Assembly: GCA_964016885.1 (NCBI GenBank) | Contig: OZ024764.1 | Coordinates: 16,554,001 to 16,618,000 of the forward strand | From: Eledone cirrhosa | Lineage: Eukaryota | Direction: 5' to 3' | Length of the DNA: 64,000 nucleotides | In this document: positions 1 to 64,000 of the stretch, piece by piece | Numbering within the stretch: the stretch's first letter is position 1 | Layout: every line of letters starts with the position of its first letter | The notes under the pieces: model-generated | Told to the model about the DNA's origin: nothing | What the model saw: the letters and a program-made list of their open reading frames with translations, nothing else | Databases searched by the model: none | Translations under genes and position numbers: made by a program

Positions 1-312
1 ACTATTGTATTGTCACAGTAAAGGCTTTACCTCACATAATATCACATAACATTTACATTACTCTATATATACTATTGTATTGTCACAGTAAAGGCTTTAC
101 CACACATAATATCTCACATAACATTTACATTACTCTATATATACTATTGTATTGTCACAGTAAAGGCTTTACCTCACATAATATTGAATCTATGAGATTT
201 TGATATTATTTGTTTTGAGAACAATACCTTAACATCAGTATGAGTGGCTGGTTACCGCTGGTTTGAACAGAAAGAGTTGAGAGAATTCTGGCCAGTTTAA
301 TTGCTAAAGGGT
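1..312. mobile_element. CCCTT-ended (piggyBac-type) MITE with internal 72-bp tandem unit, partial
   Basis: ends ...tgctaaaggg; same body as 30816-30987 and 11633-12730. Confidence 0.6.
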
Positions 313-401
313 TTAAATCATTAGTTTTCTTAATTTCACATCCATCTTGTTTTGGGGGTCGTTAGAGCAGATATGTAGCTGTTGTTGTTTTTGTTGTGCA
401 G

Positions 402-579
402 GATCTCTCCGGAACGCTACTTCTTCCAGCTGGCCCTTCACCCTACAGACTGCGTCCATGTTGACCACTTTGCGGTCAGCCTTGGCTTGGATTACAACCA
501 ACTGTTTCAGTTGGCCACAGACCACCTGCTGACCAAGGGACATTTTACACATGCTCTGCGTCTATTCAAGATGGCCAAG
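402..579 (+). CDS. RCC1-protein exon ([12 protein letters not shown]...LFKMAK)
   Basis: tgcag acceptor, aag|gtttgt donor, phase fits next exon. Confidence 0.85.
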
Positions 580-1768
580 GTTTGTATATTAATCCTCTCA
601 GACTGGGGTCCTTATGTTAGCTTCACCCTTCACCTGGGTCCTTATGTCTAGCTTTGCCCTTCACCTTGGTTCCTATGTCTAGCTTTACTCTTCAACTGAG
701 TCCTTATGTCTAGCTTTGCCTTTCACCTAGGTCCCTATGTCTAGCTTTACCTTTCACCTGGGTCATTATGTCTAGCTTTGCCCTTCACCTGGGTCCCTAT
801 GTCTAACTTTACCTTCTCAGACCTGGGTCCCTATGCCCAACATTGGGAATCACTGCTCTAAACCAATCCTTCTACCTCCACACTTAGTTCCCAGCCAATT
901 AGGGGAGCAGGGATGCTCTACATTGGGTATCACTGCTCTCTACATTCAGCTAAACCAATCCTTCTACCTCCACACTTAGTTCCCAGCCAGTTAGGGGGAG
1001 CAGGGATGCTCTACATTGGGTATCACTGCTCTCTACATTCAGTTAACCCAATCCTTCTACCTCCACACTTAGTTCCCAGCCAGTTAGGGGGAGCAGGGAT
1101 GCTCTACATTGGGTATCACTGCTCTCCACATTCAGCTAAACCAATCCTTCTTCCACCACACTCCTTCTCGTTGCAGTCTTCTTATGTGAAACGTGTAGCA
1201 TCGTTAGCTTCTTATGGTTGTATCCAGGAGATGATGACCTATGTACAGTACATTCTGAAGAAGGGAGGTGAGGAAGTGAGCACCCAGGAGGCGAAACGCC
1301 TCTCTGACATTGCTCTCTATGGATTCATCTACCTCATCAAACGGGGCCGCAACAAGAACCCAAACCTCATGGCAGCTTTCAGGTAAAGTCTAACTCTTCT
1401 TGCTATTTTCAACATTTACTTTCATCTTCTTTACATTTTCTACATCCTAATTAGTGTGTGTATCATCATCATCATCATCATCATCGTTTAACGTCCATAT
1501 TCCACGCTCGCATGGGTTTGGACGGTGTATATATATATGTGTGTATCTCTATCTATCTAAGGCGGGTAAAATTCCCGAGATCCATGGACGAGTTCTCTCC
1601 AGTGGTCTCTGTCCCTCATTATCGCTGCCATGTCCTGCGTCTCCAACAGACCAGTGTCTGTACTTAGGGCATCAACATACGTTAACCTTGGTCTTCCTCT
1701 TCTAGTGTGTCCATGTAGGGGCTCCCAAAGGAGTACTGAGTGCAATGTCAACTCTGGATGTCGGTATA

Positions 1769-1816
<48 letters not shown>

Positions 1817-4800
1817 TAAATTAGCGAGAATCATATTTCGGCTTAGGAATTAACGAAGAACAACCTCCAATATGTGTGGCAAGCGCTCGATGATTCAGAT
1901 GAATCAGAGCTACAACATACGTTAAGGGCCAAACACACTGAGACGATGGTTAAACAAACATCCGCACAGCCAAAGAAACGACCAAGTAATTCGGGTCAAA
2001 CAATAAAAATATATGTGATTGAAAACACCAACACCACCCCTTTCTCTGTAAAGTTATGTTGGTGCCACAACATCCAGTCCTAAATAAATGAGGTTGTGTA
2101 GGTGTCACGACAAAAAAACACACAGTCCACGCTGTAATGTGGTCGTGTAGGTAACACGGTAAAAAGCTCCCAGTCCACACTGTAAACGTGGTTGGTGTTA
2201 GGAAGGGCATCCAGAAAACCCGCCAGACAGTCTCATACGAGCAAGACAACCAATCTTGCCTCAAGTGGGAAAACACCCGTCTAAACCCATGCTGGCATGG
2301 AAGATAGACGTTAAACGATGATGATGATGATGATAATATATCTCCATCCATCTCATTAATGTCTTTATGTTCTGTTTCAGGGAGTTTCTACTCAGCAACT
2401 TTTTCTACAACGAAACTAATGCATTGAAGGTCCTGGCAGAATGGCGCTGGCCTACATTACTGCTGGAGGTTGGCAAGGTCAGTATCTCTATCTCCCTATC
2501 TCTCTGTCTCCCTATCTCTCTGTCTCCCTATCTCTCTGTCTCTCTGTCTCTCTGTCTTCCTATCTCCCTGTCTGTCTGTCTGTCTCTCTGTCTGTTTGTC
2601 TGTCTGTCTTTTGTGAACATATCTCTTATAAAATACAATGTGTTTTAATTAATTAATGAAGAATTTTGAAGGAAGATGTTATCTTAACATATGGTTCTTA
2701 TATAAAATTATGTTGGAAGATTTTAATTTAAATGGGAACCCTTTAAAAATGGAAGGTTTTTTTTTTTCATGGAACCAGAGCTGGTTTTGGCTGGGTTAGT
2801 ATTAAATAATTAATTATTTCATGACTAAGATAGTAACTTAATTTAAGGTTCATATATAAAATTATGTTGGAAGATTTTAATTTAAATATGAACCCTTTAA
2901 AATGGGAAGGTTTTGTTTCATAGAAGTAGTGGTGGTTTTGGCTGGGATGGTATTAAATGGTGAATTATTTTATTACTAAGATAACTTAGATGTAACCCTA
3001 AAAATGCAACGTTAAATAAGATGGCATTGATTATTATATGTTACAGGCCCGTGGTCTCATTGTAGAGAGCCTTCAGCTTCTCCTACAACACAGTTTATAC
3101 AATGTAGAATTTAACTTATGGAAGGATCTGGTACAGAAAGGTTTTGGGGCTTACCTCTGCCATGTTGGACACGGTGAGAGTTTTTCTTTTTCTTCTCTTC
3201 TCTATTTTCATGTCATTTATCTATAATGGTAGTGCTGGTGCTACAACAAAAACACCCAGTCCACTCTGTAAAGTGGTAGTGCTGGTGCCATGACAAAAAG
3301 CACCCAGCCCACACTGTAAAGTGGTCATGTAGGTGTCACGACAAAAAGCACCCAGTCCACACTGTAAAGTGGTCATGTAGGTGTCACAACAAAAGGCACC
3401 CAGTCCACTCTGTAAAGTGGTCATGTAGGTGTCACAACAAAAGGCACCCAGTCCACTCTGTAAAGAGGTCATGTAGGTGTCACAACAAAAGGCACCCAGT
3501 CCACTCTGTAAAGTGGTCATGTAGGTGTCACAACAAAAGGCACCCAGTCCACTCTGTAAAGTGGTCATGTAGGTGTCACAACAAAAGGCACCCAGTCCAC
3601 TCTGTAAAGTGGTCATGTAGGTATCGCAACAAAAGGCACCCAGTCCACTCTGTAAAGTGGTCATGTAGGTGTCGCAACAAAAGGCACCCAGTCCACTCTG
3701 TAAAGTGGTCATGTAGGTGTCGCAACAAAAGGCACCCAGTCCACTCTGTAAAGTGGTCATGTAGGTGTCACAACAAAAGGCACCCAGTCCACTCTGTAAA
3801 GTGGTCATGTAGGTGTCACGACAAAAGGCACCCAGTCCACTCTGTAAAGTGGTCATGTAGGTATCGCAACAAAAGGCACCCAGTCCACTCTGTAAAGTGG
3901 TCATGTAGGTGTCGCAACAAAAGGCACCCAGTCCACTCTGTAAAGTGGTCATGTAGGTGTCATGACAAAAAGCATCCATCCGTAGAAAAAAGCCAACCGT
4001 AAATGGTTCTGGATGAGCAAGACATGGTCATCTGATCTGGTCTTACAACAGGACAACCTGTCTAGCCCATGCTAATGTGGAAAAATGGACGTTAGATGAT
4101 GATGATGATGACGACAACTGTTTATAGGGGTCAGTTAGTTGTAAATGTTTCCCCCTTTTTTTTTCTTTCGTCTTCCATTCCTAGGTGTTTTCCTGCTGTG
4201 TTTGACCCCAGAAGAACTCGTTGACCTTCTGTGTGTGCGGCCCCAGCTGGCCGTGTTAGAGGTGGAAATGCTGCAGCTGCACGTCTGTAAACTGGACATT
4301 GACCGCCTCATGAAGCTAGCCGAGGTGTTTGACCCCTCCAAACACATAGTGTGCGGACACTTGCGCTGTCAGAGAGTGCGGTGTGAAAGGTGAGCGTTGC
4401 AGATATAATTCACGACTTTCTTGCTGCTGTTGTTGTTGTTGTTGTTACTGTTGTTGTTGTTGTTGTTGTTACTGTTGTTGTTGTTGTTACTGTTGTTGTT
4501 GTTGTTGTTGCTTTTGTTGTTGTTGTTGTTACAGTTGTTTTTGTTGTTACTGTTGTTGTTGTTGTTGTTACTGTTGTTACCGCTGTTGTTGTTACTGTTG
4601 TTGTTGTTACTGCTGTTGTTGTTGTTGCTGTTGTTGTTGCTGTTGTTGTTGTTGTTGTTGGTACAGTTGTTGTTGTTACAGTTGTTGTTACTGCTGTTGT
4701 TGTTGTTACAGTTGTTAAGGGTGGAAGGGGTAAGAAGGTGAACGGACCCTAGGAAACAAAGCCAATCAGGCATGCACGGCCTTAAGAGAGATTTTATCCT

Positions 4801-5043
4801 ATACAACTATTTACAATCTGCAGAACTGAAGCGGGGACGCAGAGGGGATAACAAAGAATCAATAAGAGATGGCAATCGTCTGTGAAGATGCTGCAACTTT
4901 CATATTTATATCTAAGCCATGTTTGATATATATTTGGTTTATTTCTTCCAGAACATTCAGCCAGACCTCTCGCAGTTCTCTGGTGTCTCAGAACTTTGGA
5001 GAAATGCCAAATCCTGTAAGTATATTGCCACTGGTAGAAACTC

Positions 5044-5084
<41 letters not shown>

Positions 5085-5265
5085 GAAATGCGCAACCGGT
5101 AAAAACTTAAAAACTTAAAACCACAACTGGATACTAACCCATACAATCACTAATACTCTTTTATTCCTAATTAAACCATTTTTCAACTGTGAACAATTTG
5201 TCAGCATTTTCTATTCCGTTTACCAATATATAATAACTTGTGTGTTACACCTCTATTCTTTTAAC

Positions 5266-5297
<32 letters not shown>

Positions 5298-8200
5298 TAT
5301 ATATTGAATACACAAGAATCAAAGTTATGTTTAAAACATTTAATTGCTGACAATTGTTTCTTCCAAACCTAGGCTTGGAGTCTTCGGAGCATTCTTAATG
5401 TTTGTACACACAATTAACCTCCTATTCAACTTGTGAATCATACAGATACATATATATTGACAACAGTTTCATGTTTATAGTGTGGAATGGATGCGACATA
5501 TATTATATTATACTATAATTGTACAATAATTCAAATTAAGATTAAAATCAAAATTAAATTTAAAATTAAAAGCATAGGGTGGAATACCTGCGACAGATAA
5601 TACAAGAGAATAGTCTAATAATTAAATTAAAGAGATAGTACATGCGTTAGTCATATATAAAGGAATGGAACAAGCAAATATTATGCATATATGAGTACTG
5701 TATGGCAAGTTGTTACATGAAATACAAGCAATACAAGCACTTTAAGCGAATATAATAATAATAATAATGAAATTATTGTGTAAACTGCTCAGGTGCACTA
5801 CAACTCGTCAAAGGTGTATGTATAGTACATAGAATAATACACAAATGTCAGGGAAGTACATGTGTGTATGTGTTAGCTGTAGTGTTGGCGGATCTCGGGA
5901 AGCATGGAGGCCTTAAAGGATGTAGTGTCACGACAGCCAACAACCGACGCAGGCAGCCCGTTCCAGTGTATTATGGTGGTTGCAATGCAAGGATATTTTC
6001 TGTATAGTTCAAAGTTGTATGTGTGTAGAAAATATATATATATATCATCATTTAATGTCCATTTTCCACACTTGCATGGGTTAGGCGGGTTTGTCCAACT
6101 CTCTCTCCATCTCTCACTCTCACTCCATCTCTCACTGCCACTCCATCTATCACTCTCACTCCATCTCTCACTCTCACTCCATCTATCACTCTCACTCCAT
6201 CTATCACTCTCACTCCATCTATCACTCTCACTCCATCTATCACTCTCACCCCATCTCTCACTCTCACTCCATCTCTCACTCTCACTCCATCTCTCACTCC
6301 AACTCTCACTCCATCTATCACTCTCACTCCATCTATCACTCTCACTCCATCTATCACTCTCACTCCATCTCTCACTCCATCTCTCACTGCCACTCCACCT
6401 CTCACTGCCACTCCCTATTCCAGGAGATGTCCCTAGCCTCAACCCAAAAGATGGTAGACTTCTTCTTTGAGCTGCTGCTGCTGTTGAACAAGAGACGTGA
6501 CAGTGACGTGACCCCTGCCAACCTCTGTAGGGAGCTACAGCCAAGACCCTTCATGTCCGAACATCTAACTGTAAGTAACACACATTCTCTCACACACACA
6601 CATACACACACGCACTCACAGACATTCTCTCACACACACACATACACTCTCACACACTCACAGACATACACTCACACACACTCACATACACACATACACT
6701 CACATACACTCACACTCACACACACTCTCACACTCACTCTCACACTCACTCACTCACTCACTCACTCACACACTCACACACACACTCACACACTCAATCA
6801 CACGCACACACACTCACACACACACTCACTCACACACTCACACACTCAATCACACACACACACACACTCTCATATACTCACACACACTCACACTCACAAC
6901 TGGATGTTGTGGTACCAACAGAACATAAATGCATTGTGAATACATTTTTCACCCTTTAGCATCTAAACCGGCCAAAACCAGCCAGAATTCTCTCACCTCT
7001 TTCTGTTCAAACCAGCTGTAACTGGCCACTCATACTGATGTTAAGGTATTGTTCTCAAACTAAATAATATCAAAATCTCATGCCCCTGTTTTATACTAAC
7101 CAAAACAATTCTTGAAATGTCACAATCTATATTGTTATCATATTTATAATGAAAGACACTGTAGGTGTTTGGAACATAACTTAACAAAGGTTCTTACATC
7201 TTATCTCTCATTGTGTTTCTATATTCTCCAGTTTGCAGAAGAGATGTCCACAAAATCCGAGTCTTTCTTGTCCCTCCAACCCTCTTTTATTGGCTGTGGT
7301 AATGGTTACGTAGCCATGGTTCGGAATGGTGACCTTTACACATGGGGAAGGTCTTACTGTGGATGGTAAGTTATTCTATGAAACTAGTTCAAAAGGGGGC
7401 TTCAAAAGGTTTGTGGAAAATGTTTGGATGTGTGTCACCTGATGGAGTTGTATGGCTCTGTGGTGACAGTGTGTTATAGTCATTTGACACCTGACAGAGC
7501 CAATCTCATTCCCAAGTCTGAACACAGCCCATTCCTTCCAGAGAAGAAGAGAATGAGTGAAAGAGGAAGTGAGAAAGAGATATAGAAGAAGAATGGACCC
7601 AGTGCAAGCCTGGTATTTCGTTCATCAACCTCAAAAGGATGCTAAGCATTCTATCCACCATTCTAACAACTGTGTCAAGTCACAGCCTAAGGGAGGGCTT
7701 CAAAAAGTTTGTGGGAAAAAGTACTTAGCTAAAGATCATTTGCAGGGATTTTGATCTCAATGCACCTGTACGTTCTCGTACTAATGTGTCATAACATGTT
7801 CTAACATGAACTATTAAATGCATGTTGCATCGCAGTGGCACCAGTTGGAAGTCAGCAACCACTCCAGCAACACGGCCTCCATCAAAACCTCAAATTCATG
7901 GTGAAGCTAGGGTGGCAGAGCAGTCAAGTCATTGACACTCTGGAGCAGGTTTATGGGGACAATGCCCCAAAGAAATCAACACCCTACAAATAGATAAGTT
8001 GTTTTAGAAGTGGAAGAGATGAGGTTGAAGATGATCCCCAGTTGAAGATGTAAAAAAAATGCTGCTTTGACATGGTTTAAATCACATGGCCCTTAGTTTT
8101 ACACAGATGGACTTAAAGTCTGATATCAACACTTGCAGAAGGGTACTGACCTAGATGGAGCATATGTTGAAAAATAAACATATCATAACTTTCTCAAATT

Positions 8201-8803
8201 GCCCATTATATATATATTGTTTGTGTGTGTATGTATATATATATATATATATACCCAAGATATATATAATGCCAAGCGCAGTTGAGGTATGCCATACATC
8301 AATTTATATATTTTATCTGATGAGGACGTACTGAGGAAACATCACAGTACCTCCGAAATATATATAATAAAATATATTTGATTACATGAATGTCTATATT
8401 TATTAATATTTTGAATTAATATATATATATATATATATATTTGAAAAAGAGGAAAAGAATGACTTCACTTGTAGTGCTAAATAATTTGATTAATATTATA
8501 ATATTATGAGTTGGTAGATCTAGTAAGTTCTTTGTTAACTTCGGTTGGAAGATCTTTAAAGATTCCTGGTTAACTTTGTTGGAGAACTTTCTCGCATTCA
8601 TCAGTGGCGATTGTCAAACTGATGAATGCGAGAAAGTTCTCCAACAAAGTTAACCAGGAATCTTTAAAGATCTTCCAACCGAAGTTAACGAAGAACTTAC
8701 TAGATCTGACGACTCATAATATTATAATATAAAATTAATCAAATTATTTACCACTACAAGTGAAGTCATTCTTTTCTATACCAAGGATCTCACACATTTT
8801 CCA

Positions 8804-8837
<34 letters not shown>

Positions 8838-9069
8838 TTATTAAAATAACAAATTAAAGTTTAAGCAAAGAATCGCTGCTTTCAAAAGCAGCGATTCTTT
8901 GCTTAAACTTTAATCTGTTATTTTAATATATATCTGCTCTAGGGTTCTTATATATTTGATATACATTTATCCTTATCGAGCCCTCTTTGGATTTTAGTCT
9001 TCAAATTTATTATTATTACTATATATATATTTATTTATTGTTTGTATATATATATATATATTTATTGTT

Positions 9070-9104
<35 letters not shown>

Positions 9105-9108
9105 TGTT

Positions 9109-9143
<35 letters not shown>

Positions 9144-9866
9144 TGTTTGTATATATATATATATATATTTATTGTTTGTATATATATATATATATATATA
9201 TATTTGTGTCGGGTCACCAGTTGGTACTACTGGTAACATGTATCCCAGTACAACCTGTCTCATGGTCGGGCCGTTGGCGACTAAACTGGCAACCCCACCA
9301 AGGTTTCTTGGTGAGGAGGGTGACATTGGACATCCTGCAGGACTAAAAACAAAACCTGTCAAAGGGCAAAGGAGCTCTTAAGAGTCAATGGCCATCCAAA
9401 ATCACCGGGAGAGATGACCCCTTAGCCTTTGTCAAGGCAGAATTCTAGGAGAAGGAAAACTCTGATATAACACCTGCAACCCTGATGGTATCCAATGATG
9501 TTGACTTGTTCTTCTTTTTGGTAAATATCATCTTGGTTAAGAGAGTGGGACTGGCTTTGTGCAGTGCCTTTGCTCACTATAAAAGCTTCACGGCACAGGC
9601 ATTGCTTTATATCTGGAGATCTCTCTGCACTTGTCGTCACATGGTACCATGGGCCCAGAACTATGTGTCAATAATTGTCACAAGTGTAGTGTTTGTACCA
9701 GAGTTTTCAAGTCGCTGGCTGGACTAAAAAGTCACACTTGTTCAGCGCATCGGTAGGGGTTCTCCTACATGGATATAAAGTAGTGGCCGTACTCGAAAAC
9801 GAGTTGGCAACCACCATAGATATATATATATTTATTGTTTGTATATATATATATATATTTATTGTT

Positions 9867-9907
<41 letters not shown>

Positions 9908-9911
9908 TGTT

Positions 9912-9952
<41 letters not shown>

Positions 9953-9958
9953 TGTTTG

Positions 9959-9989
<31 letters not shown>

Positions 9990-9997
9990 TTATTGTT

Positions 9998-10032
<35 letters not shown>

Positions 10033-10040
10033 TTATTGTT

Positions 10041-10077
<37 letters not shown>

Positions 10078-10085
10078 TTATTGTT

Positions 10086-10120
<35 letters not shown>

Positions 10121-13100
10121 TGTATATATATATATATATATATATATTGTTTGTATATTTGCTCAGTCTTGGCCATGGAGACCTGACCTCAGCCGATACT
10201 GTGATGCCTGTCAGTCGAGTGGAGACTCTACATATGTTGAAGATTTGTGTGACCAGTGTTACCTGCGGTGGAGAACATATCCTGGCCCTCAGCTCTCAAG
10301 GGGTAAGAATTACACTCCCCCCACAAACTTTAGCTCTCAAGGGATCAGGACCCTCCCCACCAGCTCTCAAGGGGTAAGAATAACACTCCCCCCACAAACT
10401 TTAGCTCTCAAGGGATAAGGACCCTCCCCACCAGCTCTCAAGGGGTAAGGATGCCCCTCCCATCTCTCAAGGGATAAAGATGACCCCCCTCTCCTCCTTA
10501 CCTCTTAAGGGGTAAGGATCCCTCCCCCTCTCACTTCTCAAGGGGTAAGAACCACCCTGAGCACCTTTTTGAATTCCATGTGTCTAACACACGTGGACAT
10601 GCCCACAAAGTCAGAAAGCAGCACAGCTCCCATGACTTTCGGAAACATTTTTTCACGCTCAGAGTTGCTGAAGCATGGAACAAACTACCTGCGTCAGTTG
10701 TTAGCTGTTGAGACACTGCATCCTTTAAAATCTTAATGGAACAAACTCCCTGCATCAGTTGTTAGCTGTCGAGACACTGCATCCTTTAAAACCTCCATGG
10801 AACAAACTACCTGCATCAGTTGTTAGCTGCGAGACACTGCATCCTTTAAAACCTCCATGGAACAAACTCCCTACATCAGTTGTTAGCTGCGAGACACTGC
10901 ATCCTTTAAAACCTCCATGGAACAAACTCCCTACATCAGTTGTTAGCTGTCGAGACGCTGCATCCTTTAAAACCTCCATGGAACAAACTCCCTACATCAG
11001 TTGTTAGCTGTCGAGACACTGCATCCTTTAAAACCTCCATGGAACAAACTACCAGCATCAGTTGTTAGACATACAGACAGATATTATAAGGGCGCAGCGT
11101 TATATCTATGTATCTATCTAAAAAGAAAGACTAAGAATTATAGAGAGGGATCGCTAAGTTGCCTAGTGCGGTCTCTAGGGCATTGAATATGTTTTGCTCA
11201 AAACTCTCGCAGGACCTTAAGTATTACATGTGTAAAGTTTGAAAATAATCGGTTGGGTGGTTCTTGAGTTTAAGGGAGTCAGACAGACGGACAGACATTC
11301 TCTGTTTTAGATATATAGATTATATTACAGGTGTTGTTATTGCTAACTGTTCGTTATGTTTATTGTAGGTTTACAGCTGGGGATCGTCCAAATACGGCCA
11401 GGTTGGTGTTGGAACCTACCACCATTACTACACAAGACCTATGTTGGTTGAAAGTCTGTCTTCAGAATATTGTGTCAGCTTGGTCTGTGGACAATACCAT
11501 TCTGTTGCACTGACCAATGATGGCAAGTAAGTAGCTAACTCTTTCTTCTTGTCGTATGTTATTGTTCCATAACTCCTGTGGGAGTCCTAAAGGCCACATA
11601 TTCTTATACAGAATTTCTTGAGCATTTTTTAACCCTTTAGCATTTAAACCAGCCATAACTGGCCACTGATACCAATATTAGGGTATTGTTCTCAAAATAA
11701 ATAACATCAAAATCTCATAGATTCGATATTATGTGAGGTAAAGCCTTTACTGTGACAATACAATAGTGTATACAGAGTAATGTAAATGTTATGTGAGATA
11801 TTATGTGAGGTAAAGCCTTTACTGTGACAATACAATAGTATATATAGAGTAATGTAAATGTTATGTGAGATATTATGTGAGGTAAAGACTTTACTGTGAA
11901 AATACAATAGTATATATAGAGTAATGTAAATGTTATGTGAGGTAAAGCCTTTACTGTGAAAATACAATAGTATATATAGAGTAATGTAAATGTTATGTGA
12001 GATATTATGTGAGGTAAAGACTTTACTGTGAAAATACAATAGTATATATAGAGTAATGTAAATGTTATGTGAGGTATTATGTGAGGTAAAGCCTTTACTG
12101 TGACAATACAATAGTATATATAGAGTAATGTAAATGTTATGTGAGATATTATGTGAGGTAAAGCCTTTACTGTGAAAATACAATAGTATATATAGAGTAA
12201 TGTAAATGTTATGTGAGATATTATGTGAGGTAAAGACTTTACTGTGAAAATACAATAGTATATATAGAGTAATGTAAATGTTATGTGAGATATTATGTGA
12301 GGTAAAGCCTTTACTGTGACAATACAATAGTATATATAGAGTAATGTAAATGTTATGTGAGATATTATGTGAGGTAAAGCCTTTACTGTGAAAATACAAT
12401 AGTATATATAGAGTAATGTGAATGTTATGTGAGATATTATGTGAGGTAAAGCCTTTACTGTGACAATACAATAGTATATATAGAGTAATGTAAATGTTAT
12501 GTGAGATATTATGTGAGGTAAAGCCTTTACTGTGACAATACAATAGTATATATAGAGTAATGTAAATGTTATGTGAGATATTATGTGAGGTAAAGCCTTT
12601 ACTGTGACAATACAATAGTATATATAGAGTAATGTAAATATTATGTGAGATATTATGTGAGGTAAAGCCTTTACTGTGACAATACAATAGTATATATAGA
12701 GTAATGTAAATGTTATGTGGGGTAAAGCATGCTACAAACACTAGCAGAAAACCACCCTTCGGCTAATTCTTGATTCTACCTTGTATTTTCTGCTCTCTCT
12801 CTGCCCCCGACCCCTATAAACAGGGTGTTTACGTGGGGTTGGGGTGTTCATGGGCAGCTAGGACATGGAGATGCTGAGAACCAACCCTTTCCTACACTGG
12901 TCAGCTGTCTACCCACGGCCAAAGAGATTCGGACGATACAACTGGCTGCAGGCTACGCCCACACCATGGTCCTCAGTCAACAGGTGAGTGGGGACTTCGG
13001 GGTGGGGTTGATGGTGATGGTAATAATGGCTGTATCTAGCCAGAACTCTCTCACCTCTTTCTGTTCAAACCGGCTGTAACCAGCCCATCATACTGATGTT

Positions 13101-14351
13101 AAGGTATTCTTCTCAAAATAAATAATCTCAAAATCTCATAGATTCGATATTACGTGAGATATTATGTGAGATATTATGTGAGATATTGTGTGAGATATTA
13201 TGTGAGATATTGTGTGAGATATTACGTGAGATATTACGTGAGGTATTATGTGAGATATTGTGTGAGATATTATGTGAGATATTATGTGAGATATTACGTG
13301 AGATATTATGTGAGATATTATGTGAGATATTATGTGAGATATTATGTGAGATATTATGTGAGATATTACGTGAGATATTACGTGAGATATTACGTGATAT
13401 ATTACGTGATATATTACGTGATATATTACGTGAGATATTACGTGAGGTATTATGTGAGATATTATGTGAGATATTGTGTGAGATATTATGTGAGATATTA
13501 TGTGAGATATTACGTGAGATATTATGTGAGATATTATGTGAGATATGTGAGATATTATGTGAGATATGTGAGATATTACGTAAGATATTATGTGAGATAT
13601 TGTGTGAGATATGTGAGATATTATGTGAGATATTATGTGAGATATTATGTGAGATATTATGTGAGATATTATGTGAGATATTACGTGAGATATTATGTGA
13701 GATATTACGTGAGATATTACGTGAGATATTACGTGAGATATTACGTGAGATATGTGAGATATTACGTGAGATATGTGAGATATTGTGTGAGATATTATGT
13801 GAGATATTATGTGAGATGTTATGTGAGATGTTATGTGAGATATTATGTGAGATATTGTGTGAGATATTGTGTGAGATATTGTGTGAGATATTATGTGAGA
13901 TATTATGTGAGATAAAACCTTTGTGAAAATACAATAGTATTTATAGAGTAATGTAAATGTTATGTGAGATATTATGTGAGGTAAAGCCTTTACTGTGAAA
14001 ATACAATAGTATATATAGAGTAATGTAAATGTTATGTGAGATATTATGTGAGGTAAAGCCTTTACTGTGACAATACAATAGTATATATAGAGTAATGTAA
14101 ATGTTAAAGGGTTAGTCAACTTTCATCGACAACTAAATTGCTGGCCTTGTGCCTGAATCATAAACCATTATATTGGCAGGATCGGTAGAGCGTCGGACGC
14201 CATGCTTTGAAGCATAGTTATTATAGCCCTTGCCATTCTGAGTTCAAATCCCGCCGAGGTTAACTTTGCCTTTCATCCTTACGGGGTCGATAAAATAAAG
14301 TACCAGTAATACACTGGGATAATTGCTGGCCTTGTGCCAAAAGTAGAAACA

Positions 14352-14383
<32 letters not shown>

Positions 14384-27817: not shown

Positions 27818-28125
27818 GGAACGGTGTGGGCGGGGGCGGCGCCTTCGTTGCCATGACGACCACAGCGAAGAAGAAGACAGCGACGGCGGCGGCAGCTGCG
27901 AAGCGAGCATCTGTGGCGGTGGTGGAGTCGCTGAAGGTGGTGGCCTTCACGTGCGGCCATCATTTCCTCGAGCCGTCCTTCAAGAACGAGGTGCTGGTCA
28001 ATCTCAGCCATGCCCTCGCCAAGGAGAAGCGCCTCCCTCGCTCCGCTGCTCTCCTCGCCGACTGCTACAGCAAGTTGGCTACCATGCCACTTGCATGCCC
28101 TCAGTGTGTGCAACAGACTGTGTAA
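402..28125 (+). CDS. Multi-exon gene (5' end outside window): RCC1-repeat protein, probable claret/GLO-4-like Rab GEF; 22 coding exons, about 1250 aa in window
   Basis: Exons joined by hand at GT-AG sites with consistent phases: 402-579,1177-1382,2381-2477,3047-3173,4185-4389,4952-5015,6424-6570,7232-7365,10167-10302,11369-11526,12824-12983,14728-14859,15822-15998,16559-16666,17638-17766,19760-19948,20762-20863,22414-22521,23953-24053,25545-25608,25877-25983,27201-28125. Seven RCC1 repeats (e.g. [29 protein letters not shown]). The gene is secure; claret orthology is inferred from architecture only. Confidence 0.9.
860..1160. repeat. 93-bp tandem repeat, about 3.2 copies (preceded by ~30-bp degenerate array 605-835)
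   Basis: 31-aa periodicity in ORF 913-1386. Confidence 0.9.
1177..1382 (+). CDS. RCC1-protein exon ([10 protein letters not shown]...LMAAFR)
   Basis: ttgcag acceptor, ag|gtaaag donor. Confidence 0.88.
1555..1765 (-). mobile_element. RTE-type LINE 3' fragment (near-identical longer copy at 33112-33375)
   Basis: [21 protein letters not shown]...MRDRDHWR is an RTE ORF C-terminus. Confidence 0.75.
2030..2335 (+). mobile_element. SINE/RTE-tail repeat ending in (GAT)n; further copies at 62040-62255, 62490-62740, 63360-63685, 63830-64000(-)
   Basis: recurrent tgtaaa..ggttggtgttaggaagggcatccagc...cccatgc...gacgttaaacgatgatgat. Confidence 0.75.
2381..2477 (+). CDS. RCC1-protein exon ([10 protein letters not shown]...LLEVGK)
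   Basis: tttcag acceptor, aag|gtcagt donor. Confidence 0.88.
3047..3173 (+). CDS. RCC1-protein exon ([10 protein letters not shown]...CHVGH)
   Basis: ttacag acceptor, g|gtgaga donor. Confidence 0.88.
3250..3975. repeat. 48-bp minisatellite (~15 copies) inside a SINE copy
   Basis: unit cacccagtccactctgtaaagtggtcatgtaggtgtcacaacaaaagg; SINE tail resumes at ~3975. Confidence 0.95.
4185..4389 (+). CDS. RCC1-protein exon ([10 protein letters not shown]...RVRCE)
   Basis: long polypyrimidine tract + tag, ag|gtgagc donor. Confidence 0.88.
4421..4716. repeat. (GTT)n microsatellite
   Basis: direct. Confidence 0.95.
4952..5015 (+). CDS. RCC1-protein exon ([21 protein letters not shown])
   Basis: ttccag acceptor, gtaagt donor; needed to restore phase 2 to 0. 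Confidence 0.8.
5344..5393 (-). ncRNA. Minimal type I hammerhead ribozyme motif (U4C variant)
   Basis: minus: tgct CCGAAGA ctccaagc-ctag-gtttggaa GAAA caattg TC agca. Confidence 0.55.
6105..6412. repeat. 18-bp minisatellite (ctcactccatctatcact)
   Basis: direct; abuts acceptor at 6423. Confidence 0.9.
6424..6570 (+). CDS. RCC1-protein exon ([10 protein letters not shown]...SEHLT)
   Basis: ttccag acceptor, gtaagt donor. Confidence 0.85.
7232..7365 (+). CDS. RCC1-protein exon, start of propeller ([19 protein letters not shown])
   Basis: ctccag acceptor, tg|gtaagt donor; RCC1 motif. Confidence 0.9.
8306..8377 (+). ncRNA. Minimal type I hammerhead ribozyme, intact core
   Basis: atatattttat CTGATGA ggacgtactg-aggaaacatca-cagtacctcc GAAA tatata TA ataaaatatat; 11-bp stem I, palindromic stem/loop III. 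Confidence 0.75.
8456..8772. repeat. Long fold-back inverted repeat (~150-bp arms, 12-nt loop)
   Basis: ...ctcgcattcatcagt ggcgattgtcaa actgatgaatgcgag... Confidence 0.92.
10167..10302 (+). CDS. RCC1 repeat exon (LGHGDL...[13 protein letters not shown])
   Basis: gctcag acceptor, ggg|gtaaga donor; RCC1 motif. Confidence 0.92.
10540..11068 (+). mobile_element. CR1/L2-like LINE 3' fragment with ~60-bp unit amplified ~6x
   Basis: acacgtggacat...ttttcacgctcagagtt...gcatggaacaaactacc (TRGH/FF..RV..AWNKLP end) followed by tandem copies. Confidence 0.65.
11369..11526 (+). CDS. RCC1 repeat exon ([13 protein letters not shown]...[13 protein letters not shown])
   Basis: ttgtag acceptor, aa|gtaagt donor; translated by hand (frame absent from ORF track). 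Confidence 0.92.
11633..12730. repeat. 72-bp minisatellite (~14 copies) inside the CCCTT-ended MITE
   Basis: ttaa-ccctttagcatttaaacc start; 24-aa periodic ORF. Confidence 0.92.
12824..12983 (+). CDS. RCC1 repeat exon ([15 protein letters not shown]...[12 protein letters not shown])
   Basis: aaacag acceptor, cag|gtgagt donor. Confidence 0.93.
13030..14112. repeat. Same MITE with a 12-bp (tgagatattatg) array 13145-13915 plus 72-bp units
   Basis: direct; ends gttaaaggg. Confidence 0.92.
14175..14665 (+). mobile_element. Tandem tRNA-derived SINEs with Nin/Deu-type central domain (other copies 33637-33768, 53350-53735-, 55960-56310-, 59715-59910-)
   Basis: A box tggcaggatcggtag, B box gagttcaaatccc, then ttgcctttcatcct..ggggtcgataaaataaagtaccag. 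Confidence 0.75.
14728..14859 (+). CDS. RCC1 repeat exon ([17 protein letters not shown]...NFFSS)
   Basis: ctccag acceptor, tcg|gtaagt donor. Confidence 0.93.
14920..15011 (+). ncRNA. Hammerhead-like motif with expanded, branched stem II
   Basis: acatat CTGAGGA ...two internal hairpins... GAAA cacatg TA atgtgt. Confidence 0.45.
15151..15488 (+). mobile_element. tRNA-derived CORE-type SINE with RTE-like tail
   Basis: tggcttagtggttagag...gagttcaattc...ccttgagcaagacacttt...(GAT)n. Confidence 0.75.
15730..15787 (-). ncRNA. Degenerate hammerhead motif (GAAA changed to AAAA)
   Basis: minus: ttgt CTGATGA ggtcgtagc...ggttattacc AAAA tatata TA acag. Confidence 0.45.
15822..15998 (+). CDS. RCC1 repeat exon ([13 protein letters not shown]...GKIVQ)
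   Basis: acctag acceptor, cag|gtaagg donor. Confidence 0.9.
16559..16666 (+). CDS. RCC1 repeat exon ([29 protein letters not shown])
   Basis: tttcag acceptor, ata|gtaagt donor. Confidence 0.93.
16961..17022 (+). ncRNA. Type I hammerhead motif with short true stem III
   Basis: cat CTGACGA ccgatccagacg-tattttattac-cgtctgggatcca GAAA cc-ttt-gg TA atg. Confidence 0.5.
17638..17766 (+). CDS. RCC1 repeat exon (SFPTQV...[13 protein letters not shown])
   Basis: ccacag acceptor, cag|gtaagt donor. Confidence 0.93.
17823..19515. repeat. 49-bp minisatellite (~35 copies) inside a SINE copy
   Basis: unit ctcccagtccacactgtaaagtggtcatgtaggagacacagtaaaaagg; SINE tail continues to 19680. Confidence 0.95.
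19760..19948 (+). CDS. RCC1-protein exon ([10 protein letters not shown]...NGRALF)
   Basis: (TC)n + tgtag acceptor; ttt|gtaagt donor gives phase 0 for next exon. Confidence 0.82.
19992..20715. repeat. (GGT/GTG)n degenerate microsatellite
   Basis: direct. Confidence 0.95.
20762..20863 (+). CDS. RCC1-protein exon ([17 protein letters not shown]...PVLLR)
   Basis: ttccag acceptor, cgg|gtgagt donor. Confidence 0.85.
21165..21495. repeat. 15-bp minisatellite (taacctaccctatag)
   Basis: VTYP periodicity in ORF. Confidence 0.9.
21808..22390. repeat. (CAC)n degenerate microsatellite
   Basis: direct. Confidence 0.95.
22414..22521 (+). CDS. RCC1-protein exon ([10 protein letters not shown]...KQFSQ)
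   Basis: ttccag acceptor, cag|gtcagt donor. Confidence 0.85.
22625..22925 (+). mobile_element. RTE LINE 3' fragment
   Basis: [12 protein letters not shown]...GRPRKTW...DRDLWR. Confidence 0.85.
23312..23568. mobile_element. Fold-back cassette (~80-bp arms) containing a hammerhead motif at 23407-23516(+)
   Basis: agtatt CCGATGA tttgatcag...ctgatcaat GAAA caattg TT aatact. Confidence 0.55.
23953..24053 (+). CDS. RCC1-protein exon ([10 protein letters not shown]...LDFYI)
   Basis: ttacag acceptor, ag|gtgtgt donor. Confidence 0.85.
24207..25517. repeat. (CACCA/CAC)n compound microsatellite, 1.3 kb
   Basis: direct. Confidence 0.95.
25545..25608 (+). CDS. RCC1-protein exon ([21 protein letters not shown])
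   Basis: ttccag acceptor, cag|gtaggt donor. Confidence 0.83.
25877..25983 (+). CDS. RCC1-protein exon ([11 protein letters not shown]...LGLLLL)
   Basis: ctacag acceptor, ag|gtaact donor. Confidence 0.85.
26905..27170. repeat. ~24-bp degenerate array (gagtgagtggttggtcacactt-like)
   Basis: direct. Confidence 0.8.
27201..28125 (+). CDS. Terminal coding exon, ending FTCGHHF...[11 protein letters not shown]
   Basis: ttgtag acceptor, 925-nt open frame with high GC3, TAA at 28123-28125. Confidence 0.9.
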
Positions 28126-28139
28126 TCTAGCAGCTGGAT

Positions 28140-28725
28140 CTGAGGGTTGTGACCCTGTCCCTTCGTCCAGACTGACCTACCCAATAAAATCAACAGACCA
28201 CATTCCAATAAATGAGTCTTCTTCTTGTGTCCACAACAGTGTCAGTTGCAAAGCTTGGCTAGATGTGGTTCCGCCACAGCTCAACACACTGCTGTCCTTT
28301 CTCATTAAACTCTGCCAAGTCCAATACTGTGCAGGGGTGTTCCAGCAGGGAACATATCAGGAGGTGCTGTGTAGTCTGTGGTTCGATGCTGCAGTTACAT
28401 ACAATGTCCCCATCCTTTAAATATCCCCGTTTTGCAAGACTGACTTTTGCATGTCCAACACCAGATCTTAGTCTGTTTAGGCATTTCCACACTGCATAGT
28501 TTGTATCTGCTCCAGGAGGGCAGTGCCTCGCTAGCCTTTAGCTCCAGGGGAGCAGTGCCTCACTCACCTCTAGCTCCAGGGGGGAAATGCCTCACTCACC
28601 TCTAGCTCCATGGGGGAAGTGCCTCACTCACCTTTAGCTCCATTGTTGTTACAGATGGGAGGTTGTTAAGTATTTCTTCCCAGCAAGTGACTTTCTCACT
28701 ACTTATGCTTGATGTTCCAAGGAGT
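28140..28725 (-). mobile_element. Vingi/Ingi-like LINE 3' fragment in the presumed 3' UTR
   Basis: WKCLNRLRSG...CNC...QTTQHLLIC C-terminal cysteine motif; near-identical copy at 57995-58875(+). Confidence 0.7.
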
Positions 28726-29119
28726 GTGACATTCTAATAAATGAATGGTAGTTATCTAATTAAGACTAAACTCCATTATATGACAGATACATAGCATTGA
28801 TAAACCATAACCCAGTAAATAACTGGTACATAATTTATATATCACTGATACATATCAAATTAATTTAATTGATGAACCTCACCCAGTACGTTACTGGTAC
28901 ACTTAATTTAAATAATTGATCACACCTCAGTATGTTACTGGTACATATGTAATTAACAGATTACACTGCAATATATTACTGGTATTTAATTTAATTGATG
29001 AAGTAAACCTCAGTATATCACTGGTACTTCGTCACCTTGTGACCTCAGTTGAAATAGACCGACACATCAGTCACTCATTACATTGTCTAGATCTTGAACA
29101 TCAGTACCAGACTTTCTGG

Positions 29120-29635
29120 CTATGACATCTGGATAAGAGAGCTTATGACATCTGGAGAAGTGAGCTTATGACATCTGGATAAGAGAACTTATGACACCTG
29201 GAGAAGAGAGTTTATGACACCTGGAGAAGAGAGCTTATGACACCTGGAGAAGAGAGTTTATGACACCTGGAGAAGAGAGTTTATGACACCTGGAGAAGAG
29301 AGCTTATGACATCTGGATAAGAGAACTTATGACACCTGGAGAAGAGAGCTTATGACACCTGGAGAAGAGAGCTTATGACACCTGGAGAAGAGAGTTTATG
29401 ACACCTGGAGAAGAGAGCTTATGACACCTGGAGAAGAGAGTTTATGACACCTGGAGAAGAGAGTTTATGACACCTGGAGAAGAGAGCTTATGACATCTGG
29501 ATAAGAGAACTTATGACACCTGGAGAAGAGAGCTTATGACACCTGGAGAAGAGAGCTTATGACACCTGGAGAAGAGAGTTTATGACACCTGGAGAAGAGA
29601 GCTTATGACACCTGGATAAGAGAATTTATGACATC
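29120..29635. repeat. 23-bp minisatellite (~22 copies)
   Basis: unit cttatgacacctggagaagagag. Confidence 0.95.
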
Positions 29636-30270
29636 TTTGGCTTTTGACAGTTGTTGGTCAGACTCCTCATATCGGTGCCTTCCAGTACCAGGCTCCTAAA
29701 CTATGGCTCTGCTGCGAGATGGGCCAAGCTCCAAAACTGTGGTTCCTTTGTGAGAGAGGTTCAGCGCGACCAACTGGCCTGTCCCTCCTCATGACGGAGC
29801 CATCCAGTCCCACACTGTAAACATGGTTGGTGTAAAATGCTCGGACAAATTTACAGTCCTTGCTGGAGTAAGGTGTGGTGTAGCCCAACTCTGGCCAGAC
29901 TTAACTCCTGGCAAGTACAACCCGTCTGACCCATGCAAGTGGAAGAATTGATGCTAAACGGAAATAATGATGATGAATGATGATATATGACATTGAAAAT
30001 CCCTTACATTCATTATTGACCCCCCATTGCCATGAACACCGCTCTCTGTTTCCTTCCCATCATGTACTCTGATCTTTAATAAATAATGATAATAATTGAA
30101 AAAAATATGTTGATAATAATAAACACAAAAAACTGACATGTCTATTTTATATATCCTGCATTATATATCTATATCATCTGTTATATACTTTTTATATCTA
30201 TTATGCCGTCTATATAGCATGTTATATATACATTATATATGTTGTGTTATATACATGATATATATTGTGT

Positions 30271-30303
<33 letters not shown>

Positions 30304-30815
30304 CTGACCTCTCCAAGACAATGTCACTGGACCGAGATCTTTGGCGCTACTCAGTAATACAGAAGACCCGCCTTGCCTAAGTACAAAGTGAAACCTACTA
30401 CAGTCAGTAGGCACCTCTAAAAACAGACCCCTAGCGTACAGACCCCAGAGAAACACAGAGCCAGCTAGGGTACAGATATAGAGCCATGTCCAGGGGAAGT
30501 CATGTACTCTCAGTCACTTCACACTACCAGGACAAGCACCTGCTTGATGAGTCTCCAGGCTCGAGCTGACTTTACACTTTGGAAATCCTTAGATATTCTT
30601 CTTGGTGATATATTTATTAGTTTTGACTTTAATTTATGTTTACATCCCTGGTAATAATTCACAGGTTTTTATTTTACTTTAAGCGAAACAGATAAAAAAA
30701 ACACCTGGAGTTACTAAACCATGGTTTCCTAACCTGAGTGATTTCAAGTGTTGGATGGGGCAGTGACTGATTTAAGAGAAAATGGTGGGTGATATAAGAT
30801 TTTGAGTATTATTAA

Positions 30816-30987
30816 CCCTTTAGTATTTCTATATATACTATTGTATTTTCGTGGTAAAGGCTTTATTTCACATAATATCTCATGATATAGAATCTATGAG
30901 ATTTTGATATTATTATTTTGAGAAAACTTACAGCTGGTTTGAACAGAAAGAGGTGATAGAATTCTGGCTGGTTTAAATGCTAAAGGG
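30816..30987. mobile_element. Complete short CCCTT-ended MITE, single-unit form
   Basis: ttaa|ccctttagtattt ... aaatgctaaaggg|ttta. Confidence 0.65.
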
Positions 30988-33076
30988 TTTAGAAGGTATT
31001 TCAATATATGCTACCCCAAAACAAATATTCAAAGGAGATATGCAAAGAAGCTGTATAAAAAATAGCAGGAGGTTAAATGGGAATAAAGAACCAGTAACAA
31101 ACTTTTACCAAAAATGTTTGGTTTGCTTTTGAATATTTACCATACAGGTGGGCAATATAAGATTTTGGAGTATTAAAGAGGTATTTCAACATATGTTACC
31201 TGAAAAATATATATTCAAAGGAGATATGCAAAGAACTTGTATATAAAAACAGGTGTGCAGTGGAAAAAATTTCCATGTGAAACTGGGGCCTATGACACAA
31301 AAATGGTTGAAAACCCCTGTACTAAATCCTTTTAAGACTTCCTGCGGAATCCCTTAGCTGGACACTTTATTTTGGGGGTGTACTTTCTCCACCACAACCG
31401 TAACAGCTTGGAGTTGAAATAGATGGAGTAAAAACCGGTCCTTGACTGTAAAGACTAACATGAGTTACAGTAAATATAATTGAAGACTTAAAATGTTAAG
31501 GTTTATTCAATCTAAAGAGAAGAAAAAGTCCAGCGAAAAAAAAAAAAATTAACGTTTAAGTACATAACAAAAGTCTCTCTTTCTAGAAAAAAAAAAAAAT
31601 CTCCAGGTCTGAATAAAACAGATTTCTTCCAGAGAGTGAGAAAGAGATATAGAGAATGGTACTTTATAACACTGAATGGAAGAAAGGTAAAGTTGAACTC
31701 AGAGTAAAGAACTGGAAAAAATACTACAAAGAATTCTATCTGATATTATAACAATTCTACCAAATTACCTTATGTATATGTATTTATCTCTAGAGATAAG
31801 GGAAAAAACTAAAAGATGTTGAGTACGAACCCCAGACCAGAACCTCCACAATCTCTGGTATCTCCCACCATGAAGGCTGTGGAAATCTACTGAAATTTAA
31901 TATTTATAAACCTACTTTCAATATTGAAGTAATTAACATGTGGTGTTGTTCATGCCTTTCTGTATGTTATTGGTATAAAATAAAGTATTTAAACCTCAAA
32001 TTTTGTTATTCAAATAATTAGATGCTTACTTATGTAATTATAATAAATGTCGCAGAACACACACCTATATTTCAACAGCTATATATTTATATATATCTTT
32101 TAGTCTTAGGCTTTTTCAGTGCAGAAAACAGTCTCCAACGATCACAGCCATCTTATGGTGCCCAGTGGAAGCACTTTAACCTAATTATAACCCCAACGAT
32201 CACGATGAGCGGCGGCTTTTTAGAGTCTGTGCCAAGTGATATATATAATACATACATGCTAGAACAACAGAAACATGCTGAGTTTAGAGTTTAGTAAACA
32301 ACAGAAAGAAGGACATAAATAAATAAATATATATCAACATTTAAAATATATTTCTGTCCTTTAATATAAAAACAATCCGAGTCTTCTAAAAGTGTTATTA
32401 CTGTAATATAAAGTAGAAACCCTTTATTTAAACAAAGCTACGATGCAGCGATGATCGTATTATATCACTTTCAAATTGACCCCTGAGGGGCGTACACCCC
32501 ACGTTGGGAATCCCCGATATATAAATATATGTGAGTGTGTGGTTATGACTGCTATTTCTAGCACGTTTACAGCTGTCCTGTAGAGGCACAACAAAAACCG
32601 GAAGTGGCAGCCATTAAAAAACTTTGGCTTAAAATCAGGCAAAAGTTTTTTCACAATTTGCCAAGAAAGATAACTCTTGTCTTACTTAATCGCAAAAATC
32701 GAGACAAAACTTTTGCGGGTGTGCAGTTTGTTTGGTCGTATTTGAATGCTATTTCTTTTAGCATGTATGGACACTTTAAAAATGGCAGCAAAAAACGGAA
32801 AACATCAGAAAGAAGAACACACATACGTGTATATATATATTTATGGATATGTGCGTATATATATATAAATAATTGTTTCTACTTTTGGCACAAGGCCAGC
32901 AAATACACAGTACATTACTGGTACTTTATTTTATTATTTAAATGTATATATATATATATAAATAATAAACCAACTTTAAAATAATTTTAACACCTCATAG
33001 TCCGAGGTGAAAATTGAACTCACGACCATAGATTATCTAAAAATAATAAAAGCTTTATGTGTGTATATATACATAA

Positions 33077-33114
<38 letters not shown>

Positions 33115-33407
33115 AAGGCGGGTAAAATTCCCGAGATCCATGGACGAGTTCTCTCCAGCATTCTCTGTCCCTCATTATCGCTGCCATATCCTGCATCTCC
33201 AACAGACCAGTGTCTGTCCTTAGGGCATCAACATATGTTAACCTTGGTCTTCCTCTTCTAGTGTGTCCATGTAGGGGCTCCCAAAGGAGCACTGAGTGCA
33301 ATGTCAACTCTGGATGTCGGTGAGCATGTCCAGCCAACCTCAGTCTCCTCTGTGTCACTTTTGAGCTGACTTTTGAGATATATATATACGTATATATATA
33401 TATATAC

Positions 33408-33467
<60 letters not shown>

Positions 33468-34516
33468 GTATATATATATATATGTATATACATATATATA
33501 TATTTATATCAGTGGTCCCCAATCATTTCTGCACCATGCCCCTCCTCAATCTAAAATATGTTTATGTCCCCCTTTATTATTAAAACAATCCGAGTCTTGT
33601 AAAAGTGTTATTATTGTAATATATATAAATATATAGTTACGTCCCTTTACGATCTGAGTTCAAATCCCGCCGAGGTTGACTTTGCCTTTCATCCTTACAT
33701 AGTCGATAAAATAAAGTACCAGTAATGCACTGGGTAATTGCTGGCATTGTGCCTGAAGTAGAAACAATTACTGTAATATAAAGTAGAAACCCTTTATTTA
33801 AACAAAGGTACGATGCAGCGATGATCAAAATGTAAACAAACTTCTCGTAGGTGCTGCCAGATACACGATAACATGTGTAGACGAAGTGTAACTGGGTCGT
33901 ATTATATCACTTTCAAATTGACCCCTATTATATTCAAATTGCCCCCTGTGGGGTGTTCACCCCACGTTGGGAATCCCCGATATATAAATATATGTGAGTG
34001 TGTGGTTATGACTGCTATTTCTAGCACGTTTACAGCTGTCCTGTAGACGCACACCAAAAACCGGAAGTGGCAGCCATTAAAAAACTTTGGCTTAAAATCA
34101 GGCAAAAGTTTTTTAACAATTTGCCAAGAAAGATAACTCTTGTCTTACTTAATCGCAAAAATCGAGACAAAAATTTTGCGTGTGTGCAGTTTGTTTGGTG
34201 TATTTGACTGCTATTTCTAGCATGTATGGACACTAGAAATAGCAGCGAAACACGGAAAACATCAGAAAGAAGGACACTCACGTATATATATATATAAATT
34301 ATGTATATATATAAATATATATATTTAATTATATATATATATATCTGTATATATATATATATGTATAATATATATATATATATATGCAAAAGTTCTATTT
34401 AAAGTTGTTGGGATACAACAAGTAAATATTTTTATAACTGATATAAAGCACTCGACAAATTTTTGGAGTAGATATACGATATTAATAAATGGAAACTATA
34501 TTTATAAAACCATATT

Positions 34517-34581
34517 TATTTCATTATACATATTTCAGGGATACCACATTAAATTATGGTATGCCTTCATCAGACAAAATA
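34517..34581 (-). ncRNA. Minimal type I hammerhead, left arm of fold-back
   Basis: exact reverse complement of 34752-34816. Confidence 0.7.
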
Positions 34582-34751
34582 CAATATATAACAGTTTTAC
34601 AAGTAGGTTTGACGTACCCTTTAAAATACAACCATTACTTTTGGAGGCTGTCTGGATAGTGATTTGTTCATATAATAAGTCATAGTGTTAAGCACAATTA
34701 GAAAAAGACGGAGAGAAAGAAAGAGAAAAGAACAAAGACTGTTATATATTG

Positions 34752-34816
34752 TATTTTGTCTGATGAAGGCATACCATAATTTAATGTGGTATCCCTGAAA
34801 TATGTATAATGAAATA
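34752..34816 (+). ncRNA. Minimal type I hammerhead, intact core
   Basis: tattttgt CTGATGA aggcataccat-aatttaat-gtggtatccct GAAA tatgta TA atgaaata. Confidence 0.7.
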
Positions 34817-34867
34817 AATATGGTTTTATAAATATAGTTTCCATTTATTAATATCGTATATATATAT

Positions 34868-34942
<75 letters not shown>

Positions 34943-34943
34943 C

Positions 34944-34979
<36 letters not shown>

Positions 34980-35096
34980 TACATATATACATATACATAT
35001 ATATATAGATATATATACATTTAAATATATATATTTATATATATATATACACGCGCGCACACACACCTATACATAGATATGGATGAGTGTATAGCT

Positions 35097-35146
<50 letters not shown>

Positions 35147-35277
35147 CATATAAACAGACACATATCCATAAATATATATATATATATAATATATATATAC
35201 ATATATATATATAAATATATATGTATATATATATACATACATATATATATACATATAAACAAACACATACATATCCG

Positions 35278-35311
<34 letters not shown>

Positions 35312-36747
35312 TGTGTGTCCTTCTTTCTGCTGTTTTTCGTTTTTCGCTGCTATTTCTAAAGTGTCTATACATGCTAGAAATAGCAGCAAATGCGACCAAA
35401 CAAACTGCACACCCGCAAAATTTTTGCCTCGATTTTTGCGATTAAGTAAGACAAGAGTTATCTTTCTTGGCAAATTGTTAAAAAACTTTTGCCTGATTTT
35501 AAGCCAAAGTTTTTTAATGGCTGCCACTTCCGGCTTTTGGTGTGCGTCTACAGCACTGCAGTAAACCTGCTAGAAATAGCAGTTATAGCAACACACTCAC
35601 ATATATTTATTTATGAGGGATTCTCAACGTGGAGTGCACGCCCCACAGGGTATAATTTGAATATAATAGGGGTCAATTTGAAAGTGATATAATACGACCC
35701 AACTTCCAGTTACACTTCGTATACACATGTTATCGTGTATCTGGCAGCACCTGCGAGAAGTTTGTTTACATTTTGAAATTTGTTTTGATCATCGCTGCAT
35801 CGCAGCTTTGTTTAAATAAAGGGTTTCTACTTTATATTACAGTAATAAAAGGTCACTAAAGTAATATAGGAATGTGATTTAAAAATAAGGTAAACAGAAA
35901 TAGTTACACCGGTAACATAATTACTGTTACACCGGTAGTTCACTAACAAATCATTTCACGTTCGTCTCTAACAGGTAATATTTTAATTTGCTGTCCATGT
36001 TGGGGAGTAACTGTAGTTTGGCTTGCTAGGGGGTCATACATCTTCATACACACACACATACTATATATATATATATAATTATATGTCAGCTCCGTATTTA
36101 GGACAAATGAGGCCTGTTCTAGTTATGAGGCCCCTTTCTTGGGCTCAGTAGGATGTAGGCTTGTTAAAATAATTCTTGTGGTAAGTGTGTTGGTCTTACG
36201 ATCATATGTGTATTCGATTCCTGGACTGTGTTGTTAGTTGTTTTACTTGAGCAAAAACTTAATTTCACATAGGTGCTGTGTTAACCCTGCGATGGACTGA
36301 CATCATGTCCAGGGGGAAGTCATGTACTCTCAGTCCCTTTACGCTAGAGGAACTGGGACAGGCACCTGCTTGATAAGTCTCCAGGCTTGAGCTGACTTTA
36401 CACTTTGGTAATCCTTAGATATTCTTCTTGGTGATATATTTATTAGCTTTGACTTTAATTCATCTGTTTACACCACTAATAATTCATAGATAGAAAAACG
36501 TTTGTGGCTTTAGTACACCTTTAGGCTTTAATTTCAATTACTGACTATGTCTAACGAAGTAATAACTGGAGCGACTAAACCAGGGTTTCCTAACCTGGTG
36601 ATATCAACCACCGGTGGCCGATTTCAACTTGGTCGCTTCGGCCACAAACCCGGGTACCGCGGCCCACGAAGGAAAGGAAGATAAACAAATATCAGAGGAT
36701 TGTCCGGCTTCTTCCTCTTGGCACCTGTAGCCACCATGACGTATAAG

Positions 36748-36788
<41 letters not shown>

Positions 36789-36924
36789 CTATCTATCTAT
36801 CTATATATATATCAGCATTTTCATTTTACGTCTGCTTTTTCCTGTTTGCAAGGGTGGGACATATGTATATATCATCATCATTATACATCCACTTTTCCCT
36901 GCTTATAAGGGTGGGACAGATCCT

Positions 36925-38490
36925 CTTCAGCACAGCATCTCTCCTTCATCATCTCCTCTGAGCTTCAACGATCTGAGGTCAGCTCTCACTACCTCTGCCC
37001 ATATCTTTCTTGGTCTTCCTCCCACTGGGATTACTTGGCACTTCTTCACCCTGCGGTAATCCTGCATACGCATCGCATGGCCATACCAACGCAGTCTTTT
37101 CTCCCGCACACTACAGTTTATCCTTCTTATAGAGTTTCACTCTCAACTCGTCCATGCTTGGTCTTTCACGCACATTGACATTGCACATCCAATGGAGCAT
37201 GCTTGCTTCATTTCTCTCCAGCCTTCGCATATCCTCTGCAGTTGCTGTCTCACTACCATGCAACATTGTGCATCTCACACAGGCATCAAACAACCAACCT
37301 TTTGTACGCAGGGAGAAACCCTTCTTTGTCACGAGAGGAAGCAGCTCCCTAAACTTCTTCCAGCCCGTCCTTACTCTAGATACTATGGCCTCGGAACAGC
37401 CCCCTCCCATACTAATCTGATCACCTAGGTACTGAAGCTATCAAAAACTTTTATAGAACCTACTTGCATTTGAAAAATGTGTCTATCAATGCGACTTCTA
37501 CTGTCAAATTTCCCTGTACATCTACTGCATACGTAGTTTTCCCTACCTGTTAGTTTGCCTGCTATCCCACTACATCTCGTGTGTACCCAAGATCTGCATT
37601 GTGTACATTTTATAGAATGTATGCCAGTTCCTTTTCTACATATCGAACATGGCCATCAGAGTTTTGTCCTTTTTTTCTACTTATCAATACTTTTGTTTTA
37701 GCTAGGTTCACTCTCAGTCCTCTTAATTCCAACTGCTGTTTCCATAGCCAGAATTTATTCTCTATCTCCTCTACTGATTCTGCTATAAAAACCAGATTGT
37801 CAGTATAGAGAAGTTCCCATAGGCAGCTAGTCTTAAACTCCTCTGTTATGGCTTGGAGGACTATAATGAACAAGAGCGGGCTGAGGACCGAACTCTGATG
37901 GACTCCTCCTTGTATCTGGAATTCCTCACTAAACTCCATTCCTACCCTCACTTTACAGACAGCACCTCTGTACAAAGCTTGCACTGTCCTCACAAGCCAT
38001 TCCTCAACACTTAGTTTCCTTAGGGATCACCAGATGACAGATTGGGGTACACTATCAAAGGCTTTCTCTAGGTCAACAAAAGCTAAGTATAATGGCTTAT
38101 TCTTCTCTAAGAACCTCTCTTGTAGTTGTCTCACTAAGAAGAGGGCATCGGTTGTACTTTTCCCAGGCACAAAACCAAACTGCATCTCATCTAGTTTGAC
38201 TCTTTCTCTAATTAGTTGCTCTAATATCCTTTCTGCCACTTTCATAACCTGATCCATCAGTTTTATGCCTCTATAATTGATCCTCTCCAGAGCATCCCCT
38301 TTACCTTTGTAGCAATTTATGAGAATACTGCTGCACCAGTCTTTGGGTATGACACCACCATATATAGCCTGATTGATTATGCTTGCAACCAGTTTAGTAC
38401 CTACTTCTCCTCATGCCTTCAGCATCTCAGCAACTATCCCTGATGGTCCTTACCATTTTTCCTTTCTTTAATTGCCTCTTTGACCCTATA
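36925..38490 (-). mobile_element. Decayed RTE-clade LINE, reverse transcriptase region
   Basis: QFGFVPGKSTTDA...AFVDLEKAFD; GVHQSSVLSPLLF...LLYTDNLV; RLRWYGH; frameshifts and stops. Confidence 0.92.
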
Positions 38491-40007
38491 GTCTTTTGCA
38501 TCTCATCTAGTTTCATCTCGCAGCACACGATTTGGGAACCACTGCTCTAGAGATAGAAAAAGTATATTTTATGCAGGGCTTCCCTGAGACATAAAAACTA
38601 TTTCAAGTGATCAACATGGGTAGAAAGGTTGAGAAATGCTGCTCAATGTTCTTTGGTTTTTGTTCACCTTTAAATAATCATGTATGAAATATCGGGTGTG
38701 CAAGATTTCATGAAAAGGTATAACATTATTTATGCTGATCTTGCAGGGACTAGCTCCAATTGAGAGTTGTACCAATTCCCACTAAACTCGAAACTCCTGG
38801 ACAATATATACATATCTTTATAAGTTCCTGTGTATTGTGTCGCTGTATAATGAAACATAAATATATACCATGCATGTCAGTCAGATTTGAACTCACTATA
38901 TTTGGCATTTTATAGATATAATTTGTTTGTTAAAACAATTGATTAAATAATAACTAAATAAAATTAATTCTACAATCCTGGATAGGGAATGAACTTATAA
39001 CTTCATAATAGAAGCCATCTATTGGTGAATTCTTCCTCTACACTTCTCTAGAAGAAATCCGCTGTATTCAGACCTGGTTTTAAAAAGAGCCCTAGAAACA
39101 CTGTATGTCAATGCGTTGCATCTATGACTCCCTTGGGAGTTAGGGTCCATACATATAACTCTCACAGCTTGGAAGTTCTGTATGTAAGTCTTTAAAAACA
39201 TTTCATCAGTACACTCAGCTGAGGAGTTAATCCTGCGATAGACCAGTGTCCTATCCAGGGAGATTCTTATACTCTCAGACACTTAATTCCAAAGAAACTG
39301 GTGAGAAGCTGAGAACAGATTTTATATATACTATATTTAGGTTTAATCAATACATATATTGATGATTGGAATCATGGTCTTAAGATTACCTAAATCGATA
39401 CTAACTATTTCAAATACAGATCTGTCTAAGGCTATGTTACCTACATATTAATTGTTCTGGAAAGATGCATCAGTCTTCTCCTCTATGGAGCAGAAACGTG
39501 GCCCCACACAAAGTCGATTGATAGCAGAGCCCTGAGGACCATCTAAAACACCAGCCCACAGCCTTACTCTCGTTCAACACAGTAACACCTGGTAGGCTCT
39601 ACCCATGATGATGCCGGTCTAGATGTACAAAATACTCGAATATAAGGTGAGCTTCCTCCCTATCTTATGTCTAAGAAGTGGGCAAAAATGCGAACCTTAT
39701 TTACGTAGAATTTGAAGTTGGCGAAAATGGTCCTTGCTACAAAACTATTGACTCCCTATATAAGTCAACCCCTTACTACATATTCCCTGGCTTTTATTCG
39801 TGTATATCCCGTTATATATGTACAAAACACTAGCAGTTCCTTAATGGCTATATATCCCGTTATATTTATATAGAAAGAGAAACGGAAAGAAAACGAGATA
39901 ACACTCGGAATATGTCGTGTTATCTTGCTTTCTTTCCGTTTCTTTTTTTTTTAAAAAAGAAGTAAAATGTTAGCTATAAGTATGCCTATTTGACTCTGTA
40001 GAATTGC

Positions 40008-40170
40008 GGCTTGTGCGTGGCGCTGCACGTAGCGTTTCTGGCTTCGCTGTCGTACTTCGGTATGGCATGACCACTCGATCGTGTCTGAAGTTCGAATCGT
40101 TGCGGGGTCGGCCGGGACCGTTGCAGGCTGGCTTTATGCTGGCCTGCTCTCCCGCCTCGCATGAGTTTTT
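40008..40170 (+). ncRNA. Candidate 163-nt structured Pol III RNA (vault/VA-like architecture), copy 1
   Basis: TATAAG at 39975; 5' ggcttgtgcgtggcg pairs with 3' cgcctcgcatgagtt; tgtcgtac-TTCG-gtatggca; B box GTTCGAATC at 40090; gcaggctggc-tttat-gctggcctgc; T5 end. Confidence 0.6.
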
Positions 40171-40254
40171 GCCAAACAATTTGACGAGAGTTATCTCCCT
40201 TTGATTTGAGTTATTTGCCCTTTGTTGACATTGAACTACTTCCGGTTTGTGGAA

Positions 40255-40350
40255 CTCTTCTTCCTTTGTTGTCATTTCTTGAAGCTGTAACATCATTCTA
40301 TTTACTCTGGGACTATTAACGATATCTGTTTGGATTTTACGTGTAAAGAG
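40255..40350 (+). other. Candidate non-coding first exon (TCT/TOP-like start, gag|gtatgt donor)
   Basis: ACTTCCGG at 40238, ctcttcttccttt at 40255, no ATG; mirrored at 45574-45669(-). Confidence 0.4.
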
Positions 40351-42240
40351 GTATGTAAAGTTTTATTCACACTCACGGATATTATTGAGACACAAAAATA
40401 CATTTCATTATCTTGGAAATATACATTCTTGTAGTGTTTTAGTTGCCATGTCTTTTAAATTTATTCTAAACACTCTTCACAGAACTAAACCTCCTTCCGA
40501 GAAACAAAACAAATAATATATACACGCAGCTACCTCTTCTAACTAAACATACATGTTACTTTCCTCTCTATACTATACCATCGTAATTTCTACGTCGAGT
40601 TACCTCGGCATCACCACCTTTACTCCAACTCAGCATTCTCTCTTGCACACATCATATCAACTATATATTTATATTATAATCGTATCTCTATTACACCTTC
40701 TCTGTATATACTTACTTAGAAGAAAGGTATATCTCCTCATTATACACAGTATCCGGAGCTATATAAGAAACTGTAGTATATAGAATACAGACCCTCTCTC
40801 TATACATAAACACACTTCGAAGTATCGTATATATGCAGCATCTACATACACACAAGGTAAAGTTAAAACCCTCTTCTCTACTACTTTTCCCGAGGATACT
40901 TACATAAAACTGGATATTTTATCAAGGCATCTATTTATTGTATGTAGAAGACATTATATTCACTATCCTTCTCAATAGAGGAAAACAACTCCCCATACAT
41001 ACAGTTTTTTTATAGAATACACTGCCTTGTTATATAAATATTGTACACATGTGTGTATATAATACACTTCTATATATTATGTGTACACAGCAAAGAATCT
41101 ACTGTTTGTATGTAGAGACTCCTCTGTTACATCTAGAAGGCTTATATTTACTATCCTCCTCTATAATTAAAAAAAACCCATATATACAGTAATACCTTAT
41201 CTAGAGGCATATAAGAAACTGTATTTCACAGCCCTATACCCACTCTCCTAAGAAACTAAACTGTTCATGATAAAGAGGTTTCATTTCTGCCTCTAGAAAA
41301 GTATTGGTGTTAGAGCTGTGTAATCTGGATTGTTTTTATTAATACCCTCTGCTTCTTTCCAGATATGTTGAAGATCTCCGCCAGCTCAACTTAGTGTGTA
41401 GATACACACAGTCGTCTCAAGAAATAAAATAACTCCAACAACAAAATGTAGTTTATTTATTGATCTTCCTTATATATATACACAGGTAGTATCTTACATG
41501 TAGATCGTTTAACTTTCATTTATATTAAATATATAGGAATTAACAGCTGTGTATATATAACTAGTGGATTGTTAAACACATGCCTAGAGATAAAAAGGTA
41601 TTAACATGCGAGAGAATTCAATTATTATGTAATTAGTGAGAAACATCCTTCTTGAAAGAAGTGTATATATAGAATAAATTAATTAATGTGTATGTACACT
41701 ATAGAATCCCAGTAAGAAACATCCTTCTTACTGAAAGAAGTAAGTGTGGTGCTATAGAAAAGTTTCTTTGAGAATGGAAACTGTATATATAGGTATTCTA
41801 TATCTCCTGTAAGAGGTTATGTGGATATTCTATATCTCTCTCATACTTACCAGTAAGTATATAGGTATTAATAAAGAAGTTTCATGTTATAAACATTTAT
41901 AATGTGTATATATATACAGTATTCTAGTAAGTTTATTTCCTTCTGTATATAGAATAAATTTGTATTCTATATCTCTCCCAGTATGTATATAGGAATAGAA
42001 GTATGAATTCAGTTCGAATCATCTTTCATGAAAGTAATGTATATAATGCAGTATTCTAGTGAGGCCATTTCTTTCTGTATGTATACATATGCCTAGAGAT
42101 AGAAGGGTGTTAATATGTATGGATTCTATAGAAGTAAGTGTATATATACACATGGTTTTAAGGTAATAGTATCCTATAGAATAGACATACTTATCTCTAT
42201 CTAGAGAAAAAAGTTTAACTCCTTAGCTATATTTATATAA

Positions 42241-43923
42241 ACATACATATGTATGTATATATACATACATATGTATGTATATATACATACATATGTATGT
42301 ATACATACATAAGTATGTATACATATGTATGTATATATATACATACGTATGTATATACATACATACGTATGTATATACATATGTATGTACATACATACGT
42401 ATATACATACATACGTATATACATACATACGTATGTATATACATACATACGTATGTATATACATACGTATGTATATACATACATACGTATGTATATACAT
42501 ACATACTTATGTATTCATATACGTACGTATGTATGTATATACATACATATGTATGTATGTACATATATATATACGTATGTATCTATATACATATGTATGT
42601 ACATACGTACGTATGTGTATATATACATACGTATGTATGTATTTACATACGTATGTATTTACATACATATGTATGTACATACATACGTATGTACATACAT
42701 ACGTATGTATGTACATACATACGTATGTATGTACATACGTATGTATATACATACATATGTATGTATGTACATACGTATGTATTTATATACGTATGTATAT
42801 ACATACATATGTATGTATGTACATACGTATGTATTTATATACGTATGTATGTATATACATATGTATGTACATACATACATATGTATATACATACATACAT
42901 ATGTATATACATACATTTGTATGTACATACATATGTATTTATATACGTACGTATGTATGTATATACATATGTATGTATGTATATACATACATATGTATGT
43001 ACATACATACGTATGTATCTATATACATACATACGTACGTATGTGTATATATACATACATATGTATGTACGTACATACATATGTATGTATGTACATACAT
43101 ATGTATGTATGTACATACGTATGTATATACATACGTATGTATCTATATACATACATATGTATGTACATACATACTTATGTATTTATATACGTACGTATGT
43201 ATGTATATACATACGTATGTACGTACGTACATACATACGTATGTATTTATATACGTACGTATGTATGTACATACGTATGTATGTATATATATACGTATGT
43301 ATCTATATACATACGTATGTATATATATACGTATGTATCTATATACATACATATGTATGTACATACGTACGTATGTGTATATATACATACGTATGTATGT
43401 ATTTACATACATATGTATGTACATACACACATACGTATGTATGTATATACATACGTATGTATGTAGATACATACGTATGTATATACATACATATGTATGT
43501 ACGTACATACGTATGTATATACGTACGTATGTATATACATACGTATGTATTTACATACATACGTATGTATTTACATACATATGTATGTATATACATACAT
43601 ACGTACGTATGTGTATATATACATACGTATGTATATACATACGTATGTATATACATACATATGTATGTAGATACGTACGTACATACATACATACGTATGT
43701 ATATATATACATACGTACGTATGTATATATACAGACGTATGTATATATACAGAGGTATATATGTATGTATATACATACACATATGTATATACATACATAT
43801 GTATATATATACATATGTATGTATTTATACATACATATGTATGTATACATACATATGAATGTATATATACATACATAGATATGTCTGTATACATACATGC
43901 ATATGTATATATATACATACATC
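42241..43923. repeat. 1.7-kb TACA/TATG/TACG compound microsatellite
   Basis: direct; bracketed by a 27-bp direct repeat. Confidence 0.95.
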
Positions 43924-45753
43924 TTTAATTCCTTAGCTATATTTATATAATACAGTAGTCTAGAGATATAAGGGTATTAATATGTATGTAGGTTGTTGTC
44001 TTTATATCTGTGTAGTGTAACTTTTAAATTTACAATGAAGATATGCTTTATATACACTAAAGTGTTTATATGGTGAGTATCCCTGTCTAGAGGAGAACAG
44101 GGTATTGATGTATCCTTTAAAGAAAAGGGTAACTGCGTACATATGGTTCTACATACTGTACTCTACTGAACACAACTTCAATATATAATGGAGGTACTTC
44201 TTCCAATATAGAGAAGAAGGTATATTATAGACATGAAGTAAGCTTTGTGTGTATGTAAAGAACACTAAATTTCTTTGTATTTATACAGTTAGCTCTCTTG
44301 CTTCTTAGGAAGCATGTACGCGTTGTACTGTGAGATCCTTATACACAACTAGAAGAACAATAGTAGTAGTTTCCTAAGAGAGGTATGTGTAGTATCTAGC
44401 GAGAATGTATTGATCTGTATGTACAGATCAAAACCTCTTATCTTATATATGTATGATCACTTCCAGGTTTCTACATACACGTGTATAATATAAAGAGACA
44501 CACACAATGTGGGTTTAGATATATTCTATAGAATACAGTTTCTTATATACAGACATGTCTACACTGATGTTATTTACCTGTATATAGAGATGGCTTGTTT
44601 CTAATAGGTGTATCTAGGAAATAATTTATATAATATGAATCTAGTATACAGTGACAGAAGGTTTTTGTCTTCCTACAGTGTAAGAGGTGTCTAGTGTGTG
44701 TATATATACAGGGAGTAAATAATAAGGCAACAAAGGAAAATACTGGTTTATTCTTTTATTTCACAATTTATTTACCTTTCTTCTTGAGATAGGGTTGTAG
44801 TAGTCTCCAGGTCTGGTGCTCTTCCTTAGGAATATAAAATAGGTTAGTTGTGTATATATAAAGGTTTAGTTTTGTATCTAGTGAAGAACGTTTATATATG
44901 GATGATGTAGCTATCAAGCAGGTGAGGATGCTAGAAGTAGTAGTAAGGAGTGTTACGGCAGAGTAATGGAGCTACCATGCTTCGTTAGATATAAAATATA
45001 ACTGTATGGTTTAGCTTCTATATTCATATGTCTAGAGAAGGTTTAGTTTCATGTCTATTATTCCAGTATGAACAAGTTTGTATATTGCGCCTCATAAGTA
45101 TCTGTTATGATAGAAGGGAGACGGTTTATATATGAATATAGCTTCATGTGTACGTATGTCCCCAGGATTCTTCCTCTACATGGTTTAGAATAAATTTACG
45201 GCTAATACATAAATATGCCTGAAGTGTTTGTGTATTTACGTGAGAAAGTATCTTCTTGTATATAGAATATCTGTGTATTCAGGTATAAGGTTTATATACA
45301 GAAGATAAAATGTATATAGAGAGGAAGCTTGGTTATATTTCCTTACAAGTATGTATATAGTATCGAGAGAAGATTTAGTTGTAACATGTTAGAAGAGGTG
45401 TGTATATACAGATCATGGTTAGTTTTGTTTCATAATAGAGGAGGGTAACATGTATGTTTAGTTAGAAGAGGTAGCTGCGTGTATATATTTAGTTTTGTTT
45501 CTTTAAAAGACATGGCAACTTACTTTTGTGTCTCAATAATGTGTGTATACACGGCAAATAAAACTTTACATACCTCTTTACACGTAAAATCCAAACAGAT
45601 ATCGTTAATAGTCCCAGAGTAAATAGAATGATGTTACAGCTTCAAGAAATGACAACAAAGGAAGAAGAGTTCCACAAACCGGAAGTTGTTCAATGTCAAC
45701 AAAGGGCAAATAACTCCATTCAAAGGGAGATAACTCTCGTCAAATTGTTTGGC

Positions 45754-45916
45754 AAAAACTCATGCGAGGCGGGAGAGCAGGCCAGCATAAAGCCAGCCTG
45801 CAACGGTCCCGGCCGACCCCGCAACGATTCGAACTTCAGACACGATCGAGTGGTCATGCCATACCGAAGTACGACAGCGAAGCCAGAAACGCTACGTGCA
45901 GCGCCACGCACAAGCC
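45754..45916 (-). ncRNA. Candidate 163-nt structured Pol III RNA, copy 2
   Basis: exact reverse complement of 40008-40170. Confidence 0.6.
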
Positions 45917-47197
45917 GCAATTCTACAGAGTCAAAGAGGCATACTTATAGCTAACATTTTACTTCTTTTTTAAAAAAAAAAGAAACGGAAAGAAAGCGAG
46001 ATAACACGACATATTCCGAGTGTTATCTCGTTTTCTTTCCGTTTCTCTTTCTATATAAATATAACGGGATATATATATAGCCATTAAGGAACTGCTAGTG
46101 TTTTCTACATATATAACGGGATATACACGAATAGAAGCCAGGGAATATGTAGTAAGGGGTTGACTTATATAGGGAGTCAATAGTTTTGTAGCAAGGACCA
46201 TTTTCGCCAACTTCAAATTCTACGTAAATAAGGTTCGCATTTTTGCCCACTTCTCAGACATAAGATAGGGAGGAGGCTCACCTTATATTCGAGTATTTTG
46301 TATATCTATTCTTGTTAGACTAGATCGGCATCATCATGGGTAGAGCCGACCAGGTGCTACTGCGTTGAACGAGACTAAGGCTGTGATGGTCCTAAGGGCA
46401 CTGCTGTCAATCGTCTTTGTGAGGGGCCACGTTTCTGCTCCATCGATCTTAGTAATTAGTATCAATCACTAATTATCTATTTTGGTAATAAGCATCTTAA
46501 GACCATGATTTCCTTCATCGATATGTGATTAGACCAAAATTTAGTATAATATATAAAGGCTGTTCTCAGCTTATGACCAGTTTGCTTGGTGTTAAGTGTC
46601 TGAGAGTACAAGACTCTCCCTGGTTAGTACGCTGGTCTACCACAGGACTAACTCCTTGGCTGTGAGTACTGGAGCAATGTGATGAATGCAGAACATCCAA
46701 ACTGTGAGAGTTACATGTATGCATGGACCTGCAACTCCTAAGGGAGTCATACAGGCCACACATTGACATACAGTATTTCTAGGGCACTTTTTAAAACCTG
46801 GCAGACCCATCTCCTCTCCAGGTCTGAATACAGCAGATTTCTTCCAGAGAAACAGAAGAATCAACCTCAATACTAGACTGGTACTTTGTTTTATCAACCT
46901 CAAATGGATGAAAGGCAAAGTTGACTTCAGCAGGATTTTAATTCAGAGAACTGAAGGCATTCTGTTACATTCATATATACATACTTACTTTGTCTAATAA
47001 ACAAAACATCTTCTCTCTCTACACACATAACATATAAAGCTACATTTATATATACCTCTTCTAAGAAATTAAACCTACTCTAGACTTACACATAGATACA
47101 GTTATATATAAATACTTACCTTGTCAAATAAACACAACTAAATCTTCTCTAGTCAGACACACAAAGCTACATTTATATAAACATTCTTCTCTACAAA

Positions 47198-47490
47198 AGA
47201 GGATCAGCTGAAAAGCTCATAGGCTGGCTTTGAAGAAGTGATGCTAGAACTGCGAGATATTGTGGTTAGGTTCATTATCATAGGACTTGGTGGAGCAATC
47301 AAAATTCACTGCCAACTCATGTACAACTTTATGATGTTCTTGATTCATCGGTGAAAAAGAATGACTCTGATAGCTCTGTTTCATGTGAGGAAGACAAAAG
47401 GAAACCTTCAGAGTGTGCATTGAGCAATATGGGATATTTCTAGAATGTAACTAATGCCAACTTGAATCATCCTTGGACATCATCATACAT
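47198..47490. mobile_element. Tc1/mariner-like terminal fragment
   Basis: gaggatcagctgaaaagctcataggctg resembles a mariner TIR; no transposase ORF. Confidence 0.35.
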
Positions 47491-47759
47491 AGTATATATA
47501 TATATAGTGTGTTTAGTACAGTGTAGTTGTAGCTAACTAGGTATTTGGTTTTATGAAATGAAAGGGACAAAAAAATAAACTATATATATACACTGATACT
47601 TCAATGTGTTATAAGCAATCCAATACCACTGTTGGATACATAGAGTGCTTAATCCTGCTTACACCAAAGTTTATGGATTAAGGTGGTGCAAACACAACAC
47701 TTAAATAAAGGAAACAATATATGGTCATAGTACAGAAAATTCTTATAATATATATATAC

Positions 47760-48170
47760 ATCTCGGGCTGGATTCTGTTCAGGATCTTTGCCACAAGTGA
47801 CATCAATGAGATTCCCCTGTAGTTGTTCATGTTAGAAAGATCTCCCTTCTTTGGTACTGAGATGATGTTAGTGATCAAGGGCAACTTTCTCCAGTGCCTG
47901 GTTACAGAACTCCAGGATGATATCATCAAAATAACACCTCTTCATCACTTTTGATGCCTCTCCATGGGTCTTGATCTTCTTGGTTCGCTGAAGCCCCTCT
48001 CTGGCGAAGGTCCTGTCTCAATATCCAGTTCCTCAAACAGCTGTCTGATCTCCCTGGTATTCTGGGCTGTCAAAGGTGGCTCTCAAAATGGTCCAGCCTC
48101 TTCTTGACCCCAGATCTAACTCAAACTCCCTCTCTTCCTTCCTGTAATCTCGTTGATCATCATCCAGCTC
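47760..48170 (-). mobile_element. LINE (RTE-like) RT-proximal fragment
   Basis: IISVPKKGDLSNMNNYRGISLMSLVAKILNRI. Confidence 0.8.
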
Positions 48171-48334
48171 TCTGTACACTTACATATATATATATACATG
48201 ATGATGATGACTGACCTCCTACAAGGTTACATCTCAAAGGAGGAGGTTTACACCAGTTCTTTTATCCCGAAACTTTTTCAGGAACTGTGGACAAGGAGTT
48301 TCTTATGGTTGTATATATATATAAGGAGGAGGTT

Positions 48335-49655
48335 ATAGTTCACTTGAAGCATTGTGTAATGAGGTATAAACGTTTGTATATGTATAATAAAGCCAAAACA
48401 ATGCAGGTATGAACATAGAATAAAGAATGCAAATGCAAAAGATATTGACAATTAGTCTTTTACTTTAGATTTCTTTAAATGTCCTTAATTTTCGAGATAA
48501 TATCTCTTCGGAGGGAAGTAAAGCGGTTAAACCGGTTAAACCAGTGTTCTAAATAACCAAGTCGTGCTGACAGGAAATGGTATAGAGTATCTGTTCTATC
48601 TCTAACGTCAAAGAGTTAAGATTAGGTGGATAAAGAGTAGTCTCCCTTTAAAAGGGTTGTTTTTTTTGTACATGCCTGTTTAAGTGTGTGGGAGAATGTG
48701 AGTGTGTGAGAAGATATGTCTATACGTAAATGTAGGGGATAGATGATATCTCATGTTAGAACTGGTCTTTGTGTGTGTGAGAGAGAATATGTGGAGGTGT
48801 AAGCGTGTGTGTGGGGTGTGTGTAAATATGGGGCTAGAAGCTCTATCAAGTTATAAATTGGGTGTTGAGTTCTAGTCTATTATTGATTGGTGGTTGTGTT
48901 TTGTCTATAATTAGTGCTTCCTTAATTCTAAGATTGCCGAGGTTTCTATCCTAACTGTTATGGTTTTGTCGGCGTTTTTGCATTTAACTAGGTGTTTCTT
49001 AAATGAGGAAGCGTTAGTATTGAGGTGTTCTTTTATTCTTATGTGGAGTGGTCTGGTGGTGCTACCTACGTAGAAGTTGCTGCATTTGTCACACTCTAGT
49101 CTGTATACGACGTAAGCCTGGTGGCATAGGTCTGTGTCGTTGATGGGGCAGTTGGCTAGCCTGCAGCAGTTGTCATGTCTGGTGGAGTGTCTTTTGGTTA
49201 GCTGTCCGCATAGAGAAGGTCCTGAGTGGGCCAGTTGGATATCTAGTCCCTCTCTGCGGATGGCTGTTGTTGTTTCGTTACTGAAGTGTGGGAGCTTCAG
49301 GAAGCAGGTGTTAGTGCCTCGGGTGTGGTGTCCTCTGTTCTTTCTGGCACGGTTTGTGGTGGATGTTGTGTATCCGTTCAGTATGAGTACTTCCAGGAAA
49401 TGTGGTGTGTGTGTCTCGGTCTCTAGCATCGGTGCATTTGTTCCGGATACGTGTTAGTTCATTCCTTATGTATCCAAACTTAGCACCGGCTGGGAGGGCC
49501 GATCTGAAATGTACGAACAGGTCCCTGCTGGCGGCTTTTTTATAGAAGCAGGTGTGGATGTTGCCTTCCTCTGTTACCCTGAGTTGGAAGTCCAGTAGGG
49601 ATAGGGATCCACGGTCATCGGAGTGTTCCATGCTGAACTTTATACTGCATTCCAT
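48335..49655 (-). mobile_element. Penelope-like element, 5'-truncated: RT thumb + GIY-YIG endonuclease + 3' UTR
   Basis: IKFSMEH...LSLLDFQL...FYKK...VHFRSA; VVYRLECDKCSNFYVGSTTRPLHIRIKEH; frameshifted. Confidence 0.9.
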
Positions 49656-50384
49656 ATGTGTATATATATATATATACACACACACACACATACATGCAAG
49701 TATCTATGTATGTATGATTTTAAACAATAGTATCTATGCATGGACATATGTATAAGTATGTGTTGCTATGGCAGTCGATCGAGGCAGGAGTAGGTGGTGA
49801 GTGTTTAGGGGGTGGTTTACCTTGGGCTCGGTGTTGTTATTGTCCATATAGCTTGAGGAAGGCCCCGGCCCTGAGGTGTCTACATGTACCGAAGAAGTCG
49901 ACCCTGAAGTTTGTTAGGCTGCTTTCACCGCTGAGTATCTCGAGGGTCTCGTACAGACATAGTTTGTGGGCAGTAACAAAAACTACAACCATCTCCAAAC
50001 TGCTTGCTTTGACTGGAATAAAGTAGATTGGAACTCTTACTGCACTGAGCTACAACACCCAAACTGGCTCTGGAGATGTGAACACTATACTTCCAAACAT
50101 CCTGAACTCAATATGGACAGCATATGCAGCATCAGTGCCACGTAAGTACAAAAAAACATCCCAAAAGTGCAATTTGAGAGACTGTAGCAGTCCGACTTGG
50201 CAGGAAAGATGGTTGTGATGCTGAATGGGGATACAGACTGCATAGATGAGAGGTTAATAGAGAAAAAAGCACAATAGATTACCTAACCATGTCAAGCAGG
50301 TGGCACAAAAAGGAAGTGTTTGAATTTGAACAATGTATAGCAACCAACTCTGACAACAAAGTGTCCTGGAAATATGTACACTGA

Positions 50385-50935
50385 AATGCAGTTCTCAGGG
50401 AGATTCAGCACAACATGTAAGTGACTCAATATTCCACAGACGAGTTCCTCCAATGCAGTTCTCAGGGAGATTCAGCACAACATGTAAGTGACTCAATATT
50501 CCACAGACGAGCTCCTCCAATACAGTTCTCAGGGAGATTCAGCACAACATGTAAGTGACTCAATATTCCACAGACGAGTTCCTCCAATACAGTTCTCAGG
50601 GAGATTCAGCACAACATGTAAGTGACTCAATATTCCACAGACGAGCTCCTCCAATAGTTCTCAGGGAGATTCAGCACAACATCTAGGTGACTCAATATTC
50701 CACAGACGAGTTCCTCCAATGCAGTTCTCAGGGAGATTCAGCACAAATGTAAGTGACTCAATATTCCAGACGAGCTCCTCCAATACAGTTCTCAGGGAGA
50801 TTCAGCACAACATCTAGGTCACTCAATATTCCACAGACGAGTTCCTCCAATACAGTTCTCAGGGAGATTCAGCACAACATGTGTCTGAGCATTCCAAAGA
50901 CGAGCTCCTCCAATACAGTTCTCAGGGAGATTCAT
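50385..50935. repeat. 67-bp minisatellite (~8 copies)
   Basis: direct. Confidence 0.92.
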
Positions 50936-51059
50936 TCAAAACATATAAACAACATAAACAGAATTATTATTTTTTTTTTTTTTTAATTTTCATTTATTGT
51001 TTTTTTTATCTTTGCCAACATTTTTGATTGAAGGAAAAACTGGATAGAATGTGGTGGGA

Positions 51060-51443
51060 GGTGGATGTAGGGAGGTTGGGGGTGAGGTGTGGATGTAGGG
51101 AGGTTGGGGGTGAGGTGTGGATGTAGGGAGGTTGGGGGTGAGGTGTGGATGTAGGGAGGTTGGGGGTGAGGTGTGGATGTAGGGAGGTTGGGGGTGAGGT
51201 GTGGATGTAGGGAGGTTGGGGGTGAGGTGTGGATGTAGGGAGGTTGGGGGTGAGGTGTGGATGTAGGGAGGTTGGGGGTGAGGTGTGGATGTAGGGAGGT
51301 TGGGGGTGAGGTGTGGATGTAGGGAGGTTGGGGGTGAGGTGTGGATGTAGGGAGGTTGGGGGTGAGGTGTGGATGTAGGGAGGTTGGGGGTGAGGTGTGG
51401 ATGTAGGGAGGTTGGGGGTGAGGTGTGGATGTAGGGAGGTTGG
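51060..51443. repeat. 28-bp G-rich minisatellite (~13.5 identical copies)
   Basis: unit ggatgtagggaggttgggggtgaggtgt. Confidence 0.95.
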
Positions 51444-51841
51444 TATATATATATACTTGTGTGTATATATATGTATATGTATACATATATGATGATGATG
51501 ATGATATATATGTATACATATACATACACAAGTATATATATATATACATATACATACACAAGTATATATATGCATATATATACATATATACACACAAGTA
51601 TATATATGCATATATATACATATATACACACAAGTATATATATATATGCATATATACACACAAGTATATATATATATATATATGCATATATATACATATA
51701 TACACACAAGTATATATATACATATATACACACAAGTATATATATATGCATATATATACATATATATATGTATATATACACACACACATATATATATATA
51801 TACACAAATATATATATACACATGTATATATATATATACAC

Positions 51842-51875
<34 letters not shown>

Positions 51876-51951
51876 CGAAGGAAATGTGGTAAGGAACCAG
51901 GTGGACCATAACGCACCAAAGTACTCAATACTTAGGGTAGTAGAGTGGGTA

Positions 51952-51982
<31 letters not shown>

Positions 51983-52369
51983 ATATATATATATGTATAT
52001 ATGGGATTGTACTTGAGTTAGGGTGTACACACTACAGCTAAAGTGTGTGGAGGGAAGAGAGAGAGAGAGAGGTGGAATGGGAGAGAGGGAGGGGGGAGGG
52101 GGAAATGTTAGTGTGTGAAGGAGACAAAGTGGAGATGGAGTGGGGTGAGGAGAGATTTGGCAAAGAAAGGGAGGGGGAGAGAGATAAGGCAGAGATAGAG
52201 AGAGGGGGAGAGAGATAAGGCGGATAGGGTGGGGGTGGGGGGAAGTGAGAGATAAGGCAGAGATAGAATGGGATATATATATATAAATATGCATACATAT
52301 ATGAATATATATGTATGTGTATATATATATATATACACATATATATATGTGTAGATATATACACATACA

Positions 52370-52415
<46 letters not shown>

Positions 52416-52492
52416 TATATATATATATGAATATATATATATATATGAATATACATACATATATGAATATATATGTATATATACATATATGA

Positions 52493-52545
<53 letters not shown>

Positions 52546-52641
52546 TGTATATATATATACACATATATATGTATACATGTATATATATATACACATATAT
52601 ATATTCATATATGTATATATATATATACACATATATATTCA

Positions 52642-52678
<37 letters not shown>

Positions 52679-52698
52679 CCGAAATAGGGTGGAAAGTC

Positions 52699-52744
<46 letters not shown>

Positions 52745-54079
52745 ATTTGCCCAGCAGCTTGTCATTGTTGCTGCTGTCATTGTAGTTGTTTCTTTCTAAT
52801 GTTGTTGTTGTTGTTGTGTCCCTCTGCCTCTATGCCTAATTGAATCTGAGCCTGGGATCCACAGAAAAGTATCCCAACATTGTTTCTAAACCAAGTCAAT
52901 CTATATACAAGTATTGTACACACACATACATACATACATACACACACAGATGTACATACATACATACATATGTACATACATACATACATACGTACGTACA
53001 TACACACAGGTACCCATATATACTTACACACACACAAACATTCACGGACGCACGCACACATGTGCGTGCACATTCACATATGTTTGCACACAAACACATA
53101 CACCTTTCATGTATACACCTACACACACACACACACACACACCCACTCAAACACAAACACCCTCATATACAATCAAGCTCACATAATCACACGCATTCAC
53201 ACACACAGAGACAGCTAGTCATTTACACACACACACACACATTTATATACACAAGCACGCAATAGTGTAGGCCTGAGTTCTGTACACTGGTCTCATTGAA
53301 GCTCAGCTCTTCCTAACCTGCAAAATGGAAGAAAAAACAACATTAAAAACTGTTTCCACTATAGGCACAAGGCCAGCAATTTGGGGGGAGGGAAAGTCAA
53401 TTAAATGGACGCCAGTGTATTACTGGTACTTTATTTTATCGACCCTGTTAGGATGAAAAGCAAATCTAACCTCATTGGGATTTGAATTTTGACTGTAAAG
53501 GACCATATTTCTATGCTGCGACTCCCTACCGATCACTGCCAGCGTAAAGGGCCGTAACTCTATGCTGCGAAGCATGGTGTCCGACCCCCTACCGATCACT
53601 GCCAGCGCAAAGGGCCGTAACTCTATGCTGCGAAGCATGGTGTCCGACCCCCTACCGATCACTGCCAGCGCAAAGGGCCGTAACTCTATGCTGCGAAGCA
53701 TGGTGTCCGACTCTCTACTGATTCTGCCAATACACCACACACAAGAATAGGAAAATGTTAACCCTTTTGTTACGAGATTTCTAATGAAAGATACTATATT
53801 TCAATTAATTAATTAATTAAGAATTTGGAGGGATTTACTCAAATTATTATTTCATTACTAAGACATTAACTTAACATATGGTTCTTATATGAAGTTATTT
53901 TGGAATATTTAATTTAAATAAGAACCCTTTAAAATGAGTGGTTTTGTAACATAGAACTAGAGATGGTGTCTAACTATCATTTATTTTAATTCTTTCATTT
54001 GTATTATCGTAAATACAACAAATATTTAAAAATATAAAATATTGAAATTTTCATGCATTAACAACAACAACAACAACAA

Positions 54080-54560
54080 AAATGAAGATAGAGATGTAAA
54101 TATATCTCTCAAACAAATGGAAAAATTATCCAAATCTAAAGATCTAGAGATAGAAATAACCCAAATGTGGATGATGAAAACAGAAACAATATTTATAATA
54201 ATAATGAGTGCTCTGGGAATAATAAGGAAAACAAATCATGCAGACAAATACATGTCCAGACCCCAAGACTTACAAATATATATAACATATAGAATATAGC
54301 ACTATTAGGTACTGTATATATATTATATAGAGTACCACAAGACTTACATATATATAACATATAGAATATAGCACTATTAGGTACTGTATATATATTATAT
54401 AGAGTATCACAAGACTTACATATATATAACATATAGAATATAGCACTATTAGGTACTGTATATATATTATATAGAGTACCACAAGACTTACATATATATA
54501 ACATATAGAATATAGCACTACTAGGTACTAAACACATATTTTGTAGAGTATTTTCAATAC
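54080..54560 (+). mobile_element. R4/Dong-like LINE 3' end with a 72-bp unit amplified ~4x
   Basis: KLSKSKDLEIEITQMW...IIMSALGII; atagcactactaggtact (IALLGT). Confidence 0.65.
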
Positions 54561-54829
54561 AATAGAAACAACACAAATAACAGGACACCACACGTGGTTA
54601 AGCCACATAAAACTGTGCTTGGTAATGTAGAGGCAGCACATAATGAAAAAACCTCAAAAAAATAATGGTTTCAAATTTAGGCAGAAAGTTGGTAATTTTT
54701 GAGGGAAAGTATACAATCACGAATACAATCAGCTGAAATAGGGTTCCTCCAAAAGGTCTTCGGAGTAATGTTACTTGATAGAGTGCATAACTTGGAGATC
54801 AGAGAGTCACTCTGGGTAGAGCTGCTACT

Positions 54830-55745
54830 TCTCTGAACTGAGAGATCACAGCTCTGATACTACAGACATGTGGTTAGAATGTCTCTGGAAGGAATCTCTG
54901 GATTGAGAGATCACCGCTCTGATACTACAGACATGTGGTTAGAATGTCTGAGGAAAGAATCTCTGGATTGAGAGATCACAGCTCTGATACTACAGACATG
55001 GGGTTAGAATGTCTCAGGAAAGAATCTCTGAATTGAGAGATCACAGCTCTGATACTACAGACATGTGGTTAGAATGTCTCAGGAAAGAATCTCTGAATTG
55101 AGAGATCACAGCTCTGATACTAGACATGTGGTTAGAATGTCTCAGGAAAGAATCTCTGAATTGAGAGATCACAGCTCTGATACTACAGGCATGTGGTTAG
55201 AATGTCTCAGGTAAGAATCTCTGGATTGAGAGATCACAGCTCTGATACTACAGACATGTGGTTAGAATGTCTGAGGAAAGAATCTCTGGATTGAGAGATC
55301 ACAGCTCTGATACTACAGACATGTGGTTAGAATGTCTCAGGAAAGAATCTCTGAATTGAGAGACCACAGCTCTGATACTACAGACATGTGGTTAGAATGT
55401 CTGAGGAAAGAATCTCTGGATTGAGAGACCACAGCTCTGATACTACAGACATGTGGTTAGAATGTCTCAGGAAAGAATCTGTGGATTGAGATATCACAGC
55501 TCTGATACTACAGACATGTGGTTAGAATGTCTCAGGAAAGAATCTCTGGATTGAGAGATCACAGCTCTGATACTACAGACATGTGGTTAGAATGTCTAAG
55601 GAAAGAATCTCTGAACTGAGAGATCACAGCTCTGATACTACAGACATGTGGTTAGAATGTCTCAGGAAAGTATCTCTGGATTGAGAGATCACAGCTCTGA
55701 TACTACAGACATGTGGTTAGAATGTCTCAGGAAAGAATCTCTGAA
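54830..55745. repeat. 65-bp minisatellite (~14 copies)
   Basis: direct. Confidence 0.95.
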
Positions 55746-56592
55746 CAAATTTTACGGGCAAAACCAACTGGCAGGAGACACAGGGGTAGACCCTGAGCAA
55801 GATGGTTGAATAACATCCATGAGCTTGGTTGGTCTTGTGTTTGGGGATTGAACCAGATTAGTTGGAGATGGTTCCTTCTGACAGGAGCTGCTGGAAGGCA
55901 TGTTTGAGGACTCCACCCCCACGTGCTACTCAGGAATAAGTGGGCAAAAAAAGAAGAAAAAAGTCGATTAAATCAACACCAGTGAGTCAGTGGTATGTTA
56001 TTTTATTGACCCCCGTAAGGATGAAAGGCAAAGTTAACCTTGGTGGGATTTGAACTCAGAATATAAGGGGATGTAACTATGCCACAAAACATGTACCATG
56101 CTCTACCGATTACTGCTAAGGCACCAGCCTTCAATAATAATGGTTTCTGGTTTAGGCACAAGGCCAACGATTTTGGGGAAAGGGAAAGTTGATTAAATTG
56201 ACCCCAGTACATTACTGGTACTTTATTTTTTATCGACCCCGTAAGGAGGAAAGGCAAAGTAAACTATGCCACAAAGCATGTTGTTTGACGCTCTACCAAT
56301 TACTGCCAATGCACCGGCGTTCAATAATGATAATAACACTGCTGAGAGCCAAGGACCACATAGCTGTGCTCGGTGATGTAATAACATGGAAATAGAATAA
56401 GAGAAATAATAAAATGAATTGGGGGAGTGAGAGTGAGTGATAGAGAGTGATAGAGAGTGAATGATAGAGAGTGAGTGAATGATTGAGAGAGAGTGAGAAA
56501 GAGAGTAAGGGGAAGTGTATATGTGAGAGATGGATAGATAGATAGATATAGGGGCAGATAGATGGATGGATAGATAGATAGATAGATGGATA

Positions 56593-57300
56593 TATTTCTT
56601 TATTAGCCACAAGGGCGCACAAGAAAAGGGGACAAAACAAAGACATGCCGGGGATTTTACATACAGTCGTGTAAAAAAATATAAAACAAACAATTATAAC
56701 AGTCAAAATCCCCAATAGGGGGGGAAGCCCCACAAATGGGTTGTTTAATACCCCGTAGATAGAAGAACAACCCTCAACTCCAGGAGCGTGTTGTGCAAGT
56801 GCTCCTTTCTTCCTTTTGTTCTCTTCTTTAACCTACAGGCTTATAAACAGAGAAGGTCCAATCACTTGGGCCATTCTCGCTACATTCACCCACCTTTCAA
56901 TAAATTTACTGGGGTGCAGTGCCTCTCTTTCTATTCTGATTTTCCTTCTAAAGTGGTACCTAAAGAAGGGAATGAGTTGTTGTCCGGAGAGAAAGGTATC
57001 TGTCCTCAGTCCTCTCAATCTCGTCCACCATATAACCTCTTTCACCATAGCCACGATACAGAGGAAAACCGCCTCTCCTTCATTTTTAACAGAAGGTGGC
57101 GGTTTGATCCTTACTATGGACTCGGCAGTCAACTGGATTTGTCCCACACGCGACAGCAGTTGTTCTGTGTAGTTCCACAGGTCGGTTACGCCCGGGCAGT
57201 GTACAATTGCGTGCAGGACGGTTTCAATGTCCTGCACGCATCTTGGACACGTCCTCTTGGAAGGATCCCTGCCTGTAGATCTTGTCACAAACTGGTAGAG
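56593..57300 (-). mobile_element. L1/Tx1-like LINE 3' fragment embedded in (GATA)n
   Basis: CPRCVQDIETVLHAIVHC...IWWTR zf-RVT motif; 3' end ...gtggctAATAAAgaaat. Confidence 0.8.
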
Positions 57301-57489
57301 CTTGATAGATATATGGATAGATAGATGGATAGATGGATAGAGAGATAGAGAGATAGACAGACAGATAGATAGATAGATAGATAGATAGAGAGAGGGTGAG
57401 AGACTCCTTTCATCTACCCATATCCCACACACAACACAAAAGATGTAACAAGAAAAAAATAGTAAAATTAATAATTGAAAAAACAGACA

Positions 57490-57581
57490 TCATCATCATC
57501 TACAACTTTCATCAACAACATCACTGCCAACAACAACAACAACATCAACATCACTGCCAACAACATCAACAACATCACTGC

Positions 57582-57622
<41 letters not shown>

Positions 57623-57990
57623 CCACTGCCAACAACACCAACAACAACATCAACAACAACACCACTGCCAACAACACCAACAACATCACTGCCAACAACA
57701 ACACCAACACTAACAACAACAACAACATCACTGCCAACAACACCACCAACACCAACAACACCAACAACACCAACAACACCAACAACAATGCCAACAACAA
57801 CAACAACAACACCAACAACAACAACGCCAACAACACCAACACTGCCAACACAAACACAAACAACAACAGCAATACCAACATCATTGCCAACATCAACACC
57901 AATAGCAACATCAACAACACCAATAGCAACATCAACAACACCAATAGCAACATCAACAACACCAATAGCAACAACAACACCAATACATCA
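57490..57990. repeat. (CAA)n degenerate microsatellite
   Basis: direct. Confidence 0.95.
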
Positions 57991-57994
57991 AGCA

Positions 57995-58875
57995 TAATTA
58001 GTGAAAGAGTCACTCGCTGGGAAGAAATACTTAACCTCCCATCTATAACAACAATGGAGCTAAAGGCTAGCGAGGCACTGTCCCCCTGGAGCTAAAGGCT
58101 AGCGAGGCACTGTCCCCCTGGAGCTAAAGGCTAGCGAGGCACTGTCCCCCTGGAGCTAAAGGAGAGTGAGGCACTGTCCCCCTGGAGCTAAAGGAGAGTG
58201 AGGCACTGCCCCCTGGAGCTAAAGGAGAGTGAGGCACTGCCATCTGGAGCTAAAGGTGAATGAGGCACTGCCCCCTGGAGCTAAAGGCTAGCGAGGCACT
58301 GTCCCCCTGGAGTTAAAGGAGAGTGAGGCACTTCCCCCTGGAGCTAAAGGCTAGCGAGGCACTGTCCCCCTGGAGCTAAAGGAGAGTGAGGCACTTCCCC
58401 CTGGAGCTAAAGGAGAGTGAGGCACTGCCATCTGGAGCTAAAGGTGAATGAGGCACTGCCCCCTGGAGCTAAAGGCTAGCGAGGCACTGTCCCCCTGGAG
58501 CTTAAGGCTAGCGAGGCACTTCCCCCTGGAGCTAAAGGCTAGCGAGGCACTGTCCCTCTGGAGATAAAGGCTAGCGAGGCACTGTCCCCCTGGAGCAGAA
58601 ACAAACTATGCAGTGTGGAAATGCCTAAACAGACTAAGATCTGGTGTTGGACATGCAAAAGTCACTCTTGCAAAACGGGGATATTTAAAGGATGGGGACA
58701 TTGTATGTAACTGCAGCATCGAACCACAGACTACACAGCACCTCCTGATATGTCCCCTGCTGGAACACCCCTGCACAGTATTGGACTTGGCAGAGTTTAA
58801 TGAGAAAGGACAGCAGTGTGTTGAGCTGTGGCAGAACCACATCTAGCCAAGCTTTGCAACTGACACTGTTGTGGA
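57995..58875 (+). mobile_element. Vingi/Ingi-like LINE 3' fragment with a 31-32-bp unit amplified ~17x (58055-58596)
   Basis: ORF 58613-58846 nearly identical to 28259-28492. Confidence 0.75.
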
Positions 58876-59116
58876 CACGACAACAACACCAATAACAACA
58901 TCATCATCATCAACATCAATATCATCATCAACAACACCAATAACATCATCATCAACAGCATCAACATCATCAACAACACCAATACCATCAACAACATCAT
59001 CATCATCATCATCATCAGCAGCAGCAAGAACCCACACTTACCACACAGCCAAGGGAGATAAGAAGGATAAAAAAAAAAAAATACAGGCAAGAAAAGATGA
59101 TCTGATCTGATACCAC

Positions 59117-59147
<31 letters not shown>

Positions 59148-59193
59148 GGTGGTGGTGGTGGAGGAAGAGGTAGAGGTGGTGGTGGTGGTGGTG

Positions 59194-59307
59194 CTAGTGG
59201 TGGTCGGACTCCACTAGGTCTGTGCCTGCTTGGCCACTGCCGGCATCTTGTGGCAGCCGCAGGTCTATAGTGCCACCAACACTTTCGTTATCGCACATCT
59301 GGAGCCA
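59194..59307 (-). other. Possible terminal exon of a minus-strand gene
   Basis: (TC)n tract + tttcccag acceptor, then WLQMCDNES...ESDHH*; no upstream exon identified. Confidence 0.25.
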
Positions 59308-59323
59308 CTGGGAAACGATAACC

Positions 59324-59366
<43 letters not shown>

Positions 59367-59392
59367 AGGAGAGAGAGAAGAAAAGAGAAAGT

Positions 59393-59423
<31 letters not shown>

Positions 59424-59944
59424 AAAAAAGAAAATGATGTTTACTGAATGAATGAAGCAATATGACAAAAAATGAAAAAAAAAAACTTTAACAATGGTTT
59501 CTTACGAGAGAGAGAGAGAGAGAAGAGAGAGAGAGAAGAGAGAAGAGAGAGAGAGGAGAGGAGAGGAGAGAGGAGAGAGAGAGGAGAGAGAGAGAAAGAA
59601 AAGAGAAAGTGAGAGAGAGAGAGAAAGAAAAGAGAAAGTGATGTTTACTGAATGAATGAAGCAATATGACAAAAAATAAAAAAATAAAAAACTTTAACAA
59701 TGGTTTCTTATAAAAGGGACAAGGCCAACAATTTTTAGGGGGAGGGGAAAGTCGATTATATCGACCCCAGTTCATTACTGGTACTTTATTTTATCGACCC
59801 CGGTAAGGATGAAAGGCAAAGTTAACCTTGGCAGGATTTGAACTTGGGCCGTAACTCTATGCTGCAAAGCATGGCGTCCGACCTTCTACTGATTCTGCCA
59901 ATCCACCGCATAATAATAATAATAATAATAAGAAGAAGAAAACA

Positions 59945-61065
59945 AAAGGAGACCTACAAATATATTGGTCTCACTCAAAGGAGGGGAGATAAGTCACACC
60001 CAAATTAAGGAAAAACATCAGAAAAGAATATTATAGTTGAGTGAGACTTATTTTAAACATGAAGCTCAATTTAAATAGAATATCTGCAATAAACTGCTTA
60101 GTAATATCAGTTGTTCAGTATAGTTTTAACATATTTAACTGGACAGTACAAGACATAAAAAGAATGGATGCTAAGAACCATAAACTTCCCACATGTCACT
60201 GGATGCATCACTCAAAAGTGGAATATGATCAACTCTACCTGCCCAGAACTGAGAGAGGCAGAGATCTCATCCAATTGGAGCTGTCCTACAAGATAACAAC
60301 AATCGGCCTGCACCAATATCTCAAGGTAACCAATGATTGGATGATGCAGGCAGTAAAACAGCATGAAGCCAGCAAAAAGCTTTACTCTGTGATAAAAGAA
60401 AGCACCAAATATATGCACGAAATAAATCTAAGCGCAGATGTGAGACAAGAAACCCCTCTTCCACCAACAGTGGCAACAAAGCTACACAAAAGCAAAAGAA
60501 GCAAATCTTGAGCAGAGGAAGGAAAAATGGCAAAATAAGCCACTACATGGTCAGTACTTGACTCGAATCAGACAAGCTGATTGTAAATAAAACCCAAAGC
60601 CATAAGTGGCTGTGCAGTTCAGGACTGAAAGCTGAAACAGAAGATTTCGTACTGGCTGCACAAGACCAATACCTTGCCACAAAAAATGATCAGGCAAATA
60701 TAATGGGAAAAAAAGTAACTATTCAGAATGTAGGTTCTGCAACAGAAATACTGAAACAATGGATCAGCTAATATCTGCCTGAACCACCTTAGCACTGTCT
60801 GAAGGTTCAATGACAGATATAGTGAAACAGTGGATCAGCTAATATCTGCCTGAACCACCTTAGCACTGTCTGACGGTTCAATGACAGATATAGTGAAACA
60901 GTGGATCAGCTAATATCTGCCTGAACCACCTTAGCACTGTGTGAAGGTTCAATGACAGATATAGTGAAACAGTGGATTAGTTAATATCTGCCTGAACCAC
61001 CTTAGCACTGTCTGAAGGTTCAATGACAGATATAGTGAAACAGTGGATTAGTTAATATCTGCCTG
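59945..61065 (+). mobile_element. R4/Dong-like LINE remnant (RT C-terminus) ending in a 71-bp x4 array
   Basis: AINCLVISVVQYSF...MHHSK...LYLPRTERGRDLIQLE; then L.AETE.F..AAQDQ. Confidence 0.85.
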
Positions 61066-62355
61066 AAGGAGGTCAGCTAAACCTACAGAGGTGTGAGCTG
61101 TAAAAACATTAAAGGACTGGGGTCCCTATCTTTAGAACACCTGAGAAAACTCCTGTGAGATACAACCTTGTAGGAGGCCAGCTAAACCTACATAGGTGTG
61201 AGCTGTAACAACATGATAGGACTGGGGTCCCTATCATTAAAACACCCAAGAAACCTCCCATGAAAGACAGCCTTGTGTGACATATATTCATACACACACA
61301 CAGATATTCATACACACACACACACACACAGATATTCACACACACACACACAGAGATTGGTGAGCGAGAACCTAGATAAGAAATACACTTGGTAAAGATG
61401 TCAGGCTGTGAGATTGAACCCAATACCAGATGGTTACAAAGCAACATTCTTAACCACGTAGCCATGCATTGGGGGGGGTTGGAGAGGTTATAGAGAGATA
61501 AGGGGACAATGAAGCTCAGCTTGGCACCCTGCCAATTAGTTAGTTAAGGGCTCTGTCAGACAGACATACAGGCAGATATCTAGTCAGCAGGGGTTAGTGA
61601 AAAGATCAGCTAGACAGACAGATAGGTAGACAGACAGCCAGGTAGACAGACAACTAGGCAGACAGTCATTCAGTCAGACAGCCAGACAGCCAGCCCGTCA
61701 ATCAGCCAGACAGCCAGACAAGCAGCCAGCCAAGCAGCCAACCAGACAGACAGCCAGACAGGAAGAAGTGAACCACATCAAAGGATTTGAACTCAGAATG
61801 GAAAGGGCCGTAACTCTAAGTGTCATAGCATGGCGTCCGACCCTCTACCGATACTGCCAATCCACGACTAGAAGTCGATGGAAACCGCGGAGTGGGGAGA
61901 CCCAAGATGACCTGGGATGAGGTGATAAAAGCCGACCTTACCCAATTACATACACCTCTCAAAGGACTCAGTAATACAGAGTACCCGACCTCCCATGGGT
62001 TCAAGCTGAAGCATATAGACAATATGCCCCCACACCCCCCACCGCAATGTGGTTGTGGAGGTGCCACGGCAAAAAAAGCACCCAGCCCACACTGTAAAGT
62101 GGACGTGTAGGCGCCACGAAAAAGCAGCCAGCACTCACTGTAAATGAGGTTGGTGTTAGGAAGGGCATCCAGGTGTAGAAATGAAGCCAGAATCAGTTCT
62201 CGTCCCACCCTTGCAAGCAGGGAAAAGCGGACGTAAAATGAAATGATGATGATGATATATATATTAATTCAAAATATTAACAAAAATAGATTGAGTGCTT
62301 CCAATCTATTGTAAAACTCATTCTTTGATGTATTTATTGAACCTTGTTTAACTTT

Positions 62356-62398
<43 letters not shown>

Positions 62399-63241
62399 GT
62401 ACGTTATTCCGGGTTGAATCGGAGGTAACCACAGTAAGTAAGGTACTCAATACATTGCAGAGTATAAAAGTTTTAATAAGATTCCTGAGATGATAGGGAC
62501 TGGGGTCCCTATCATTCCACTGCAAAGTGGTCGTGGAGGTGCCACGGCAAAAAAAGCACCCATCACTCACTGTAAATGAGGTTGGTGTTAGGAAGGGCAT
62601 CCAGCTGTAGAAATCAAGCCAGAATCAGTTCCTGTATGAGCAAGGCATGGTCAGCCGACCAGACACTGCCCACAACAGGACAACCCGTCTAACCCATGCT
62701 AGCGTGGAAGAACGGACGTAAAACGGTGATGATGATGATGATTTCTGATTTAGGCACAAGGCCAGCAATTTTATGGGAAAGGGGCAAAAGTTGATTAAAT
62801 CAACCCCCAGTGCATTACTGGTATTTCATTTTATAATACCCTAAAAAATTGAATAAAACATTGGTTAGGCAATACATGTATGACAACATTGAAACACCAT
62901 AGTGGTGGTGGTGACAGTTGACAGAGAGAAAGGTGGTGTGTATGGTGTAGTGTGAACAGCTACAAGGATAGGGGGTATAAGGGGTTAGCTATTAATACAT
63001 GCAGGTTCAACATTGCCAGCATTCCCAAAGAAAACAAAACAGAAAAAAACAAAAAAAAACAACATCTCAAACTGCAGTAGTAGTAGTGGTGGTAGGAGGG
63101 GAGAGGGGGGGGGGGGGGGTCGGGGTTAGGGACACACCGTGACTTTCTTACCCTTTCCACATCCACTGTACAGATATATATATATATTTAGATATATAAA
63201 TGTTTATATATATAAATGTATGTATATATATATATATAAAT

Positions 63242-63281
<40 letters not shown>

Positions 63282-63709
63282 GTACATATAAATGTATATG
63301 CCTTGCCTAAATATAAAGCGAAACCTACAGTCAGTAGGCACCTCTAACAAAAATACACCCCTGTCTCACTACCCCCACCCCATCCACACCACCCCTTTCA
63401 ATGTAAAGTTATGTTGGTACCACAACATCCACTCCTAAATAAATGAGGTCGTGTAGGTGTCACGACAAAAAAACACACAGTCCACGCTGTAATGTGGCCG
63501 TGTAGGTAACATGGTAAAAACCTCCCAGTCCACACTGTAAACGTGGTTGGTGTTAGGAAGGGCATCCAGCCGTAGAAAACCCGCCAGACAGTCCTATACG
63601 AGCAAGACAACCAATCTTGCCTCAAGTGGGAAAATTCCCGTCCAAACCCATGCAAGTGTGGAAGATGGACGTTAAACGATGATGATATACATACATATAC
63701 ATATAAATG

Positions 63710-63740
<31 letters not shown>

Positions 63741-64000
63741 ATATACATATACATATATATGTATACACATGTGTGTGTGCGTATATATATGCATGTGTGT
63801 GTGTGTATGTATGTTCATTTTTTATCATTTTCATCATTTTACATCCACTTTTCCCTGCTTGCAAGGGTGGGATGGGAACTGATTCTGGCTTGATTTCTAC
63901 AGCTGGATGCCCTTCCTAACACCAACCTCATTTACAGTGAGTGCTGGGAGCTTTTTTGCCGTGGCACCTCCACGACCACTTTGCAGTGGAATGATAGGGA

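Follow-up and report, generated by a model that had tools for sequence, protein, structure and literature searches.

A predicted family of structured Pol III RNA genes carried in convergent pairs on dispersed, duplicated DNA of Eledone cirrhosa

What is encoded by a short GC-rich island in otherwise AT-rich DNA of Eledone cirrhosa? In the stretch analyzed here (64,000 nucleotides of contig OZ024764.1, positions 16,554,001 to 16,618,000, hereafter the window), the GC content is 56.5% in 40000-40199 versus 31% and 33.5% in the adjacent bins. A sequence-only reading had proposed that the island is an unrecognised Pol III-type RNA gene, present twice, and either a molluscan vault RNA or the representative of a new Pol III RNA class. 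The promoter and terminator elements on which it drew were all recovered at the expected places. We place the predicted gene (type A, copy 1) at 40008..40170 on the forward strand from sequence, fold and family comparison, with a start possibly at the G at 40006, where a 5' motif common to the whole family begins. A TATA-like box and its spacer occupy 39975..40007 (+), with TATAAG at 39975-39980, 33 nt ahead of 40008; this TATA-to-start segment is common to all subfamilies and its conservation equals that of the gene body (0.85 parsimony steps per site). An A-box-like element (TGGCG..) at 40018..40029 (+) keeps its position in 13 subfamily representatives, the B box GTTCGAATC follows at 40090..40098 (+), 72 nt past the A box (44 nt in the short types I and K, as in tRNA), and a T5 terminator lies at 40166..40170 (+). 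Two direct copies of a GAGTTATCTCCC-type motif are found downstream (40180..40219, +), a variant of which follows the terminator in most subfamilies, and a 45-nt inverted repeat upstream, with arms 12 nt apart (39860..39961), contains the inverted partner of this motif. A sigma-70 promoter scan stayed at chance level and is irrelevant here.

The 163-nt RNA has a folding energy of -75.2 kcal/mol (z -3.27), matched by 1 of 200 shuffled sequences, and its predicted fold is a rod made of a terminal stem, a long apical arm and a 3' arm. The terminal stem (40009..40166, +) pairs 40009-40017 with 40158-40166 and 40019-40021 with 40154-40156, with pair probabilities of 0.77-1.0, and leads into the T5 run as originally described. 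The apical arm (40028..40104, +), in which 40028-40046 pairs with 40086-40104, encloses the cUUCGg hairpin (40048-40067) and a small hairpin, and carries an insertion of ~27 nt relative to the short types; the 3' arm (40114..40153, +) includes the 10-bp hairpin at 40123-40147. Both of the named hairpins had been noted in the sequence-only reading. A further one, ggcgctg-cacg-tagcgtt, was not confirmed: it is missing from both the MFE and the centroid structure of the window RNA, and it shares GGCG with the terminal stem as first drawn, so that the two cannot both form. In addition, 6 of the 14 distinct alignment rows disrupt a C-G pair of this hairpin, and 500 of 500 shuffles do equally well. 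The choice of strand was sound: for all 13 family representatives the named strand gave a better fold than the reverse complement.

The second copy in the window (type A, copy 2; 45754..45916, reverse strand) is identical to the first over 165 nt and convergent with it, and its TATA-like box and spacer were assigned from sequence at 45917..45949 (-). The flanks of the two copies had been thought to differ. Self-comparison gave another picture, in that 39044-40400 matches 46851-45521 at 85% and the module from -150 to +340 is 99% identical between the copies. The two window copies are the arms of a convergent inverted duplication, the left arm at 39044..40400 (+) and the right arm at 45521..46851 (-), with a TATG-type microsatellite in the spacer (42228..43922, from a repeat scan).

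Two copies also proved far too low a count. A 20-mer of the window RNA has 87 exact copies in the genome (44 on the + and 43 on the - strand), 80 of which form 40 convergent pairs, 2.9-14.1 kb apart, on chromosomes C8, C22, C23 and C25, and a 26-mer at up to 1 mismatch gave 121 window-type matches. The promoter motif has 131 matches and extends to C12-C15 and C21, the members there being longer types G and H (183-193 nt) and shorter types I and K (150-156 nt). An I/K motif added 64 further genome matches, of which 30 were examined as loci (3 of them rearranged) and 14 more as 10-kb stretches, 12 of the latter containing the gene or gene motif. Since the window-type (121) and I/K (64) sets are disjoint, the resulting ~185 matches are a floor, to which G and H members are additional; a G/H motif search returned 88 matches that overlap the other sets. 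There are about ten subfamilies in this one genome, with predicted RNAs of 150-195 nt, and all types have in common the TATA-to-start segment, a TTATCTCCC-type motif downstream and the T run. The B box departs from the canonical form (GATCG) in types B and H and in some of type F. At several older loci the two facing genes are of different RNA types (I or K opposite H, G opposite G2), and at other older loci no partner lies inside the fetched stretch. Among the matches listed, each subfamily is confined to a few chromosomes, and no family member was found on C1-C5 among those listed in the 26-mer and promoter-motif searches, placing the family on the smaller chromosomes. Profile searches connect the types in both directions. 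An HMM built from window-type copies matches G and H at 1e-12 to 1e-28, and a model built from I and K alone matches G types at 4e-9 and 6.5e-7 and recovers both window copies end to end as its top matches at an E value of 8e-4, with the caveat that a palindromic microsatellite scores up to 23 bits against this model versus 18 for the window copies.

We then asked how the gene has evolved relative to the DNA duplicated along with it. One hundred window-type copies were aligned, 73 of which had alignable flanks (the 27 dropped include all 18 of type B), and in these 73 the gene had changed at 0.77 parsimony steps per site versus 1.72 in the flanks. The values were 0.80 and 1.67 without the query-motif columns, and 0.73 and 1.32 for the 43 copies not picked as top matches. 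Types A and B are 90% identical over the first 100 nt versus 48-80% in the flanks. Compared between subfamilies, the gene shows roughly twofold stronger conservation than the flanks duplicated with it. In 14 I/K sequences 97.4% of cells pair, with 5 two-sided changes versus 1.2 in shuffled alignments (0 of 500), a test that is uncorrected for relatedness and uses a structure predicted from the same alignment, and among 8 long-type representatives 47 of 48 cells are paired in the helix that connects the A-box side with the B-box side. Covariation within the window's own A/B/D set comprised 3 pairs and was not above shuffles (199 of 500). The X5 and X6 sequence runs held only near-identical variants already in the genome, hence no cross-species covariation. 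A 151-nt X5 contig that covers the gene body only was considered as a transcript and rejected, X5 pieces being commonly 151 nt and shallow.

The promoter, terminator and fold persist across diverged subfamilies with compensatory changes, and no Rfam family matches the RNA; both observations support the earlier proposal of a new Pol III RNA class. Judged by its sequences, the family is very probably a structured Pol III gene family. Individual copies behave less uniformly. Among young members, neither type I (21 copies, p 0.25) nor type K (10 copies, p 0.63) shows constraint on individual copies, and type B cores vary faster than their flanks (0.23 versus 0.13, p 0.02). Types A, D and E have fewer singletons in the gene than in the flanks (0.20-0.24 versus 0.35, p 0.007-0.085), a hint of some selection on individual copies. 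Where rare variants fall on paired sites, they disrupt the pair about as often as they preserve it (21 versus 17 cases), and many copies carry deletions. Rare changes in the gene copies show no excess of A>G (3 of 54) and therefore give no indication that copies passed through an edited RNA. The combination of strong selection on long branches and later drift points to selection on founder cassettes; drift in young copies would be expected just as much of a host gene family rich in pseudogenes.

Is the RNA a vault RNA? The Rfam Vault model (RF00006) has no match at E<=10 on the window copy, nor on type I, and the vault reading cannot be sustained in its original form. The same model finds 16 matches across the genome, 14 of them above the 34-bit cut-off (best 43.3). 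These 14 predicted vault RNA genes constitute a 67-kb tandem cluster at C3:221,183,987-221,251,257 (3 loci rechecked); they are 87-93 nt long, of at least two sequence types, and have a degenerate B box. An MVP gene is present on C24. A model built from 8 of the C3 vault genes does not have the 163-nt RNA among its 66 matches at E<=10, and the RNA-family HMM does not match the C3 vault genes. That the family might be a highly diverged vault RNA paralogue loading into vault particles is suggested by the terminal stem and A and B boxes, by the MVP gene, and by a ~27-nt stretch that type B has in common with a single type of vault gene (20-30 of 2000 shuffles). However, many Pol III RNAs have internal A and B boxes and paired ends, and the shared stretch sits in the insertion that the short types lack. 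Neither type A nor type B scores with the two remaining vault types, for which H and J reach 4-14 of 500 shuffles in three of four cells, so that at sequence level the likeness appears weak and the signal inconsistent. With a canonical cluster elsewhere in the genome and the two gene sets invisible to each other's models, we regard a vault paralogue as highly improbable. Validated vault RNAs are known from vertebrates, sea urchin and a trypanosome, with predictions in deuterostomes (PMC7058938, PMC10491885), and our literature searches returned no report of a molluscan vault RNA. The C3 cluster together with MVP would extend vault RNAs to a protostome, none being listed in these two reviews.

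Other known classes gave no better account of the RNA. Rfam at gathering level over the window contains no family that matches it, and at E<=10 the element draws 7 weak unrelated matches only. The Rfam models of Y RNA/sbRNA, SRP, 7SK, snRNA and RNase P/MRP do not match the family RNA, nor do those of VA RNA and EBER. For Y RNA, the model RF00019 has no match in the entire genome at E<=1 (51 candidates scored) and may be blind here. An ARAGORN search detected no cloverleaf in the family RNA, with inconsistent calls under relaxed settings, RF00005 has no match, and the family HMM matches no tRNA. The A and B boxes of all five I/K representatives are spaced 44 nt apart, the distance also seen in the genome's tRNA-Trp, and those of 8 long types 70-72 nt apart. 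Type A resembles tRNA-Trp at 3-36 of 2000 shuffles, although a query-derived motif had served to select this tRNA; the likeness fails for B and reaches 4-283 of 500 shuffles in six other types, against a tRNA panel with few isotypes. The sequence likeness to tRNA-Trp is no more than suggestive. A search for a tRNA-Arg(UCG) gene motif gave 0 matches. Elsewhere in the genome we observed a densely packed tRNA-Thr cluster at C1:243.65-243.68 Mb (L106, L108) and, at dispersed sites (L107, L109-L117), a tRNA-like repeat whose body is constant while its anticodon varies; the latter is probably a SINE family of tRNA origin that was scored as tRNA.

The sequence-only reading had allowed that a high genomic copy number would mark the element as the head of a SINE. 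The copy number is indeed high, but the copies share their promoter and kilobases of flank and do not match the abundant SINE of this genome, and a SINE-head origin was rejected on these grounds; the same two features indicate that the family spread as DNA. A functionless remnant, namely a dead SINE or tRNA pseudogene head in a duplicated segment, could explain the tRNA box spacing of I and K, the many deletion-bearing copies and the drift in young copies. It does not account for the approximately twofold constraint relative to the flanks, the compensatory changes, the conserved upstream promoter, or the absence of a SINE match and of a poly-A tail, and we consider it very unlikely.

The DNA that carries the genes is a mosaic. 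In the window, the segment 33767..48313 is shared piecewise with other loci by locus comparison, and those of its edges that were checked (36.2, 38.5 and 48.3 kb) are rearrangement breakpoints, not element ends. Type A cassettes measure 6-15 kb and type K cassettes 15-20 kb or more; they hold micro- or minisatellites and lie in unrelated neighbourhoods. Element ends and a target-site duplication were sought in A and K loci and not found, nor was an autonomous partner for the cassette. By eye, 676 ORFs of cassette regions contain no shared intact coding gene, the shared frames being LINE pieces, Helitron pieces and chance frames over the module, and no viral gene was recognised among ORFs of the fetched DNA (by eye, with 8 ORFs compared with Pfam, in stretches that do not reach the element ends). 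In 11 of 27 pairs, neither arm has a closer match among the other copies than its own partner, an effect clearest where the locus is isolated (99.8% versus 87.6%; 98.8% versus 80.8%), which suggests that arms are homogenised or were made together. From the dispersal of cassettes to unrelated sites and the limitation of subfamilies to certain chromosomes, the cassette may be self-spreading.

Several neighbouring features were recorded along the way. The non-coding piece at window 38489-39023 elsewhere adjoins Helitron Rep/helicase pieces, and internally deleted pieces of this kind, some in inverted copies, lie by cassettes at L075:276-1562, L077, L078, L079:7826-8528, L080, L081 and L056. A ~540-bp repeat (window 33767-34281 and 35311-35851) forms inverted pairs around a TA microsatellite and is often close to RNA cassettes; an exact 29-mer of it has 412 copies, and the 100 matches listed of these 412 are all on C17-C20, many in convergent pairs. 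Type K genes (L190:1080-1560) are flanked by repeated ATGCAAAT motifs in both orientations, which we take to be octamer motifs, and ~330 nt upstream of type I genes (L162-L186) there is a conserved GAGGTAAGT, presumably splice-donor-like, a sequence feature that may indicate a Pol II exon within the cassette. Window 37610-38410 (-), 48911-49703 (-) and 56833-57489 (-) contain broken pieces of a LINE reverse transcriptase, a Penelope-type GIY-YIG domain and zf-RVT, the LINE piece being co-duplicated with the cassette at other loci. The window further contains young minisatellite arrays (17814-19523, 50385-50934, 53519-53729, 54260-54550 and 54830-55743) with periods of 67, 63, 72, 65 and one of about 49/98, as well as a 315-aa stop-to-stop frame at 27178-28125 (+) that ends in a Cys/His motif, has no Pfam match and is probably the last exon of a host gene.

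Some of this organization invites the idea that the function resides in the DNA and that the RNA is incidental, the boxes recruiting TFIIIC as an insulator or the hairpins acting in the single-stranded DNA of rolling-circle (Helentron/HINE-like) movement. The upstream inverted repeat with its 12-nt gap and the inverted partner past the gene recall the subTIR/IR layout of HINEs (PMC7492417), cassettes contain micro- and minisatellites, and broken Helitron Rep/helicase pieces (Pif1_2B) adjoin 4 of the 4 extended C25 cassettes first examined and one C23 locus. Such pieces are absent, however, from the window, from a 110-kb C23 region and from the mapped C8, C22 and other C23 regions, and homology continues beyond the supposed subTIRs on both sides. 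Moreover, the pairing uses G-U on one strand and exchanges G-U with A-U, and the terminator is kept at the end of the stem. A purely DNA-level role is therefore quite improbable.

If the RNA itself is what matters, whom does it serve? It may be a lineage-specific regulatory RNA of the host, of the snaR, 4.5SH or BC1 kind, acting in translation or RNA-processing control, in which case the surrounding DNA would be a passive segmental duplication and a few working sources would coexist with pseudogenes under birth-and-death evolution. The constraint and covariation data apply to such an RNA equally, 48 of 100 copies retain the TATA box, a canonical B box, the terminator and the full A-type length, and singletons are fewer in A cores. 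The duplicons, mosaic, rearranged and lacking defined ends, are reminiscent of the core duplicon of snaR (PMC3045588), and 4.5SH, as described, has 700-800 genes in 4-5 kb units (PMC3440375). A host-serving RNA leaves unexplained, however, why convergent pairs occur at dispersed, unrelated sites, why subfamilies burst on few chromosomes, and why per-copy constraint is absent in young I and K; we regard it as possible, if doubtful.

We tentatively favour a snaR/4.5S-like Pol III RNA on a spreading cassette that would act as a VA-like decoy for dsRNA-binding proteins and thereby serve the cassette. The preference over a host-serving RNA is due to the convergent pairing, the dispersal and the chromosome-limited bursts, all of which need explaining, and the data do not separate these two readings cleanly. 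VA RNAs combine a comparable layout with a decoy role, and cephalopods are noted for very heavy RNA editing. In the decoy scheme, TFIIIC and TFIIIB would read the A and B boxes and the TATA box, and Pol III would stop at the T run. The ancestor would have had the tRNA box spacing seen in types I and K, the lineage of the window later gaining ~27 nt in the apical loop. The terminal stem would stabilise the RNA, as terminal complementarity does for 4.5SI RNA (PMC3440375), and the long imperfect arms would be ligands for proteins such as ADAR, Dicer and ILF3/NF90; snaR binds NF90 and was spread by segmental duplication (PMC3045588). The cassette, as an inverted repeat, would itself be able to give dsRNA, and founders with a working RNA pair would spread better, their copies then decaying. 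In its most specific version, the cassette would be a selfish non-coding element with its own tRNA-evolved Pol III decoy pair, a cellular counterpart of VA I/II that titrates ADAR, Dicer or a related dsRNA sensor and so lets an inverted-repeat element spread. This version is unlikely.

New animal Pol III RNA classes are rare, and the lineage-specific ones cited here (snaR, 4.5S, BC1) are mammalian. A decoy function would connect a mobile element with the regulation of dsRNA sensing and of RNA editing, and a host-serving function would mean an unannotated multicopy RNA in cephalopod genomes. The roughly ten subfamilies form a natural series that leads from short members with tRNA spacing to extended ones, and they offer compensatory changes as well as ready-made probes. 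Our literature searches found no paper on the family RNA, and Rfam is without a match; the cassette may be listed in Repbase or Dfam as an unknown repeat.

Among known systems, adenovirus VA RNA I/II and the EBV EBERs are ~160 nt long, with a terminal stem, a long box-holding apical arm, a 3' domain and two related genes per element. The family is alike in size, stem, apical arm, 3' domain and gene pair, but has no Rfam match, and its genes are convergent and kilobases apart. Vault RNAs share A and B boxes, upstream elements and paired 5' and 3' ends (RF00006; PMC7058938, PMC10491885), whereas the family RNA fails the model, is longer and has a branched 3' arm, the genome's vault genes being the 87-93-nt genes on C3. 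BC1 RNA is likewise about twice the length of a tRNA, with a tRNA-type 5' part refolded from a cloverleaf into a rod, but is described as a single retroposed gene 80% like tRNA-Ala (PMC4233971), in contrast to the weak tRNA likeness and multiple copies found here. The small-RNA-bearing LTR elements Helenus and Ajax (PMC10886601) are non-autonomous mobile DNA with Pol III-gene-like sequence, and the Cg_HINE Helentrons (PMC7492417) have subterminal inverted motifs and internal tandem repeats. According to these sources, both have defined ends (direct LTRs with a 5-bp TSD, or a subTIR with a palindrome). HINE-shaped motifs do flank the family gene, but the homology continues beyond these motifs and the search for ends was negative. 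The repeats of the family are inverted, and its RNA has a terminator of its own and folds unlike a tRNA. The closest likeness is to snaR of great apes and to 4.5SH and 4.5SI of rodents. snaR is a lineage-restricted structured Pol III family with internal boxes that diversified by indels and was segmentally duplicated in a rearranging core duplicon; it is reported to be Alu-derived and ~117 nt long, with ~30 genes mostly in tandem (PMC3045588), compared with 150-195 nt and ~185 or more matches in dispersed convergent pairs, and a relation in sequence between the two is not to be expected. The 4.5SH and 4.5SI genes are Pol III A/B-box genes helped by their 5' flank, 4.5SH existing in hundreds of copies in kilobase-size units and 4.5SI having a terminal stem; they are described as SINE-derived (B1, B2), ~100 nt and tandem (PMC3440375), whereas the genes here are in inverted pairs, often of two different RNAs, and match no SINE. 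By kind, not by family, the RNA belongs with snaR and the 4.5S RNAs, as it is a multicopy Pol III-type gene spread by DNA duplication with a conserved structure. A repeat-borne, lineage-specific Pol III RNA is as a kind already known from mammals; new here are the RNA family itself, the two-gene convergent cassette and the evidence for founder-level selection.
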